Below are positions 1-64,000 of a DNA stretch of 64,000 bases, one piece after another (positions within the stretch are counted from its first letter, which is position 1; every line of letters begins with the position of its first letter). The notes under the pieces are model-generated. The model did not search any database. It saw only the letters and a list, made by a program, of their open reading frames with translations, and was not told the origin of the DNA. Both the position numbers and the translations under genes were made by a program. Source of the DNA: a virus. Location of the stretch: the IMG/VR virus record IMGVR_UViG_3300046453_000081, positions 45,236-109,235 of that record; one strand, given 5' to 3'.

Positions 1-79
1 CACAGGTTGAGCAACCGCCATATGAATGTGTATCAGTGTATATTTCGTTGATTCCACCATTTTTCATTTCTAATATCAT
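1..79 (-). CDS. Hypothetical protein, 5' part only (runs off window; MILEMKNGG...GGCSTC)
   Basis: ATG at 79 after GGAG RBS; open to window edge; CxxC. Confidence 0.6.
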   Translation of the reverse strand, partial: MILEMKNGGINEIYTDTHSYGGCSTC

Positions 80-101
80 TAATATCACTCCTAATAGTTT
101 T

Positions 102-431
102 TTATTCTCCTACTTCACCATAATAAAGTTTAACTAAATAAGTAGGTATATCTACATTGAGTTTTTCTTTTACTTGATTGACAAATTGTTCTTTCATCTG
201 TGGGAGTGTCATAGTTTCCATTAATTCCTCAATATCAATGCCCGCATAACTTACATAATCGTAATCGCCATAGAAGTTTACTACTTTGCCATCACTAATA
301 CCATAACTACATCTAGGTTTGTCAATTTTTTCTGCTTTCAATAATTCCTCAATAGTATTGTCATTACTTACCCCAACAATTACAAAACTACTAGAACTTG
401 AGTTCGTCACAAAACTTTTACGTATTTTCAA
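102..431 (-). CDS. Uncharacterised protein with N-terminal MKIRxxFVTNSSSSSF motif
   Basis: Recognisable conserved N-terminal motif; GGAGG RBS. Confidence 0.75.
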   Translation of the reverse strand: MKIRKSFVTNSSSSSFVIVGVSNDNTIEELLKAEKIDKPRCSYGISDGKVVNFYGDYDYVSYAGIDIEELMETMTLPQMKEQFVNQVKEKLNVDIPTYLVKLYYGEVGE

Positions 432-447
432 AATGCATATACCTCCC

Positions 448-891
448 TTATTTTGTCATTGCATCTTTTACTAGCTGTGAAACTTGCTTCATATCTACCT
501 TACCTTTTAATCTCTGAGACAGGTACTTCATGATATTATCAATTTCACCATTTTCGGCTAAACTGATTACATGTGCAATTACTTCTAACACTTCTGTTGC
601 AGACATTTGTTTTGGCAAATATGTTAATAATAACTCTTTTTCTGCAACTTGTTTTGAAGTATCACGCCCCGCATTGACCAATGACTCTACTTCTTGATTA
701 ATTGTTTTAAGGTTTTTGCTAATTGCATCAATAATGTCTGATTCAGTCAACTCAGTCATTAATGTTAACTTTTTTTCAACTTTCTTTTTTTCGATAGTCG
801 CAATTAGCATTCTAAGAGTGGACAACTTATCTTTTTCTTTATTACGCATGGCTTGTTTCATATCATTCTGAATCGTTTCAATTAGTTTCAT
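448..891 (-). CDS. GatB/YqeY domain protein
   Basis: IQNDMKQAMRNKEKDKLSTLRM...YLPKQMS...KGKVDMKQVS pattern typical of YqeY. Confidence 0.85.
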   Translation of the reverse strand: MKLIETIQNDMKQAMRNKEKDKLSTLRMLIATIEKKKVEKKLTLMTELTESDIIDAISKNLKTINQEVESLVNAGRDTSKQVAEKELLLTYLPKQMSATEVLEVIAHVISLAENGEIDNIMKYLSQRLKGKVDMKQVSQLVKDAMTK

Positions 892-1214
892 TTTGTTGGC
901 TCTCCTGTCTTTTTCTTTTCATCTTTAAAAGTGTATAATTTTAATGAAAATAATTTTTTAAATGTTGGAAATGTAATACCAATAATCATTGGTGGAATAT
1001 CGAATATCATTCTAATAACATGATATAGTCTTAAATCCTTTTTATACTGTCCAATTAAAATATGTTTATATCCTTTTTTAAAGCCATATTCTGTTACTTC
1101 ATCCCAAACATCATAAGCACGTAATAGGAAATATATTGCGTAAACAATCCATAGAATCATTTGCCACCAAGTTAAAGACACAAGTCGTGTCAACCAAAAA
1201 TCAATATCAAACAT
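888..1214 (-). CDS. Small membrane protein
   Basis: Hydrophobic segments; likely start MFDIDF after AGGAG RBS. Confidence 0.6.
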   Translation of the reverse strand: MFDIDFWLTRLVSLTWWQMILWIVYAIYFLLRAYDVWDEVTEYGFKKGYKHILIGQYKKDLRLYHVIRMIFDIPPMIIGITFPTFKKLFSLKLYTFKDEKKKTGEPTK

Positions 1215-1339
1215 TTTATCACTTCTCCTTTTATAAAAATAACTTACAGATGCTCTCCATAATACTGTCAAGAGCAGATAAGAAAACTATCAATATGAGA
1301 GTGAATGCAAAGGGGTGTTTGTCTGCAAACTTCCACATA

Positions 1340-1540
1340 TTATTCAGATTCAATCCATTCAAATTCTAATTCAACTAGGTCTTGAATATGGTCATTCTTG
1401 TCTATGAATCTGTACCAAGTATCATTCCATTCTGAAAGACCTACACATGTCACAATCTCACCTATTACAAAATCATGCGCCCCTGCTTCTTCGTAATCAA
1501 TTACTTTTGCTTGTTTTCCTATTTTCATTATATTTAGCAC
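1340..1540 (-). CDS. Hypothetical protein
   Basis: ORF in tightly packed operon. Confidence 0.6.
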   Translation of the reverse strand: MLNIMKIGKQAKVIDYEEAGAHDFVIGEIVTCVGLSEWNDTWYRFIDKNDHIQDLVELEFEWIESE

Positions 1541-1543
1541 TCC

Positions 1544-2632
1544 TTAGACATTAAAAATATTTTTCTCTTCTCTATTGCACAATGTTATTTGGTTCACTAC
1601 AGGACATCCACCCATGCATAATTCCCTTTGTTTGCAACCTCCACAGCTATATCTTAAATGATTGCGGAATTGATTAAATAAATCACTATTCCAACCTTCC
1701 TCAATAGAATGAGTATTTAAATCTATTGCCCATCTTTCTTTTTGGTTGTCAAATGAACATGGTAGCAATTTATTGTCAGGTGTAATATAACAACTGTACC
1801 TACTTGCTTCGCAAGCATCTGTACTATCCATATTGATATTCTTATTAAAATTGACTAATCCTGCCATATTGCAACTATCAAACCCAATTTGAAAGTCAAA
1901 ATTCATTTGGTCAATGATGCTATAAAATTCTGCAACCTTTGGGTCATCAACTTTTAATACATTTGCTTCACTACCTAATCCAACAGGTTTATGCAATAAG
2001 AAAACAACCGCATTAATTCCTTTAGGGAAATCATTGTTTTTTAATCTCTCGATAGCTTCATCAATACTATTGTTGCCAAGAACATAATGAATATTGGTTG
2101 AGATTCCTGCATCAATAAACATTTGTAATGCTCTATAAGTGTGAGATTGACGATAGAAGCTGACTGCCACAGAACCCGCAAATTCTTTTGTAATCTCTAC
2201 TTCCTTCTTAGTTAGTCCAAGCCCACTAGTCGTGTAGTTGGGTGCAATCCCATTTTCTCTACAATAACTCATAATTTCAGCAAACGACTCATGCTTGTTG
2301 ACATCTCCTCTGCCCCCTAAAGCAAACTGAAATGAATTACCTTTTGATTGGTCAACAATTTTTTTGAAAGTTTCTAAGGACATATTTGGTTCTGTTTTTC
2401 CTAATCCGTTTTGATAGCATTCTACTCCTGCTTTAACACATAGACCTGATTTACCATGTATACAGCTTCCCATAATGCCAACGTCAATTAATTCAGGGTA
2501 CGATGCCATAAATGGGTCAATCCCTGTATCCTTACCGTTGTCAATGATTCCTGTTCTTACATAGAATCCTGTCTCAGTATTAAACATAGATACAAATTTA
2601 TTTTCCTTATCTACTCTAGTAATCATGCTCAT
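1544..2632 (-). CDS. Radical SAM enzyme with C-terminal SPASM domain
   Basis: Variant cluster motif CIHGKSGLCVKAGVECYQ, GGRGD, NYTTSG, and SPASM cysteines CEAS..PCSF..CGGC..CMGGC. Confidence 0.85.
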   Translation of the reverse strand: MSMITRVDKENKFVSMFNTETGFYVRTGIIDNGKDTGIDPFMASYPELIDVGIMGSCIHGKSGLCVKAGVECYQNGLGKTEPNMSLETFKKIVDQSKGNSFQFALGGRGDVNKHESFAEIMSYCRENGIAPNYTTSGLGLTKKEVEITKEFAGSVAVSFYRQSHTYRALQMFIDAGISTNIHYVLGNNSIDEAIERLKNNDFPKGINAVVFLLHKPVGLGSEANVLKVDDPKVAEFYSIIDQMNFDFQIGFDSCNMAGLVNFNKNINMDSTDACEASRYSCYITPDNKLLPCSFDNQKERWAIDLNTHSIEEGWNSDLFNQFRNHLRYSCGGCKQRELCMGGCPVVNQITLCNREEKNIFNV

Positions 2633-2678
2633 TTTAATGTTCCCCTTTTACTGTTTAGTTTATTATATTTATCACTTA

Positions 2679-3017
2679 TTATACACTATAATTATTTGGA
2701 TGATATTGTAATGATTGTTCAAATCTAATTTCTTCACCATCTTCATTCTTAACAAAATGGTATACTCTAACATCTATGCCACACTCAACACAATTCGCTA
2801 CACCATGTGCTATTCCCCATTGAATATATAGAGATTCATCACACAACCAACATGTTTTAGATGGTTTTACAAAAGCTTTTAGATATTCATTTAACAAATC
2901 TTCTGATATTCCTTTTGGAATTCTTATTAAGTCCTCGACTGTTGCAACAGGAAGCTTTTTTGCTTCTTCAAGTTTCTTTGCAGTTTCTTCTTTATTCATT
3001 GTATTAGTTACCTCCAA
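2679..3017 (-). CDS. Zn-ribbon hypothetical protein
   Basis: CxxC...CxxC. Confidence 0.6.
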   Translation of the reverse strand: MEVTNTMNKEETAKKLEEAKKLPVATVEDLIRIPKGISEDLLNEYLKAFVKPSKTCWLCDESLYIQWGIAHGVANCVECGIDVRVYHFVKNEDGEEIRFEQSLQYHPNNYSV

Positions 3018-4041
3018 TCAGATTATTCACATGCTCAACTGCTGTTTCAAGTCTTTCTTGATAATTGCCTGAAATACTGACATAATTAACATAAAATTCT
3101 TTTAACAATCCTTTTAGATATTCATTGTTAGATTCACGTATACCTTGTTCCCCATGAACTCTAGTTCCATCATCCACCCACTTTACATCAGGTTCTAGGA
3201 ACAACCATAAATCATATTCTTGCATATGAGCGATTGCTTCTAAAATAGGATTCCACTTCTTCAAGTATAGCAAAGAATAGTATTGAGTGACTATTGCTTC
3301 TGTGTCAATAAAAAGAACTTTATTCGCCTTTTGTAATTGCACTTTTTCATGGTATTTATGTTCGAAAGCTATTTCAGGATAATCAGATGGCAATGTTATA
3401 TCGTCACATCCACCAAGTCGTTCATAGAAGGTTCTGCCAAATTCTTCTACAAAAGTTGTGTTATATAGACTTGCTAAATTTTTAACTAGAGTTGACTTTC
3501 CGCAACTTTCCGTCCCTACAATTACTACCTTCTTAGCAAAGTATGGTCTAACAATTTCAGGTAGCATGTCCCAATGTTTCATCGCTCCCTCAGTTCTTAG
3601 TTCAGTGGCTGATATATTATAATTTTCTCGTTTAGCATCAACAACAACATGTTGTGCTGTCGGATACAGTTTACTAAAGAACTCACCATATTCATGTTCT
3701 GAACTGAATACTACATCAATATGTTTGCCAATAGCTTTTTTAATACCATCTGCCCCTTTTTCCCAATCCGAGAACTGTCCTGTTTGTTTCTCCTCTATTG
3801 CATGAACGTGGACATGGGACATATCCTTTGTTATCTGTTTCCACCATCGTAGTCGAATATTGAAAGGCACATGCTCCATTTTTGTATTTTTAAATAATAC
3901 ATTTTTCTCAAATTCATCATCATATGAAACTATAATGTGTAATTCGTCCACCATTGTACTTGCCTTAATCATTGCGTAAACATGTCCATTGTGGATAGGG
4001 CTGAATTTACCTCCATAAAAACCAACTTTACCAACTGTCAT
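3004..4041 (-). CDS. nadR: NadR-type bifunctional NMN adenylyltransferase / ribosylnicotinamide kinase (no HTH)
   Basis: GKFSPIHNGH nucleotidyltransferase motif, ISAT, Walker A GTESCGKST, WVDDGTR. Confidence 0.92.
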   Translation of the reverse strand: MTVGKVGFYGGKFSPIHNGHVYAMIKASTMVDELHIIVSYDDEFEKNVLFKNTKMEHVPFNIRLRWWKQITKDMSHVHVHAIEEKQTGQFSDWEKGADGIKKAIGKHIDVVFSSEHEYGEFFSKLYPTAQHVVVDAKRENYNISATELRTEGAMKHWDMLPEIVRPYFAKKVVIVGTESCGKSTLVKNLASLYNTTFVEEFGRTFYERLGGCDDITLPSDYPEIAFEHKYHEKVQLQKANKVLFIDTEAIVTQYYSLLYLKKWNPILEAIAHMQEYDLWLFLEPDVKWVDDGTRVHGEQGIRESNNEYLKGLLKEFYVNYVSISGNYQERLETAVEHVNNLIGGN

Positions 4042-4733
4042 TATCTCTCACCTTGTTCCTTTGATAGTTTCAGCCAATTGATGAACCCAAATACCGAGTT
4101 GACCAAAAATGCTGACCACATCACTAACATTGCGTAATCGTTCCCGCCTTTTGAAGCCAATACAATGAACCACATTGTAACCGATAATACATTTACTACA
4201 ATCCACAAAACCCACTGTTCTGCAAATCGTTTTAACATTAAAAATTGTGCAATGATAGATAACACTACCGCTATTGAATCCAATCTAACCTGTTGCCCAC
4301 CAATTGCATTTAGAATATAAGCATAAATACTGGAAGTGACCACCATTATTGTAATTAAGTACACCCAACCTTTATTTGTTAAACGATTAACTATAACATC
4401 TTCACCTTTAACACTGTTATCTGTCTTATGCTTGCTCCACATATAGATACCAATAAATTGAATTGGAAGATAGAATAAGCCATTTAGCATTGACTCTCCG
4501 TATAATCCATATGTGTAGGAGATATACGTGTAGGTGACTGTTTGAACAATACCAAAGTAGTAGTTTGATATTTTGCCTTTTGCAACAAGCAGAACGCAAA
4601 GCATACCTGTTATTGAACTTACAAGTCCAATTAATGAATCATGGAGTGCAATAAAGAGATATATGTTTACTCCTGTGAATGTTAATAGCCACATCTTTTC
4701 GAATAGTGTCCAATCCTTTAGTAATTTGTTCAT
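4041..4733 (-). CDS. pnuC: Nicotinamide riboside transporter PnuC
   Basis: Multi-TM; LVAKGKISNYYFG, EQWVLWIVVN motifs; translationally coupled to nadR. Confidence 0.9.
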   Translation of the reverse strand: MNKLLKDWTLFEKMWLLTFTGVNIYLFIALHDSLIGLVSSITGMLCVLLVAKGKISNYYFGIVQTVTYTYISYTYGLYGESMLNGLFYLPIQFIGIYMWSKHKTDNSVKGEDVIVNRLTNKGWVYLITIMVVTSSIYAYILNAIGGQQVRLDSIAVVLSIIAQFLMLKRFAEQWVLWIVVNVLSVTMWFIVLASKGGNDYAMLVMWSAFLVNSVFGFINWLKLSKEQGER

Positions 4734-4763
4734 TATAATTATCACCCTTCATGTTTAAGTTTT

Positions 4764-5231
4764 TTAATAAAAACAACCATATCCAATCTGTACGTTTAGG
4801 TTTCCCCAATATCCATTTATAGCCTGTGCTTCCAACACTCTATATTCAAAGTTTTTGGGCATACTGTAGGAGATAAACCACATAAATAATTCAAACATAT
4901 CTCCTCCGCTTAGATAATCATTACCTTTAGTTAGCTTTTTACCATACATTGTACAACCATGTTCAATAAGTATTTCTAATGCTTCCTCTTCAATTTCTGA
5001 ATCTTGATATTCTGTTGCTATTTGTCGCCAACTACCATATCCGTTGCATTCAGGTAATCCAGTATAGTTTTCATTATGATTTAATTGCAATCCAATCTTT
5101 TTACATGTGTCCTTGTATGCTTGCTGTAAATCTTCAACTGGATAGTTTGAAATAATATAGTAGTCACTGCTTTGATTGTGACCATCACATGACCAATCAC
5201 CAATAGGCACTTTCAATATATGTTCTGTCAT
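4764..5231 (-). CDS. Hypothetical phage protein
   Basis: 155-aa ORF with RBS. Confidence 0.65.
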   Translation of the reverse strand: MTEHILKVPIGDWSCDGHNQSSDYYIISNYPVEDLQQAYKDTCKKIGLQLNHNENYTGLPECNGYGSWRQIATEYQDSEIEEEALEILIEHGCTMYGKKLTKGNDYLSGGDMFELFMWFISYSMPKNFEYRVLEAQAINGYWGNLNVQIGYGCFY

Positions 5232-5255
5232 CGTTATTTTTCTCTCCCTGTTAGG

Positions 5256-5561
5256 TTATTTTTCAGTAGAACTCCTCAACCCTAAAGCTAATTCGATTAC
5301 TTGAATATAGTAATCATCCCAATTTTTATCAGGCAACTTGTAATCTAGACACCCTTCTTGTCTAAGTAGGTTTCTAACGTTTGTTCCCCAACCATGATGA
5401 TATGGGATTGCCCATTCTATCTCTCCATCTTGCTCATACGCATTTTTGATTTCATCTATTTCTTCTTGTTCAAATTCCTTTTGAATTAATTTAACACATT
5501 CTTCTAAGAAATCTTTTGGTATTTCTGACAACTTTTCGTCATAATATGCTTTATTCGACAT
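5256..5561 (-). CDS. Hypothetical protein
   Basis: ORF with AGGAGG RBS. Confidence 0.65.
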   Translation of the reverse strand: MSNKAYYDEKLSEIPKDFLEECVKLIQKEFEQEEIDEIKNAYEQDGEIEWAIPYHHGWGTNVRNLLRQEGCLDYKLPDKNWDDYYIQVIELALGLRSSTEK

Positions 5562-5639
5562 GGTTTTCCTCCTATGTTCGTTATATAATACAATACGTGG
5601 ATATGAGTCTAGTAAAGGATTCAGAATATTCCAAATATG

Positions 5640-5668
5640 TTTACTAATTGTAAAAATCTGTTATAATA
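5640..5668 (+). promoter_or_regulatory. sigmaA-like promoter for the plus-strand endonuclease
   Basis: TTTACT...TGTTATAAT upstream of GGGGAG RBS. Confidence 0.55.
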
Positions 5669-5680
5669 ATATTATGGGGA

Positions 5681-6052
5681 GTGAATTATATGATTTCAAA
5701 TAATAATAAGTTATTACAAGGCAATATCGGTTTAGGTATCGCTATATCATACTTCACTTTAAATGGCTGTATAGTTAGCATACCTTTAAACGATATTCAG
5801 GATTATGATTTAATCGTAGACTTTGGAGATAGCAAACCAACTAAAATTCAAGTTAAGACTACAACTTGTATAGAAAGAGGTAAATACAAGGTTGCCTTAA
5901 AAACAACTGCTAAACTTTTTACAAACAATCAATCAGACTATTTATTCGTTGTTGATGGTGATGGCAATAAATATTTAATACCAAGAAGTAAGGTGAAGGC
6001 TAGTAGTGCAATTGTTTTAGGGAACAATTATTCTAAATATGTGGTTTGTTAA
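5681..6052 (+). CDS. Free-standing PD-(D/E)XK endonuclease (I-Ssp6803I-like homing-endonuclease family)
   Basis: GNIGLGIAISYF..VSIPLND...YDLIVD....KIQVKT motif; only convincing plus-strand gene. Confidence 0.75.
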   Translation: MNYMISNNNKLLQGNIGLGIAISYFTLNGCIVSIPLNDIQDYDLIVDFGDSKPTKIQVKTTTCIERGKYKVALKTTAKLFTNNQSDYLFVVDGDGNKYLIPRSKVKASSAIVLGNNYSKYVVC

Positions 6053-6270
6053 AAGTTTTTAATAAACTTTCCATACCAGTAATATACACGATTTCCAACA
6101 AAAAGAGAGTCATCTGATTTTTTAACTTGACCTGTACATTCAAATCCGTATGATTCCATCAATTTAATGTGGTCTTCTCTTTCTTCTTTAGAATCATATT
6201 TAAATTCAAGAACCTTAAATTCAGATATTTTTTCCACAATTATCACTCCTTTTATTGACCTTATAGTCAA
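6049..6270 (-). CDS. Hypothetical protein
   Basis: ORF in operon. Confidence 0.55.
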   Translation of the reverse strand: MTIRSIKGVIIVEKISEFKVLEFKYDSKEEREDHIKLMESYGFECTGQVKKSDDSLFVGNRVYYWYGKFIKNF

Positions 6271-6455
6271 ATGTACATTTTCTTACGTTTGAATTCTTCT
6301 CGACTAAATACTCTGCCAATCCTTTTAAACTTCCTTTTAGTTGAATTGTATTTAATCACGCAGGGCTTACACATGCTTGTTAACCTGTCTGTAGCTGAAT
6401 CATAGTAAAAATTATCTTCATCTTTTTCACATTCGCACATTGTACATCTTTTCAT
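6267..6455 (-). CDS. Small Zn-binding protein
   Basis: CxxC...CxxC, basic C-terminus. Confidence 0.55.
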   Translation of the reverse strand: MKRCTMCECEKDEDNFYYDSATDRLTSMCKPCVIKYNSTKRKFKRIGRVFSREEFKRKKMYI

Positions 6456-6825
6456 GCAAATACCTCTAATTTTTTATTGTTTTATTAAATTATTTTTCGG
6501 TTAAAGATTCTTCTTCTTCTGTATGCATAGCATAATAAAGCATTTCTGTAATTTCTCCAACTGCATTTAAATGAGTTTGATTTTCCATTATATTTTACCT
6601 CCCTACAGATACTTATTAGGTAGAAACTTTATTCATTCGTATGGTGTTTTACTTCTTAAGGCTTTTTCTCATTTCAAGTTGTTCTGATAATTCCGAAGTG
6701 GTAAAGAATGAAAGGATTGAATGAATTAATCTTCTTTTCACGAATAGCACCTCCCTGTATGGTCATGATATTTGAGACACAATTGTTGTCGTTAATGGCT
6801 CATAGGTTCGTATTGTGTCGTTTGG

Positions 6826-7032
6826 CTACTCAATTTCATCAACATCTAAATCAACAACGTCTGAATTGTCTAACCAGTTTCTCCAATCAATTTCACCGCT
6901 GATTACGTCCTCTTGTTTCCATCTTGATAAAGCATCAAACTCTTCTTCTGTCATGTCTAAATCAACTTCAAAGTTGGCTCGTAATCTGAGTTCACCTTTA
7001 ACTTTTATCATTTTTACACACCCTTTTTTCAA
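6826..7032 (-). CDS. Small acidic hypothetical protein
   Basis: ORF with RBS. Confidence 0.55.
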   Translation of the reverse strand: MKKGCVKMIKVKGELRLRANFEVDLDMTEEEFDALSRWKQEDVISGEIDWRNWLDNSDVVDLDVDEIE

Positions 7033-7265
7033 CGTGATATTTACAGTGTTTTTTACTTAATCTTGATAAAACGACCATACCTTCTAAGAAAAATCATAAC
7101 TGTTTCAATTTCTTGTGCGTTCCTGCTCGCTAATAAATCCTCAGCCAATGTTTCATGTAACCCAAATTTTTCTACTAATTCCTGATATTCTTTTTCATAC
7201 ATATTATCAATTACACCCACTTAGACCCCTCCCTCCTTTGTTTAATCATAATTTAACCATTGTAA

Positions 7266-7523
7266 TCAAAAGACTTTTACGCACAATCCTTTAGAGATAA
7301 AATATTGATTATAATCTTTATCTTCAATATATGTTTTCTCTAAATAATTTTCATCCAAGTCTTCAGTATGTCTACTAATAATGTCATTATAATCACTGCA
7401 TGTTTTAATAAATTTCTTAACTTCTACAAAACCAATATCGTATTCATCTGAACCAACTACATCTAAATTTCCATAACGCTTTCTTATTTCTTGCAAATCA
7501 TTTATTACATCGTCTATACTCAT
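7266..7523 (-). CDS. Hypothetical protein
   Basis: ORF. Confidence 0.55.
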   Translation of the reverse strand: MSIDDVINDLQEIRKRYGNLDVVGSDEYDIGFVEVKKFIKTCSDYNDIISRHTEDLDENYLEKTYIEDKDYNQYFISKGLCVKVF

Positions 7524-7533
7524 TTTGTTATGC

Positions 7534-7737
7534 CTACTCTCCCTGCAATGTTTGTATTGCTATGTCTACAGCGTCATCAATAGACAATGGATATAAAGAA
7601 TGAGTAATTTTACCTAACCCTTGTTCATAACGTTCTCTTAGTGCTTTTTCTTTTCGCCATTCACGATGTAGATTTAGATACTGAACGTCTAAATCAGCTA
7701 GTTTTTGCACTATTGATTCAAATGTTTTATCATCCAT
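7534..7737 (-). CDS. Hypothetical protein
   Basis: ORF with GGAGG RBS. Confidence 0.6.
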   Translation of the reverse strand: MDDKTFESIVQKLADLDVQYLNLHREWRKEKALRERYEQGLGKITHSLYPLSIDDAVDIAIQTLQGE

Positions 7738-8502
7738 TTTCTTTCCTCCTTCATTTTACAGCTTTTAGACAACTAGCCTTTTAAGTGCTTTGACTTAGAT
7801 AATTTTTCTCCTGCTTGTAGTTTTTTTAATACTTCATCATCATGGCTATTGTCGTTTGAATCATAGCCCAACTGTTCTCGTACCATTTCAACTAAAAAAT
7901 CTGCGTAACCTTCAATATGGTTCATAGAATCACTCTTTCGTCCTTATGGTCAACAATACGATTGAAATCGTATTGTAAATCACTTAATTTTGTCATTTTC
8001 ATTTTTACCATTTTCATTTTTATTTCCCTTTCTTGTTGAGCAATTTCCATCGTTAATGACTTATATCATCGAATTGCGAATTAACCCACTCGTTTTGAAT
8101 CATAGGTTAAATGAAATTTTAGCCAATAACAAGCTTCCTTTGATTCGTGCAAATCACCTTTAAAAAACTGTTTAATCATATTAAAGAAGAGGAATCCAAC
8201 ATGTTTCCAATCTTTCTTATCAAAATTAAATATCCTTTTAATCACCTAAATCCCTCCTTCGTTATATGCGTCTAATGGTTCGTAAGACGAATTAACACAT
8301 TAACAAATGATTGGTTGCCTTTCCTATCCAATACCAATTACCGTCATTTTTTCCTCTTAGTTTAGATACCTTGGAAAAGGCTTCGCCAAAGGAAATATTG
8401 TCGTATATTTGTGTGACCTCACCTGTTTTGGTATCCTTCATACAAACACCATTGTTCATCTTCGTTAACCCTCCCTAATTGCTATAGTTATCAGTTGTAT
8501 TG

Positions 8503-8691
8503 TTACCACTCATATTTATATAGAACATAATCGTCTGAAACTAACCTAAAATAAGATTCACTATGTTCGCCTGAAAGAGTATTGTTTAAAGCATTAACAA
8601 TAATCTCACCGTAGTACTTTTTAACATTTTCACAAACTAAGACATCATCAACTGTATCTCTGTTATAATTATCTACATTGATTATTTTCAT
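8503..8691 (-). CDS. Hypothetical protein
   Basis: ORF; likely start MKIINV. Confidence 0.55.
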   Translation of the reverse strand: MKIINVDNYNRDTVDDVLVCENVKKYYGEIIVNALNNTLSGEHSESYFRLVSDDYVLYKYEW

Positions 8692-8716
8692 TTCTAATAA
8701 TCCTTTCGAACAATTT

Positions 8717-8956
8717 TTAGTCAACTTTACAAGTTCTCCACTCTTCAAGTTCTAGTCTGTCTAGGGTAAAAAACATTGGAGTGTCGTCATTCATAAATTC
8801 AATAATCATCATTTTTCCTTTTTCATTGTCAGGACAATCATCAGGATTCTTATATGTTGATTCAGCGCTTACTACACTGTAGCTACCTCCATAAGCCCAA
8901 GAATCTCCGATGTATTCAATTCGACCACCTTCTTTTACTTTTGTTAAATCCAACAT
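8717..8956 (-). CDS. Hypothetical protein
   Basis: ORF with AGGAG RBS. Confidence 0.6.
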   Translation of the reverse strand: MLDLTKVKEGGRIEYIGDSWAYGGSYSVVSAESTYKNPDDCPDNEKGKMMIIEFMNDDTPMFFTLDRLELEEWRTCKVD

Positions 8957-8982
8957 TTTAGTTGCATCTCCTTATTGTTCGC

Positions 8983-9660
8983 TTACAATTCTTGCAGAAT
9001 TCTTCTGAACATTAAATCCCATTCATCTGCTTCTACTTCTTCATCACATTTTTCAACACTTAAGAGTAAAGCATTTTCACTAACTTCTACAAGATAAGGT
9101 AGTTCATTAATATATTTTTTAAGCAATGTTATCCTAAAGCCCTGACCACGATTATCAAAACTCCCAACAAAAGATTGTCTTTCTTGATTTAATTCAATCC
9201 CAAAAATATCAGTATACAAAGTCACTGTTTTCAGTGATAAATCCTCATAAATGTTATCATCTTTATCTTCATTGCAATGACTACACATGGTTTGGTAATT
9301 CGCCAATTCATTTTTCCCGCCTTTACTAACTGGAATGATGTGGTCTTTTGTCATAAGAACCTCATTGCCTTCTCCATCAACTGCATACAGGTTAAAGTGA
9401 TATATATCCGTTTTGTTTGTGCCTTTTGAGTCTCTTTCTTTGAAGAAGTATTGACCTTCAATTCCACAGCTTACACACTTCGTTCCACTAAGGATAAAAC
9501 ACTTATACCTATCTGAAGCCATTTTCATTAAATCTCCATCAAATTCAACTCTTTGTCTTGGGTCAGTCTTTTTCATATCAATAAATAGTTTGGCTTTTGA
9601 CAAAACTTCTTCAATTGTGTATTTCTCTTTTCTAATCATGTTTCTAGGATTTATAATCAT
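8983..9660 (-). CDS. HNH endonuclease-domain protein
   Basis: CVSCG...TKDHIIPVSKGGKNELANYQTMCSHCN. Confidence 0.85.
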   Translation of the reverse strand: MIINPRNMIRKEKYTIEEVLSKAKLFIDMKKTDPRQRVEFDGDLMKMASDRYKCFILSGTKCVSCGIEGQYFFKERDSKGTNKTDIYHFNLYAVDGEGNEVLMTKDHIIPVSKGGKNELANYQTMCSHCNEDKDDNIYEDLSLKTVTLYTDIFGIELNQERQSFVGSFDNRGQGFRITLLKKYINELPYLVEVSENALLLSVEKCDEEVEADEWDLMFRRILQEL

Positions 9661-9710
9661 GTTTATTTTCTCCTTTGTTAAAACATATCCTTTTCACTTT
9701 TATGGTAGTT

Positions 9711-9880
9711 TTACCCTTGTTCTTCAATATCATATTCACAATTGTTAATTCTCTCATACATATCCAAATACGCTTTAGTCTTATCTTTTTCTCCATTTCG
9801 ATAACATTCTGCATATTTATTAGATATATAAATTAGCATTTTTTCTTTATTCATTTTACAAATAGAATCCATATATGCCA
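9711..9880 (-). CDS. Hypothetical protein
   Basis: ORF with AAGGAG RBS; start approximate. Confidence 0.45.
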
Positions 9881-9900
9881 TTCTACCAATCACTCCTTTG

Positions 9901-10155
9901 TTAAAACATATCCATTGCATCTTCGCCCAAGTCTATATCTTCTTCTTCTACCTTGTTCATTTCCCACAAACAACAAAAAAGTCTCCAAAACATTCTTGCA
10001 TCTTCATGTTCGGCAATTTCGCAATAATAGACTTCATATTTTTCATTCAAGTAGTTCAAGGCTTCATACTTATCTTTGAATCTAGCCATTACTGGAATAA
10101 TCCTCCCCAAATGATTCCCGCAGAAATAGAACTGATTATAATAGCAATAAACCAC
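9901..10155 (-). CDS. Hypothetical protein
   Basis: ORF; real start likely MARFKD. Confidence 0.5.
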   Translation of the reverse strand: MVYCYYNQFYFCGNHLGRIIPVMARFKDKYEALNYLNEKYEVYYCEIAEHEDARMFWRLFCCLWEMNKVEEEDIDLGEDAMDMF

Positions 10156-10274
10156 ATTATTGCATGAAACTTGTTCAAGCTACCGCCAAAAAAGAATTTT
10201 ACCAACCCTTGAAATGCAAACAATCCAAAACATACTAATAATACCCAAGCTGTTATTGTCATTTTTAATTCCAC
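10089..10274 (-). CDS. Small two-TM membrane protein
   Basis: Two hydrophobic helices. Confidence 0.55.
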   Translation of the reverse strand: MELKMTITAWVLLVCFGLFAFQGLVKFFFGGSLNKFHAIMWFIAIIISSISAGIIWGGLFQ

Positions 10275-10294
10275 CTTTTAGTTTATCAATTATA

Positions 10295-10591
10295 TTAGTT
10301 GACAAATTCGGCTGTCACACCAAATCTTACACCTGACTTCACTAGTAGCTGATTGAATAGTTCAGTTAAAATAAAATCTTCAAAAAATGTATCAATATTA
10401 TTGTTTTTTATTACTTTTAAAAATCTATCTTCTTCTTCATTTGTCATTAACTCTTCTTTTTTAAATCCTTTTTTGATTAGTTCAAAGTAAATTATGTACA
10501 TCATAACAACATCTTTTTTGTAAAATACTTCTTCCATTGGCTCGTCAGATTCTATTAATTCATTATTTTCATTCACTGTTGTCATCACCAA
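10295..10591 (-). CDS. Hypothetical protein
   Basis: ORF downstream of sigmaA-like promoter near 10625-10653. Confidence 0.55.
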   Translation of the reverse strand: MVMTTVNENNELIESDEPMEEVFYKKDVVMMYIIYFELIKKGFKKEELMTNEEEDRFLKVIKNNNIDTFFEDFILTELFNQLLVKSGVRFGVTAEFVN

Positions 10592-10718
10592 GTTTCATTT
10601 TATTTATCACTTGCTATAATTACATGTTACACCATTGCCAGTTAAGTGTCAATGGATTACAAAGAAAAAATGCAAGAATATAACATAATTCTTGCATTAA
10701 ATTTATATAGTATTATTG

Positions 10719-11249
10719 TTATGAATTTAAGTAGGTCTTTACCAAATCTTGCTCTAATATTTCTTTTATCATAGCCGATACAATTGAGAAATCAGAATTT
10801 GAAGTATCCAGTGAAAACATCATTCTTGGCATATATATCCCATTCATAGCCTTCTCATATTGAGTTAAAATATTGCCAATATCTTCTAGTTTAATCATAT
10901 CATCTCCACGCATTGCCATTCTCTCAGCAATAATATTTTGTGGCGCATTTAGATAGATTACCAATGTTTTTTTACTTAACTTTTTTGACAGTTCCGCATA
11001 TTGAAATTGGTTCATCATTGGATAATTATATAAAAAACCATAAACAAGGTTGCTATAGAAAAATCTGTCAATAATAACATTCTCCCTATCAAGCAATCCC
11101 ATCATATGTTCAAACATTCCATCTGAACCAAACTCTGAAATTTCAAAACTACTTCCTTTTACAACTGTGTAGCCTGTCTTTTCAGCCAACAAACTTGCAA
11201 ATGTAGTTTTACCTACACAATCACAGCCTTCAGTTACTATATTTACCAT
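10719..11249 (-). CDS. Deoxynucleoside monophosphate / thymidylate kinase-like P-loop protein
   Basis: EGCDCVGKTT Walker A; IIDRFFYSNLVY; RMAMRGDD lid. Confidence 0.85.
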   Translation of the reverse strand: MVNIVTEGCDCVGKTTFASLLAEKTGYTVVKGSSFEISEFGSDGMFEHMMGLLDRENVIIDRFFYSNLVYGFLYNYPMMNQFQYAELSKKLSKKTLVIYLNAPQNIIAERMAMRGDDMIKLEDIGNILTQYEKAMNGIYMPRMMFSLDTSNSDFSIVSAMIKEILEQDLVKTYLNS

Positions 11250-11263
11250 TATATTTTACCACC

Positions 11264-11515
11264 CTAATTAAATGTATTAATATAACGCTTTCCCAAATCA
11301 ACCATTGCAGAAAAGGTTGCATTTTCCGATTCTGCTACAGTTCTAAGTATCTGAGATTTTTTACTCTTAAAAAATAAAAATCTTTTAAACTCAAATATTG
11401 TTAATACATATGTTGGTGTTCCCACATCTTCGTTTTTATCAACTTGAAGACAATATTCATGACCATCTTTTTTTATCAGTTCTTGAAACATTAAAATGTT
11501 ATTTTCTTTGTCCAT
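11264..11515 (-). CDS. Hypothetical protein
   Basis: ORF. Confidence 0.55.
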   Translation of the reverse strand: MDKENNILMFQELIKKDGHEYCLQVDKNEDVGTPTYVLTIFEFKRFLFFKSKKSQILRTVAESENATFSAMVDLGKRYINTFN

Positions 11516-12245
11516 ATCTAATTATCTCCACCATAACTTTTCTTCTACCGAATGTGTTTGCTTCTCTTTCATTGTTGACTAGCAAATCTATTTCATATCC
11601 TTTTATTCCACCGCCAACATCCATACTGATTGCATAAAATTCGGTATTGTCATATGATATTTTAACGATTGAATACAATGGGACTATTCTTCTATCTGTT
11701 GCAATTATCCTCATGCCCTTATATCTAATGGTGTTAGTGACATTATATCCAGTAGACGTTGTTCCTGAACAACCATAACAATAAGGTGTGTACGCTGTAG
11801 CTTCAAACACAATTGAATCAATGTGAGTAGCTTCGCCCCTAGAGGGGATTTGTGTTAATTTCTTCATTCTCTCTTTTTTTCTTCTTAATCTTTCTTTTTC
11901 TGCCTTTTCTTGTATCAGTTTGTCGTTTTTTATTTTTACTGATTTTAGGTATTCTATTCTTTTCTTGGTATTTTTTAGTTGTTCATATTCCCCTGCTTTA
12001 ATTAATTGAGAGTATTCTTCATACCATAAAACACTTCCAACGGATACATTGACAATTGAATTCCTACGTAATATTTCATTTTTATCCTGTTCTACAATGA
12101 CAATGCTCTCAATTTTCACCTTTTCACTATAGGGCAATGTGGCTGAAGATTTATCCTCAACCACATTGTTATATTGTGAAAAGAGAAAATGAGTTATTGC
12201 TAAGACAATGGCGATACCAAAGCCCCACTTTAGAAATCTACTCAT
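11499..12245 (-). CDS. Membrane-anchored 3D-domain (lytic transglycosylase-like) protein
   Basis: N-terminal TM; EATAYT..IIATDRRIVPL..MDVGGGIKGYEIDL. Confidence 0.85.
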   Translation of the reverse strand: MSRFLKWGFGIAIVLAITHFLFSQYNNVVEDKSSATLPYSEKVKIESIVIVEQDKNEILRRNSIVNVSVGSVLWYEEYSQLIKAGEYEQLKNTKKRIEYLKSVKIKNDKLIQEKAEKERLRRKKERMKKLTQIPSRGEATHIDSIVFEATAYTPYCYGCSGTTSTGYNVTNTIRYKGMRIIATDRRIVPLYSIVKISYDNTEFYAISMDVGGGIKGYEIDLLVNNEREANTFGRRKVMVEIIRYGQRK

Positions 12246-12275
12246 AATTTCCCCTTTCTTTTTCAATTATATTTA

Positions 12276-14755
12276 TTACTTTAAGCTATCAACAAATTCT
12301 GCAATAGCTTTTAAGCTATCGACATCAGTCATCTTTGTATAATCAACTTTTTTGTTGTTATGTTTTTTGATAACAGTTTTAATCTCTGCCATCTTGGTTT
12401 CATCGTCAGAATAATTACCAATTGTATTCTTTAAGTGTTCAATTAGTTCATCTGACGTATGTAGTTTATCAATAGAATTTTTTTGTTTTTCTATGTATTC
12501 GTTTGATTTTTCTTCGTGTTCTTCAAACTGAATTTGTTTTTGTTTTTCTACAGCTTTAGAATCACCATTGTACTCTGCAAGAATAGCTTCTTCAATCACG
12601 TTAATAAATTCAGTAGGAGAGTATTTAATCTTGTCAGGAACATTTGCAAATCGTGAACCTGCTTCCAGTGTGGAATCACCTCTGAAATGAATGTAGCGTA
12701 CATCCTGATATTCCTTACCAACTTTTTCTTGAGCAATATCTATGTATACAATAAAGTCAACCATGTTAAGGACAACATCACGAATCTTTCCTTGAAGTGA
12801 AAGTGTGGTCTTATCATATTCTTGACCATTCTTATGTTTGACGGTTTTTTCTTTATCATGAGTAATAAATACCCAATGATAGCCCGCTTGGTCTAACTTT
12901 GTTACTTGCTCAAGAAATGCTGACTCTAACATATTGTGTGCTTTACCATAACCTACATCTTGCAATACTTTATATGTTTTAGTGTCTTGAATAGATAATT
13001 GATTAAGGACATATTTTTCACAAAGTTTTTGTGCCATGTCAACTGTATCCATGCCAAGGATTCTATATGGAACTTCATCTTTCTTTTCGACCAGTTCATC
13101 GACTAAATCAACGAATCCATCCCAATCCTCAATATCTACTGCATTAATACCATTTAAAGCGTTGTATCCCTTTTCAAAAGCAAGTAAAAGAAGTTTAGAT
13201 AAGTCACCATTATACTTTTCCTTAACTAGTTTATAAAGTAAAGATGTTTTTCCTGCTTTTGGTCGCAAATGCTTGTTATCGCTAAAGTTCTTTATCTCTA
13301 GCATCTAGAGGTTTCCCTCATACCTACACGCAGGACATATAGGATACGACAGGTCAATTCCTGCCTAGTTCAGAATAAATCATCAACTTAGTTATCTCAC
13401 GACAGTAAGTTGTCCCTCTCTCGTGGCTTTATTATACTCTACACATATTAAATATTTCTTAAAGAAATACATTCCTCAAATATATTTCTTTTTCTCCTTA
13501 ACGATAAACAGTCTTCTTTATACATCATTTCATATATTTTAATTGAATGAAATGTGCTATACTCAATCTCATACAGATTTTGTTTTCGTTTTGAGACTTT
13601 CTTAATAGGTATTTCTTTGTCTGATTGACAGTGAATAACTTCAACAATTTTCTTAAGTATTTTTTCAGAACCACTTACAATTCTGAGTCTTAGTTGTGGT
13701 GTAATCGTCTTTACTCCAAACTTATTAGTTGGATATGTTATCCCAATACTACCATCACCATCAAAGTAACCTCTAACGAAATCCATCTCATATTCTTTTG
13801 GCACATTCGGAAACTCTATAATTAGGGATTTTCTGTTTTCAATTCCTAAGTCAATTAGGGTTTGACAAAATTTAACAGACCTGATTATTAAATTTACATT
13901 ACTGAATTTCCCACTTTTTCCATATTCTAAATTACCTGTGTAAGATAGTTTTCTTCTTATTTCTTCTAACAATTCGACGTTATATTCATCATCTTTTAGT
14001 CCGATTTTTAGTATGCCAAAGTTTTTCTTTCCCTTAGTAATAGTGCCATCGGAAGCTATCAGACCTAAAATATATGCCATATCGCTAGACCATTCTTTAA
14101 AATAGTCTTCATTAACATTGTAAAGTCTATTTTGTGTGTGTCTTCCTGTTTCCCTCATTGCCATGTTTGCTTCGCTAGGGCTTCTTTTTTCAATTCCATT
14201 ATATACCATAATGTCACTAACAAGTTTTATAGAAACACCTAGTTTTTTAGCTATTTCAAAACATGACATTTTTTCATTGATATACAGATTACGAATAGCG
14301 TCACTGTATTTTTCTCTATTCTTATCTTTTCTTCTCTTAAATGGAATATTGAGTTTTTCGCACCATTTAACTAATGTCTGATAACGACAATTCGCCTTTT
14401 TACAAACATCCATTGTTGGAGTTTCTTTCACAACTAATTCTTCATATAAGAAATTTCTATCCTTATAAAGAAAATCGCTCATTTTATTCACCGCCTTTCA
14501 GTAGTTAAGATGTGAGGAAAGTTAATATTGTAGTTTCAAAAGCTATTCGTTGCACCTGTATAGCCTTTTAAAGCCATACTTCGGTTCGCATTGCCATATC
14601 CATAAGGACTTAGGGTTTTACGATTTTCAGAGGAATTTGCAACAGTGCGTCACCGCAACTGTGGGGCAGACCTATTTACCCGAAATACAATATTTATAAA
14701 GAGTCCAATCTGCTACTACTTTGTTTGTTTTAATTTTATCTAACATTGATAACAT
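12276..14755 (-). CDS. AAA-family (Sak4-like) ATPase, spliced: exon 1 14678-14755, exon 2 12276-13265
   Basis: Joining exons restores Walker A ...CISG|RPKAGKTS; LAFEKG, MDTVD, FITHDK, EAGSRF motifs. Confidence 0.85.
13266..14677 (-). mobile_element. Group I self-splicing intron with internal LAGLIDADG ORF
   Basis: Exon ends in U (GGT); intron ends in G; P1/P10 guide GGTCTGCCC; P3 TTCCTCT/AGAGGGA; P7 GAATA/TATTC. Confidence 0.85.
13448..14491 (-). CDS. Intron-encoded LAGLIDADG homing endonuclease with N-terminal HTH-like repeats
   Basis: YILGLIASDG and FVRGYFDGDG motifs. Confidence 0.9.
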   Translation of the reverse strand: MNKMSDFLYKDRNFLYEELVVKETPTMDVCKKANCRYQTLVKWCEKLNIPFKRRKDKNREKYSDAIRNLYINEKMSCFEIAKKLGVSIKLVSDIMVYNGIEKRSPSEANMAMRETGRHTQNRLYNVNEDYFKEWSSDMAYILGLIASDGTITKGKKNFGILKIGLKDDEYNVELLEEIRRKLSYTGNLEYGKSGKFSNVNLIIRSVKFCQTLIDLGIENRKSLIIEFPNVPKEYEMDFVRGYFDGDGSIGITYPTNKFGVKTITPQLRLRIVSGSEKILKKIVEVIHCQSDKEIPIKKVSKRKQNLYEIEYSTFHSIKIYEMMYKEDCLSLRRKRNIFEECISLRNI

Positions 14756-14901
14756 CAAATCACTTCTCCCTTATATTTTATCACTTTTGGGAAGAATGTT
14801 CCATTGAATCTCCCCAAAAGTCATAAATCCGTAAATTTTATTTACTACTTGTTAAACATATGTATTACTATTGTTAATTATATCTATCACTTATGTTAAA
14901 C

Positions 14902-15993
14902 TTAGTTGAAGGGTAACGAATCATCATCATCCGATTCATCTGAAGCAAAAGGATTATCTGACATGTCTTCTTCATCTACTAAATCCTCTTCAACAATAAA
15001 GTCTTCAAGTTTATAGCGTTTTTGTACAAACGATTTAAGGTCTACACCTGTAATTTGTAGTTCTGTTATACGCTTTGTATTAGCACGTTTACCTTGTCCT
15101 TTAGGAGTATAACCACCATCCCCAAAGATAGAATCTTTTGGTGCTTCTACTTCTTCGGTTTCAACTTGTTCAGTTCTATTAACACATAATCCTACTACCT
15201 TCACATAGTCGCCAAATTTAAGTTTGCTATTGAACGCTGTAGCAACTGTTTTTAGCTTGGCATCCTCTGTATCAATGACAAATGGATAGTCAAAGAATGT
15301 GCCATCGTAAGAAATTGTTCGACCAAGTACAGTAAGTTTTTTAGTCTTTTTATCATACGCACTACCAACAAAGATTAGTTCTTGTTCAAATGAAGCTGTT
15401 TCTTCAAACTTTTCATCAGCAAAATCAACTTGCTTAACTAACTTTGAAGCGTATTTAATTTGATATTTTGCTTGTTTGACTTTTTCACCCTGTTGATTTT
15501 CGTATTCGCTAAGAGTTAAATCACCACTTACTGAAATACTATCCCCATCATCAAACGTTTGGAAAATGCTATCTACAGCATCATATTCAACAAATGTTTC
15601 ATAAACAATTTTTTTCTTTTCAGCTTCATCGTCTTCAAATCTACCAACGTTGATACCAATAAGATTCCACCCTTCAGGAATGTCATCACGATTTTCAAAT
15701 GATAGTTTCTTTGTAGGTGTTTTCTTACCCTGTTTACGTAATTTTTCTCGCTCCTCTTTTTTTAGTGCTTGAGAAATGTAAGCGTCTTTTTCCATTCCGT
15801 ATAATTCAACAAACAACTCATTTGTTTCATTCGTCTTCACTGAAAAACGTAAGCTTCTCCATTCCTTACCAATATTCTTCCCCTTATCGAACTCACCTTC
15901 TGTGTAAGCCTTGTCCTCACTGATACGGTTTACAATTCCAACTGCTCTCCATGTTCCTTTTGTTTGTACTAATGGTGTTTTTTCTTTTGCCAT
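14902..15993 (-). CDS. Putative single-stranded DNA-binding protein
   Basis: OB-fold-like beta pattern, acidic tail DDDDSLPFN, adjacent to Sak4-like ATPase. Confidence 0.6.
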   Translation of the reverse strand: MAKEKTPLVQTKGTWRAVGIVNRISEDKAYTEGEFDKGKNIGKEWRSLRFSVKTNETNELFVELYGMEKDAYISQALKKEEREKLRKQGKKTPTKKLSFENRDDIPEGWNLIGINVGRFEDDEAEKKKIVYETFVEYDAVDSIFQTFDDGDSISVSGDLTLSEYENQQGEKVKQAKYQIKYASKLVKQVDFADEKFEETASFEQELIFVGSAYDKKTKKLTVLGRTISYDGTFFDYPFVIDTEDAKLKTVATAFNSKLKFGDYVKVVGLCVNRTEQVETEEVEAPKDSIFGDGGYTPKGQGKRANTKRITELQITGVDLKSFVQKRYKLEDFIVEEDLVDEEDMSDNPFASDESDDDDSLPFN

Positions 15994-16110
15994 TGTTAAA
16001 TTCCTCCTTGAGATATGTATAATTAATATTTTGTCTTGATGCGTAGCTTGGTAGTTAACTGTTTGAAGGTGGACTTCTCACAGATATTCAACTCCTTTAT
16101 CACATAGTTA

Positions 16111-16139
16111 ATAATATCATTTTATTTATCACTTGTCAA
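16111..16139 (-). promoter_or_regulatory. sigmaA promoter of the SSB/AAA operon, containing the AAGTGATAAAT motif
   Basis: TTGACA-17-TATTAT on minus strand. Confidence 0.7.
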
Positions 16140-16243
16140 GCTTTGTCGAATCTTGTCTAAAACCGTCTTTTTAATACAGGTCGGCTATACAAGATGACAA
16201 TATTCCTATATATATTATATTTATCATTTGTGAAGCAACCCTT

Positions 16244-16627
16244 TCACAAAAGAAGTCGCAACATTTTTGCTCTTGGGGATTTTAAGTGTTCAGTAAATAA
16301 TTTCTCAAGTGAAATCTTACCATTCTTAATTTTATTTGTCAATAGCAAGAACTCTTGTTTGGTTATTGGATGTAAAAACAATTCTTCTAGTGCTTGCACT
16401 TGGTTCTTTGAATATTTTTCTGTGAATTCATCGAACTGTTGTGGATACTGCTCTAATCTGTGAACCCTGTAGTCGCTTACAGCCAAATTTTCATTAGAGG
16501 AATCTAAAAGAAAATTGTAAATAAATGAATCAGCTTGCTCAAGACGGTCGATTAAAATACTTAAAATGCCCTTGTTTTCATTTGTTAAGTTCTTAACTGT
16601 AAAACCATTGATTAAAACTAATTCCAT
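16244..16627 (-). CDS. Hypothetical protein
   Basis: ORF with GGGGAG RBS. Confidence 0.6.
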   Translation of the reverse strand: MELVLINGFTVKNLTNENKGILSILIDRLEQADSFIYNFLLDSSNENLAVSDYRVHRLEQYPQQFDEFTEKYSKNQVQALEELFLHPITKQEFLLLTNKIKNGKISLEKLFTEHLKSPRAKMLRLLL

Positions 16628-16924
16628 GCCGACAACAACTCCCCATAATCTCTCTCTTTAATATTGCTTTTTGTTTACTATATAATAATAGTTGTTCAAT
16701 ATAGTAAACAATTATACAAAAAATATTTTTATATGTGTAATTTAAATACTCTGCTCATATTCTTATTATATCTTTCCTGTCATTATACGTCTATAATTTT
16801 ATTTATCACTTGTATGTAGATTTAGTGACTTTCATGGGACATAATGACGATTTTTTAAAAAAAATGTTTGACAACATTTATCACACTTAGTCGAATAAGC
16901 ATATTAATTGGAACAAAGTGTCAT

Positions 16925-16975
16925 AAATAAGGGAAGTCCCCTGATACCATATATCAAGAGACTTCCCTTATTTAT
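16925..16975. terminator. Intrinsic terminator-like hairpin after the HTH gene
   Basis: AAATAAGGGAAGTC...GACTTCCCTTATTT inverted repeat. Confidence 0.6.
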
Positions 16976-16991
16976 TATATTGCCATATCGT

Positions 16992-17246
16992 TTATTCATT
17001 TCCATTTTCATCTGCATTAAATTCAAATAAATCATTTATATCCACACTTAACATGTCTGCAATAGCAAATCCATAAACTAATTTCCAACTAACGTTATTA
17101 TTTAATAGTTCCATAAAATTATTATACTTAATAGTAAAACCATACTTCGTTGTCCATCGTTCATGGAATTCCTTTGCAGTCCACTCTTCTTTTCCAATTA
17201 AATTCTGAAATCTTTGTCTGTTTAATTTCGCATCTGTCAATACCAT
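16992..17246 (-). CDS. Small XRE-like HTH regulator
   Basis: C-terminal FAIADMLSVDINDLFEF typical of XRE HTH; follows the MrpR-like gene. Confidence 0.6.
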   Translation of the reverse strand: MVLTDAKLNRQRFQNLIGKEEWTAKEFHERWTTKYGFTIKYNNFMELLNNNVSWKLVYGFAIADMLSVDINDLFEFNADENGNE

Positions 17247-17263
17247 AGTTTTCGCCCCTCTTT

Positions 17264-18472
17264 TTATACGAACGTACATTCCTCTTTGTATAATTTCTTA
17301 ATAATTTCTGGATTACAATATTTTTTAACAGGATACCAATTTTCAATATTATATATGGCACATATTTCTAAATAATCTTCTTTTGTTAATACTCCATTTT
17401 TTATTCTTCTACTCGCTTCATAGATTATACCACTTCTAACAATGTTTTTAGCAGTTAGATACGGATAGCCTAGTACTTCATTAATCATTTTGATTTTTCT
17501 ATAAATAACCATTTTATCCACAGGTCTATTTTTCTCGTCAGTCCTAGTAATAGAGGTGCGGATTACGTAATCATTGCTAACTAGGTTCGTAAGTAAACCA
17601 ACCGATTCATCTTGAATATCGCCATTTCTCTTAACGTATTCTTCTTGAATCATTGCTTTTTCTAATAAGTCCATTGTGGACTGAGTTAGCTTAACCTTCC
17701 TCTTACTATTATCTTCGTTGTATACTATAAGAATATTGTTATTGTCTATTGCTTGTCGGACATGTTCTTTCTTGATGTTTCGTATTTCAGATAACGATTC
17801 TCCCTGAATCCCTTCGAACAATAATTTGATAATAACAGCGTCTTGAGGATTTTTGCAGTCCCAATTGATTTTTTCAATTGTTGCTCTTGTGAAGTATAAC
17901 TCTAACTCTTTGTCAACAAATCTTATAAAATAATCCATAGGTAATGTCTTTAATTCATTATTTTTAGCACTTGTCTCGCTATTGTCGATGCACCAATCAA
18001 TGTATGTTGAAATGATTCTTCCATTAACGTGGGAAGCTGATTCTGTTAGTGGCTCTAATTCATACAATACATTTTCCAGTTCAGACAAGGTAAACAGAGA
18101 TAAGTCTTTATTATATTTGTCTTCATACTTCAAACTTTTCTCAAGAATTCTTGCATATGGTGTTTGTGTATTGCTTGGGTATCTGTGAAGGAATTTTAAT
18201 TTAATTTTATTATTGTAGAATGTCTCTAGATTATATTTTTCACTTTTGGTAATTTCAAATACAGAATGAATTAACATGTATTTTACAGATAATTTTAATT
18301 CCTCGACATCTTGGCTCAAAATAATCTTACGTACTTCTCCGCTGAGTAGACCATACTTTTCCATCAATATTTTTAATTCTTTTTCCCCATCAACTCTACT
18401 CCTTATTTCGTCAATTCCACTGATTACTAATGCATTGATTTTTCTTGTTTTATCTCTATCAATTTTTGTCAT
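17264..18472 (-). CDS. Tyrosine-recombinase-fold protein with degenerate catalytic motifs; SPbeta MrpR(YopR)-like repressor candidate
   Basis: LLFEGIQGESLSEIRNIK (catalytic R replaced by Q) and TAKNIVRSG (HxxR degenerate); operator in its own promoter. Confidence 0.65.
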   Translation of the reverse strand: MTKIDRDKTRKINALVISGIDEIRSRVDGEKELKILMEKYGLLSGEVRKIILSQDVEELKLSVKYMLIHSVFEITKSEKYNLETFYNNKIKLKFLHRYPSNTQTPYARILEKSLKYEDKYNKDLSLFTLSELENVLYELEPLTESASHVNGRIISTYIDWCIDNSETSAKNNELKTLPMDYFIRFVDKELELYFTRATIEKINWDCKNPQDAVIIKLLFEGIQGESLSEIRNIKKEHVRQAIDNNNILIVYNEDNSKRKVKLTQSTMDLLEKAMIQEEYVKRNGDIQDESVGLLTNLVSNDYVIRTSITRTDEKNRPVDKMVIYRKIKMINEVLGYPYLTAKNIVRSGIIYEASRRIKNGVLTKEDYLEICAIYNIENWYPVKKYCNPEIIKKLYKEECTFV

Positions 18473-18766
18473 GTTTTTCACTCCTTTGTATTGCACCCTT
18501 TATTGTCTCAATGTTATTTATTTGAGTTTTTATTGTACTAATACTTAATTTAATTATAATTTAATTCACAACATTTTTCAATGTTATTAATTAGGCATTA
18601 AAAGGAGTGGGATATTTTTTTGCATTTCTTATAATACTTAATTGCTAAAGGCAGATGAATAAATCAACTTTTATCTGTTTGATTATATTATAACACATTT
18701 TCGATTCATTAACAATGGATTTTGGTATAAAGTACCATATTTCGATTCTGATAACTCGCTTTGTTT

Positions 18767-19441
18767 TTACATTTTATACACCTTTGTTTTTCTCACTCCT
18801 TCACCTTTTTGATAACTTTTTATCCAAACTTTATTACCATTTTTCAGGATTCTCCAATGTCCTCTTACCGCCCATGTTCCTGTAAATTTCTTTCTCTCTT
18901 TTTCCTTGTCGATTTCAATTTTTTCTTCTGATTGTTCCTTACTGATAGATACTTGATAATGACTCCTTCTACCAATCTTAACAACCTTATTCTTATTTGA
19001 TGACTTAGATTTTTTCTTCTTTGTATTTGGCAGACCATCTACTATTACCTTTTTCTTCAGACGTGCTGTATCGTCCTTGTAGTGTTCTATATAAGCCATG
19101 ATACTAGCGTGGACTGTAGTTGCATCTTGAATTGCATTCGACTTGCCATAGTCCTTTAAATGCCCTACAGGTGAATAATGAAATACCTTGACAGTTTTAG
19201 TCAATTTGTTCCACTTATAATGTAAAACTAACTTTTTCATTATGAATACTTTAGTTTCAACAAATAGCCCGCTATCTTTAAAGTACTGTTGATATGCGTT
19301 CTTGTTTCCGTATTCGATAACTCCTTCAGTTAAGGACGGATAAAAATTTCTTACTAAGTTCTTATTGTTGTCTCTCCATTTTAGAAGTTTTGTTAAATCA
19401 TCAGTTGTTAATTTAATCTTATCAAATCTGTCAAGATTCAT
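18767..19441 (-). CDS. Conserved phage protein with WxVRGHWR...KVWIKSYxKG motif
   Basis: Recognisable basic C-terminal motif; function unknown. Confidence 0.7.
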   Translation of the reverse strand: MNLDRFDKIKLTTDDLTKLLKWRDNNKNLVRNFYPSLTEGVIEYGNKNAYQQYFKDSGLFVETKVFIMKKLVLHYKWNKLTKTVKVFHYSPVGHLKDYGKSNAIQDATTVHASIMAYIEHYKDDTARLKKKVIVDGLPNTKKKKSKSSNKNKVVKIGRRSHYQVSISKEQSEEKIEIDKEKERKKFTGTWAVRGHWRILKNGNKVWIKSYQKGEGVRKTKVYKM

Positions 19442-19511
19442 TATTTATCACCCATTTATTATTTTATATTACCATTGTAACACAAAAATAACCCATTAGC
19501 AATGGGTTATT

Positions 19512-19736
19512 TTAATTCTTTAATTCAAAATCTCTTTCTTTCCCTTTCGAGCATTTGTGACATCTTCTTTCTTTAGGATAGTAGAACCCATAAATATCTT
19601 GTGCTTGTGGAATAACGTGACCACATTCTAAATAATCATGTAGACCTAGACATAGTTCTCCCCTATTGTACGTTTTCGAATAAAGTATCTTCCTTAAAGG
19701 ATAACTTCGTCTACCCACTCTAGCCAATTGATTCAC
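19512..19736 (-). CDS. Small Zn-binding protein
   Basis: LECGH...RRCHKC. Confidence 0.55.
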   Translation of the reverse strand: MNQLARVGRRSYPLRKILYSKTYNRGELCLGLHDYLECGHVIPQAQDIYGFYYPKERRCHKCSKGKERDFELKN

Positions 19737-19971
19737 CGTTTAACCACTTTTGATATTCGCCCAACTTGACATGTCTATATTCTTCCATGTAATTCGTAAC
19801 CATATGTTCAGAATAGCCTAAATCATAGAGTTTTCTAAGTGTCCTGCTATATTCTTGTCTGATTTCGTCTTCTTCCCAATCACGTAATTTTTCATCATCT
19901 AACTTGTCCTTAATCCACACTAACTCTCTTGCCAACACTTTCAATTGTTTTTCTACGTCATTTATGCTCAT
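19720..19971 (-). CDS. Hypothetical protein
   Basis: ORF with RBS. Confidence 0.6.
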   Translation of the reverse strand: MSINDVEKQLKVLARELVWIKDKLDDEKLRDWEEDEIRQEYSRTLRKLYDLGYSEHMVTNYMEEYRHVKLGEYQKWLNGESIG

Positions 19972-19985
19972 TTCAGCACCCCTCC

Positions 19986-20264
19986 CTAATAATAAGGTTT
20001 CAAGTCAAGCCTGTTTTCATGCGTAATAATCTTTGTAATTTCAATAATAGTTACAGGTTTGCCACAATCAATATAATAAAAGTGCCAATATCCTGTTCCT
20101 TGAATCATATCTTTAGCTTGATTAAAAGCATCTGTCAAGTTGTCCCAAGTATTTGCATTGTCAACGTCTGTGTCCCCAAAAACTTCAATCATTTCATTTC
20201 CAATTTGTTGAAATATTAAATAATTGCCATCAGAATCTTTTAAGGCATAGGCTTTAAAATTCAT
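19986..20264 (-). CDS. Hypothetical protein
   Basis: Translationally coupled ORF. Confidence 0.6.
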   Translation of the reverse strand: MNFKAYALKDSDGNYLIFQQIGNEMIEVFGDTDVDNANTWDNLTDAFNQAKDMIQGTGYWHFYYIDCGKPVTIIEITKIITHENRLDLKPYY

Positions 20265-20527
20265 AGCTTATCAGTTTTTTCTCTAATAATTGAACGACTT
20301 TCCAATCTGCATACATCACTTGGATATTTAATAATGACCATATCATTATCATCGACATGAATTACAGCCCCACCGTACCTAGAATACATATCGCCTATAA
20401 TATCATCAATATCTTTTTTATCTAGAGTTGTAATTTCACCTTTTTGACTGTTTGCCCTGTTAAACATTTCAAACTCATATTTAGACAGTAAATCTCTAAC
20501 TTCTGCTAAATCAGTAATTTTTCTCAT
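20261..20527 (-). CDS. Hypothetical protein
   Basis: ORF with AAGGAG RBS. Confidence 0.6.
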   Translation of the reverse strand: MRKITDLAEVRDLLSKYEFEMFNRANSQKGEITTLDKKDIDDIIGDMYSRYGGAVIHVDDNDMVIIKYPSDVCRLESRSIIREKTDKL

Positions 20528-20563
20528 AGGTACATGTCACTCCTTTTAACTTTATTCGTTAAA

Positions 20564-21088
20564 TTAGAAGATTGATTCTAGAATATTAATAGCAAATCCA
20601 TGTCTTGGGTCATCTTCATCTAAAAGTTCAATCGCTGATTCTAATCTTCCGATAATATCTGATAAAGTTTTTTGCGAATCCATTAATCCTGTAAAAATGT
20701 CTTCAGATACTTGATATGTTTTATTCCTTGAAATTTCAGTCATTTTACGGTGGTGAAGCATTGCTTGTTCTCGACTGTTTTCTCTTTGTACTCTTTCTTC
20801 TATACAATTTGAACAATCGCATTCTTCACTTGCTTTGCTAACTAATATAAGAAGCAATTCCTTTTGGTCTTGTGTTAATTGTTTAAAGCGTTCAGTTGCT
20901 AAGGGGAACTCGTCTTCATAAACGCTGTTAATAACTTCAAGAACATTTATGAAATCTTCTTTTGCATCTTTTGGTGCGTTAGGGTCAGGGAGTATATGCC
21001 TTTCTCCCTCCATCCAAAAATCTTGGTCAATTCTCCTAATAGTTATTAATAAATCTTCAATATCATTATCATTCCAGTCATTCGTCAT
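20564..21088 (-). CDS. Hypothetical protein
   Basis: 174-aa ORF with CxCxxC. Confidence 0.65.
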   Translation of the reverse strand: MTNDWNDNDIEDLLITIRRIDQDFWMEGERHILPDPNAPKDAKEDFINVLEVINSVYEDEFPLATERFKQLTQDQKELLLILVSKASEECDCSNCIEERVQRENSREQAMLHHRKMTEISRNKTYQVSEDIFTGLMDSQKTLSDIIGRLESAIELLDEDDPRHGFAINILESIF

Positions 21089-21137
21089 AATAACACCTCT
21101 ATTATTTTTTTTATAGTTCGCCTGTTAAATGATTGTT

Positions 21138-21326
21138 TTATTCGTATGCTTCAATTTCAACCAACTCATTCAAAGTCAATTCCTTTATTTTGTAATGACT
21201 ACGTGGAATAAATAGCAAGGAATCTTTCAGTTTTTCAATTTGTATTTCTGCCAATTCTTCACTTTCAAAAACACCATAGATTGTTTGACCCTCATGATGG
21301 TCACGTTTTAATAAAAATATAGTCAT
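21138..21326 (-). CDS. Hypothetical protein
   Basis: IYGVFESEELA motif common in small phage proteins. Confidence 0.55.
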   Translation of the reverse strand: MTIFLLKRDHHEGQTIYGVFESEELAEIQIEKLKDSLLFIPRSHYKIKELTLNELVEIEAYE

Positions 21327-21381
21327 ATTAGCGCTCCTCTTCAAATGAATGAATACTAAAAAATGTAATGAAACGATTCTT

Positions 21382-21657
21382 CTATTTGCTACTATATAAA
21401 TCTACAACAGCATTGTGTATCATCTGAACATCTGCTTCGAAGTTTTCTCCAATAATTTCCTCAACATCATTGTTAAGTCCTTCCATAACTTTTGAAATTG
21501 TATTTGGATGAAATACAAGATTTTGATATAGTTCACTATCTCTGTCTATTGGTGTTAAAAAAGTTACTGTGGTTTCAATATGAGGTTTACCTTTATGCAT
21601 CTTAATGATATCACGATTTACTCGTTTTGCACTAAACACGTTTCTATCTCCCCCCAC
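21382..21657 (-). CDS. Hypothetical protein
   Basis: ORF. Confidence 0.55.
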   Translation of the reverse strand: MGGDRNVFSAKRVNRDIIKMHKGKPHIETTVTFLTPIDRDSELYQNLVFHPNTISKVMEGLNNDVEEIIGENFEADVQMIHNAVVDLYSSK

Positions 21658-21712
21658 ACCTAATAAATTGATTATTTTAACTTCAAATATGTTATAGTAT
21701 CTCTCCTATTTT

Positions 21713-21904
21713 TTATTTGTTCTTCCAACGTTCCACTTCTAATTCTTCCAACTCTATATGAGCATTATCTTTTATATAATCAATAACATGACCACTATTA
21801 GCAGTTTCTTTGATAATCTTTCTTATTTCAATTGGTTTAACGTGTTGATACTTATCGTTATCAATTTCGATATTTAATTCAACTTTAATAAACAAGTCGA
21901 ACAC
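21713..21904 (-). CDS. Hypothetical protein
   Basis: ORF. Confidence 0.5.
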   Translation of the reverse strand: MFDLFIKVELNIEIDNDKYQHVKPIEIRKIIKETANSGHVIDYIKDNAHIELEELEVERWKNK

Positions 21905-22067
21905 CTCCTTAAATGGTTGATTATTTTATTTCTATTACTTCGTTATTGACAATCAAAACAAGTTGAGGTTTTGAAGAGTATTTCTTAATTAACTCTCCAA
22001 TTTCTTCGATGGTTAAATTTTCATATTTACAAACTCCATAAATCACTTCCTAATTATAATCAATAAA

Positions 22068-22265
22068 TTAAAAAGAGCATCTAGCAATAATAGCTTTATT
22101 ATTTTCGTCTATTACTGTAATAATATAATGTCCTTTATCTATGTCTTCATATGGTTTTGAAAATTCGATACCATTTACTCTGAATCGCCCATTTTTTACT
22201 ATTTTAATCGCTTCAGTTCTGTTAACTGCCATTTTAGATTTTAATAAGATTTCTATTGGTGTCAT
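22068..22265 (-). CDS. Stand-alone S4-like RNA-binding domain protein
   Basis: ILLKSKMAVNRTEAIKIVKNGRFRVNG matches the S4 pattern. Confidence 0.6.
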   Translation of the reverse strand: MTPIEILLKSKMAVNRTEAIKIVKNGRFRVNGIEFSKPYEDIDKGHYIITVIDENNKAIIARCSF

Positions 22266-22493
22266 TTCTCTGCCCTCCCCTCATTTCTGTTAAATGATTG
22301 TTTTACTGCTTTTTTATTGAAATGATAAATACATCCTTGAATTTTGCAAATAACTTATTTTCAGCTTCTTTTTCATTGTATGCTTTTACTAAAGCAAATT
22401 TAGTTTCTTTTGGATTGTGGTCAAAACAAAATTCAAGCCTATAATTATTCAGCATAATGTCACCCTTAAAAACGAATTCTTTCAATTCAGCTT

Positions 22494-22682
22494 CTAGATT
22501 TTTTCTTCAACCTCTCTTAAGACTTGTTCGCAAATTTCGTCAAATTCGTCATCACTAACAACCTTTGAACCATACACTATCCTTCTTCGATAATTACCGA
22601 ATAAATCAAGAAAATCAACATCTGAATTATCTGCACGTTTCATCATGTCTTTAATTTCTTGCTTTATTATGAGTTTAATCAT
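22494..22682 (-). CDS. Hypothetical protein
   Basis: ORF. Confidence 0.5.
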   Translation of the reverse strand: MIKLIIKQEIKDMMKRADNSDVDFLDLFGNYRRRIVYGSKVVSDDEFDEICEQVLREVEEKI

Positions 22683-22703
22683 TATCTCACCACCCAATTT
22701 TTC

Positions 22704-23150
22704 CTATTTTTTGTATCGTTTAAGTATTTCAACAATCTCAAGAAACATGTCATTAGCTTCATCGAACCCAAGTTCTTCATCGTTTTGGAGACTGTAAATC
22801 TTATCTGTTATTTCGTCCCAATCTCCATAGCGTTCATCAATTTTTTCACGTTTTGAGTCCGATAATTCATCAGCGTAATCATCTAAATCCGATTTAAACG
22901 TGTCCAACATATCTTCGAACAGGTTAATGTCTGCATTGTCCTCAATCATTGTTTTTAATAGTTTGCCTGAAAAATCATCAACATCTTCTTCAAGAACGCT
23001 ATAGCCACTTTGTTCAAGTCGATTGTATAAGTTTTCATATTCAACGACAATTTCATCAAAATCATCACGTATATTTTCTAATCCACTGATACTATTTTCA
23101 ATCGTTTCTATTATTTCCGTCAGTCTTTCTCTCTGTTCCACACGATTCAT
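22704..23150 (-). CDS. Highly acidic helical protein
   Basis: D/E-rich 148-aa ORF. Confidence 0.65.
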   Translation of the reverse strand: MNRVEQRERLTEIIETIENSISGLENIRDDFDEIVVEYENLYNRLEQSGYSVLEEDVDDFSGKLLKTMIEDNADINLFEDMLDTFKSDLDDYADELSDSKREKIDERYGDWDEITDKIYSLQNDEELGFDEANDMFLEIVEILKRYKK

Positions 23151-23165
23151 TGACCTGCCCCCTCA

Positions 23166-23534
23166 TTAATTTAAATCATATGACCTCAATACAGCTAACG
23201 ACTGATTTAACTTATCTCTTTCTTTCTTAAGCGTATCTACACATATTTGATGACTAACCTGTGTTATGCCAGTGGTCAATTCTCCAATCTGTTTCTCCAC
23301 AGATTTAATTTCTTCCTTGTTTTTGAGAAAAAATTCCTCTAATTTATTAATTGCATCTTTTTGATTATCAACTCTGCAAATAGATTTTTCACCAATATAC
23401 AGTCTTTTAATCCCACTTTTACCTACATATCCATGACTTTGCTCAATACGACCAACGATTTTGTCATCCAATAATATATCCCAATTATCTTCAGAACTTT
23501 TTTTAATTTTCAACTTTATTTCCACTCCCATCAT
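23166..23534 (-). CDS. Hypothetical protein
   Basis: ORF downstream of operator-promoter. Confidence 0.55.
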   Translation of the reverse strand: MMGVEIKLKIKKSSEDNWDILLDDKIVGRIEQSHGYVGKSGIKRLYIGEKSICRVDNQKDAINKLEEFFLKNKEEIKSVEKQIGELTTGITQVSHQICVDTLKKERDKLNQSLAVLRSYDLN

Positions 23535-23637
23535 TAACTCTGTAATGCAATTATATCACAACAAAAACCCAATTACAATGGACTATAATAGTACAAAGAG
23601 AAAATTTTTCTCTTTGTACTATTATAAGGTCAATCCA

Positions 23638-24159
23638 TTATTGTTCATCGTCCTCAATCAATTCAATTTCCACTTTTGTAATTCGTTCGCCCCAATTACC
23701 CATGTCCTTATAAGTTGCATAGACATTGTATACACCATCACCTAAACCCGAACTGAACGCTACAGCTAATCCATCATGCCCCATCGCATAATTTAGTTGC
23801 CCCGCTTGGTCTTCACTGCATGTTAAATCGCAAATTGTGTCATAGGTGCTATCAGTAATAGCAGAAAACAGCACAATTTTACCAATTTTTTCCGAATATT
23901 CTTTTATGACTTTTGCAACACTTCGCAAATAACCATCGTCATCTGATTTTACCTTATAGACATGATTCTCTTTTGTTATATAGTCATGACCACTGTTAAT
24001 TAAAAATTCAGCCATTTCGTCTTGCCCTTGTCCCCAAAACTTCATGCCAATTATATTTGCACCATCTTCTTCCACCCATTCATCACTGATATAACATGGG
24101 TCAATAATCATCAACTGTCCTGAGTCTACTCCAACATTACCAATCAATTTTCTTTTCAT
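23638..24159 (-). CDS. DUF4241-like protein
   Basis: GVDSGQLMIIDPCY and SSGLGDGVYNVY motifs. Confidence 0.65.
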   Translation of the reverse strand: MKRKLIGNVGVDSGQLMIIDPCYISDEWVEEDGANIIGMKFWGQGQDEMAEFLINSGHDYITKENHVYKVKSDDDGYLRSVAKVIKEYSEKIGKIVLFSAITDSTYDTICDLTCSEDQAGQLNYAMGHDGLAVAFSSGLGDGVYNVYATYKDMGNWGERITKVEIELIEDDEQ

Positions 24160-24184
24160 TGTATTTCCTCCACTTCAATATTTA

Positions 24185-24721
24185 TTATTTATCCCAATTA
24201 ATACGTTCTGATTCTTTCCATAATCGCATAACACTTTTCTTAAATACATCATTGTTAAGCCACTCATTATATTGCTTTGTCGTGTACCTGCCATCATTCT
24301 TTGTTATTCTATTTATTTCTTTCATGAAGTTGCCACTTAGACCAATAGAACGCATTCCTTCAAGTATTCCTGTATCAGAATCAATCAAGAACATATCGAA
24401 TCTATTGCCAACTACTTCCCCATCCATATCTACATCTAAAACATTAATATCAAATAATAGGTCAAAGACTAATTCTTCCCCAATATAAACCATGATGATT
24501 GAAGTATTTAGTATAGGATTACGATACAATGCAAATCTAATTTGACCACTTCTAAAAGCAATAACTTCTCTTTCTATTGGACTAGGTAATGTGACATACA
24601 TTGTTAATGTCTTATCCTCTTTGTTATAGTCCAATGATGCCCCGCCTTCGCCCCCTGCCATTTTTGTCAATACTTCTTCATGGGGAAATCTTTTTCCTAT
24701 TTGCATAGTGACGAATCCCAT
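24185..24721 (-). CDS. Hypothetical protein
   Basis: 178-aa coupled ORF. Confidence 0.65.
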   Translation of the reverse strand: MGFVTMQIGKRFPHEEVLTKMAGGEGGASLDYNKEDKTLTMYVTLPSPIEREVIAFRSGQIRFALYRNPILNTSIIMVYIGEELVFDLLFDINVLDVDMDGEVVGNRFDMFLIDSDTGILEGMRSIGLSGNFMKEINRITKNDGRYTTKQYNEWLNNDVFKKSVMRLWKESERINWDK

Positions 24722-24981
24722 TAGTAATTACTCCTTTCTTCTTCTTTAAGTTCTCTCAATTTGTCCAACTTGTCATCATATGGTTCTACAGCTTCCCAAT
24801 CTATCTCTCTATCCTTGAAAATTTGAAGGTAGTCTTGTTTGTCATGTTGAATCATGCTAACCAATTCATACATATCAACTTGAAAAGCATAGTATTGTAC
24901 TGTCTTTGCATCAAGCATATTTGTAATTCCTGAATTCTGTATTGTTCGGTAGCTTCTCAGTAAATCTTCACTATACTCCAT
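24721..24981 (-). CDS. DUF5049-like protein
   Basis: IQNSGITNMLD..VQ..A......ELV..I......Y pattern. Confidence 0.6.
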   Translation of the reverse strand: MEYSEDLLRSYRTIQNSGITNMLDAKTVQYYAFQVDMYELVSMIQHDKQDYLQIFKDREIDWEAVEPYDDKLDKLRELKEEERSNY

Positions 24982-25295
24982 TATTGTTTGCCCCCTGTTA
25001 TAAATTCGAAAACTTCACCTAGTGTTCTGTAACCATTTCTAAAATGACCATCTTCTAATTCAATAGTCCAATCATTATTTTTTATTGCAAATTCACCAAA
25101 TTCATTTTCATCATAGGACATATAGACCAAATATCTTTTTCCATTTAAGTAAATAATATATCCGAAAAGATATTCATCGTTATGTTTTAAATCCAATACA
25201 GAAACATTTGCGTTAAGTCTCTCCGCAATACTCTTTGCAAATTTTTCCAAATCTCTCATAATCACATCTTTATGAAAATAAACACCAACTGCCAT
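24981..25295 (-). CDS. Hypothetical protein
   Basis: Coupled ORF. Confidence 0.6.
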   Translation of the reverse strand: MAVGVYFHKDVIMRDLEKFAKSIAERLNANVSVLDLKHNDEYLFGYIIYLNGKRYLVYMSYDENEFGEFAIKNNDWTIELEDGHFRNGYRTLGEVFEFITGGKQ

Positions 25296-25331
25296 GTTAT
25301 TCTCTCCTTTACAATTTCGTCGAAGTATGCA

Positions 25332-25529
25332 CTAAGACAAAGCATCCAATTTTCTTATTTCACTTAATCGCACAACACCAATGAATGTGTATTTCCTTCT
25401 TCCTATCAATTCAAGTTCTGAAAACAGATTCTTAGTTTTTTTGGTAGCGGAAATCACATCATCAGATTCAATTTGTGCTAATTTAATTTCTTCCGAAGAA
25501 CCCACTTTGTATGAAATAATGTAAACCAT
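25332..25529 (-). CDS. Hypothetical protein
   Basis: ORF with RBS. Confidence 0.55.
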   Translation of the reverse strand: MVYIISYKVGSSEEIKLAQIESDDVISATKKTKNLFSELELIGRRKYTFIGVVRLSEIRKLDALS

Positions 25530-25575
25530 TTCTCCAACTCCTTACGACGCAATTTATGTCTAATGTGAAATCTTA

Positions 25576-25785
25576 TTATCTACCTGCAAATTGCTCAGGA
25601 TAAACTACTTTACCATCTACTGCATGTAAGATGCAGTATTCATCTTCATCTTCAATAATTACTTCTTTTGCACCTTGTTTATGCAACATAACATAATTAA
25701 CACAATCTTCAATATCTTTCAGTTTCACAGGGGGCATAGTCTCTCTTACCCCCAAAATATCAACTACACAGTAACCTTTAAACAT
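25576..25785 (-). CDS. Hypothetical protein
   Basis: ORF with RBS. Confidence 0.55.
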   Translation of the reverse strand: MFKGYCVVDILGVRETMPPVKLKDIEDCVNYVMLHKQGAKEVIIEDEDEYCILHAVDGKVVYPEQFAGR

Positions 25786-26002
25786 TGGCAGTCACTCCCT
25801 CTTTTTTAATGATTTTGTATACATAATTCGCTCCGCAATCAGGATTGCTACATGTAACATCAATTGAATCACCAAAATATAGACCAATCATTGGATAATA
25901 ATCTGTCAGCACCACATATGCTGAATATGTCCATCTGCATTTGCATTTAGGACAATTGTCAGGGAGTCTTTTAGAATAGGTGTCAAATAGCATTAACATC
26001 AC
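25778..26002 (-). CDS. Zn-ribbon protein
   Basis: CPKC...CSNPDC. Confidence 0.55.
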   Translation of the reverse strand: MMLMLFDTYSKRLPDNCPKCKCRWTYSAYVVLTDYYPMIGLYFGDSIDVTCSNPDCGANYVYKIIKKEGVTANV

Positions 26003-26090
26003 TCCTTCACTAATTATTTTATCTTTATGTATATCTTACCATTCTCTTAGTCCAATGTAAATGGATTACAGGAAAATGGTAAGATAAATT

Positions 26091-26474
26091 TTACATCGTC
26101 TGTTCGTACATTTCTTCTCTTATGTCGTTCAAATCTTCCTTCAATAATTGTTTGAGATTATCGCATAAACTTACACAGAGTTCGTATGTTGCCAAATCAT
26201 TAATAGAATCATTATTATATCCATATTCACAGCACCATTCAGTAAAGGTCATACTCCCCGCTTCAGCATCCATAAACAGGCATTCTAAAACTTCTAGCAT
26301 TTGAGGTTCTTCACCTCTTAGCCCAACCCCCATATAAAATGGTACATCCATTTCGTTACCCCTGTATTTGAATGTGCAAGTCCAAGCATCAGAATTTGGG
26401 AAATTTTCATTGTCTTTAGCCCCATGTTCAACTCTAAATCGAACATTATCAAGTTTGCTCATAATAAACTCCAC
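26091..26474 (-). CDS. Hypothetical phage protein
   Basis: ORF with FTEWCCEYGYNNDS motif. Confidence 0.6.
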   Translation of the reverse strand: MEFIMSKLDNVRFRVEHGAKDNENFPNSDAWTCTFKYRGNEMDVPFYMGVGLRGEEPQMLEVLECLFMDAEAGSMTFTEWCCEYGYNNDSINDLATYELCVSLCDNLKQLLKEDLNDIREEMYEQTM

Positions 26475-26751
26475 CTTTTTTCATTATTGGGAACTTCATT
26501 AGCCCATCCTTATTAAGTCCATCATATACAACATCAATATGCATCCCTATTCCCACAACGTCAAAATCGTCATCAATCCAAGAGTCAAATCCAGTAAACA
26601 CATTTTGCTCTTTACCATTAAAATCAACAGTCAGAGTTTGACCATCTCTTTTTCCCACAACTTTTAGCCTAATTTCTTCCACGTCTTTCACCCCTCTAAT
26701 GACTAAACTTCTTTCCATCACTATAGCCTTTTTGCATCGCATCAGAATCAC
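26449..26751 (-). CDS. Hypothetical protein
   Basis: ORF; real start probably near 26691. Confidence 0.5.
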   Translation of the reverse strand: MILMRCKKAIVMERSLVIRGVKDVEEIRLKVVGKRDGQTLTVDFNGKEQNVFTGFDSWIDDDFDVVGIGMHIDVVYDGLNKDGLMKFPIMKKGGVYYEQT

Positions 26752-27367
26752 CGCTTGTTTTCCTTTTTATTCTGCTACCACTACCCATCGTGTAGCCCTC
26801 ATATTCTCGGACTACCAAGGCATCTTTTAGAAGAATAAGTGCCAACCCTTCCGTTTCCACTTGCTCTTTAAACTTGGCTTTTAACCCTTGCAAGTACCCT
26901 GCTATATAGTCGTTTTTAACTGCAATAGTAGTCCCCCTGTTGCCACCAATACCCCTCTTTTTTATGTAGTTGTCCGAATGAAATTTAATCTTAATGAGTG
27001 CAAATTCATAAATCGCCTTACAAACAGCAATATCCTGTTCAAGCCCTAAGAAAGTAATCTTTGTTCTCTTATTGAAAGACCTAGTAAATGTATAGCATCT
27101 AAAATTGTCCGCAATTATTAGTGCTAAACTTTTCATCCACCATTGTAACTTTGTATATTCAGTTCCGTCACCCTCCATTACATTTTTTCTAATTGGTTTA
27201 TTATCATAATCTATATCGTTAATTGAAAGATTGTATTTCATCATCATTTTTTGTGCTAAGAGCATAGCTGTATCCGATTCATCAGAATCAGCCCCATCAT
27301 TTGCTAGTGCAAGGCATCCTTTTATTTTTGTTATAATATCTTCTATGTTTTTGCTTTTATCGTCCAT
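26696..27367 (-). CDS. DUF2786-domain protein
   Basis: KIKGCLALA....ESDTAMLLAQKMMMKYNL N-terminus. Confidence 0.75.
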   Translation of the reverse strand: MDDKSKNIEDIITKIKGCLALANDGADSDESDTAMLLAQKMMMKYNLSINDIDYDNKPIRKNVMEGDGTEYTKLQWWMKSLALIIADNFRCYTFTRSFNKRTKITFLGLEQDIAVCKAIYEFALIKIKFHSDNYIKKRGIGGNRGTTIAVKNDYIAGYLQGLKAKFKEQVETEGLALILLKDALVVREYEGYTMGSGSRIKRKTSGDSDAMQKGYSDGKKFSH

Positions 27368-27407
27368 GTCTTTATTCTCCTATCCATTTAGATTGGGTTA
27401 TCGAAGT

Positions 27408-27470
27408 AGTTTTAAGGCAACAACAGGAAGTCTATTGTTGCCCAACAATCATTTGAAAGGGTTGATTGAA
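27408..27470 (-). ncRNA. Candidate small regulatory RNA antisense to the shared early-gene RBS
   Basis: Own promoter; hairpin CAAUCA-[ACCCUUUCAAA]-UGAUUG followed by GGCAACAAUAG/CUGUUGUUGCC hairpin; no ORF. Confidence 0.6.
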
Positions 27471-27474
27471 TTTC

Positions 27475-27503
27475 ATTGTATCCTATTTTGAGACTATTTT
27501 CAA
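27475..27503 (-). promoter_or_regulatory. sigmaA promoter of the candidate sRNA
   Basis: TTGAAA-17 bp-TACAAT. Confidence 0.7.
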
Positions 27504-27508
27504 GTGAT

Positions 27509-27739
27509 TTAGTCTGACAGCCTTTTATTATAATCTTCTATTGCTACTTTTAAGTCTTTAAAATAGTGTCCTTGGTAGAATCCTTTGAATTCTTTATTAA
27601 AGAGATACGTTACAAATTCATTTTTCTGATTTTCTACCAAACAATATGCTAGGTTTGCATCGTCAGGGTTGTCACTAACACTTTTGTACATAAATAATTT
27701 CCAACCTTTGGAACTTGCTACATCTTCAATGACATCCAT
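27509..27739 (-). CDS. Hypothetical protein, paralogue of 60539-60811
   Basis: Shared NPxD.....L....Y.N.EF..F..G.Y pattern. Confidence 0.6.
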   Translation of the reverse strand: MDVIEDVASSKGWKLFMYKSVSDNPDDANLAYCLVENQKNEFVTYLFNKEFKGFYQGHYFKDLKVAIEDYNKRLSD

Positions 27740-27862
27740 CTAATCACCAACCAATCCTTTATCTAATATAATTGTAACATATTTATTACCCAATTTCAAT
27801 GGGTTTTTGTAATATTATCAAAAATTTAAATCTTCCTATGCGACACAAATTGGTCGTATTGT

Positions 27863-28060
27863 TCAGTAATCTAATCTAACATCATTACCACAAGAACAAT
27901 TAATTCGCATTGAATATTGACTGTCAAGATTACAGTAAAATCCTTCTTGTTTTTCTTCAATAGAATCCGATAAATAATACTTTCCATTATTGTCACTTTT
28001 AATAGGTACTTCTGTTTTACTTCCGCATTCTGTACATTTTATTGAAATCATAATATCCAT
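27863..28060 (-). CDS. Zn-ribbon protein
   Basis: CTECG...CSCG. Confidence 0.55.
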   Translation of the reverse strand: MDIMISIKCTECGSKTEVPIKSDNNGKYYLSDSIEEKQEGFYCNLDSQYSMRINCSCGNDVRLDY

Positions 28061-28152
28061 CTTATCTGCCCCTTTTAATACGCAATTTATAGGTCTACTA
28101 TTCACTATGAAAGAGTGATTTTAATGTATAATTTGTTCGAATAGTGTCTTAA

Positions 28153-28383
28153 TCACTCTCTTTCTTTTGCTTGTAATACCAATTCTGTTAAGTCATTATG
28201 AGAGAATTTCCAATCATCTTCTAAACACATTCCAACATATTCATATCTGTCATCCTTTTCAGTAAAATATACTTGAAATGCCCTTCCTGTAAAGATAATT
28301 TCATTTCCTTCTTTGTCAATGAATACATCGCCCTTATTGATTTTCTTGTTCTCAGCTAACTTCCATAACTCTGAATTAGTCAT
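28153..28383 (-). CDS. Hypothetical protein
   Basis: ORF with RBS. Confidence 0.55.
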   Translation of the reverse strand: MTNSELWKLAENKKINKGDVFIDKEGNEIIFTGRAFQVYFTEKDDRYEYVGMCLEDDWKFSHNDLTELVLQAKERE

Positions 28384-28515
28384 TGTTTACCATCCCTTTC
28401 ATTGCGACACACTTTATGTCAAAAGCGAATAAGATAGATATTTTATTCACCTACCAACTCCTATCATAGTAATATGAAGGGTCTTCTAATGGTGTCATTT
28501 TTATACTCCCTTTGT

Positions 28516-28848
28516 TTATTTTACTTCCTTATAGGCACTTAAATAGATTTTAACAACTGTTACTTCACCTTCATCAAACTCGTCACCATCGAATTCGTCA
28601 TCAATATCAATTTCCACACTATACCCATCTTTTTCAAGTTCTTTAAAGGTATCAATTGCGGGCTTCATAGATTCTAAAAATTCTTCCACCTTAGAAACAA
28701 GAATAAATTTACTATGGTATGTTTCTTCTTTATATACTCTTTTAAGACCTATCATGAATCTATTCCCACTCCCCTCGTTGTTCATCATCCCATTGAAATA
28801 AAAATGTTTCGTGAGAGGATATTTTACCCTGAATAAAAGCATATTCAT
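28516..28848 (-). CDS. Hypothetical protein
   Basis: ORF; start uncertain. Confidence 0.5.
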   Translation of the reverse strand: MNMLLFRVKYPLTKHFYFNGMMNNEGSGNRFMIGLKRVYKEETYHSKFILVSKVEEFLESMKPAIDTFKELEKDGYSVEIDIDDEFDGDEFDEGEVTVVKIYLSAYKEVK

Positions 28849-29029
28849 TAGACAGCCTTTCTAAATCTAAAATACATGCATATAAATGAAGGTCTGAAAG
28901 TGTTTCGTCTGTAATTTTATCTGAAATTACTCTACTGTTTTCTTTTATTTTTTTTAACAAATTATTCTTTTGGAAAATTAATGCTTTAAGTTCCTCTCTA
29001 ATTATTCGTTTCAAATTATTTTTATTCAT
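28760..29029 (-). CDS. Hypothetical protein
   Basis: ORF with GGAGG RBS. Confidence 0.55.
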   Translation of the reverse strand: MNKNNLKRIIREELKALIFQKNNLLKKIKENSRVISDKITDETLSDLHLYACILDLERLSNEYAFIQGKISSHETFLFQWDDEQRGEWE

Positions 29030-29235
29030 CTCTATTCCTCCATTTTAATATTTTCTTTTCAATGATTCTAACTGTTCCTGCATCCTGCAAATTTTATTAT
29101 AATCTTCATCTGTTATAGAACGTTCATCAGAAAGCAATTCCAACTCGTAAATTACCTTGTCAAAGCATACATGCAACCATTCACTTTTATTCAGTCTACC
29201 CTTTGTCTTTACCATTCTGCATCCCCCTCCTACTG

Positions 29236-29526
29236 TTAAGGCATCATGCCAAAAAGTTTTAATAGAAAACCCAAGAGGATAGGGACAAAGAAAAGGAATC
29301 CTACAATATTGATTAAAAAGTTTGTTTCATTGTTTTCGTTGTTGCTTTTATAAACCCTACTGTTATTTGTACTGCTTGTTCTTCTTGGTCTTCTTTCTAC
29401 TTCAAAGTTCTCCCTGTGATTATAATCATCATATTCATCATCATCTTCAATGCTTGGAATTGGTCTACGATTATTAGTAGGTTCATAATCTGAAAATCCA
29501 TAAATGCTACGCTTTCTTTTTGGCAT
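29236..29526 (-). CDS. Small protein with C-terminal TM helix
   Basis: Disordered N-terminus, hydrophobic tail. Confidence 0.55.
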   Translation of the reverse strand: MPKRKRSIYGFSDYEPTNNRRPIPSIEDDDEYDDYNHRENFEVERRPRRTSSTNNSRVYKSNNENNETNFLINIVGFLFFVPILLGFLLKLFGMMP

Positions 29527-29865
29527 TCAGAACACCCCCACTATAACTCTATTCGACTGTCTTGCCAATTATGAATCATGAGTCAAGAAAATTCATTCCC
29601 CTATTTTTCGTCTTCATATTTCATATAAAATCTATATGCTTCTTCCTCGGTTTTTGTACCGAGCTGATAATTAAATTCATCTTCAAACTTTTTTAATTCT
29701 TCTTTTGAATATCCTAGAGACTTCAAAGCTAATAAGCCATAGCCAATCGCTTCACCGTTTCTCATTTAATTGTCCCCTTTCTTTTATGCTATCTAAGAAC
29801 ATTTTACCATATTCGCAATCCAATTTCAATGGGTTGTTCAAATAAAATTTTTAATAGGAAGTAAT

Positions 29866-30357
29866 TTATTTACTTCCTACTGTTAATCCGAATCTTATCA
29901 TGCAATCATTACCTCTAAACGGTCTGCTATCTTTTTCGAATCCGAATTTTTTATAAAACTTTTTCAACACTCTTTTTCCCACTCCAAACTTGGGGGCAAC
30001 TTCTAAATCAATACTGTACCCATACTTATCTGCAATTTCAATCAAAGCATTCATCATTTGAGTTCCTAACCCCTGTTGTTTCTTATCATCAGGAACACCA
30101 ATAAAAGCTAAGTGAATTTGTTTCTTATCTGTGTAAGTATACAGTTCAAATTTCAATCCATCATTGTCAATCAGAAATGGTCTGATATACCAAAAACCAT
30201 AGTTATAGCGTAAATCGTTAATGACAGGGCATAATACAGGGGGTTCAACAATAAAACCATTTGTAGCTTTTTCTAAATGCTCTGCTCTTTCTTTATTCGT
30301 TTCTTCTAATTCTTCTCTAGACAGTTCTATGAAGTTAATATTGTTTAACGTTTTCAT
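29866..30357 (-). CDS. GNAT family acetyltransferase
   Basis: V..DKKQQGLGTQMM acetyl-CoA motif; FYKKFGF. Confidence 0.8.
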   Translation of the reverse strand: MKTLNNINFIELSREELEETNKERAEHLEKATNGFIVEPPVLCPVINDLRYNYGFWYIRPFLIDNDGLKFELYTYTDKKQIHLAFIGVPDDKKQQGLGTQMMNALIEIADKYGYSIDLEVAPKFGVGKRVLKKFYKKFGFEKDSRPFRGNDCMIRFGLTVGSK

Positions 30358-30767
30358 TGATATCAATCCTTTCATAAGAGGGGGGGATTGCCCCCATCAT
30401 ACAACGCTTCTTCCCCTATATTAATCCCTTAGTTTTCTTAACCCTTTTTATCATACCTTTAATTACCATTTCTTCAGGTATTTTGTTTTTAGCTAACGTC
30501 ATTACAACCTCTTTCAAATGCCATTCTTTATAGTGTTCTCCTAATCCTTCACGCAATTGTTTCTCAATGCTGTTCATCAAATCACCCTTTCTTTATCTTA
30601 TATATCCATTATAGCATATATACAACCCATTTACAATGGATTAAGATAAAAAAATAAATGCAGGTATCAACCCACATTTACAATGTGATTATATTTAATA
30701 CTAATTCTTCTTTGTTAGATTTACAAATGGTTTTTTCTTTAGGTTTACAAAAGGTTTTTTAGTAAGA

Positions 30768-31394
30768 TTAATCACTCAAATCACCGCCCCTTATATCTAT
30801 ATTCGTAATAACAAATCCATCTTTAATATCCTTGCCATCCCAAAAGTCGTGAGAGTATTCAACGGTAAACTCTATCTTTTTATAAAGCTTATTCCCCAAT
30901 CCATTTGCAACTTGCATATCATATAAAAATTTGTAAACTTTCTTTTTATCTGTTTTGTCGTAATAACTTATATCATCATCTGTTCCCTTGATAACAAAAT
31001 TTTTACTATCACCAAAATCTTTATTGATTGAATCGACAAAACTATTCCAAGTGCCATATTGTTTAATAAAAACTGGACTATCAATATATTCACTTTTGGT
31101 CATATAGAATCTGAAAAAATCCTCTTTTTCACTAGTAGTATTCAGATACTTATAATCAAATACATCAATCAAGTTATCAGTTTCTTCTAGGTAATGCCCT
31201 GCCTTATCTGTATCGCCATTTTTCATAAGGTCTAGATATGTCTCAAGTGCATCCCTAGCCCTTGACTCGCTTTGTCCTCCTGCAAATACAGTAAGTGCAA
31301 AATACCCAATAAGACCAATCATGCAAAGCGTAATAACGCCTATAATTATCTTTTTTAACACATTAACCCCTCCATTAATATGATTAAATTTCAT
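30768..31394 (-). CDS. Membrane-anchored or exported protein
   Basis: N-terminal TM helix. Confidence 0.65.
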   Translation of the reverse strand: MKFNHINGGVNVLKKIIIGVITLCMIGLIGYFALTVFAGGQSESRARDALETYLDLMKNGDTDKAGHYLEETDNLIDVFDYKYLNTTSEKEDFFRFYMTKSEYIDSPVFIKQYGTWNSFVDSINKDFGDSKNFVIKGTDDDISYYDKTDKKKVYKFLYDMQVANGLGNKLYKKIEFTVEYSHDFWDGKDIKDGFVITNIDIRGGDLSD

Positions 31395-31520
31395 TGGAGT
31401 TAATCTTGGTTGTCTCTTTTGCCCAACAAACGTCTATGGGTTCTTGAGTCTCCTCGTCACAATTACCACAAAACCATAGACAATTAATAAAGATATAGCA
31501 ATCACTACAATAACCTTGCA

Positions 31521-31802
31521 TTACTCTACACCATCCCTAAATCCCCATCTACCACTAGGATTCTCAACAATATGCTCGTCTTCTAATTCTCTTTCCATCA
31601 AGTCTTGTTTAATCCATTCAACATCGTATGTTGTAAACTTTTCCAAATCCCAATTTGGCTCTCCCTCACTTTCTCTTACATATTCGTCATAGCGTTCTGC
31701 AACTGTGTACAGGAAGTCCTTGTCATTAATAAGTGCTTTAATCAAATCAGTTTGTATTAAACTCATTAAGACTTGTTTGACATTTTCTATGCTAGTAGAC
31801 AC
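31521..31802 (-). CDS. Hypothetical protein
   Basis: ORF with RBS. Confidence 0.55.
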   Translation of the reverse strand: MSTSIENVKQVLMSLIQTDLIKALINDKDFLYTVAERYDEYVRESEGEPNWDLEKFTTYDVEWIKQDLMERELEDEHIVENPSGRWGFRDGVE

Positions 31803-31829
31803 TGTAACCCTCTCCTTGTTGAATAAGTA

Positions 31830-32015
31830 TCATAACAGATTTTTAATTCTTATTAGTTTCCTGTCTAAAATTTGAATAGAGTTTCCTGTCATTTTACCGC
31901 ATAGTTCAATAGTATCTAGCTGTGTTTCAGTCATTTCACTTTCATGGAATTCTCCATTAAATAAATTCACATATCTAACTTGAAAATATTTTAATTTACT
32001 AGGCATAGCCCCCAT
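31830..32015 (-). CDS. Hypothetical protein
   Basis: ORF. Confidence 0.5.
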   Translation of the reverse strand: MGAMPSKLKYFQVRYVNLFNGEFHESEMTETQLDTIELCGKMTGNSIQILDRKLIRIKNLL

Positions 32016-32024
32016 CCTTTCTAT

Positions 32025-32387
32025 TTATGCATAAAATACCTTTACATCAACCATGTCATTGTCTTGCACAGTAACAATAAATTTCTGATTATACTTTTTT
32101 TCCAACGCTAAAAAATCATTAAGATTGAAGTCATCTTTTGGAACATTAATTTCAAATGCAACCCACTCATATTTGGAAAAGTCTTGTTTGTGGTTCGTTT
32201 CAAATATTTCAAATAATTGTGGAATAGAAAAATTAGACGCTAAGATAAAGTGTTCTACCCCATCTTTTAATCTCATGTTTTTAATGACAACAGAATCTAA
32301 CACCACAATATTGTCAGTAAGTATTCCAGTATTAATTAATTCCTGCAAAATAATAGATTTACGTGCCTTGCCTTGTAAGATTAACAT
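32025..32387 (-). CDS. Hypothetical protein
   Basis: ORF with RBS. Confidence 0.6.
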   Translation of the reverse strand: MLILQGKARKSIILQELINTGILTDNIVVLDSVVIKNMRLKDGVEHFILASNFSIPQLFEIFETNHKQDFSKYEWVAFEINVPKDDFNLNDFLALEKKYNQKFIVTVQDNDMVDVKVFYA

Positions 32388-32569
32388 TGTATTCTCCTAT
32401 TTCTTATGGAGTAATATTTTTCTACCAATGAATCTACCGAATCCCAAACCTCAACAGGTATACGTGTATCATTAAAGATGCCTACTGCACCTACAACTCT
32501 ATTAACTATAAAAAGTTTTTCTGCAAAATTTTCTATTGTTTGCCCTGAATGTGAATGTAGTTCCATCAT
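32381..32569 (-). CDS. Hypothetical protein
   Basis: ORF. Confidence 0.5.
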   Translation of the reverse strand: MMELHSHSGQTIENFAEKLFIVNRVVGAVGIFNDTRIPVEVWDSVDSLVEKYYSIRNRRIQC

Positions 32570-32636
32570 TATTTGTTCGCTCCCCTATTCCTCTTTTTTC
32601 ATAAACTTAATCTTAAATTCATCAATTTTTTCTTAT

Positions 32637-32897
32637 TTATCTTTTATATAAGTCAAAAGTTCCATCAGGCAACTCTGCTTTCTCTCCATCGTAAGCAACA
32701 CCAAAAATCCCGCTATATCCTGTCTCTCTATTGATTGTTATAGAATATGCAAGAAATTCTTTCCCATCACTTAACCTTCTCACATACCACATTTTCAACA
32801 TTCCTTTCGTTGTTTTCATTTTTGGTTTCACGTTCTTATAGTCAGGGGAACAAGCCCCTGACCCATTTAGAAATTCTCTCCTGTTTCTTCTCCCCAT
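32637..32897 (-). CDS. Hypothetical protein
   Basis: ORF. Confidence 0.5.
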   Translation of the reverse strand: MGRRNRREFLNGSGACSPDYKNVKPKMKTTKGMLKMWYVRRLSDGKEFLAYSITINRETGYSGIFGVAYDGEKAELPDGTFDLYKR

Positions 32898-33155
32898 TGT
32901 TCTCTTGGGGCTAATCGTTGACCAAGACCATTGTATTCAGTCCCACAGCTATCACATTCATTCGCCCAACTGTTAGTTAGCACCACTGTTTCACCGCAAC
33001 ATTTACATTTAATTTCTTTTACTTCAAATGCCATATTAACCAATCCCTTCCTTATCTATATACCAAGTATAGCATACAAACAATCCATTTACAATGGGTT
33101 TTTGGATGAATATCGACAATATTTTATATGTATCATAGGGGGCAAGCCCCCTCTT

Positions 33156-33515
33156 TTATCTATGATACAAATTAATATACATGTTGTAATCGTCTTTTGC
33201 AGGTATCATTCTGACCCATACATCAATATTTTTATGTTGGAAGTAATAATTAACACTGTCATATGGATTCTCTAAGTACCCTGTGTACTTCAACAATTTA
33301 CTATAAGTATTCACTTCATCACTACACACAAAATTCACAGCTTCATCCATATCTTCAGCGCTAATACCAAATTCATCAATTTTGTTTTTCCAATTCCCTG
33401 TACCAAACCATGTTTTATATGGTCTGACATCTCTCCCGCCATCAAAGTCTGCTCTCATATGCCCTAATTTTTTAGTTTGGTCAAAATCAAATGGGCATTC
33501 CTTTATTAATTTCAT
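33156..33515 (-). CDS. Hypothetical protein
   Basis: ORF with GGAGGG RBS. Confidence 0.6.
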   Translation of the reverse strand: MKLIKECPFDFDQTKKLGHMRADFDGGRDVRPYKTWFGTGNWKNKIDEFGISAEDMDEAVNFVCSDEVNTYSKLLKYTGYLENPYDSVNYYFQHKNIDVWVRMIPAKDDYNMYINLYHR

Positions 33516-33527
33516 TAAATACCCCTC

Positions 33528-33860
33528 CTATTGTAATTGCTTTTCAAATTCCTTATATCCTGCTTCAAAACAATCCTTACCACATACAGGTGTTTCTTCA
33601 ACATAATATTCAACATCGTGTTCAGGCATATTTATTTCTTTATTGCAGTGTCCACATTTCTCAACTATCTTAGGCTCATAATGTCCGCAAATTAATGGCA
33701 ACTTAAATTCATCGAATTCTACTTCTTCAAAAATTTCTTCACTAACATTTTCATTTTGGCATTCAGTATAATCAGGTTCAGGTGGGTCATAGTAAGTACC
33801 CATAAATCCCCTGATAAATTTGCCATGTTTACAATGTTGACACTCTCTTATACCTTTCAC
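33528..33860 (-). CDS. Cys-rich Zn-binding protein
   Basis: Multiple CxxC; GTG start after GAAAGGG. Confidence 0.6.
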   Translation of the reverse strand: MKGIRECQHCKHGKFIRGFMGTYYDPPEPDYTECQNENVSEEIFEEVEFDEFKLPLICGHYEPKIVEKCGHCNKEINMPEHDVEYYVEETPVCGKDCFEAGYKEFEKQLQ

Positions 33861-33948
33861 TCTAATCAGCCCTTTCTTTACCTTATATATCCATTGTAGC
33901 AAATTCCAAATCCAATTTCAATGGATTATTAAAACAAATAATGAAAAG

Positions 33949-34308
33949 CTATAGATTAAAGTAACTGTCTAGATTGTTTCCTTTTACCCAACATTCAAAG
34001 GTGTGTTCTCCACCATCTTTATAAATTAATTCTATTGAAGGTGTAGCCCAAGAACTATAGGTAAAAGCATACATATTCTCTTTTGGAATGTATCCATCTA
34101 TTTTATTCCAAACTTCATCTGCTGTAGAAAACCAATCTTCTGCCAAACCTACTGATACGGATTCAAGGTTGCCTTTCCTAGTTTCTATGTTTTCTTTGAC
34201 TTTTTTCCAATCAATTTGTTTGAATACTGCTTTCTTCTTCTTTTTCTTATTTTCCAATATATGAAGTATGTTTTGCAATCTTGGATAAGCCTTTTTGATT
34301 AGATACAT
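33949..34308 (-). CDS. Hypothetical protein
   Basis: ORF with GLAEDWFSTA and SSWATP motifs. Confidence 0.6.
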   Translation of the reverse strand: MYLIKKAYPRLQNILHILENKKKKKKAVFKQIDWKKVKENIETRKGNLESVSVGLAEDWFSTADEVWNKIDGYIPKENMYAFTYSSWATPSIELIYKDGGEHTFECWVKGNNLDSYFNL

Positions 34309-34368
34309 CTAATATTCTCCTTTGTCTTCTTTAATTAGATAGGAGATAAAATTCTCTCTCCTATCTAA

Positions 34369-34755
34369 TTACCTCTTTTCCCAATATCCATATAGTGATT
34401 TGTCTCCGCAATCCCATAGGTCATAATAAAATCCATCAACACTTGATACAATATGGTTCGCTACTCTCAAAACAAACGTGCCTTTCTTATTATCTTTAGC
34501 GAACGATTCTACTGTAGGTCTTTTACTGCCTTTTCTATTTGATATTTTATGTTCGATGAAGCTATTTCTTTTAAGGTATTCTTTCCATGCTTCATCATCA
34601 TTTGGCATAACCTTTAATTCAAAACCAATCTCACACAACTCTCTGTAGACAGCATCCCATTCTTTGCCTGTAGCCTTACAAATTGCCCTGACTACACAAT
34701 CCCCTGTCTCTTTCTTTTTTGGGTTTGCATTATAATAAAGGTTTCTTGTTTTCAT
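34369..34755 (-). CDS. Conserved phage protein (NANP...GDCVVRAI family)
   Basis: Cys and His motifs (DCVVRAI, NHIV, YYDLWD). Confidence 0.65.
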   Translation of the reverse strand: MKTRNLYYNANPKKKETGDCVVRAICKATGKEWDAVYRELCEIGFELKVMPNDDEAWKEYLKRNSFIEHKISNRKGSKRPTVESFAKDNKKGTFVLRVANHIVSSVDGFYYDLWDCGDKSLYGYWEKR

Positions 34756-34860
34756 TAGGTTTCCCCCTTTCTCTATCACCTAAATAAAGTATAACATATG
34801 TATAATCCAATGTCAATGGGTTAAGAAGGTAAAAAATGAGGAAAGTTAACCTTTCCACAA

Positions 34861-35526
34861 TTATTTATTCAAGTATGCTAATGACCCGCCAACTTTTCTC
34901 AATTTACTATCAATGAATTCCAAGTCTCTTTCTTGCTCTTGCATTTGAGTACATAATAAAACTTTTCTCTCCAAATACTGCTTCTTAGCCTTTTCTGACT
35001 TTGATTTATACATCTTGCGTTCTAATTCAGCTATTTCTATGTTGTTATTTAATTTGTCTTCAATAACTTTTTTCTTTAAGTGTTTTCTCTTTCTATTTAA
35101 CTTTCTCATTTCTTTTAACTGCATTTGAATAATTGCATCTTTAATTTCACTGTAATTATTTAAAACTTCTGATAGATAGCGTTCACCATAGGGGACTAAA
35201 GTGTTTACATTTTTATAGTCTTTGCTAACATGAATGCCCATTTTTTCATGTGCGAACAAGTGTGATTCATTACCATCACTAGCAGGGACTAGACCCACAT
35301 ATTTTGCTTTTTTCAACGCTTCCCTTACTGTCATGTCTACCTCAACATCATTCTTTAAATCAAAGCGTTCCCTACCCCTCTTTTTTGCATGTGCGGAAAC
35401 AATTAGATGGTTAATTGTAGACAACGTTAAACCATTATCTAACTCATTTGGAGTTAGCTTTACTTCTTCTATTCGAATTTTTTTAAAGGCATCAGCCATT
35501 GCGGTTTCTGTTACACTCAAGAACAA
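34861..35526 (-). CDS. Hypothetical protein with C-terminal coiled coil
   Basis: 221-aa ORF. Confidence 0.6.
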   Translation of the reverse strand: MFLSVTETAMADAFKKIRIEEVKLTPNELDNGLTLSTINHLIVSAHAKKRGRERFDLKNDVEVDMTVREALKKAKYVGLVPASDGNESHLFAHEKMGIHVSKDYKNVNTLVPYGERYLSEVLNNYSEIKDAIIQMQLKEMRKLNRKRKHLKKKVIEDKLNNNIEIAELERKMYKSKSEKAKKQYLERKVLLCTQMQEQERDLEFIDSKLRKVGGSLAYLNK

Positions 35527-35558
35527 TCAACTCCTATAATTATATTTATCATTTGGTT

Positions 35559-36194
35559 CTATGCAACTACTTCTGTTTTAGCTGTTGAACTAACATAATC
35601 CTGAAACATGCCCTTTATTCTGTCTAGGACGACATCATAAGTGTATGTGCTTATAATATTGTACTGTGTCTTATAACACCCTCCAAAATCAATTATGATG
35701 GGTATTCCGCTTTTTTTCTCGACTAGGATATTGTGTCCATGCAAATCATTCAAGGTGATTTTTTTGGAAACCATAATGTCAAGTGTTTTTTTAAAATTTT
35801 CAACGAAGCGGGTATTTAACCTGAATTGGTTACGGTAATCAGCAATACTCACCCCATCAATAAAATCGACAATCATTATAAATTGACCATCCAAACTTGT
35901 ATTGTCATAAGCATGGATTCTTGGGATATACTTGTTTCCCCTTAGTTCTAATAGTGTCTCAATATCGTATGCCCTCTCAACGTTTGCACCACTATAGTAC
36001 TGCTTAGAATACTTGATAGCAAATGTTTTCCCATTCAAAGAGGTGTATTTATACACTACTCCGAAGCATCCTGACCCAATTTTCTGAAGCGTTTCCAGTT
36101 TTCCATCTTTAAACATTTCTTCAATAATCTCAATGTCTGCATTCTTGATAGTCCTTCCAACCTTTGTTAGCTTAATCTCTCTGCTTAAATTCAT
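35559..36194 (-). CDS. Ser/Thr (Hanks-type) protein kinase, catalytic domain only
   Basis: IGSGCFGVVY, FAIK, NDLHGHNILV, IIDFG. Confidence 0.85.
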   Translation of the reverse strand: MNLSREIKLTKVGRTIKNADIEIIEEMFKDGKLETLQKIGSGCFGVVYKYTSLNGKTFAIKYSKQYYSGANVERAYDIETLLELRGNKYIPRIHAYDNTSLDGQFIMIVDFIDGVSIADYRNQFRLNTRFVENFKKTLDIMVSKKITLNDLHGHNILVEKKSGIPIIIDFGGCYKTQYNIISTYTYDVVLDRIKGMFQDYVSSTAKTEVVA

Positions 36195-36451
36195 CAGAAT
36201 TTAAATCTCCCTTCATTATATTTATCACTTAGCCAACTAAATCAAAGCTTACCATTTGCCGACAATCTTAGAAGTATTTATATTATGTATGTCAACCTAA
36301 CAAATATATTTTAACACACACTTATTTTGAAAACAATAGTTTTTTTAATTTTATGTATCATTTGATGATTTACTTATTCAGATTATTAATAACATGAATA
36401 GCTTAATTAAGGTCAAAATAAAAACAGGGAGTAGACCCCCCTGTTTGTACA

Positions 36452-37684
36452 TCATCCAACCTGATTACTAATTTGTTCAAGATTAGACTTGAGTTTTTCT
36501 TCGCCTTTGTCTTTTCTGCCATTGACGAAATCTGTGAATGCCTTGTCCATTGCGTTAATCCTAATAACTACATTTTCTTTTTTAGCGCTTCCACTCTGAC
36601 ATGCGTTGCTGTATTCACTATCTTTGCTGTAGTTCTTAACAAGGAAATCAACAAGGAAGTCTCCAAATAATGACTTGTCAACATCGTTTTCATCAGCTTT
36701 TATTGCTGTAATGATAATCATAGGGATATTAACCTTTTTGAAAATCTGTGACAACTCTGCCTTACTTAATTCATTACATACGATAGAAAGATAATTATCA
36801 GCCTTAACGAATTTATTGAAAACATCTACACTAATCAATTCATTCTTTTCTTTCAATTCGTTTACATAGCTTTGAATTTGAACACTACCAATTCCTCTAA
36901 AAGTGTGTTCGTTGTCTAACAACATTGCGGTTTGTATGATTAATTCTTGGTCAGTGAATCTATTTTTAGCTGACTTTGACAGTAATACATAGTTTGTAAA
37001 GAATTCCATTTTTGAAATGTCTTCAATTTGAGAAATTAAATCACTGTACATGGCTCTAGTTTGTTCTATTTTTGATAGCGGTGTTCCACGATTTAATCTC
37101 ACAAACATTTCATCACGTTCTTCATCCGTCATATCTACCATCTGATAAATGGTGAAGTTCGTTGATAAAATTTCTTCTCGAAATTCTTCAGGCAGTTCTT
37201 TGAACAACTTACCGCCAATCGCTTCATTAAAGCATTTAGGTGTTGATTTATGCAATCTAAATTCGTTAAGTACAAAGTCAATTACACAGCTTAAACGTTG
37301 TTTACCATCAAGCATCCAAAGAATTCCATCACCTTTGTCTTGAGCATATGCAGGTGGGAATGGGAATCCGTAAATTAAACTATGAATGAAAAGACTTTTT
37401 TGCTGACTTGACCAAACTGAATTCCTTTGAATACTTAGGTCAAAACGAATTTTTTCTTTTTGCTTTACGATTTTTCTGATATTTCTTGGAATATGGTTCT
37501 TCTCAAGTGAAGTTGTTCTGATGATTTTTGGTTTCGCTTCTTCTTTTTTGTCTGCTTTTCCTTGGCTATCTGTTGGAACATCTGCTTGACCTTGGCTATC
37601 TGCTTGGTTCTCGTCAAGATTTTGATTTTCATTCATTTTATTTTCTTCTTGTACTACTTCTGCTTTTTCTAATGTTTTTTCCAT
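36452..37684 (-). CDS. DUF262 (ParB/GmrS-like) domain protein
   Basis: IQRNSVWS..Q..LFIHSLI, LDGKQRL, FVRLNRGTPLS. Confidence 0.85.
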   Translation of the reverse strand: MEKTLEKAEVVQEENKMNENQNLDENQADSQGQADVPTDSQGKADKKEEAKPKIIRTTSLEKNHIPRNIRKIVKQKEKIRFDLSIQRNSVWSSQQKSLFIHSLIYGFPFPPAYAQDKGDGILWMLDGKQRLSCVIDFVLNEFRLHKSTPKCFNEAIGGKLFKELPEEFREEILSTNFTIYQMVDMTDEERDEMFVRLNRGTPLSKIEQTRAMYSDLISQIEDISKMEFFTNYVLLSKSAKNRFTDQELIIQTAMLLDNEHTFRGIGSVQIQSYVNELKEKNELISVDVFNKFVKADNYLSIVCNELSKAELSQIFKKVNIPMIIITAIKADENDVDKSLFGDFLVDFLVKNYSKDSEYSNACQSGSAKKENVVIRINAMDKAFTDFVNGRKDKGEEKLKSNLEQISNQVG

Positions 37685-37802
37685 GGCTATCTTCCCTTTC
37701 AGTTTAGGTTTTTAGTTTTGTTTTACTTCTTAATTCAATATTACCATATTCTTTATCCATTTTCAATGGGTTTTATAATATTTTTATTATTTTTTATTTT
37801 AT

Positions 37803-37837
37803 CATGGTGAAGGTTGAATAACAACCCTCACCATGAT
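37803..37837. terminator. Hairpin, probable terminator
   Basis: CATGGTGAAGGTTG...CAACCCTCACCATG. Confidence 0.5.
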
Positions 37838-37842
37838 ATTTG

Positions 37843-38190
37843 TTAGCCCCAAATCATGTTTCTTCTATCTTGAAAACGTTTTTGTATTCTAGAAATCATT
37901 TCTTCTGTCAAGCTAGTAGTATTACCTTCATCATCGTGACTTGCAAAGAATACATCACCAACAACTACATCAATCACTTTATCATTGCGGACTAAGTTGA
38001 AATTTGGTTGAAGCCCATTCAGTTTTCCTTCTTCATTTAACCATAAATCAATTTCGTCATCAATCATAAGCCTTTCAATATAGCCCCCAACTAACTCCTG
38101 ACTTGTCTTATAATCATCACCCTTTGTAACAACCCTTGCTTCAAAATCCGATGCTTTTAATTGAAGAATTTTTATCATTTCCACTACCAA
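37843..38190 (-). CDS. DUF3846-like protein
   Basis: QELVGGYIE, LWLNEEGKL, VVVGD, TTSLT. Confidence 0.75.
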   Translation of the reverse strand: MVVEMIKILQLKASDFEARVVTKGDDYKTSQELVGGYIERLMIDDEIDLWLNEEGKLNGLQPNFNLVRNDKVIDVVVGDVFFASHDDEGNTTSLTEEMISRIQKRFQDRRNMIWG

Positions 38191-38373
38191 TCAATCCCTT
38201 TCTCTACTTATTTACTTCCTAATTCAATATTACCACAATCTCTAACCCATTTCAACTGGATTTTATATTTTTTTATCCTTTTTTAAAATCTTTTTACTGA
38301 TTATATTTTATACTTTTAACTATACTTCAATTATTGGCACAATGTCAATAATTAAAACAAATTATTTTGAATA

Positions 38374-38691
38374 TTATGTAATATCTCTTATGATAGTATT
38401 AACATATTTGCGCCTATAATGATATTCGCAAAGCCCTCTAGAAAAAACCAACTTTCCACACTTAGGGCAGTAATCCCCTCTCAGCCTTGAATTATGCTCT
38501 TTTAAGTGCGTATTGCACATCCCCTTGGCTTTTACTACATTGTTGCAATCGCTGACCTTACAGACTGAATTCTGCATCTGTTTACGGTATTGTTTAGCCC
38601 TGCATGATTCACATAGTGTTCTTTGTTTTATTTCTTTCCCGCAATCAATACATTTTTTTGTTTCTTCCATAATTAATACCCTTTCTTGCAA
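38374..38691 (-). CDS. Zn-finger repeat protein
   Basis: CxxC and KGMCxxH / RGLCxxH repeats. Confidence 0.6.
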   Translation of the reverse strand: MQERVLIMEETKKCIDCGKEIKQRTLCESCRAKQYRKQMQNSVCKVSDCNNVVKAKGMCNTHLKEHNSRLRGDYCPKCGKLVFSRGLCEYHYRRKYVNTIIRDIT

Positions 38692-38841
38692 GATTTACTT
38701 CCTCAATAATTAATCCAATTCAAATGGGTTAATTATTCAAAAAGCAAGGTATTTAATATTAATAATATAAATACCTTGTAAATTTCAGTCATAAAACTGA
38801 AAGGATTGATTGTATTAATATTGTACCACAACTCGACAATT

Positions 38842-39024
38842 TTATACAAGACTTTTAATCTTGGGAACAAGATAATTCTCCAATATTTCTTTTGAAAATT
38901 TGTGTGCCAGTTCCACTTCTCCATCTTTGAGCATATCACCCTCTTTCAACATGAATAGGACAAACTCAACATACCTCATTGAAAACATGACATCTTTGAC
39001 TTCCATAAACTTCTCCTTTAACAT
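38842..39024 (-). CDS. Hypothetical protein
   Basis: ORF. Confidence 0.5.
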   Translation of the reverse strand: MLKEKFMEVKDVMFSMRYVEFVLFMLKEGDMLKDGEVELAHKFSKEILENYLVPKIKSLV

Positions 39025-39266
39025 TTGATGTCAATCTCTACACTTAAACTATCTATGTCTTTAATTTCATAGGGGACACTAGGAACAAACTTATCTAACT
39101 TTTCAGAAATCTCCTTGTATATATTCTCACTCTTATAGAATGTGCAATAACCCTTATAGTATAGTTTGTCAAAGATGTTAAAATAGAAACTGCCATATTC
39201 TTGTGTTTCAAAGAGTTTGCTCCACTCTGCGGATTGTTCTTTTGTGTATTCAGGATATTTTTTCAA
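39018..39266 (-). CDS. Hypothetical protein
   Basis: ORF. Confidence 0.55.
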   Translation of the reverse strand: MKKYPEYTKEQSAEWSKLFETQEYGSFYFNIFDKLYYKGYCTFYKSENIYKEISEKLDKFVPSVPYEIKDIDSLSVEIDIKC

Positions 39267-39301
39267 TCAATAAACCCCCATTTTAATTTAAAGTAGTATT
39301 T

Positions 39302-39637
39302 TTAGTTGCCACTCAACCACGCTACACTAACTATAAAATCCTTATCATTTTCTATAATTCCATAATCATATTTATCATAATAACTGTCAGAACCAATTGT
39401 TAATTTTAAAAAATGTTCTATTGTCTTTTCTGACACTCCGTATAATTCAATAGCAATATCAATTGCCCATGGAATTGTAGACTCATACCCACCCTCCACT
39501 ACTTCTTCAGGTAAATACTCAATACCATTGTTCCCATTCATGTCTTCATCAAATTCAAAATTAAAAACTACATCCTCTCTAAAATTCTCCTTTGTAAGTG
39601 TTGTAAATGCATGTCCTAAATTATAACTTCTACTCAT
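39302..39637 (-). CDS. Acidic hypothetical protein
   Basis: ORF with GGAGGG RBS. Confidence 0.6.
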   Translation of the reverse strand: MSRSYNLGHAFTTLTKENFREDVVFNFEFDEDMNGNNGIEYLPEEVVEGGYESTIPWAIDIAIELYGVSEKTIEHFLKLTIGSDSYYDKYDYGIIENDKDFIVSVAWLSGN

Positions 39638-39688
39638 AACGAATCCCTCCGATTAAATAATTTATTCATCAATTTTCATTTTATTTAA

Positions 39689-40057
39689 TTATTGTAAACC
39701 TAACGCTTCTCTTATTTCTTTCTGTTTCTGCTTTTTACCTCTCATATAACCTTCATCACGCTCTCTAGCAATAACATGTCCAATATCTACAATAAATTCA
39801 ATAACACCAAATCTTTGAATGACTAATCCATATAGATACTCATACAATTCGGTTGAATCACCTTTTTCTAGCAACCCATCTATATGGTCTAAAACTTGTA
39901 CATCAGTGATGTTGTATTCCTTTCCAAATCTACTATTAAACCTATATAGCTTCCTAGCATTAAGATACCCGCCCCGCCTAATAGCCAATTCATCACAGAC
40001 TGTTTTCACATAACTTCCACTTGTATTATCTTCTTCGCCAATCCATTTTTCCATCAT
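39689..40057 (-). CDS. Hypothetical protein
   Basis: ORF; likely start MMEKW. Confidence 0.55.
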   Translation of the reverse strand: MMEKWIGEEDNTSGSYVKTVCDELAIRRGGYLNARKLYRFNSRFGKEYNITDVQVLDHIDGLLEKGDSTELYEYLYGLVIQRFGVIEFIVDIGHVIARERDEGYMRGKKQKQKEIREALGLQ

Positions 40058-40428
40058 TGTTTCACCCCAATTGGAATAGTTATTTAATTCTTTCCCATAA
40101 CACCATGCAACCATATATTCCTTCTAGTTCACCAATAATCCTATCTATTTCATTACCACTTAGTTTTGATTTTGATTTTACAGCTTTTAAAATTTCACCA
40201 TCATATTCATCTGTAAAATGATATTCAAACATATTGCCACCTCATTTAATATTATCATTTCATTCAACTTTCCAAGGCTCATAACATAAATCGTATTGTG
40301 GATATTTTTCAATTAATTTAATTGCTTTTTCTTCACTATCCACAATCATAAATAATGTTTTGTCATTGTCATCATAATAGTTTTCTAATTGATAAAAAAC
40401 ACAATAAACCATGTTTTACCCCCCCTCA

Positions 40429-40614
40429 TTATATATGCCTTACTATATCGTTTACATAATGAAATGCTTCGCTGTCACTCATACCGTATGTCTCCATCAA
40501 GTATTGAACAGATGAATATTTGCCCATTCTAGACCCATCAATACAGTATATCAATACAATATGACCACCCATTTTTTCATAAGTCCAAAAATCTTTTTCA
40601 CTGTTAGGCTTCAT
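40429..40614 (-). CDS. Hypothetical protein
   Basis: ORF. Confidence 0.5.
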   Translation of the reverse strand: MKPNSEKDFWTYEKMGGHIVLIYCIDGSRMGKYSSVQYLMETYGMSDSEAFHYVNDIVRHI

Positions 40615-40790
40615 TTTTTATCTGCCCCCCTATTGTCATATATATGAGATACATACATGGGGGCATTGATTATCTGCTTCATTTTCTCCATATGCTTTTC
40701 AGCCTGTTCTCTTGTGTCCCACCTTCTATTGTCTACAGACATTGGCATTGCATTTTCTTGAAACGTCATTACTTTAAAGTATTCTTTCAA
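40611..40790 (-). CDS. Hypothetical protein
   Basis: Follows GAAAGGGTTGATT RBS. Confidence 0.55.
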   Translation of the reverse strand: MKEYFKVMTFQENAMPMSVDNRRWDTREQAEKHMEKMKQIINAPMYVSHIYDNRGADKK

Positions 40791-40900
40791 TTGAATCAAC
40801 CCTTTCCTTATCTATATACCAATTGTAACACATCTATAATCCATTTTCAATGGGTTTTAAAAACTTTTTTATGTATTGAAAGGGAAGCTAATCCCCTTCC

Positions 40901-41101
40901 TTAATCATATGTCATAGCAAGTAGTAGCCTAAAAGTATACCAAGCTACAGCAACAAACTCAACAAACACAATCAGCGGATTGTACAATGTTCCTAGCGTC
41001 ATAAACATGATAAGTACAGCTATCAATAATTTAATAACAATTCTAGAAATTTTTTTATTATACTCCTGTGTTGACTTATCCAAAATAAAACCTCTTTCCA
41101 T
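40901..41101 (-). CDS. Small two-TM membrane protein
   Basis: Hydrophobic helices. Confidence 0.5.
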   Translation of the reverse strand: MERGFILDKSTQEYNKKISRIVIKLLIAVLIMFMTLGTLYNPLIVFVEFVAVAWYTFRLLLAMTYD

Positions 41102-41133
41102 GTTGTCGTATTTACTAATAATGTAAGGACAAA

Positions 41134-41472
41134 TTAACAGACGCTTATCTTCCTATTAAAAGGTTTAATGTTTACTAGCCATTGATTCACGCTTTTCATG
41201 TTCTGCCCTGTGATATACCAATCGTCTACTGTCCCATGAAGACTTAAGACTCCAACATGATTCACCAATGTTGATAAGAGATATCTAGAAACAAATTGCC
41301 CCAAGATGGTGAATCCCTTTACAAATCTTGTATCATAAAATTCAATTAACGGTTCATCCTCTTTGTGTTTAATGTTCATGTTAGCACCATAAAAATCCCC
41401 CTTTCTAATTAATCTAACATGAAATGGAATTCCTCTATCGTTTACTACTTGAATCACCTTAATATTCGCCAT
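41134..41472 (-). CDS. Conserved hypothetical phage protein
   Basis: PLIEFYD..GQFVSRY motif. Confidence 0.6.
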   Translation of the reverse strand: MANIKVIQVVNDRGIPFHVRLIRKGDFYGANMNIKHKEDEPLIEFYDTRFVKGFTILGQFVSRYLLSTLVNHVGVLSLHGTVDDWYITGQNMKSVNQWLVNIKPFNRKISVC

Positions 41473-41494
41473 CACAATCAACCCTCTCTGTTTT

Positions 41495-41860
41495 TTAAGA
41501 TATTTTTTCTAATTCGTAAATGCCTTCTAAAACTGTCTCAATCGCTTCATCTAATGAAGAACATTCCTCACTATCCCATGTTTCACAGCCCTTATTCGTG
41601 TCAATCTCTACTACTGCACTACACACCTTTTTTGAATCAATAGTTCTAAATAGCCCTCTAACATCTTTATAGATACTTAACCCTAAGTGTTCAGCTATAT
41701 CCAACTTTTCAATATTATCCATTTCTACTATTACAATGTCATCATTCTTCAGAATCCTAAATACGTGAAAATCCCAAACATCTTCCTGAATAAAGACTTT
41801 ACTGTAACCGCACTGTGAATAAAAATCATTTTCTACTTCATACACCTTTAAAAATTCCAT
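41495..41860 (-). CDS. Hypothetical protein
   Basis: ORF with RBS. Confidence 0.6.
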   Translation of the reverse strand: MEFLKVYEVENDFYSQCGYSKVFIQEDVWDFHVFRILKNDDIVIVEMDNIEKLDIAEHLGLSIYKDVRGLFRTIDSKKVCSAVVEIDTNKGCETWDSEECSSLDEAIETVLEGIYELEKIS

Positions 41861-41956
41861 TTTACCACCCTTTCATTGTTCGAAATCGTTACTACCTCTT
41901 AATAGTAACATATACACAACCCAATTTCAATGGGTTTCGAGAATAAGTGTTTAATT

Positions 41957-42154
41957 TTATTTAGTTTTGTCCCATGTAAAATTACATATATCTACTAGCT
42001 TTTCATTAATCAATTCTGCAAGAGAGTGGATATTTTGGTAATCACCTATATCAACTCCCCTAATACCATTAGTTTCATCTTTAATTTCCTGTAAAATCAC
42101 CTTCAATTCACGATTTATCCTATTAATTTCTGATGTAAGTTTATCTTTATTCAT
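41957..42154 (-). CDS. Hypothetical protein
   Basis: ORF with RBS. Confidence 0.55.
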   Translation of the reverse strand: MNKDKLTSEINRINRELKVILQEIKDETNGIRGVDIGDYQNIHSLAELINEKLVDICNFTWDKTK

Positions 42155-42184
42155 TATATCTCCCTTCTAGATGAAGCAGTGATT

Positions 42185-42844
42185 CTACTTATATTCATTT
42201 AAGACTTTAACACTTTCCCATTTATTAATAAAGTTGCAAAGGTCACTACCATTTACACATTTCTGTAAATCTTCTAGCATCTGTTTTTTGTAATTTTCAA
42301 CATGTCTAATCACTTCATAATAACCATTAACAATATAGATAGTTTTATCGTCTTTCCCCACATTCACATAATGTTTAATGGTTGTTTCTAATTCGCCATT
42401 ATCACTTTCTTTAATGTATTCATATCCCAAATTCTCAAGGTATTCCAAAGGCACATAAATTGTTGCCCTATTTTCGCCCCATTGTTTCCCTTTGCTAACA
42501 AAGAATACACCATATTTATCCATATTATATAATGACAACTCTAAGTTGTCACTGTTCACTCTTTTAATCTTATCATGCTTAGTAAACCTAAGTGTTTTAT
42601 AATCTGAATTCCAAACCCCTTTTGTCAACCAACCACTTTTCTCAACAAATAATTGTTTACCATCCTTGTAAAACACAAAGCTGTCTGCTTCATACGAGGA
42701 ATTTCCAAAACAAAATTTCATTGATTTTGTAATTCCTGTAGCACACATAACAAATCCAGTTCCTACACTAGTAAATTCTAATACAAAACCATTGTCAATG
42801 GGATTTACACTTTCAACAATTTCTTTTACGACTTCTTTTTTCAA
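42185..42844 (-). CDS. Hypothetical protein
   Basis: About 220-aa ORF behind operator-promoter. Confidence 0.65.
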   Translation of the reverse strand: MKKEVVKEIVESVNPIDNGFVLEFTSVGTGFVMCATGITKSMKFCFGNSSYEADSFVFYKDGKQLFVEKSGWLTKGVWNSDYKTLRFTKHDKIKRVNSDNLELSLYNMDKYGVFFVSKGKQWGENRATIYVPLEYLENLGYEYIKESDNGELETTIKHYVNVGKDDKTIYIVNGYYEVIRHVENYKKQMLEDLQKCVNGSDLCNFINKWESVKVLNEYK

Positions 42845-42923
42845 AAGAATCATTCCTTTCATATTTGCGTATTACCCTTATAACCCAATTATAATGGATT
42901 ACAAGGATAAAGTCAAACATTAT

Positions 42924-43127
42924 TTAATATACTTTATCATTAGGATATTCCTCATTATATACTTTCTTCAATCCTTTTTTGAATATGTGTACAAAATTAT
43001 CGCCCGCATACTCCACTGGAATACCGTAATCAGTCAGCATTCTAGCAAATAAACACCTTTCCATTGCCCCAAGATTAATAGTAATCTGTGAAGGTATTTC
43101 ACGTTCATTTACTTTAAATCTCTCCAT
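42924..43127 (-). CDS. Hypothetical protein
   Basis: ORF with RBS. Confidence 0.55.
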   Translation of the reverse strand: MERFKVNEREIPSQITINLGAMERCLFARMLTDYGIPVEYAGDNFVHIFKKGLKKVYNEEYPNDKVY

Positions 43128-43168
43128 ATTCAGCCCTCCAAAGGGGTTAAAATCAACATTATATCCAA

Positions 43169-43387
43169 TTAAAGATTATTCACCATTACAGTATTATTAT
43201 ACTCTCTCTTTTTCTTTTTATCACTTTTCATAGATGTCCATACGAGTTCGCTTGCCTTATCCGAAATATATTGCCTTAATTCCCAACCATCCCATTCTTC
43301 AGGCATTGAATCAACTTTTTCTAGAATCCTTTCTTCTAATGACTCTAAGGCTTCTTTCACAAATCTAATTCTTGCTTCTTTATCCAT
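43169..43387 (-). CDS. Hypothetical protein
   Basis: ORF with RBS. Confidence 0.6.
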   Translation of the reverse strand: MDKEARIRFVKEALESLEERILEKVDSMPEEWDGWELRQYISDKASELVWTSMKSDKKKKREYNNTVMVNNL

Positions 43388-43427
43388 TGTGGCTTTCCTC
43401 CCTATTATAAAATTAGAAATTTATTTT

Positions 43428-43634
43428 TTATAATTTTTCAGCCAACATGTCCGCAACTTCATTTCTTGATTTTCCAACTATTTTTTCTTTGCCAACTGCA
43501 ACCCATTTTGAACCTTCTTTTTTAACCAATCCAAGCGAGGTATAACGATATGTCTTTGTAATTGTATTGTAATCACTTAACAAAAGAACCTCATAGCAAC
43601 TACTTCCATTTCCCCATTTTTTAAATTCATACAT
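43428..43634 (-). CDS. Hypothetical protein
   Basis: ORF with RBS. Confidence 0.55.
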   Translation of the reverse strand: MYEFKKWGNGSSCYEVLLLSDYNTITKTYRYTSLGLVKKEGSKWVAVGKEKIVGKSRNEVADMLAEKL

Positions 43635-43737
43635 TAATAACTGCCCCCTTTAATATAAATACCATTTTATGTAAGCATTATATCCCACAATATAATTATA
43701 ACAGATTGTGAGATATAATACAGATTTAATCCAACCA

Positions 43738-44019
43738 TTACTTAGTAATGTAACAATAATCTACTTCCCACCTTTTACCCTCAGTGGGTAGTAAACTCAT
43801 ATATCTATCAAGCCTTACCCCATTGTCCTTGTCATCTAGACAATCACCGAATAAGGAAGTGCCAATCATCATAGGGTTAAAGTATTTACAATCACGGGAC
43901 ACTTTATAGCTTCTTTCCGTTTCCGAGTAGTTCTTACTGTAACTGTCCTCGGTAAATACAATAACTGCTTCTTTCCAAGATTTCTGATTTTCAAGTTCGC
44001 TAAGTGTGAGTTTTTTCAT
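43738..44019 (-). CDS. Conserved hypothetical protein
   Basis: SLFGDCLD..D.GVRLD motif. Confidence 0.6.
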   Translation of the reverse strand: MKKLTLSELENQKSWKEAVIVFTEDSYSKNYSETERSYKVSRDCKYFNPMMIGTSLFGDCLDDKDNGVRLDRYMSLLPTEGKRWEVDYCYITK

Positions 44020-44139
44020 TCCTCAAATCACCCTTTCTTATTTCCTACCTCTATAATCCAATTATACTGGATTATAGAGGTAAAGTCAAACATTATTTTC
44101 TAGTTCTAATATTCATAAATATATCGTCATTCCTTCCTA

Positions 44140-44367
44140 TTAAACGTAATCCAATGGTGTATATAAGCCCTGACTAGCCTTTAAATATTCTTCCTTAGTA
44201 ATCTTATTACAACCATTCATATATTCCCTTGAACCTTCTTGATGTTGCCCAATAGGACAATACATTGTTACTTTTTCATGGGCAGGTAAATCGTCAATTG
44301 CAACATAAACATCATAAGGTGAAGTTTTATCTCCATCAACATCTACAAAATATCCAAGAACCTTCAT
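44140..44367 (-). CDS. Hypothetical protein
   Basis: Y..IGQH motif; own operator-promoter. Confidence 0.6.
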   Translation of the reverse strand: MKVLGYFVDVDGDKTSPYDVYVAIDDLPAHEKVTMYCPIGQHQEGSREYMNGCNKITKEEYLKASQGLYTPLDYV

Positions 44368-44459
44368 TCAAATCAATCCTTTCAATTTTTATGTATTCAC
44401 CCTTACAATCCAATTGTACTGGACTGTAAGGGTGAAAGCAAGCCCTAAATTGCGCTTGC

Positions 44460-45395
44460 CTATATTTTATGAACCAATGTTCTATAATGGAACACCTGTA
44501 TGTTGAAGCCCCCTGCACCAATTGTCTCTATCTTTGCCTTGCCTTTCTCTCCCTCAATGATACCATCTAAATTTCCTTTTTCACTAATTCTCAATCGACT
44601 TGCATCTGTAATTGTTCCTACAACTTCATTGATTCTGAATATCAAGTCTAACATTTTCGCTTTTTTATCTTTTTCTAGTGTTTTTTCTAAAAAGGCAAGT
44701 CTTTCTGTTTCATCATAGTATCGACACATTTCAACTACTACCCATCCTGCCATTGCTAAGAATCCTTTTTTTCTCTTCTCTATGTCTGTCCAATGAAGTT
44801 CACATTCTTTTAAGTGAAGTTGTAATTCTTTACTGTGATAACTGTCTTGCAATCTAAAATCATAATCAATGTTACCATTTTCATCTACATGCTCTGCATA
44901 TTCAGGGGCAGTCTTTATATATTCGAGAATGGTTTTTTCCTTATCGTCTTTTAATTCTTTTGACAATTTACGATAAGCATCATATTTATCAACATACCAA
45001 TAAAAACATTTCTCTTTCCACTCTTCTAAAAAATCCTTTATTACTTGAGGTATATTGTTTTGGATATAGTTTTCTTTCTCTAATTCAGCATGTAATTTTT
45101 CTCTCCAATTTTCCAATACTATCTCTGCATCCTTTAATTTTCTTGTTGCCCCTTTAATATCGTCTAGTTTGCCTATTACTTCATATATAGTCCACGAATG
45201 TTCTGTGTTTCTATAAGGTTCACGTAATTCATCAATTTCATTTTTATTTTTTCCTGTTAAGTCTAAATCAACTGCCTTAATTACTGCCTGTATCTTTTTC
45301 TCTAATTGTTTCTCATGTCTTTCAATTGTTTTTTGGCATTTCTCAACTTTTTCCTTTGCCTTAGAGACTCTTACTTCTAAATCCTTTACGTCCAC
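44460..45395 (-). CDS. Possible Gad1-like (anti-Gabija) protein
   Basis: N-terminal coiled coil, about 310 aa, C-terminal GAGGFNIQVFHYR resembling my recollection of the Gad1 C-terminus. Confidence 0.45.
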   Translation of the reverse strand: MDVKDLEVRVSKAKEKVEKCQKTIERHEKQLEKKIQAVIKAVDLDLTGKNKNEIDELREPYRNTEHSWTIYEVIGKLDDIKGATRKLKDAEIVLENWREKLHAELEKENYIQNNIPQVIKDFLEEWKEKCFYWYVDKYDAYRKLSKELKDDKEKTILEYIKTAPEYAEHVDENGNIDYDFRLQDSYHSKELQLHLKECELHWTDIEKRKKGFLAMAGWVVVEMCRYYDETERLAFLEKTLEKDKKAKMLDLIFRINEVVGTITDASRLRISEKGNLDGIIEGEKGKAKIETIGAGGFNIQVFHYRTLVHKI

Positions 45396-45470
45396 TCTTA
45401 TCAACCCTTTCTTTTAATATGTAACACCTCCACAACCCAATTTTACTGGATTATGAAGGTAAATGCAAAA

Positions 45471-46019
45471 CTATTTGAAATTATTAATAAGCCAATTTTC
45501 GACAACCTTGTAATCATCAATAGTATTATTTTGATGGTCAATTGCATCAAATACTTCCTTCACCTCTTCAAAAGGAATATCTTTTAAATGATGTTCATCC
45601 CATAATTTATGGATAGCATCGTATAGTTCTTTGTTAATATAAATACTCATTTCATCCCTTGTATCTTGCTGTCCGCAACCTGAAGCTAAGAAATAAATGT
45701 CATCTGTCACTCCATCAATTCTAAACGATTCAGGATATAAAGAATTGTCCCAATATTCCTCAATGTCATTGTAGGTATCTAGATAAAGTCTTTCTGCTAA
45801 TTCACTTGGTTTACAATCATAATTCTCAAGTTTGTCCAATACCCAATCTTTATCCGTCTGCTCAATTAAGTCTTCAATTCTTTCCATCGTTAATTCTTTT
45901 GTAATCTCCATTGGATATGAAGTATCAAAGCTTGCGGTAAACTGTCCATTACGATATTCGACCTCTCCAAATATTACTTCCTTGTTTTTAGTGAAGCCTA
46001 ATAATAATTTTTGTCTCAC
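45471..46019 (-). CDS. Acidic hypothetical protein
   Basis: SGCGQ and LWDEHHL motifs; own operator-promoter. Confidence 0.65.
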   Translation of the reverse strand: MRQKLLLGFTKNKEVIFGEVEYRNGQFTASFDTSYPMEITKELTMERIEDLIEQTDKDWVLDKLENYDCKPSELAERLYLDTYNDIEEYWDNSLYPESFRIDGVTDDIYFLASGCGQQDTRDEMSIYINKELYDAIHKLWDEHHLKDIPFEEVKEVFDAIDHQNNTIDDYKVVENWLINNFK

Positions 46020-46164
46020 TACAATCAATCCCTTTCTATTTGTATTAACCTCTGCAATCCAATTATAATGGATTACACAGGTAAATGCAAATACTTTTAT
46101 TAAACATTTATCCTACTTCCTTCTATTATATATGTATTACACAGGGGCAGATAGCCCCTGCTTT

Positions 46165-46695
46165 TTATTCTTCTTCCTCTTCTTCCTCTTCTTCTATGTT
46201 GTATGTCCCATCCTCAATTTCTGATTCAATATCATTAACAAAATCATCAATGATACTCATGAGATTATTATTATCAAAGTTTTCTGTTTTGCTTTCAATT
46301 TCTTCTTCAATTGCTTCTAAATCCAAATTATTTAAAACTTCTTCATCTAAGCCATCAAGAATTTCATTAATCTTTTCTGCAACCATATTAAATGCTATTA
46401 TGTCAAGATTGTCGTATAAGCTTCTTTGATAATACATGTAGTATCCAATTTGGAACAATTTTTCGATATCTGTTACACCTTCACATAAACCTTCCGATTG
46501 TGCATCTTCCGTATATTCTTTGATATCTCTTGCATGTTCCCAAATTTCATTATTGTAAATAGGAACACTGCCATCTGCTAATTCACTGATAGCGTCACAG
46601 ACATAACTGCTAGAATAATCCTTTAAAGAATCCAATACACTTTCTTCATCATCCAAAATACCAATTAAATCATAATCTCTCTTTTCGATACCCAC
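46165..46695 (-). CDS. Ocr (T7 gp0.3)-like DNA-mimic anti-restriction protein
   Basis: DAISELADGSVPIYNNEIW vs Ocr DAIHMAADNAVPHYYADIF; very acidic with poly-E tail. Confidence 0.7.
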   Translation of the reverse strand: MGIEKRDYDLIGILDDEESVLDSLKDYSSSYVCDAISELADGSVPIYNNEIWEHARDIKEYTEDAQSEGLCEGVTDIEKLFQIGYYMYYQRSLYDNLDIIAFNMVAEKINEILDGLDEEVLNNLDLEAIEEEIESKTENFDNNNLMSIIDDFVNDIESEIEDGTYNIEEEEEEEEE

Positions 46696-47008
46696 ATCAA
46701 CCAATCCTTTCAAGTTTTGTTATTTTTTTCTTTAACCTACTTTACCATCTTAGCACCCCTATAACCCAATGTCAATGGGTTATAAGAATAATAAATATTT
46801 TACTTACTCATTAAAGAATAAATTCATGCAAAAAGTCTCCTACTTCATCCAAATTAGAAAATAAGAATTCCCCAAAATTGCTATGAGTCATAGTGATTTT
46901 ATCTTTGCTGAATACAATTGTCCAATCATTTTCTATTGTTTGTATTAACGCTAACATTAATACGTCAAATCCTAAATGGTTTCTCATATTTCGCCCCTAT
47001 CTCTACAA

Positions 47009-47431
47009 TTAAATTTGTTCATTCATCAACTGACTGTTATACATTATTTCCTGATATTCTTTATATACTTCATCATAAGTTAAGCTTTCCGAAAATCCAA
47101 CATTGACAAAGGCTTCGACAACTTCTATTGCCAATTTCCAACTTTCCATATCAGCATTTTCAAATTTTGGAGTTAGCTTCAATTCCACTGTTATTCCCCC
47201 CCACATTGTTAAGCAAGATTCACAGACACGATAATAAAAAAATCTGCCCTGACTAATTCCTGACCAATATTCACAGCTACTACCTATTGTTATACTGTTA
47301 TTGCAGAATTCACAGGTTGTATTGATACGAGATTTTTTAATCTTTCTTATCCTAGTGAATTCTATTTTTTCATAGAGATAATTTTTTTCCATCCTATCAT
47401 CATTTTCATAACAGAATTCAAATCCTCTCAT
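47009..47431 (-). CDS. Zn-binding hypothetical protein
   Basis: CEFC...CESC. Confidence 0.6.
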   Translation of the reverse strand: MRGFEFCYENDDRMEKNYLYEKIEFTRIRKIKKSRINTTCEFCNNSITIGSSCEYWSGISQGRFFYYRVCESCLTMWGGITVELKLTPKFENADMESWKLAIEVVEAFVNVGFSESLTYDEVYKEYQEIMYNSQLMNEQI

Positions 47432-47457
47432 ATAATCACCCCTGTTAACTGTATGTA

Positions 47458-47652
47458 TTAAGCCCCTATTTCCATTTCTCCGCTGTCCAATAATTCCTCA
47501 AAGTATGCTTCCCATTCATCCAATTTACCAAGAAGTCTTAACCCTTTTTTTTCACTGTACTTGCCTTTCATCCCATGAATACCAATAACATCATAATACT
47601 CCATTATCTTGTCATAGTATGCCATAACCTGTTCTTGTGTCATTGTTAACAA
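47458..47652 (-). CDS. Hypothetical protein
   Basis: ORF. Confidence 0.55.
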   Translation of the reverse strand: MLTMTQEQVMAYYDKIMEYYDVIGIHGMKGKYSEKKGLRLLGKLDEWEAYFEELLDSGEMEIGA

Positions 47653-47770
47653 CCAACCCTTCTTTTGTAATATTTCTAATTATATTTTGCATTTGTGCAA
47701 AATTCAAGCATTTTCTTAGATAGAAAGAAAATGTTTCAATTTCAGACAAATCAGAGGGGTAAACAGGGGC

Positions 47771-48190
47771 TTACACCCCTGCTTTCCTCAATTCTTCATT
47801 AATTTTATGTTGTTCGCCTAAACTATAAGCATCCATGAAAACATAACCCTGTTCAAATAAATATTGAATCTTTTCACTTTCTGACAGGTTGTAATTTTCC
47901 CCTGTATCATATTTCTGTTGCACCATATCAGCTAACATTCTTACTTGGTCAAAGCATTTTTTAATTGTAGCATCTTTTATATAGGATATCAGATAAATAT
48001 GGTGTGGAATTATTAGAACATGTTCACCATTCATCATATAAGGATAAGCTTTTTCATAAGCATCAATTAAACCAACTGGATTATAGGAATAATCAATCAC
48101 TTTAAATTTATCATCCTTAGAGTAGACACGAACACTAAAAGTCTGATTTTTGTATTGTTCAAACTGCTTGCCTGTTATACTGTTGCCCAT
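47771..48190 (-). CDS. Hypothetical protein
   Basis: ORF with GAGGTG RBS. Confidence 0.6.
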   Translation of the reverse strand: MGNSITGKQFEQYKNQTFSVRVYSKDDKFKVIDYSYNPVGLIDAYEKAYPYMMNGEHVLIIPHHIYLISYIKDATIKKCFDQVRMLADMVQQKYDTGENYNLSESEKIQYLFEQGYVFMDAYSLGEQHKINEELRKAGV

Positions 48191-48271
48191 TTAAAATCAC
48201 CTCATAAATCAATTTGTTATTACAATTATATACCCATTATGAATGGATTACAAGCCCCAAATAAACAGATG

Positions 48272-48667
48272 CTAATAATATTGATTTAAAACTGACAGGT
48301 AAAGATTTAAAGCAAAATTTTCTAATTCAAATTTGTTATTTCTTCTTGACATTTCAAAGATGTCCATTGCTTTTATTGTAGTAATCACATTGTTGTAGTT
48401 ATACTTTTCAGACTTTTTGATACGGTTTAATAGTTCTGTTATGGAGTCATTTACTTGTTTTTCATCTGTAAAGTCACCATATTCAAACACTCTAAACATA
48501 CTTGTACTGTTAATGATGGGATTGTATGTAATGATTACACCCATAAAGGACTTTGAATACCTATCGCTAACAAAAGATGCTTCCCTGTCTACATAAGCGA
48601 CTGCATCCATAATTTCATCCTTAAACTTCCCTTGCATTACTATATTAAACATTTTTTCATTCTTCAC
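48272..48667 (-). CDS. Hypothetical protein
   Basis: GTG start after the shared RBS block. Confidence 0.6.
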   Translation of the reverse strand: MKNEKMFNIVMQGKFKDEIMDAVAYVDREASFVSDRYSKSFMGVIITYNPIINSTSMFRVFEYGDFTDEKQVNDSITELLNRIKKSEKYNYNNVITTIKAMDIFEMSRRNNKFELENFALNLYLSVLNQYY

Positions 48668-48789
48668 ATTAATCAACCCTTTCATTATTTGTATAATCAT
48701 TACACGACTTTATCCTATTTAATAGGCTGATAAAGTCGTGTAATCGTTATACAATTTAGAAAAGATAGAAGGGGCAATAGCCCCCTCTC

Positions 48790-50829
48790 TTATTTGTAAA
48801 TATTGTTATGGTCATTCATTATATCTGTTAATGCTTCATTCTCTTTGTCAGACATTTGAGAATCTGCTTCGAACTCTGTCATCAATCCCATTTCTGATAT
48901 GAATCGACTTGCCCCTGCTGATTTTCCGTTATATGTTTCAGTACTGGATACAAAACATCTTTGTTCTGCCCTTGTCACTAATACATAGGCTAAACGTCTT
49001 TCCTCTTCAATTGCTTGGGGCTTTTCACCATTTTCTTCCTGTTCTGTAGCCTTTTCAATTGACTTGAAATGGGGTAGTAAGTTTTCTGATAATCCAATAC
49101 CAAACACTGTATCAAATTCTAAGCCTTTTGATTTGTGAATTGTCATCAATTGAACACCATTAATGTTATGCTTTGCTTTACTTGTCATTTCATCAACATA
49201 ATTAAGGAATGTTTCAACATTTTCAAAATGAGATAATAAATATTTTAATGTCTCAATATTTTCCATTCTAGAATCAGATTCTTCATTTTCGTCATCTAAT
49301 AGATAATCTCTATATCCTTTATCTAACAGGTGATTAATAATTCCTGTCATTGATTCACCTCTTGTTAACAGGTTTTTCATACTGTTAACTAGGTTTTTGA
49401 ATTCCATTACACCTTTTTCTTCATAGTTCTTTAATTGTACTTTGCTATTAGCGTCCCATAATGATGTTTTCTTAACTGTTTTTAATTTTTCGATATAAGC
49501 TTTGCCTAAAAATCTTGATGGGACATTGATAACTCTTTCAAACGCCTTGTTATTGTCTTTGTCGTGAACTAATTGTAAATAAGAAATAATGTCCTTAACT
49601 TCTTTCCTGTCATAGAAACTTACTCCACCATATAGAACATATGGAATACCCTGACAGATTAAAGCATTTTCAATAGCCAATGATTGTTTGTTTGTCCTGA
49701 ATAGGACAGCAATTTTTTTGTATTCCTTATTTTCTTTCTCATGTAAAATGTTAATTTCTTCAGCTACAAATTGTGATTCATCCATTTCATCAATAAAATG
49801 ATGATATGTTATTGCTTTGTCATCTGAAACAATAAAAGGAATCATCTGATTATCAATTCGATTGACATTATTTTTTATCAACTTGTTTGCACATTCTAAG
49901 ATGTGCGACTTACTTCTATAATTTATTACAAGACTAATCTCTTTAACATTTTTATAAGTTTTTGTAAAATTGATAAATTGGTCAGGTTCAGCGCCCCTGA
50001 ACGAATACATAGATTGCGAATCGTCCCCCACGACAAAAACATTGTATTCAGGATATCCAAGAAGCTTAATTAATTCATATTGCATCAAATTATTGTCTTG
50101 TGCTTCATCTACTAAAAGATACTTAAATTGTTTTTGATATTTTTTAAGAACAACTTCATTTTCTTTTAGTAATTTAACGAATAATACTAACATATCGTCC
50201 ATGTCTAAACGTTTTTGCACTTGTTTTTGATATTCGTATTCTCTGAAGAATTCATAATAGGCTAAATTTCTGTCTGTAGGGGCAGTGTTTCTCAAAAACA
50301 TGTCATCATCAAACCCTTTGTTTTTGTAGAATCCTACCACTGACAACAACCCTGTTAATCCAATCTTTTCTAATTCGTCTTTAACTTCTTTGTCAATTGT
50401 TCTATCTTTCATTAATGATTTTCTAATTTCTCCACCAAACTTCTTTTGCTCATAATTGATAAGTAGTGCATTGCTAAATCCTCTATACATTGGATGATTC
50501 ATGTTCTTATATTCTTCACGTAAAATTCTATATCCAATGGAATGACTAGTACCAATTGTTATATCGTTTAATGTACTAGCAGGGATTAACTTTGACAATC
50601 TTTCTTTCATTTCTTCGCTTGCTTTTTTGGTGAATGTTGTCATCAAAATTTCTCTTGGTTTAATTCCACTTTCAATCATAAAAGCTACACGATTTACCAA
50701 TACTCTAGTTTTTCCTGACCCTGCACAGGCATTAATTCGTGTAGTTCCTTTAATTGTTGTTACTGCTAATTTCTGATTCTCATTCAATCCTTTTAATAAT
50801 GGGTTTTCAACTTCATTTCTGTTAATCAT
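48790..50829 (-). CDS. pcrA: UvrD/PcrA-like SF1A DNA helicase
   Basis: ACAGSGKT, LVDEAQD, VGDDSQSMYSFRGA, NYRS, MTIHKSKGLEF, EERRLAYVLVTRA. Confidence 0.92.
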   Translation of the reverse strand: MINRNEVENPLLKGLNENQKLAVTTIKGTTRINACAGSGKTRVLVNRVAFMIESGIKPREILMTTFTKKASEEMKERLSKLIPASTLNDITIGTSHSIGYRILREEYKNMNHPMYRGFSNALLINYEQKKFGGEIRKSLMKDRTIDKEVKDELEKIGLTGLLSVVGFYKNKGFDDDMFLRNTAPTDRNLAYYEFFREYEYQKQVQKRLDMDDMLVLFVKLLKENEVVLKKYQKQFKYLLVDEAQDNNLMQYELIKLLGYPEYNVFVVGDDSQSMYSFRGAEPDQFINFTKTYKNVKEISLVINYRSKSHILECANKLIKNNVNRIDNQMIPFIVSDDKAITYHHFIDEMDESQFVAEEINILHEKENKEYKKIAVLFRTNKQSLAIENALICQGIPYVLYGGVSFYDRKEVKDIISYLQLVHDKDNNKAFERVINVPSRFLGKAYIEKLKTVKKTSLWDANSKVQLKNYEEKGVMEFKNLVNSMKNLLTRGESMTGIINHLLDKGYRDYLLDDENEESDSRMENIETLKYLLSHFENVETFLNYVDEMTSKAKHNINGVQLMTIHKSKGLEFDTVFGIGLSENLLPHFKSIEKATEQEENGEKPQAIEEERRLAYVLVTRAEQRCFVSSTETYNGKSAGASRFISEMGLMTEFEADSQMSDKENEALTDIMNDHNNIYK

Positions 50830-50929
50830 TGTACAATCAAACCCTTTCTTTTTTTATTTGTCTTTGTTATATCGTACCTATATGTAGTTTATGACTTGAT
50901 GATTATATTTATTACTTGCAACTAAAATA

Positions 50930-50958
50930 AGTATAACAAAGACAAAAACAGAAAACAA
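50930..50958 (-). promoter_or_regulatory. sigmaA-like promoter of the helicase gene
   Basis: TTGTTT-17-TATACT with extended TG. Confidence 0.55.
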
Positions 50959-51060
50959 GATTAAGCTGTTATTTTCTGTTATTTCATTACCCATTTTTAC
51001 AGTCTTGTCCCGTCTAGGACAAACAGGTAATCAAATAACAGAAACAGGGGGCTAACCCTG

Positions 51061-51273
51061 TTAATTGTTATCAGCTTTTATCAATCTTGAAAATGGACTA
51101 GATAAAGCCCTGTTAATCATCCATTCATTAACTACAATATCTTTCATAAACTTAGAGTCTTCACTTGCCATTAAACATATGCTTTCATTGATATGTCTTG
51201 TCTTGCCTTTACCATCCTTTTCATCCATTGCTCTAACAAACATTTCAAAGCCTTTTTCAAAATTTGATAACAT
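51061..51273 (-). CDS. Array gene, hypothetical
   Basis: Start corrected to ATG after shared RBS. Confidence 0.6.
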   Translation of the reverse strand: MLSNFEKGFEMFVRAMDEKDGKGKTRHINESICLMASEDSKFMKDIVVNEWMINRALSSPFSRLIKADNN

Positions 51274-51381
51274 GTCAATCAACCCTCTCATTTTTTTAAT
51301 TTAAAACAAAGTAATAGGAAACAATTGTTATATTGTTTCCCTTGTCTTTGTAGTAAATTTAATTGTTTTGATACATACTCT

Positions 51382-51579
51382 CTAACAATCTTTTCCTGAC
51401 AATTCTAATGTGTCATCAGTAAAGAAATAATATTTCCCATCATTTTCATTGGACAATAAGCACGAATAACCATATTTAAAAATAACTACAATAGTAAATT
51501 CTTTACCTCTGTTTGAACCCAATGTACAAATCACCTTTTGACCAATTTTAAATTTTGTATTCAATTCTATCTTATTCAA
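51382..51579 (-). CDS. Array gene, small SH3/KOW-like protein
   Basis: KFKIGQKV...GKEFTIV pattern. Confidence 0.55.
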   Translation of the reverse strand: MNKIELNTKFKIGQKVICTLGSNRGKEFTIVVIFKYGYSCLLSNENDGKYYFFTDDTLELSGKDC

Positions 51580-51668
51580 ACAAATCAACCCTTTCATTTT
51601 TTTAAAACAAAGTAATGGGAATAGATTGTTATAGAGAATCTATTCCCCCTGTCTTTATTTTAAATCTG

Positions 51669-51923
51669 TTAAGGCAACAAGGCTACACTTTCACCTGTTT
51701 GAATAAAATAGGCACGTTGTAAGAATGCTAAAACATGGTCATGTTTTCCTTCCATGTATTCTTTTGCGCTTTTTTCTTCCCATTTGGTATAATCTTCAAG
51801 ATTATTCACATAAAACTTACCGTTTTTCGCTTCTTCAATACATGCCATTGCATTATCAGAAAACCATTTTCTAGTTTTTTGAATTGATTCTTCTGTTAAT
51901 TCGACTCCATTAAATTTTAGCAT
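51669..51923 (-). CDS. Array gene, hypothetical
   Basis: ORF with RBS. Confidence 0.6.
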   Translation of the reverse strand: MLKFNGVELTEESIQKTRKWFSDNAMACIEEAKNGKFYVNNLEDYTKWEEKSAKEYMEGKHDHVLAFLQRAYFIQTGESVALLP

Positions 51924-51986
51924 ATTTATCAACATTCCTTTCTTAACAAAATGCATTTTAACGTTTTGACAATTAATGTGTTATCT

Positions 51987-52142
51987 TCAATGATTTTGCA
52001 AATAAATATTGTATTCATGTTGTTTAGATTCAATGTAATCTTTTGCGTCTTCTCCATATTCTAAGCTAACAACTCTTAATTGTTCTTCAGTTAAAGAGCA
52101 TTCTTGAGATAACCATTGGCTAAAAGTTAAAACTTTAATCAT
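51987..52142 (-). CDS. Array gene, 51 aa (below ORF-track cutoff)
   Basis: ATG after shared RBS; MIKVLTFSQW... Confidence 0.55.
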   Translation of the reverse strand: MIKVLTFSQWLSQECSLTEEQLRVVSLEYGEDAKDYIESKQHEYNIYLQNH

Positions 52143-52233
52143 TTATAAATCAACCCTCTCAATTTTTATTTAAAACAAAGTAAGGGGAATAGGATTCTGT
52201 TATTGACTATTCCCCATGTCTTCATTTTAAAAA

Positions 52234-52485
52234 CTAATTTCTTTGTTCTATAGTAGAAACATGTTGTAAAACATATTCAGCGCAAATGTCTTCACCTCTT
52301 TGATAATCATAACTATTGTTATGACTTCCTACACAGATACAATCATTTCCATTATCAAAAATTTCAATCTTGTAATTATTGGGAAGGATTATCCAAAACG
52401 TATCCTCTCTACATTTTTGTAAAGGATATCCATGATTAAAAAGAGTATTGAAAACTGTTTGCATTACAGGACTATAATTTTTCAT
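52234..52485 (-). CDS. Array gene, hypothetical
   Basis: ATG after shared RBS. Confidence 0.6.
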   Translation of the reverse strand: MKNYSPVMQTVFNTLFNHGYPLQKCREDTFWIILPNNYKIEIFDNGNDCICVGSHNNSYDYQRGEDICAEYVLQHVSTIEQRN

Positions 52486-52614
52486 ATTAAAATCAACCCT
52501 TTCAAATTTAATTGGTACAATCTAATATTTTAGATTGTCCTTTCAATATTCTCTATTCAATTCTAATACAGAGAATACTCAAAGGACAGCTAAAAGCCTG
52601 TCCTATCTGTTATA

Positions 52615-52740
52615 TTAAATGAAGAATGGAACGAAAAATAATGATAAAAATATTAATGCTCCAATAATTACAAATCCATAAAATTCATCTTTATCCTTGT
52701 TATAGAAATTAGATAATACTTGATAGACATCTTGCAACAT
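52615..52740 (-). CDS. Array gene, 41-aa membrane peptide
   Basis: GGGGGA RBS; hydrophobic C-terminus. Confidence 0.45.
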   Translation of the reverse strand: MLQDVYQVLSNFYNKDKDEFYGFVIIGALIFLSLFFVPFFI

Positions 52741-52769
52741 GATTATTTCCCCCTGATTATATTTATTAT

Positions 52770-53186
52770 TTAAGCGTATTGTAAACTTTTCTTATAACCT
52801 TTAAATGAGTTAATTTCAAGATTGTTAATTTCACTAATTGTTTTTGTTAGATTCTTGAACAGACTGTCAACTCTATAATGTTTTTTGTACGATTTAAAAA
52901 AATCACCTTGTTTAGTTCTTAACCAAACAATTACTCTTAATGCATCTGCCCCTATATCCCTTGTTCTATCTGTCCTAATGTCCAATGATGAATAGATGAC
53001 AATACACTTGTTCGATTGATTGGTCTTTATCTTGTAAATTCTTTCCTTGGTGTTAAAACCTTTGTTAATCAGGGGCTTTGTTATGTCCTGAATACTGTTA
53101 ATAGACAGCCCTAAACCTGTTACAATAGCCTGTAATTCTGTTTCAAATTCCTGTTTGGTGAAAACACAAAAATTTTGCTTTGCCAT
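52770..53186 (-). CDS. Array gene, basic hypothetical protein
   Basis: YSSLD....RDIGADALRV motif. Confidence 0.65.
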   Translation of the reverse strand: MAKQNFCVFTKQEFETELQAIVTGLGLSINSIQDITKPLINKGFNTKERIYKIKTNQSNKCIVIYSSLDIRTDRTRDIGADALRVIVWLRTKQGDFFKSYKKHYRVDSLFKNLTKTISEINNLEINSFKGYKKSLQYA

Positions 53187-53271
53187 GTTAATCAACCCTT
53201 TCAAATTTGTTTATTTTAAAACCAATAAAAGAGACAACATTTTTCTGTTATCTCTTTTTTTGTTTTAAAAA

Positions 53272-53631
53272 TTATCGAATAATTCCACAATCGGTAACAT
53301 ATCCTTTAAAATTTTGTCCAAGGGCAATAAAGGATATTTCATGTACTCTTTTATATTCTGCCTTTCTTGTTTTCCCTTTTCCTATCCTTTCATTAGTTTC
53401 AGTTAATGACAGATTTTCAACCATATGAGAATCAATTTCTAATAGTCTTGTAATGGAAAAATGTATCTTTGTTTCAAGCGTTTTCCATTTACCTGTTTCG
53501 TCAATACAGTTATCATATGATGACTTACTCATTGCACGATATTCTGAATCAATATCAAAATGGAAAACATTTACACCATCTTTAAAGCCTGTTATATTGT
53601 CCTCTCTTAATTCAACTTGAAACATATTCAT
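53272..53631 (-). CDS. Array gene, hypothetical
   Basis: ATG after shared RBS. Confidence 0.6.
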   Translation of the reverse strand: MNMFQVELREDNITGFKDGVNVFHFDIDSEYRAMSKSSYDNCIDETGKWKTLETKIHFSITRLLEIDSHMVENLSLTETNERIGKGKTRKAEYKRVHEISFIALGQNFKGYVTDCGIIR

Positions 53632-53754
53632 TTCAATCAACCCTTTCAATTTTGGTACAAATCTAAAAAATATTTATTTCAGATTGTCCAATCAATTAAC
53701 AAGTCTGTTATATTGTTAACTGATTGGACAGCCTAAAAAATGGCTGTCATACTT

Positions 53755-54000
53755 TTATCTTTCAATGACAAATAATAACCCTTCATAATTGTCTTTTTCA
53801 AAATAGGCAGATATTTTGTCACCTGTCTCCAAATCTTGAATACTGTTTTCATCTGTAAAAAAGACACCTTCACCATTAACACTATTCACTGCATAATATT
53901 CTTGGTGATTTTCTACTACTTGAACATTGGTAACAGTGTAATCAAATTTTTCTGACTGAATACCTAATAAAAATAAAAACAACATCACAACATCAAACAT
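53755..54000 (-). CDS. Array gene, small exported or membrane protein
   Basis: Hydrophobic N-terminus. Confidence 0.55.
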   Translation of the reverse strand: MFDVVMLFLFLLGIQSEKFDYTVTNVQVVENHQEYYAVNSVNGEGVFFTDENSIQDLETGDKISAYFEKDNYEGLLFVIER

Positions 54001-54106
54001 CTAAAATCAACCCTCTCAAATTTGGTACGTTTTGAACGTCCTTTACATTTACACTGTTATAGCCCTTGTAAACATAAAGGACAGCCAAAAATCAGGCTGT
54101 CTGTTA

Positions 54107-54430
54107 TTAGAAACAATGTTTAATAATTAAGTCTTTAATCGTTCTCATTTCGCTTGTATAGTCCTGTCCTGCAATATAGCTTGCATTCCCTTTATGATTG
54201 ATAATCAATCTACTAAAAATACCATAACTTTTTGGTAAATTATCAATCTGTATATTGCATATTGCAATATACGGTTTACAACCTTTTCTAGATTCTGACA
54301 ATAAAAATTGTTTGAATTTCCATAGCATTTCCTGTCTTTCTTCGATAGGAGTATCAATCCATTCAAATTTGACATCATCATAATGTTTTCCACTGATTAA
54401 ATTTTCAAAGTTATACTGTTTGCAATTCAC
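54107..54430 (-). CDS. Array gene, hypothetical
   Basis: YIAGQDY motif; GTG after shared RBS. Confidence 0.6.
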   Translation of the reverse strand: MNCKQYNFENLISGKHYDDVKFEWIDTPIEERQEMLWKFKQFLLSESRKGCKPYIAICNIQIDNLPKSYGIFSRLIINHKGNASYIAGQDYTSEMRTIKDLIIKHCF

Positions 54431-54554
54431 ATAAATCAACCCTCTCAAATTTTTAGAACAATTTAAACTAGTGTTTAGATTGTCTTTTCAATTACTATTA
54501 TTGTTATGTTAGTAATTGAAAAGACAGCCTAAAATCTGACTGCCTTTGAAAAAA

Positions 54555-54869
54555 TTATAGACCCCAAATATAGATATATTCATTATCTGTTACATTTTTA
54601 AAACCTTGTTTTTCCCAAAATTCAATGGCTTCAAATAACGAATAAATAATAATTGGTCTGTTATCTTGTTTTAAATTATTAATGAATTCCGTACCATGTC
54701 CTTTCCCTCTATGATTTTCTTTGACAAATAAGTCTTCTAGCAATATAGCATCATGAACATTGTTTAAGTCTGTTAAGTCATATTCATCAAGTTTATACTT
54801 TGTTGTAAATTGTTTTAACTTGAATGGCTTAATAGATACCTTAGAAAAGATATGATTAAAATTTGTCAT
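54555..54869 (-). CDS. Array gene, GNAT acetyltransferase
   Basis: LFVKENHRGKGHGT; AIEFWEKQGF. Confidence 0.8.
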   Translation of the reverse strand: MTNFNHIFSKVSIKPFKLKQFTTKYKLDEYDLTDLNNVHDAILLEDLFVKENHRGKGHGTEFINNLKQDNRPIIIYSLFEAIEFWEKQGFKNVTDNEYIYIWGL

Positions 54870-54916
54870 AATTCACCTCTCTACACTGATTCAATAAAAA
54901 TCAGGCTGTCTGTTAT

Positions 54917-55243
54917 TTACCATTCTCTGCCCTGTATTAACATTTTTCGTTCCCATGCTATTAAATCATAATATTCACGTCTATCTTGATTGTCATTTTC
55001 AGGATAGATTTGTAATGCAATACTTGTAACCATGCTTTCATCTACATGTTTGGGCAAAGTCATTACTGTTTTGTTATTTTCCTCTATTCGGAAATAACAA
55101 TAGTAATCTGATTCACCATGTTCATTGCATTGATACCATTGCCTGTTAATCACTATTTTGATGTTGTTTTCGTTGATATCCTCATATTCATAGCGAATAT
55201 CAGGCATTTCAAATCCATAATCTTTCTGTTCATCTTGATACAT
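54917..55243 (-). CDS. Array gene, hypothetical
   Basis: ATG after shared RBS. Confidence 0.6.
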   Translation of the reverse strand: MYQDEQKDYGFEMPDIRYEYEDINENNIKIVINRQWYQCNEHGESDYYCYFRIEENNKTVMTLPKHVDESMVTSIALQIYPENDNQDRREYYDLIAWERKMLIQGREW

Positions 55244-55465
55244 ACTAAATCAACCCTTTCAAATTTGGTTTGGTACAATCTAGAATCAGATTGTCCTTTT
55301 TACTAATAACATGGTGCTAACTGTTATAATCGTTATTAGTAAAAAGGACAGTCCAAAAAATATGGGCTGTCTGTTATTGTTCATTCATTTTGTTTTCAAT
55401 CTTTTTATAGTACATAAGTAAATAATCAATTGCGGTTTGATTCTCTGCAATTATTTGTATGCTGT

Positions 55466-55663
55466 CTATAGGGGTTTTTTCAAATGCATACCATTGTAAT
55501 GGTTTTTTAAGGGTCTTAATTTTTCACATGATGTTATTTCCCCCGTCATTAGATTACAAACTGCAAATTTTTGTCCATCTCTTAACCAAGATGGAAGAAC
55601 AAATTTTCCTGTCTTTTCATTAAATTCAATTTCCATTCTTTGTGCAATGTTAACCTTTTCCAT
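55466..55663 (-). CDS. Array gene, hypothetical
   Basis: ATG after shared RBS. Confidence 0.55.
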   Translation of the reverse strand: MEKVNIAQRMEIEFNEKTGKFVLPSWLRDGQKFAVCNLMTGEITSCEKLRPLKNHYNGMHLKKPL

Positions 55664-55775
55664 ATCAATCAACCCTTTCAAATTCGATTTGGTACAATCA
55701 AATCATTTGGCTGTCCTTTCAATCAGTCATTAGTGACAGATTCAAAGGACAGCCAAAAAGAAGGCTGTCTGTCTG

Positions 55776-55949
55776 TTATTCAGAATAAACAAGTTCATTG
55801 TATTGTTTTTCCGCTGTCTGTCTGTCTGACCCAAAATGAAAATTCATATTCTTTCTTTCAAAGTAAATAGTATAGCCCTCACTGTCTTTAATCAGTCTGA
55901 CATCAAATCCAAATTCGTCCTGACCCTGTTTTAATACGACAAAATCCAT
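55776..55949 (-). CDS. Array gene, 57 aa, paralogue of the N-terminal part of 57633-58013
   Basis: MDFVVLKQGQDEFG..SDRQTAEKQYNELV vs LSILKEGQDNKG..SDSKKADSMYNSLV. Confidence 0.55.
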   Translation of the reverse strand: MDFVVLKQGQDEFGFDVRLIKDSEGYTIYFERKNMNFHFGSDRQTAEKQYNELVYSE

Positions 55950-56175
55950 CTTTTAACGTCCCCCTTTATATTCTTTAAAACATGCAAAACAGATTGATTT
56001 TAGACCCTGTTTTACTTTTAATTGCTTACAAGATGGACAGATGAAATATTTTTTAACCTTTTTCATTTAATCAACCCTTTCAATTTTGGTACATAGCTTT
56101 GTATGTCCTTTATGTTTATACTGTTATTCCGCTATAAACATAAAGGACAGCCAAATAAATAAGCTGTCAATAGTG

Positions 56176-56346
56176 TTAATCATAAAATTTTTCAAAGATG
56201 ATATATTTTTCAAAGTGGGCTACATTCCCTATGTCTGTTATGTCATAGCCCTTTTCTTTCATTCTGTTTACAGTATTAGCCCATTTTTCAGTGTTTTCTT
56301 CTTCCTTAAAATAGATATACTGAATTTTTTCATGAAATTTTTTCAT
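56176..56346 (-). CDS. Array gene, hypothetical
   Basis: ATG after shared RBS. Confidence 0.55.
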   Translation of the reverse strand: MKKFHEKIQYIYFKEEENTEKWANTVNRMKEKGYDITDIGNVAHFEKYIIFEKFYD

Positions 56347-56439
56347 TTCAATCAACCCTTTCAAATTTTTAAAATCAATAAAAGGAATAACATTATTGTC
56401 ATATTATTAATGACTGTTATTCCCTATCAGATATTAAAA

Positions 56440-56739
56440 TTATCTAGTCAGTGTTTTTAGCTGTCTATCCCATGTCTTTAATTTTCTTTCAAGTTTCTTG
56501 ATTATTTCAGGGTTTTCAGCCTTTTTTAATTCGTCTTGAATTTCTTCAATTGTTTGTTTGGTTACAATTATTTTCATATCTTTTTCAATTCTTAGCCTTT
56601 GTTCGACTATCAAATCAACTGTATGTCTAGTTTTGCCATATTCTAGATATGGTGTATTCATCATAATTTTGACTGCTTTTTGTAAGTCATCACAGGCTAT
56701 ACTCATTTTTTCTAACCGTTCTTTAACTGTTAATTCCAC
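56440..56739 (-). CDS. Array gene, coiled-coil protein
   Basis: GTG after shared RBS. Confidence 0.6.
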   Translation of the reverse strand: MELTVKERLEKMSIACDDLQKAVKIMMNTPYLEYGKTRHTVDLIVEQRLRIEKDMKIIVTKQTIEEIQDELKKAENPEIIKKLERKLKTWDRQLKTLTR

Positions 56740-56868
56740 TACAAATCAACCCTTTCAAATTTGGTGATACAATCAAGATTTTCAGTTTTGATTGTCCTTT
56801 TCACTAATACTGTAGTGTTATCTGTTATTAGCAAAAAGGACAGCCAAACAAAAATGGCTGTCTGTTAT

Positions 56869-57237
56869 CTATTCGATGACAATTTTAAAATAAGAATTAT
56901 CATTATAGACAACATAGTAATTATTTTTATTCACTGTTATTTTTTTGATACTATCCGCTGAAAATTGTTCAGATGGGTATTTTTCATCATTTAATACTAC
57001 ATAAATAGTATTATTTTCACAAAAAACCTCTGTTATTATTCCCCTTGCTATACATGTTTGTTTTCCTGATAATAATTCTTGAATATTTTCTACATTCCAC
57101 CCATTGTGAATCGAATACTTTTTACCTTTTCTTTCAATTAATTGGTGATAGAATTCACTTTTTGATAGCTCTTTTCCAATAATTTCATTGACCTTGTTAT
57201 CTCTGTCTTTGATAAATTTTTCAGTATACTTATTCAC
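56869..57237 (-). CDS. Array gene, hypothetical
   Basis: GTG after shared RBS. Confidence 0.6.
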   Translation of the reverse strand: MNKYTEKFIKDRDNKVNEIIGKELSKSEFYHQLIERKGKKYSIHNGWNVENIQELLSGKQTCIARGIITEVFCENNTIYVVLNDEKYPSEQFSADSIKKITVNKNNYYVVYNDNSYFKIVIE

Positions 57238-57364
57238 ACAAATCAACCCTTTCAATTTTTTTGTTTGGTACAATCTAGAATCAGATTGTCCATTCAATTA
57301 ACACTATTGTTATACTGTTATGTTGTTAATTGAATGGACAGCCTAATATCAGGCTGTCATACTG

Positions 57365-57517
57365 TTATTTTTTTGTTTTATTGACACCAAATAATCTAGT
57401 ACTGCCACAATCTTTGCATTGCCATTCTTCACATATTTCTGTTTTTATTACAATTTCATGCTTTTTTAAGTCATTACATTTTTTACAAAATACACTAACA
57501 TCATCATTTTTTAACAT
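57365..57517 (-). CDS. Array gene, 50-aa Zn ribbon
   Basis: FCKKC...WQCKDCG; ATG after shared RBS. Confidence 0.55.
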   Translation of the reverse strand: MLKNDDVSVFCKKCNDLKKHEIVIKTEICEEWQCKDCGSTRLFGVNKTKK

Positions 57518-57632
57518 TCCAAATCAACCCTTTCAAATTATTAGAACAATCGTTATTAGATTGTCTTTCAAGTATACACTTTTGTTATAGTATAAACTTG
57601 AAAGACAGCCTAAAATCAGGCTGTCAGGTTGT

Positions 57633-58013
57633 TTATTTTAATTCTACATTAAACAACGCTTCGATAGTGTTTAATATTGTATCACTATATCCAATGATAC
57701 CTTCATACCTAAGATACATGTCAAACAATTCTTTGTTGTCGTATTTTCTCATTATCTTTTCGTCTTGACTGTTGTCATTTTCGTCAATGTCTAACATCTC
57801 TCTGACCCTACTCATAATTGTGAAGGGGATAACCCTGTCAGATACTAGACTGTTATACATAGAATCTGCCTTTTTAGAGTCTGAATAATTATGATAACTA
57901 ATGCTAGTTTTACTTTCAATTTTTATGACATATTGCCCTATGTTGCCTTTTGCTAGTTGGACAATATTTCCTTTATTGTCCTGACCCTCTTTTAAAATAG
58001 ATAAGTTTTCCAT
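57633..58013 (-). CDS. Array gene, hypothetical
   Basis: YLRYEGIIGY motif. Confidence 0.6.
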   Translation of the reverse strand: MENLSILKEGQDNKGNIVQLAKGNIGQYVIKIESKTSISYHNYSDSKKADSMYNSLVSDRVIPFTIMSRVREMLDIDENDNSQDEKIMRKYDNKELFDMYLRYEGIIGYSDTILNTIEALFNVELK

Positions 58014-58120
58014 ATTACAAATCAACCCTTTCAAATTTGGTACGCTTTGAACGTCCTTTTTGTTTATAACTATCTAACTGTTATAAACAAAAAGGACAGC
58101 CAAATAATAAAGGCTGTCTG

Positions 58121-58381
58121 TTATAGGTATTTATTATCATACCAATGATTAAACAATTTTTTCATTGTATAAAATCTGTCTGATAGTTCTTTTAATTTTT
58201 CGTCCTTGAAATATAAAGACAAATCCCAAATTTCAATGTCTAGATTATCAATTGAAATTATTACATCTAATTGTAAATTTTCATCAAATGATAGAAATTC
58301 TTCCTTTGATATTTTTTCAATCAAAGAAAATTTTTTAATCAATTTTTCACTAGAAATTTGTACATAATTTTGCATATCCAT
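58121..58381 (-). CDS. Array gene, hypothetical
   Basis: ATG after shared RBS. Confidence 0.6.
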   Translation of the reverse strand: MDMQNYVQISSEKLIKKFSLIEKISKEEFLSFDENLQLDVIISIDNLDIEIWDLSLYFKDEKLKELSDRFYTMKKLFNHWYDNKYL

Positions 58382-58477
58382 TATAAATCAACCCTCTCAA
58401 ATTTGTTTTTAAAGCTAATGAAATGGATAACACTATTATCATACTGTTATAGTGTTATCCATTTTTTAGGCTTAAAA

Positions 58478-58813
58478 TTAAGCTGTCACTAGAATTATTT
58501 CACCCTGTGATAATTTAAAATATTGTTGGTTGTTATGTCCCAATAAATCTAACATGGTGTTAAGACTATCCCTATCACTGTTAGAATACCCATAATAATA
58601 GACAATCTCATTATCATTGTATTCAAGTGTTAACGTCCCATAATGAAACAATCTTGTTACAAGACATTTCGGGTCGGGGTATATTTCTTGCTCAATTCTA
58701 TATACTTCATTTCCCTGTCTTTTTAAGGACATACTAACAAAATCATCTGTTTTTTCAAATGCTTTGTTTAAAAGATTCTCGATAATTTTTACACTTTTTC
58801 CATATCTTGCCAT
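58478..58813 (-). CDS. Array gene, hypothetical
   Basis: LFHYGT..YGYSNSDRDSLN motif. Confidence 0.6.
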   Translation of the reverse strand: MARYGKSVKIIENLLNKAFEKTDDFVSMSLKRQGNEVYRIEQEIYPDPKCLVTRLFHYGTLTLEYNDNEIVYYYGYSNSDRDSLNTMLDLLGHNNQQYFKLSQGEIILVTA

Positions 58814-58938
58814 AACTAAAATCAACCCTTTCAAATTTGGTATAATCTAGGATAAAAATAATCTTTGATTGTCCTTTCATTTTCCACCATAGGCAGAAAA
58901 TCAAAGGACAGCCAAATAAATGGCTGTCTGTTATAGGG

Positions 58939-59130
58939 TTATTTCTCAATATATAATACCCTGTTAAATTTTTCTGACAAATGACACTTAATTCCCTTTT
59001 CAAGCAATACATCATATACTTTTTGTAATTCCTCTCTATTGCCTAAAATCTGATAATTTTTGGAAAATTCGTCAATAGATAACCATTTGCTTATAGTCTT
59101 AACTAGTTTTGATAAATCTTTCTTTGCCAT
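58939..59130 (-). CDS. Array gene, hypothetical
   Basis: ATG after shared RBS. Confidence 0.55.
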   Translation of the reverse strand: MAKKDLSKLVKTISKWLSIDEFSKNYQILGNREELQKVYDVLLEKGIKCHLSEKFNRVLYIEK

Positions 59131-59213
59131 AATAAAATCAACCCTCTCAAATTTGTTTTTAAAGCTAATGAAAAGGATAACAACCTTGTTATGTTGTTAT
59201 CCTCTTTTTAATT

Positions 59214-59390
59214 TTAAAATCCATCAAAATAGATAACCGCTATTATTTCCCTTGTAGCCTTTAATTCGATGCCTATTTTATTTCCATTGTTGTATAGGTT
59301 AACTTTATGGGCTGTCAATCCATTACCCCTCAAAATAGCCCTCAGTTCTTTTTGTTTTTTTATTGATAGTTCTTTCATTTTTATTAACAT
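59214..59390 (-). CDS. Array gene, 58 aa
   Basis: ATG after shared RBS. Confidence 0.5.
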   Translation of the reverse strand: MLIKMKELSIKKQKELRAILRGNGLTAHKVNLYNNGNKIGIELKATREIIAVIYFDGF

Positions 59391-59486
59391 CTAAAATCAA
59401 CCCTTTCAAATTTTTTTAAAGCCAATGAAGGAAATAACTCTATTTTCATAGTGTTAACTGTTATTTCCTTTTTTGCTTTAAAACTA

Positions 59487-59966
59487 TCAACCTGTTATTT
59501 TAACCTTTGATTTTTTGTTTGCTGTCTGTATTGTTTCTTTTCCGTATTTGTTAACCTTGTAATCGTAACTAGTAGCCTTTTTTCGTTTGGTTGTAAGATT
59601 TTCTGTCCAATACCATTTTTTATTTGACCCTGACCACTTAAAGCCAAGGCTTTTTAGAGTCTCTTTTATGGAATAAGTTTCACCATATACCCAAATCCAA
59701 GACCCTATAATGTCAATTGTTATAGCGTCAAATTTTACAATGTTATTAACAACGTCACGATAGTTAAAGCTGTCTGTATGTCCTTCTTTGTCTGTCTTAA
59801 CGTCTTTCAATTGTGCAAAAAGATTGTCATACTCATTATTGATATCTTGCATAATTTTGGTAGTATCTTTATCTCTGTTTAAATCAGGGTGAAATTGTTT
59901 TGCAAGCGTCTTGTATGCCTTTTTCAATTCTTCCATAGTGGTAACGTTTTTAAAGTATTTATACAT
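59487..59966 (-). CDS. Array gene, DnaJ J-domain protein
   Basis: ELKKAYKTLAKQFHPDLN...MQDINNEY (HPD motif). Confidence 0.8.
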   Translation of the reverse strand: MYKYFKNVTTMEELKKAYKTLAKQFHPDLNRDKDTTKIMQDINNEYDNLFAQLKDVKTDKEGHTDSFNYRDVVNNIVKFDAITIDIIGSWIWVYGETYSIKETLKSLGFKWSGSNKKWYWTENLTTKRKKATSYDYKVNKYGKETIQTANKKSKVKITG

Positions 59967-60045
59967 CTAAAATCAACCCTTTCAAATTTTTTAAAGCTAA
60001 TGAAAAGGTTAACACTGCTGTTATAGTGTTAACCCCTTTTTAGTC

Positions 60046-60438
60046 TTAAAATTGGTTTATGTTACGTCTAACTAGTGTTAATTGGTCAGGCTTGTTAAAG
60101 TGGTCTTTTCTGTCAAAAACTTTTTTGGCTTGTTTGTCTGAAAATCCTACCTTGGTTAAAATCTCGTATGACCCCCTAGAACCTTCACCATGATATCCAA
60201 ACGAACAACCATAAAAAATAACTGTCTGTCCTGTTATAGTGAATAGTTTCAAACGATACCAATTCTTTGAATCATATTGCAATATAGCCCTTTTTACAGG
60301 TGACATATATTTTTCAATATGCTTAAAAAATTCTAATGACTGTTTAGTAATGCCATTAGCATATAGATTATAATTTTTGTCTTTGATGTGTGTTACCCCT
60401 CTTTGAATATCTCTTTTTAAAATTGTTTGCCCCAACAT
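60046..60438 (-). CDS. Array gene, hypothetical
   Basis: GCSFGYHGEGSRG motif. Confidence 0.6.
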   Translation of the reverse strand: MLGQTILKRDIQRGVTHIKDKNYNLYANGITKQSLEFFKHIEKYMSPVKRAILQYDSKNWYRLKLFTITGQTVIFYGCSFGYHGEGSRGSYEILTKVGFSDKQAKKVFDRKDHFNKPDQLTLVRRNINQF

Positions 60439-60538
60439 AAAATCAACCCTTTCAAATTTGTTTTAAAGCTAATGAAGGAAATAACATTTTACCTATGTTG
60501 TTAAGGTTGTTATTTCCTTTTTTGCTTTAAACTGTCTG

Positions 60539-60811
60539 TTAGCTTTTTGTTTTAAATTTTAATTCAGCGTTTTCACTGTCAGATGAATAATAACCATTGG
60601 AAAAGCTATTGAATTCGCTGTTATATGTCCAAACTACATAGGGCTGATATGCTTCTTGTTTATAGCAAAGCGCTACAAATAAATATTCGTCTAATGGGTT
60701 ATTTGTCAAATATCTAAAATCTAACAATTCGAAGCCCATGTTTTTGGCTGTCATTGTAGCCTTTTCTTTCATTTCTAAACGGTTTTCCAATCTTGTATAA
60801 ATTTCTACCAT
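60539..60811 (-). CDS. Array gene, paralogue of 27509-27739
   Basis: YVVWTYNSEFNSFSNGYY. Confidence 0.6.
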   Translation of the reverse strand: MVEIYTRLENRLEMKEKATMTAKNMGFELLDFRYLTNNPLDEYLFVALCYKQEAYQPYVVWTYNSEFNSFSNGYYSSDSENAELKFKTKS

Positions 60812-60934
60812 GTTAAATCAACCCTTTCAATTTTGGTACGCTTTGAACGTCCTTTTCATCATTATCATAGTGATTATATTTATCACCTGTTAATAACAAA
60901 AAGGACAGCCAAATGATAAAGGCTGTCTGTTATC

Positions 60935-61222
60935 TTACTTTTCCTTTTTTTGGTGGATATCCACCATGTTTTCATATGTTGTTATAACCAAATTATTGAT
61001 ATCTCTTATAAATTGTCTTCTTTGTTGATACAAAGGTGAACGAATGTCATTAATCTGACTGACATGTTCAATTAATTCCTTTGACATCTTTTCCATTTTT
61101 TCATGTTGTTCAATAGCAGGCTTGTAACTTTTTTCCGTTTCCATTAATACTATTGCATCATTGGAAATTTCTGTTAATACCTCAATAATTTTTTCATCTG
61201 ATAAACCTGTAAACCATGCCAT
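60935..61222 (-). CDS. Array gene, hypothetical
   Basis: ATG after shared RBS. Confidence 0.6.
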   Translation of the reverse strand: MAWFTGLSDEKIIEVLTEISNDAIVLMETEKSYKPAIEQHEKMEKMSKELIEHVSQINDIRSPLYQQRRQFIRDINNLVITTYENMVDIHQKKEK

Positions 61223-61320
61223 TACAATCAACCCTTTCAAATTTGTTTTTAAAGCTAATGAAAAGGATAACAACCTTGTTGTTATCCACTTTTTAGTTTT
61301 AAAACTGTTTTTACTGTCTG

Positions 61321-61539
61321 TTATAGCCCCAATTCTTTTAAAGCCATTATTACCCTAACTTTGATTCCTACTGATAAGTATTCACTACGATAGAAGGATA
61401 AAAGATGTACATCTTGATAGACATCTTTTATTGCAAATGTCTGTCTTTTAATACCGCCTTCACGTCCGTAAAAGTCGATTTTTCCGTCTTCTTTAATAAT
61501 AGCCCATGCATTTTTTGTATAAGATACTTCTCTTAACAT
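61321..61539 (-). CDS. First gene of the array, hypothetical
   Basis: TTGAAAGGGTGTT RBS variant. Confidence 0.6.
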   Translation of the reverse strand: MLREVSYTKNAWAIIKEDGKIDFYGREGGIKRQTFAIKDVYQDVHLLSFYRSEYLSVGIKVRVIMALKELGL

Positions 61540-62278
61540 AGTGTTAACACCCTTTCAATTTTGTTTTTATTATACCTCAAAAACCCTGTTATCAAGGTTT
61601 TTGAGGTATCACAAAAAGGCTTGATATTGTTATTTCCTGTCCTTTGCATCATTGACCCTATAAGGGTTAACTAGTCGCTTAAAGCGTCACAATAGAGACA
61701 AGACAATATCAAGCCCCTTGCATCTAATAACACTATTTTCATAGTGTTAAAATAGATACCCTTTTTTGAAAGGGGTTGATAAGGTGGATATAGCATACGA
61801 CTGTTACCTGTCAGGTTATTCAGGGCTATATCAGACCCCCCAATTATTTTCACCCTGAAAATCAATTCAAGGTATTCGTCCGAGTCGGAAAATATTGGGT
61901 AATAAGCGATAACCCCCTTATAAGTAGGGTAATGACTTCTTTTTAGAATTCGTGTCGCTGTCATTATGTGCGACGCTCTTACATGATATCAGCCCTATCA
62001 AGTGGGCAACAACCTAGCACCCTGACCCCCTGAATTGATTGGGGGCAGTCCTAAGGGCAAAGCCCCTAAGGGGTAACGCTATTCGGTTTGGGTGGCTAGG
62101 GCTTTAGCGTAGGACATGGGGGGTATATTGTGTCAAACATACCAAAAAATGGATTTGTCGAATACCTCAAAAAAAGGCTTTAAATCAACTTTACACTATT
62201 TCCACAGTGTTTATGTTAGTTCCTTCCAATCCGACTCGTAACACTTTCAAAAATACACAAAAAGTGTAATTTTACACA

Positions 62279-63438
62279 TCGTTCGTGTTTTGCTTATTTT
62301 TTGCTCAATTTCAAAATAATCGTTCGTGTTTTGCTGTCGTTTTTTTGGAGGTTTTCACTATATGTGCATTGTAAACAGTCATTTTTGTTCACAAGTCTGT
62401 CACAATTAGATGTTTTGTCGAATTTTGCGAAATGAAAAATCAATGATACCAAGGGTTGAAAGGCTATAAAATTTATTTTAAGATGTTTTCGACAAAATTT
62501 GTCGAATGCCATAAAATATACCCTATACCCCTATGGGCAGTATGCTTATTAAACAATATGAACATAGTGAAAAGTTGATTTGTAGGGCTAAAATAGCTCT
62601 TTTTAATTGTTCGTGTTTTGCTAATATCCTAAAATATGGGAAAAGATTGTGAATTATTCGGTTTGGGTCAGGTCAATTTTCAAGGCATAAAAAGGGCTGT
62701 CAGGCTTGATGTATCAGGCTTTTCAAGGCTTTTCAGGGGGTCATATTAACCCTTTTATTTCTATAGGGTGTAAAAAAGGGTCAGGCTGTCCGATATGGGC
62801 TATAAAGGGCTGTCATGGGCTGTCTGTCCGTTTTGCCACTATCCATAGGCTGTCAGGCTGTCAGGGGGCTATAAGGGGCTATAAAGGGCTGTCTGTCTGT
62901 AAGGGGCTAATATAGGGGCTGTCTATAGGCTGTCTGTCTGTCAGGGGTCAGGCTGTCTTGCATGGGCTAATATAGGGGCTTTTCAGGGTCAGGGGGTCAG
63001 TCTGACCCTACCCCAAGTAAGTTTACACTATGTTGATAGTATTATATAGTAGTTTGTGAATTATTCACATAAAGCCCCACAATTGCCCTGTATTGGATTG
63101 ATATATAGGGGGGTCAGTTTACTATTCGGACGAAAATAACGCCTTATTGATACTAATTATTATTTCCCTAATATCTCCTAATAATTGGGAATAATTCAGG
63201 AAATAATGTATATCTATACAAGTCTATACAATCGGAGTTAACAACATGCATATAGTGAGAAGTTGATATATCAAGGTTAAATAGGGCTAATAGTAGGTTA
63301 CTGTATACGTTAGGGGGTATATGTAGATATGCATTGTATGATGTCTGACCCTTTATTCCCCTTGCAACGGTGCGGGGTGTATCGTTCGTGTTTAGGCTGA
63401 TATTGTATGTATATATATATTATTGTTCGTGTTTTGCT
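62279..63438 (+). repeat. Dispersed direct repeat GTTCGTGTTT(TGCT), 5 copies
   Basis: Near 62281, 62322, 62608, 63384, 63425. Confidence 0.7.
62690..63000 (+). repeat. Degenerate GGGCT/GGCTGTC tandem repeat tract
   Basis: Many GGCTGTC, GGGGCT and CAGG units. Confidence 0.75.
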
Positions 63439-63594
63439 TATCATGTTAGATATCATTATCAGTTAGATAGTTTTAAATGAGAATCATAGGGAAATACGGG
63501 TTAATACTATGGGTAATGAATGTATATAGGGTTAATACTATGTGTGTAGTAGTAATGATGTGAGATGATATAACATAGGTATGTAAGATACGCT

Positions 63595-63840
63595 AACATC
63601 ATAGAAAAGTATATAACATTATATGATGATATATAACTATGTATATATTAGTATAATGATATATGATGATATGATACTTTATATGATGTATGCAAGATGA
63701 TATATAATGTAGTATGATGATATATGATGTATTATAACTATGTATGATAACGTATAACAATATATGATAACGTATAATGATATATGATAATAGAGTACCA
63801 TATATAACCATGTATGATATATTATAATGACATATGATGA
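63595..63840 (+). repeat. Low-complexity (TATATGAT)-like repeat tract
   Basis: Repeated ATATGATGA/ATATAA units. Confidence 0.75.
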
Positions 63841-64000
63841 CAGGGTAACACTTCACTGTCAGACAGTATGTTATATAAACGACACGAATATAGTATTAAC
63901 TATCTGCCCTGTCTTGTATACCCTACCCCCTATTTATGGGATATTCTGCCATGCATACCCTGGGGGGTGGGGGCGTGGGGGGGGGGGGGGGGTGGGGTGG

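Follow-up and report, generated by a model that had tools for sequence, protein, structure and literature searches.

Two short loci of an uncultured large phage carry, directly behind predicted promoters, the mirror image of the ribosome-binding sequence that the phage places before its early genes. We give about an even chance to the view that these loci specify trans-acting anti-RBS RNAs, which would repress or destabilise the early-gene messages and so be functionally like the c4 RNA of phages P1 and P7. A fuller version of this view is more tentative and has less of our confidence. It holds that a large Gram-positive phage may tag ~30 early genes with a private RBS of 17-19 nt that would be read by its own family of anti-RBS RNAs, one member of which would change from a leader into a short RNA when a repressor forms a roadblock immediately past the second hairpin.

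The window analysed is the last 64 kb (64,000 nt) of a 109,235-bp IMG/VR virus record, which is estimated to be 60% complete. The GC content is ~31% and the host is a low-GC Gram-positive bacterium. Nearly all long open reading frames of the whole 109-kb contig lie on the minus strand, and the contig is transcribed on the minus strand throughout. Pfam matches were obtained for an MrpR-like protein, a UvrD helicase (48790-50829), a GmrSD_N protein, a Ser/Thr kinase, an AAA_24 ATPase and a LAGLIDADG endonuclease. Even the nearest cultured phages are only remotely similar. Their counterparts of the MrpR-like protein, in Tsamsa-like Bacillus siphoviruses and Alicyclobacillus phage KKP_3916, share 34-39% identity with it, and the DUF2786 protein encoded next to the first locus reaches at most 38% identity to any homologue in cultured phages; homologues at 55-65% identity are present in the protein collection. 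Searches of viral, metagenome and genome contigs and of cultured phages revealed no close relative. The DUF2786 protein and a 15-sequence profile, when searched against viral, metagenome and genome contigs, returned only distant loci at 31-44% identity with unrelated leaders. The helicase adjacent to the early genes had no match among viral contigs, and blastn of the first locus against cultured phages returned nothing. Exact patterns (the hairpin, a 16-mer of the tag, the "-10 plus seed", and a 20-mer of the tag in metagenomes) gave single chance-level matches, none of them with an array.

The early genes that carry the sequence most faithfully form an array of 24 unrelated small genes on the minus strand (51277-61242), in which the intergenic region before each gene contains structured hairpins of two types, followed by the invariant tag (A)AATTTGARAGGGTTGATT. 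A search for the tag 17-mer ATTTGARAGGGTTGATT with at most two mismatches gave 26 matches, against 0.13 expected from shuffles. The minus (coding) strand holds 25 of them, 24 within 51277-61242 and one at 44371-44387; the other, an exact match, is on the plus strand. This count bears out the earlier note, which had described a near-invariant RBS block before 24 array genes. At every array copy the tag ends 2-7 nt from the start codon, each time before a different protein. The array proteins are 37-159 aa in length and include no paralogues, and several match different PHROGs of unknown function. Since these proteins are unrelated, the identity of the tag is not a by-product of gene duplication. 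The invariant block runs from position -2 to +16; conservation is total between -1 and +16 except at three positions, and falls off sharply at +17; this 3' edge of conservation is also the edge of complementarity.

Several features of the array and its surroundings are worth recording in their own right. The array gene at 59487-59966 (minus strand) has a J-domain-like N-terminal motif (KKAYKTLAKQFHPD). The sole match of the array in blastn against cultured phages is a segment of 56 nt in Staphylococcus phage records, one of them annotated TreP. The 111-aa array gene at 58478-58813 (minus strand; phrog_3276) carries this match, at ~81% identity to two Staphylococcus phage records. In Stab22 a repeat_region and a TreP gene annotation cover it, a hint that the array may be equivalent to terminal-repeat early genes. 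Upstream of the array, AAACACGAACRAT occurs in five copies of one orientation (62290-63434, minus strand), within the non-coding stretches 61965-62293 and 62513-63598. Also in this region are ten copies of GACAGCC (62701-62957) and repeats of the TATCATA type (63676-63819), and a C-rich run (~63960-64000) closes the contig. The repeat region may represent a genome terminus, an origin or a partition-like region, or be in part an artefact of assembly. Another repeat, the 14-mer GTGATAAATAWAAT, has 11 copies, all on the transcribed strand and none on the other. They lie at 60886, 36228, 16809, 16132, 10610 and 2675 of the window, with five further copies in the first 45 kb of the contig. Several stand at a -10-like position, sometimes after TTGACA, and GTGATAAATAWAAT may mark a second promoter class, middle or late.

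The tag described in the earlier note is confirmed for the array, but it is not peculiar to it: diverged forms (GAAAGGGTTGAT and GAAAGGATTGAT) are the standard RBS of the first genes behind many operator-controlled promoters at 28-49 kb. Late and replication genes have ordinary GGAG/GAGG sites as their RBS, so only early genes are marked by the tag. The operator in question, AAYCCA-N7-TGGRTT, is found in 22 copies with at most one mismatch between 19.5 and 48.3 kb, against 0.8 expected, and most copies overlap a -35 or -10 hexamer at their centre. A candidate repressor of this regulon is the MrpR-like protein of the tyrosine-recombinase fold (17264-18496, minus strand), which matches PF22822 (2e-24) and PF22823 (6e-20). 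In SPbeta, MrpR is a repressor of the same fold that acts on a repeated operator, SPBRE, in many early promoters, and its binding to the operator was addressed by EMSA or ChAP-seq (PMC10516654). The present phage is like SPbeta in encoding a protein with the Pfam MrpR_N and MrpR_C domains together with a repeated operator. The two differ in operator sequence and copy number, and here the MrpR-like protein is the putative operator-binding repressor. The link of this regulon to the putative RNAs is positional only, in that an operator lies downstream of the first locus.

Within the tag, AGGRTT is similar to the operator half-site TGGRTT down to the same R degeneracy, and at two array sites (55689 and 55270) the sequence passes as an operator with two mismatches. 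The tag may have a common origin with the operator-promoter cassette. The resemblance also speaks for another explanation, in which the shared sequence is an orientation-free site in double-stranded DNA for a phage protein, be it the MrpR-like repressor or another one. We regard such a DNA site as improbable. The mirror loci hold the half-site only, the other arm not matching, and conservation extends over 17-19 nt, far more than 6. Moreover, the array block is always in one orientation and at a fixed Shine-Dalgarno-to-start distance, which is what an RNA-level signal would show. The tag was considered as a promoter as well; this was rejected, as its TTGAAA has no consistent -10 downstream.

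Since the whole contig is transcribed on the minus strand, the inverted copy of the tag reads as antisense to it. This copy (AAUCAACCCUUUCAAAU/AATCAACCCTTTCAAAT; 27451-27467, minus strand; locus 1) is the exact complement of the array tag and lies at or next to the predicted 5' end of a transcript. One such inverted 17-mer is present, against 7.5e-6 expected by chance per strand from composition. The consensus is matched exactly by 17 array copies, of which 13 are perfect Watson-Crick complements of the minus-strand 17-mer and four contain one G.U wobble. Locus 1 occupies the 141-nt gap that precedes a gene for a 223-aa protein with DUF2786 and DUF7168 (26696-27367, minus strand). The promoter upstream (27475-27503, minus strand) is of the sigmaA type, with TTGAAA (27503-27498) and TACAAT (27480-27475) separated by 17 nt, and the anti-tag 17-mer begins 8 nt after the -10 (7 nt between). 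The promoter has no intact operator; its flanks, AATCAC..TAGTCT, have the look of a decayed one (7/12 positions).

In the minimum-energy fold (-24.2 kcal/mol, z = -3.1) the transcript forms two hairpins. Hairpin 1 (27446-27468, minus strand) has a 6-bp stem, CAAUCA/UGAUUG (27468-27463/27451-27446), and an 11-nt loop, ACCCUUUCAAA. Hairpin 2 (27415-27443, minus strand) has a 12-pair stem and a 5-nt loop, followed by the tail UUAAAACUACUU. The operator AACCCAatctaaaTGGATA, AACCCA-N7-TGGATA (27381-27399), lies 15 nt past hairpin 2, has one mismatch to the consensus and abuts the GGAG of the DUF2786 gene. It is the only one of the 22 operators that does not have a -35 or -10 hexamer in its centre. 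The earlier note had proposed each of these elements, namely an exact inverted copy of the tag, a sigmaA promoter, a hairpin exposing the anti-Shine-Dalgarno sequence in its loop followed by a second hairpin, and an operator downstream of the promoter rather than over it, and all of them were recovered, the inverted copy as the single plus-strand match. Its further claim of a discrete sRNA of ~60 nt is less secure. The stem of hairpin 2 is strong, but its tail is a poor U-tract that the terminator scan did not call, and hairpin 2 would be at best a weak intrinsic terminator. Because of this poor U-tract a discrete 60-nt RNA from locus 1 (RNA-1) is uncertain, and RNA-1 may be mainly the 5' leader of the DUF2786 message.

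A second mirror copy, unreported by the earlier note, is present at 38811-38799 (minus strand; AATCAATCCTTTC/AAUCAAUCCUUUC; locus 2) and was found by a search of the transcribed strand. On that strand of the 109-kb contig, AATCAAYCCTTTC has only two exact matches, those at loci 1 and 2, against 0.0015 expected. Locus 2 is flanked by a 54-aa gene (39006-38842) on one side and by the next operator-promoter on the other. Its promoter, as read from the sequence, consists of TTGTAT, a spacer of 18 nt and the extended -10 TGgTACAAT (38820-38849, minus strand), and overlaps the stop codon of the 54-aa gene. The second anti-tag, like the first, begins 8 nt after TACAAT. In the predicted RNA (RNA-2) the first 11 nt (ACAAUCAAUCC) are unpaired. 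They are followed by the hairpin UUUCAGUU/GACUGAAA and then by a terminator-like stem (38778-38745) with GCUUUUUG; the whole (38738-38802, minus strand) folds at -19.4 kcal/mol (z = -5.7). The promoter and terminator scans made no call at locus 2, which they missed because the -35 is weak and the terminator stem is GC-poor. No credible open reading frame was found in the unit of either locus. Both anti-tag promoters stand without the repressor operator, which covers ~20 other promoters.

Loci 1 and 2 share the -10 and the seed, and differ in the spacer and the downstream sequence; the preservation of these two elements while spacers and flanks differ suggests selection on the -10 and the seed. 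The probability of a TACAAT ending 6-9 nt upstream of a given site is 0.0037 for each locus and 1.3e-5 for both. A single change separates the two seeds, C at locus 1 to U at locus 2, and it mirrors the GGG/GGA (G/A) difference among the RBS variants. The second copy thereby fits the GGATTGATT variant found at other phage genes.

Then, could the mirror copies be passive remnants of recombination? The array is a cassette system whose repeated boundaries could recombine, and short inverted boundary fragments, made of the tag and a little flanking sequence and left near promoters, would at most supply a 5'-terminal stem-loop that stabilises the message, with nothing done in trans. Alignments of the loci to reverse-complemented array elements pass slightly beyond the tag, over 20-27 nt at locus 1 and, with gaps, over ~55 nt at locus 2, and the exact identity could mean a recent event. 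Hairpin 1 begins at the predicted +1, and the +1 of the transcript is the typical position of 5' stabilisers in Firmicutes. We nevertheless consider such scars unlikely, while giving them serious weight. Both fragments would need to have landed 8 nt after a TACAAT on the transcribed strand (joint P ~1e-5), a stabilising hairpin needs no 17/17 match, and at locus 2 the seed is unpaired and a terminator follows.

The plus-strand copies might alternatively be true RBSs, given that a plus-strand TTG, inside ATTGTA, lies 8-9 nt after the tag at both loci and opens tiny reading frames of 13 and 24 codons. We attach very little probability to these frames. Transcription of the whole contig is on the minus strand, the 8-9 nt spacing exceeds that of every array gene (2-7 nt), and the peptides are short and unremarkable with no plus-strand promoter evident.

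A third, imperfect mirror copy with one extra C (AUCAACCCCUUUCAAA/ATCAACCCCTTTCAAA; 61780-61765) is located upstream of the array, behind a weak CTGACA-16-TATATC, in an element spanning 61707-61780 (minus strand). It pairs in cis with the tag-like AAGGGGCUUGAUA/AAGGGGCTTGATA (61719-61707) around a hairpin of the array's long-bulged type, with a fold energy of -30.8 kcal/mol (z = -5.2). This modelled fold shows that anti-tag and tag can pair and that such sequences can serve in cis. Its role might be that of a 5' stabiliser, or it might lock translation at the array leader.

The long stem of the third copy raises a cis explanation for the other two, in which an anti-RBS in a leader folds onto an RBS of the same transcript and tunes its translation, the RBS being that of the DUF2786 gene or, in read-through, that of the upstream 76-aa gene. 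The position of locus 1 in a 5' UTR without a convincing terminator agrees with it. Still, we find this explanation hard to favour and rate it as improbable. The RBS of the DUF2786 gene (AUAGGAGAAU) lacks complementarity to the 17-mer, no such pairing appears in the leader's minimum-energy fold, and locus 2 is separated from the next gene by its terminator and by that gene's own operator-promoter. As far as sequence evidence goes, each of the rival explanations has against it the double -10 coincidence, the 17-nt identity and the terminator of locus 2. Against trans action it counts that the loci resemble inverted cassette-boundary fragments and that the third copy pairs in cis, features which allow a passive origin or a cis role.

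The reading in which the mirror copies act in trans was pursued through the predicted pairing with targets. The earlier note had suggested a genome-wide target ranking, and in a sliding duplex scan of RNA-1 along the contig the array RBSs indeed come out on top, at -21 to -29 kcal/mol as compared with a genome mean of -7.6 (SD 3.2); one non-RBS site, 42664, intrudes. When the costs of unfolding are included, RNA-1 reaches net cofold energies of -12 to -23 kcal/mol at the 24 array sites; 30 control gene starts average -5.2 kcal/mol, with a best value of -11.8 kcal/mol. RNA-2 is weaker at most sites, with its best net energies at 53651 (-15.2 kcal/mol) and 44387 (-13.4 kcal/mol). The latter site is the RBS AATTGAAAGGATTGATT (44371-44387, minus strand) of a 75-aa gene (44140-44367), to which RNA-2 can form 19 consecutive pairs, one of them G.U. 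Separate target sets for RNA-1 and RNA-2 were considered and rejected, for the energies overlap except at the 44387 site, where only RNA-2 scores well. The sequences, positions, folds and pairing energies are established. The proposal of the earlier note that the target genes are regulated by antisense in trans is partly supported: a second, independently located mirror copy has a promoter and a terminator of its own, and the net pairing energies clearly surpass those of the controls.

How would such RNAs work? The phage would make two paralogous anti-RBS RNAs, each with AAUCAAYCCUUUC starting within 1-2 bases of the predicted 5' end, the mirror image of the private ribosome-binding tag GAAAGGRUUGAUU. 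RNA-1 would start at ~27468 and either end past hairpin 2 as a short RNA or continue as the 5' leader of the DUF2786 message, and could form duplexes of 17-20 bp across the Shine-Dalgarno regions of all 24 array genes and several further early genes. RNA-2 would run from ~38813 to 38738, about 75 nt, and end at its terminator; its best fit would be to the GGAUUGAUU variant, with G.U wobbles against the rest. Pairing would keep the 30S subunit from binding and probably make the duplex a substrate of RNase III, so that the operator-less early array would be shut off at the level of translation late in infection, or kept silent in a lysogen. From its geometry alone, the operator 15 nt past hairpin 2 might add a further step, in which the MrpR-like repressor, once present, would stall RNA polymerase and a short RNA-1 would be released. 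We infer that the loci are transcribed, where the RNAs begin and end, that they pair in vivo and in which direction the effect goes, and likewise the roadblock. A promoter directly upstream, as looked for in a stand-alone sRNA gene, is present at both loci, with a -35 TTGAAA at 17 nt for locus 1 and an extended TGn for locus 2. For RNA-2 the unpaired 5' seed and the stem plus U-tract also count in its favour.

Comparison with known systems gives a mixed picture. Silencing by phage-encoded antisense RNA of the same kind as that by c4 is known for P22 sar and for the P4 CI RNA. The c4 RNA of P1/P7 (immI) is a phage RNA that is not encoded opposite its target and whose exposed bases pair with the phage's own ribosome-binding region, resulting in silencing (PMC12197685). 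The present loci are similar in that exposed bases are complementary to the phage's own RBSs (17/17), the seed being exposed in a loop or as an unpaired 5' end. The c4 RNA targets one operon (icd-ant) through two short sites downstream of it and is processed from the same transcript. Here a single tag is common to ~30 sites on unrelated genes, which belong to other units and lie 10-34 kb upstream with respect to the direction of transcription; two paralogous RNAs are predicted, and the host is Gram-positive. The Rfam C4 covariance model was unmatched here. More generally, no Rfam family matched in the window at the gathering score, and nothing relevant appeared in either locus at E values up to 10.

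In RoxS/RsaE and other C-rich-loop sRNAs of Firmicutes, an unpaired, pyrimidine-rich CCCUUUC pairs with Shine-Dalgarno sequences. A pyrimidine-rich unpaired motif facing a Shine-Dalgarno sequence is found here as well. However, RoxS/RsaE are chromosomal, conserved and matched by Rfam, and direct short CCCC seeds at many different RBSs; here 17-20 nt face a cloned tag. The hallmark of RsaE is several CCCC motifs, in contrast with a single CCC or UCC here. The comparison with RoxS/RsaE drawn by the earlier note therefore holds as an analogy only, since no Rfam family matches.

T4 offers a parallel at the protein level, RegA being a translational repressor and RegB a nuclease that cuts GGAG in early RBSs. 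The shut-off proposed here would likewise be post-transcriptional and reach many early messages through their RBSs. It would differ in that the reader is an RNA instead of a protein and in that the recognised sequence is long and invariant.

In Alicyclobacillus phage KKP_3916, four direct CTCCTGCAT(CTA) repeats follow a TATAAT upstream of the DUF2786 gene (local 2800-2930), and a second cluster of three CTCCTGCAT repeats is found ~10 kb away near the MrpR-like gene. All seven share one orientation, which suggests that they are probably protein-binding. This syntenic leader was examined as an analogue of locus 1 and rejected, its four repeats being in one orientation and never an RBS. That it holds direct repeats, with no anti-RBS seen, was counted against the trans model.

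If the trans model is true, unrelated early genes without operators would be shut off or silenced together through a common RBS tag read by RNA, and the invariant RBS context across genes that have no sequence relationship would be explained. The arrangement would do with RNA what T4 RegA/RegB do with protein, or would extend the principle of P1 c4 immunity genome-wide, and the tag/anti-tag pair would constitute a compact orthogonal translational switch. A 2025 review of phage sRNAs describes no such Gram-positive case (PMC12197685). A one-to-many RNA layer would be added to the temporal control or immunity of phages of Gram-positive hosts.

Follow-up and report, generated by a model that had tools for sequence, protein, structure and literature searches.

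A triple-hairpin RNA element repeated 13 times between tiny genes of an SPO1-like soil phage, with a possible role in RNase III-type processing

The stretch of DNA analysed here (64,000 nucleotides, hereafter the window) belongs to an uncultured SPO1-like phage from soil, whose helicase shares 48-50% identity with its counterparts in SPO1, CP-51 and Shanette; protein matches suggest a Bacillus-like host. The window holds an array of tiny genes (Table 1), one of which (58478-58813) is TreP-like. With a threshold of at least 10/12, a σA match was found in 1 of 25 intergenic segments of the array, as opposed to 22 of 61 elsewhere in the window, which agrees with an earlier remark that such promoters could not be found in the Type A elements described below. 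Since the array lacks the σA promoters that are common elsewhere, it is probably polycistronic, and it is probably expressed early. The promoter upstream of the array (TTGATA-15-TATAAT at about 61600) is weak by consensus. Besides Type A, the array contains 11 Type B elements, which have the same RBS as Type A and fold as two-tier hairpins, about 20-25 bp long and with an internal loop. These hairpins resemble intrinsic terminators, so that read-through over 10 kb is an assumption.

The Type A elements all lie on the minus strand, at 52.5-60.9 kb of the window, and share one order: a stop codon, a hairpin H1 (GACAGCC/GGCTGTC), a long variable hairpin H2, a short hairpin H3, the triplet ACC and an invariant RBS block. 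An earlier note, made from the sequence alone, had listed 13 of them between tiny genes, and a covariance model recovers exactly this number, with scores of 88-107 bits and a next best match of 40 bits. The exact motif GACAGCC-N(8-10)-GGCTGTC is present in nine copies, where none is expected, and H1 of the remaining four is a G.U-compatible or bulged variant. The stop codon precedes H1 by 2-12 nt, while H3 is followed by ACCAAAT and then by the RBS block GAAAGGGTTGATT; searched as TTGA[AG]AGGGTTGATT with at most one mismatch, this block occurs 27 times, as opposed to 0.06 expected. The modules are mosaic across copies, in that identical H3 arms are joined to different H2 helices, and H3 itself resembles a degenerate copy of H1 (GACAATC/GATTGTC as compared with GACAGCC/GGCTGTC). 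GACAGCC also occurs about ten more times, unpaired, upstream of the array at 62.7-63.0 kb.

Table 1. Positions in the window of the array and of the Type A copies, with distinguishing features and supporting scores or methods
Feature	Position	Strand	Description	Score or basis
Array	50900..61700	-	about 27 tiny genes, 13 Type A and 11 Type B elements, 36 sense ATAACAG, almost no σA promoters	10.8 kb
Type A copy 1	60816..60935	-	H1, H2, H3, ACC, RBS block	z -5.9; 89.5 bits
Type A copy 2	58820..58936	-	duplicated GATTAT arm in H3 region	z -4.7; covariance model
Type A copy 3	58020..58126	-	most canonical; 16-bp perfect H2	z -8.0; covariance model
Type A copy 4	57522..57633	-	H2 GTCTTTC/GAAAGAC; TCT replaces ACC	z -8.8; covariance model
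Type A copy 5	57241..57366	-	H2 GTCCATTC/GAATGGAC	z -8.4; covariance model
Type A copy 6	56744..56870	-		z -5.7; covariance model
Type A copy 7	56069..56176	-	H1 arm GACAGCT, giving a G.U pair; H3 ACATA/TATGT; MFE is the long form	folding
Type A copy 8	55667..55777	-	H2 3' arm holds full GACAGCC; MFE is the long form	z -9.9
Type A copy 9	55248..55379	-	bulged H1	z -7.1; covariance model
Truncated Type A 5' end	54890..54917	-	ATAACAGACAGCCTGATTTTT; breaks off before GNAT gene with its own RBS	sequence
Type A copy 10	54434..54552	-	H1 arm GGCAGTC, giving two G.U pairs; after inserted GNAT gene	z -7.3
Type A copy 11	54005..54109	-	tandem G.U pairs in H2	z -4.8; covariance model
Type A copy 12	53635..53756	-	H2 GTCCAATCA/TGATTGGAC	z -7.7; covariance model
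Type A copy 13	52491..52610	-	shortened H1	z -6.3; covariance model

The triple-hairpin element is previously uncatalogued. The comparison of a covariance model with Rfam and phage genomes, which the earlier note had proposed, returned no known family and no further copies: Rfam 15 gave no match at the gathering threshold, with just sub-threshold generic miRNA-precursor hairpins, and no Type A copy was found in 50,697 phage records, in IMG/VR or in JGI metagenomes. Searches with model R1 against SPO1, CP-51, S4-1 and Shanette gave best E-values of 0.3-0.9, and blastn found no similarity to SPO1-family sites.

The Type A fold is selected as RNA of the sense strand. Folding z-scores range from -4.7 to -9.9, none of 200 shuffles folds as well, and the MFE fold consists of three abutting hairpins in 11 of the 13 copies. 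Selection on structure, and compensatory change in the stems, had both been proposed before; the latter is strong in H2, where each of the 13 aligned pairs has compensatory changes on both sides and 97% of cells are paired, a value equalled in none of 500 shuffles (slid controls are 35-52% paired), but it does not extend to H1, which shows no covariation (four invariant pairs and three with one-sided changes) and is conserved in sequence, and hardly to H3, which is 92% paired with a single two-sided change (A-U to G-C, three copies). The H3 variant ACATA/TATGT that had been reported is directly readable in the sequence. H2 cells contain 12 G.U pairs and no A.C, which places the fold in the RNA of the sense strand, and the MFE stems of Type A as a whole hold 27 G.U pairs as opposed to two C.A mismatches.

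This asymmetry also bears on the proposal that the elements act as DNA, as cruciforms, single-stranded hairpins or recombination sites bounding gene cassettes in the manner of attC, PeSL or MITE sequences, which we consider highly improbable. Such a role would fit the GNAT gene that is inserted, with its own RBS, in one element whose H1 is partly duplicated, the mosaic modules noted above and the breaking of Logan contigs at the repeats. However, selection for G.U on one strand disfavours it, as it does the single-stranded DNA structure once suggested; there are no target-site duplications and no attC R/L boxes, a non-exhaustive search found no integron-type integrase, and no relatives were found that could show exchange. 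The idea of homology for gene shuffling comes down to the single GNAT insertion. An integron attC-like site was rejected on the same asymmetry and on the conserved helix base, which is GTCC/GGAC and not the attC core (RYYYAAC ... GTTRRRY). Two further suggestions fall away: T4-type PeSL cassettes require a promoter, and the elements have no conserved -35/-10 boxes, and they offer neither a conserved unpaired core nor an Rfam ribozyme match in support of self-cleavage.

The position of H1 directly after the stop codon, where SPO1 and Stab22 also carry a hairpin, raises the question of whether it is a leaky intrinsic terminator or attenuator closing each gene, with H2 and H3 as the leader of the next unit. 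H1 is rich in G+C, CTTTTT or CTTTG comes next in most copies, and a terminator scan flags three sense-strand H1 hairpins. The other 10 of the 13, however, do not pass as terminators. The loops are 8-10 nt long, the place of the U run is taken by CCATTC or CCAATC in two copies, and the tract is the 5' arm of H2, covarying with the A-rich arm downstream; nor is there a promoter beyond it at which RNA synthesis could begin again. In most copies H1 is not a terminator, and the full terminator-leader arrangement seems quite unlikely.

The reading we prefer, tentatively and by analogy with SP82 and T7, is that Type A elements could be RNase III-type processing sites whose products are capped by H1 and by H3 with the very strong RBS. 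In this scheme the elements would be intercistronic signals in a long early transcript without internal promoters, and the central helix, either H2 or the 22-33 bp hairpin described below, would serve as substrate for a double-strand-specific endonuclease, most likely host RNase III, whose cutting would part the neighbouring cistrons. The upstream piece would then end in the G+C-rich H1 as a barrier to 3' exonucleases, while the downstream piece would start with H3, ACCAAAT and the RBS block. Most of the 16S rRNA 3' tail can base-pair with this block, which would thus both promote translation and protect the 5' end against RNase J1, like the polypurine 5' stabiliser of SP82. We infer the cutting, its enzyme and the caps formed by H1 and by H3. 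The helices, 13-22 bp for H2 in the three-hairpin fold and 22-33 bp for the long form, fall within the duplexes of 10-36 bp at B. subtilis RNase III sites (PMC11780869), and the two-tier geometry of Type B also counts in favour, whereas H2 in the default fold of three hairpins often falls short of two helical turns, which counts against. RNase III processing leaves unexplained the sequence conservation of GACAGCC, its unpaired occurrences upstream of the array, and the presence of ATAACA in the H2 loop of 10 of 13 copies.

The RNase III sites of SPO1/SP82 and T7, which the earlier note had cited as loose precedents, are the best that were found. In SP82, early mRNA is a substrate of Bs-RNase III, and mRNA with a mutated RBS has a shorter half-life (PMC4838370; PMC7509114); the SP82/SPO1 early-mRNA sites and the polypurine 5' stabiliser go back to Panganiban & Whiteley 1983, Mitra & Bechhofer 1994 and Hue et al. 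1995, as cited in those two sources. The likeness lies in the shared phage lineage, in small early genes near the genome end, and in structured intercistronic or leader RNA directly upstream of an unusually strong RBS; SPO1 early leaders consist of a hairpin and GTACCAAGATTGTAAAAGGAG, here H3 and GTACCAAATTTGAAAGGG. In contrast, each SPO1 gene has its own σA promoter and terminator, while here promoters are absent and H2 stands in the promoter's place; the SPO1 processing regions have no sequence or model match to Type A and lack its triple-hairpin, two-fold design, and about three mapped sites in SP82/SPO1 compare with 13 + 11 copies here that are known from sequence alone.

The T7 early sites (R0.3, R0.5, R1, R1.1 and R1.3) are hairpins of about two turns between early cistrons of a polycistronic transcript, as is proposed for Type A; after RNase III has cut there, the upstream message keeps a stabilising hairpin at its 3' end. 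They differ in being single hairpins with an internal loop, nearer to Type B, of unrelated sequence and from a Gram-negative host, with no flanking H1/H3, shared RBS block or ATAACAG. The Tre arrays of the Twort-like Staphylococcus phage Stab22 (LR215721.1) share with this locus a TreP homologue, an array of tiny genes, a hairpin after the stop codon and a nearly identical RBS block (GAAAAGGAATTGATT as compared with GAAAGGGTTGATT); the Stab22 hairpin, however, carries a -35 box (GGGCTTGAC...) and has a -10 box after it, which gives each gene its own promoter, and there is neither a triple hairpin nor ATAACAG enrichment. Correia/CREE, ERIC and BOX-type repeats are intergenic, co-transcribed, RNase III-sensitive hairpins, and resemble Type A as multi-copy intergenic sequences whose inverted arms form long RNA hairpins affecting message processing and stability. 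These repeats are chromosomal and derived from mobile elements, with terminal inverted repeats and target duplications, whereas no such ends are seen in Type A, every copy of which is tied to an RBS.

The earlier observation that adjacent stems allow alternative pairings holds throughout, as a consistent second fold. When the 7-nt 5' arm of H1 is blocked in folding, all 13 copies form a single 22-33 bp hairpin, at a refolding cost of 0 to 7.8 kcal/mol, by pairing of the H1 3' arm with the H3 5' arm; in copy 8 this long form is the MFE because the H2 3' arm carries a full GACAGCC. RNAalifold favours the extended helix, which is 97% paired. These results would fit a two-state RNA switch, in which a ribosome that terminates 2-12 nt before H1, or a factor binding GACAGCC, would free the H1 3' arm to form the long hairpin, so that cutting at the junction, or access to the next start, would depend on upstream translation or factor level. 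Consistent with this, the flanks pair best with their own copy's partner (75 of 78 cells, as opposed to 69.6 +/- 1.9 with those of other copies, P = 0.005, although subfamily structure among just 13 copies could give this value), the UUU and AAA loop bases outside H1 and H3 are complementary, and unpaired GACAGCC copies are present upstream of the array. On the other hand, H3 looks like a degenerate H1, and duplication may have produced the second fold by chance; predicted SD accessibility (0.14-0.70) varies and is linked to neither state, and where the gap is 6-7 nt, termination by a ribosome would unpair just 0-3 bp of H1. We consider the switch unlikely.

The word ATAACAG stands out in the array. 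The stop codon had been described as often lying within TAACAG, which is so in four copies; in the others the real stop is the one upstream of H1, and TAACAG stands apart from it. TAACAG is better described as an array-wide, strand-specific word than as stop-codon context. ATAACAG occurs 36 times in sense and once in antisense in the array, as opposed to 16 and 13 times in the other 96 kb, where no depletion is seen, and it is the top array-enriched 7-mer, above the RBS words. It is found in the H2 apical region of 10 of 13 copies, no more than 20 nt 5' of H1 in 9 of 13, and in Type B stems and loops. ATAACA is intergenic 40 times and coding 20 times in the array, and ATAACAG is about 4-fold enriched in array coding sequence, solely in stop-avoiding frames.

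A further reading, which we hold to be possible if not very likely, is that the elements are display platforms, with stems that mainly present AUAACAG to a putative reader binding the single-stranded word in loops and after stops. Such a reader, for example a later-made endoribonuclease or RNA-binding protein of the phage, would mark early messages so that they are protected or are shut off at a set time; RegB and RegA act on early mRNAs of T4. The strand bias and placement of the word and its coding enrichment favour this reading, but the word is missing from H2 in three Type A copies, and H1, H3 and the second fold are not explained by it. Enrichment is absent from the SPO1 module and the Stab22 LTR, a pattern scan of IMG/VR returned mostly protein-coding repeats, and an RNA signal cannot be separated from a DNA signal because all genes lie on one strand. 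Both ideas could be joined in a trans-operated RNA switch within an undescribed early-message control system, where a GACAGCC-reading factor or terminating ribosome would flip the 13 junctions, exposing or cutting them, while loop AUAACAG would tag the early transcript for a putative sequence-specific reader; this we regard as doubtful.

If the preferred RNase III-type reading is true, the per-gene promoter-terminator units of SPO1- and Twort-like relatives would here be replaced by one long transcript with standard RNA cassettes, each combining a cut site, flanked by a 3' cap and a 5' cap, with a very strong RBS, a part that could be reused as a gene insulator in Bacillus operons. The second fold offers a concrete hypothesis for processing timed by translation or by a factor, and the 13 near-identical ATAACAG contexts in one phage would be a place to look for the putative reader.

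The ribosome-binding block TTGA[AG]AGGGTTGATT occurs 27 times with at most one mismatch, compared with 0.06 occurrences expected, and 26 of these lie on the minus strand, nearly all within the array, the minus-strand block of tiny genes at ~50.9-61.7 kb. Read against the textbook sequence of the Bacillus 16S 3' tail, rather than computed, this block can pair with the anti-Shine-Dalgarno (SD) region as GAAAGG(G) plus UGAUU. Upstream of 13 of the blocks, the hairpin series described in the earlier note is present, and these Type A elements run from a stop codon through H1 (GACAGCC/GGCTGTC), the long and variable H2 and the short H3 to ACC and the RBS block. GACAGCC-N8-10-GGCTGTC is exact in nine copies (0 expected), while the remaining four carry H1 variants that keep G.U pairs or are bulged. 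When folded alone, 11 of the 13 copies have three directly abutting hairpins as their minimum-energy structure, and every copy folds better than its shuffles (z -4.7 to -9.9; 0/200 shuffles as good). A covariance model, which the earlier note had proposed, was built from the 13 copies and gives each of them 88-107 bits, with nothing else in the whole contig above 40 bits. Predicted SD accessibility in the elements ranges from 0.14 to 0.70 without pattern, and sequestration of the SD was rejected on this account.

Covariation differs between these stems. In a MAFFT alignment of the copies, H2 is 97% paired and all 13 aligned pairs show two-sided changes, values attained by 0 of 500 shuffles, and sliding the partner by 1-3 columns lowers pairing to 35-52%. 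Compensatory change had been claimed for the stems generally; it holds for H2, but H1 shows none (four pairs are invariant and three vary one-sidedly, to G.U), and H3, which is 92% paired, has a two-sided change in one alignment pair only. H3 classes can be read directly as ACAATC/GATTGT, ACGTT/A[AG]CGT and ACATA/TATGT, representing few independent events. The H2 cells contain 12 G.U and 0 A.C, and all minimum-energy stems together contain 27 G.U pairs and 2 C.A mismatches. In a DNA cruciform or an antisense RNA, A.C would be expected as frequently as G.U, and this asymmetry disfavours both; the selected fold is therefore the RNA of the coding strand. Compared with its complement, the sense strand also gives the better fold in 8 of the 13 copies, the difference reaching 10.7 kcal/mol.

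A second fold is built into the same sequence. RNAalifold favours an extended H2. Its added pairs join the last bases of the H1 loop and the H1 3' arm (UUUGG-C-UGUC) to the 5' arm and loop start of H3 (GAC-R-WUCWAA), and this extended helix is 97% paired. With the H1 5' arm (seven bases) blocked from pairing, all 13 copies refold to one hairpin of 22-33 bp at a cost of 0 to 7.8 kcal/mol, the long hairpin already being the best fold in two copies. Three of the second-fold pairs use loop bases that have no role in H1 or H3, and H3 resembles a decayed copy of H1. The flanks of each copy match their own partners in 75 of 78 cells, compared with 69.6 +/- 1.9 for the partners of other copies (P = 0.005), a statistic that 13 related copies in two subfamilies, with an H3 that is H1-like, can attain without function.

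The elements stand in a region with few recognisable promoters. Scoring the best TTGACA-(16-18)-TATAAT match per minus-strand intergenic segment gave matches of at least 10/12 in 1 of 25 array segments, compared with 22 of 61 elsewhere in the window, six of these 22 reaching 11/12. The one strong promoter in the array lies within the end of gene 52770-53186 and ahead of the gene for a hydrophobic peptide of 41 aa (52615-52740, minus), whose RBS differs from the array block, and the sole clear -10 box upstream is at ~61600 (TTGATA-15-TATAAT). A search by eye for promoters concealed in H2, L1, Type B elements or loops, covering both strands and extended -10 boxes, met with inconsistent spacing, and such promoters were rejected. 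Unlike this array, the equivalent module of SPO1 and of the Twort-like Staphylococcus phage Stab22 (LR215721.1) has promoters in almost all of its gaps, each placed between a post-stop hairpin and a leader ending in a strong RBS; the post-stop hairpins of Stab22 contain the -35 box, and its Tre genes carry an RBS block, GAAAAGGAATTGATT, nearly identical to the one found here. In the present phage H2 sits where that promoter would be and promoters are scarce, and the simplest reading of the array would therefore be that it is transcribed from upstream as one or a few long RNAs.

In a message without internal promoters each small gene would need separate stability and a separate start, and the three parts of the element fit these needs. 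H1, 2-12 nt past the stop codon, would act as a 3' cap; the two-turn helix would be the cut site; and the 5' cap and the start would come from H3 together with a single-stranded stretch of 7-14 nt and the RBS block. By analogy with phage early RNAs, Type A elements may thus be RNase III-type cut sites whose products are capped by H1 and by H3 with the RBS block, a reading we hold tentatively and put at slightly under an even chance. Duplexes of 10-36 bp are cleaved by RNase III in Bacillus subtilis (PMC11780869), SP82 early RNA is a known RNase III substrate (PMC4838370), and the half-life of SP82 mRNA is shortened by RBS mutation (PMC7509114). The 11 Type B elements, the other class of hairpin leader in the array, share the RBS block with Type A and have two-tier hairpins of ~20-25 bp, the geometry of T7 RNase III sites. 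Counting against the RNase III reading, no phage RNase III (PF14622, PF00636) is found in the contig, itself ~60% complete, and the elements do not resemble SPO1 sites. Nor does this reading account for the conserved GACAGCC or the loop word ATAACAG.

Mainly because of this word, a putative sequence-specific reader of ATAACAG is kept as a rival to RNase III, or as a layer added to it. ATAACAG is the top array-enriched 7-mer (50900-61700, minus), above the RBS words, its sense and antisense counts being 36 and 1 in the array, compared with 16 and 13 across the 96 kb outside it. The earlier description of TAACAG as a stop-codon context is correct for four of the elements but too narrow, the word being an array-wide feature of one strand. 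The array has 60 sense copies of ATAACA, of which 40 are intergenic and 20 coding. The intergenic copies are found on the 5' side of H1, within the apical region of H2 in 10 of the 13 elements, and in both stems and loops of Type B elements; the coding ones, ~4 times as frequent as elsewhere in the genome, use frames 0 and 1 alone, which avoid a stop. ATAACAG is not enriched in either the SPO1 module or the LTR of Stab22, a scan of IMG/VR for a three-copy pattern returned mainly protein repeats encoding I-T-G/A, and literature searches for the word gave primers and other incidental matches only. The heptamer of the H1 5' arm, GACAGCC, also occurs as ~10 co-oriented, unpaired copies in non-coding sequence at 62680-62960 (minus), often as ACAGACAGCC or CTGACAGCC, in a G+C-richer stretch with interspersed TATAGCCCC and TGACCCC repeats. 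Reading the motifs as T-box-like, put-like, Chi-like or DnaA-box sequences found no support.

Several other features of the window are collected in the table. The GNAT gene interrupts an element, and the stump left on the 5' side, GACAGCCTGATTTTT, and the odd H1 arm of the next copy, GGCAGTCAGATTTTA, resemble a partial duplication at that site. Directly after the stop codon, TAACAGACAG also precedes two Type B elements (61324 and 60540, minus) and is therefore a module common to both types. A slippery heptamer, A AAA AAC (55508-55502, minus), lies where ORF 55466-55663 overlaps a start-less downstream frame ending at TAA 55380, and this overlap may reflect either fusion by -1 frameshifting or a true frameshift.

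Features in and around the array, with positions in the window
Feature	Position	Strand	Remarks
Sole strong sigma-A-type promoter in array	52785-52756	minus	TTTACA-18-TATAAT, 11/12
GNAT acetyltransferase gene inside Type A element	54555-54917	minus	Pfam PF13508, E = 3e-7; RBS GAGAGGTG
Extra Type A 5' fragment	~54917-54890	minus	interrupted by the GNAT gene, which has its own, different RBS
Mini-protein, 50 aa	57365-57517	minus	paired CxxC motifs, zinc-ribbon type
Mini-protein, 37 aa	55953-56066	minus	paired CxxC motifs, zinc-ribbon type
159-aa protein with J domain	59487-59966	minus	Pfam DnaJ, E = 7e-8
Exact RBS block copy	27453-27467	plus	24 kb away; GACAGCC 50 nt further (27516)
AGCAAAACACGAAC[AG]AT, five copies	62300-63450	minus	terminal non-coding region
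Low-complexity field	63580-63860		ATCATAT-type repeats

The sequence belongs to a linear virus contig of 109,235 bases from a rhizosphere metagenome, estimated by CheckV as ~60% complete, of which the window takes in the 64 kb at the right-hand end. All large ORFs of the contig are on the minus strand; its left end is inside a gene and its right end is a poly-C/G run (63962-64000), an apparent sequencing artefact. The contig helicase shares 48-50% identity with its counterparts in Bacillus phages Shanette, CP-51 and SPO1, and other small proteins match Bacillus phages only, which together suggest that the contig is from a distant SPO1-like phage (Herelleviridae-related) with a Bacillus-like host. 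The array spans 10.8 kb with some 27 tiny genes and adjoins a 2.3-kb non-coding terminal region. The product of one of its genes (58478-58813) is homologous to TreP, which Twort-like staphylococcal phages encode in their terminal repeats, and the array is thus the counterpart of the early 'host-takeover' or Tre modules in phages of the family, with a presumably early timing.

Relatives of the locus proved elusive. Megablast and blastn searches of 50,697 phage records found no copies of the elements elsewhere, pattern scans of IMG/VR with the RBS block and H1 gave single chance matches or generic terminators only, and the leader pattern ACCAAAWTTGARAGGGTTGATT had five matches in IMG/VR and JGI metagenomes, all unrelated. 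No related loci were recovered when the helicase or a TreP-like alignment served as query; TreP-like proteins, 50-54% identical, occur on short Logan and JGI contigs. Among sequencing runs, no RNA run was listed as containing the sequence, and of two rhizosphere metagenome DNA runs, one may be the source, whereas the second contains nearly identical sequence at low depth, with informative variants absent. Comparison with Rfam, also suggested earlier, returned 0 families at the gathering threshold, and loose-threshold matches were to generic long-hairpin (miRNA precursor) models only. Hairpins that punctuate a phage early polycistron are of a familiar kind, known from T7 and SP82. What is new here is the triple-hairpin cassette with its built-in second fold, the ATAACAG word embedded in the elements and, if the array is indeed read as a long transcript, the replacement of per-gene promoters.
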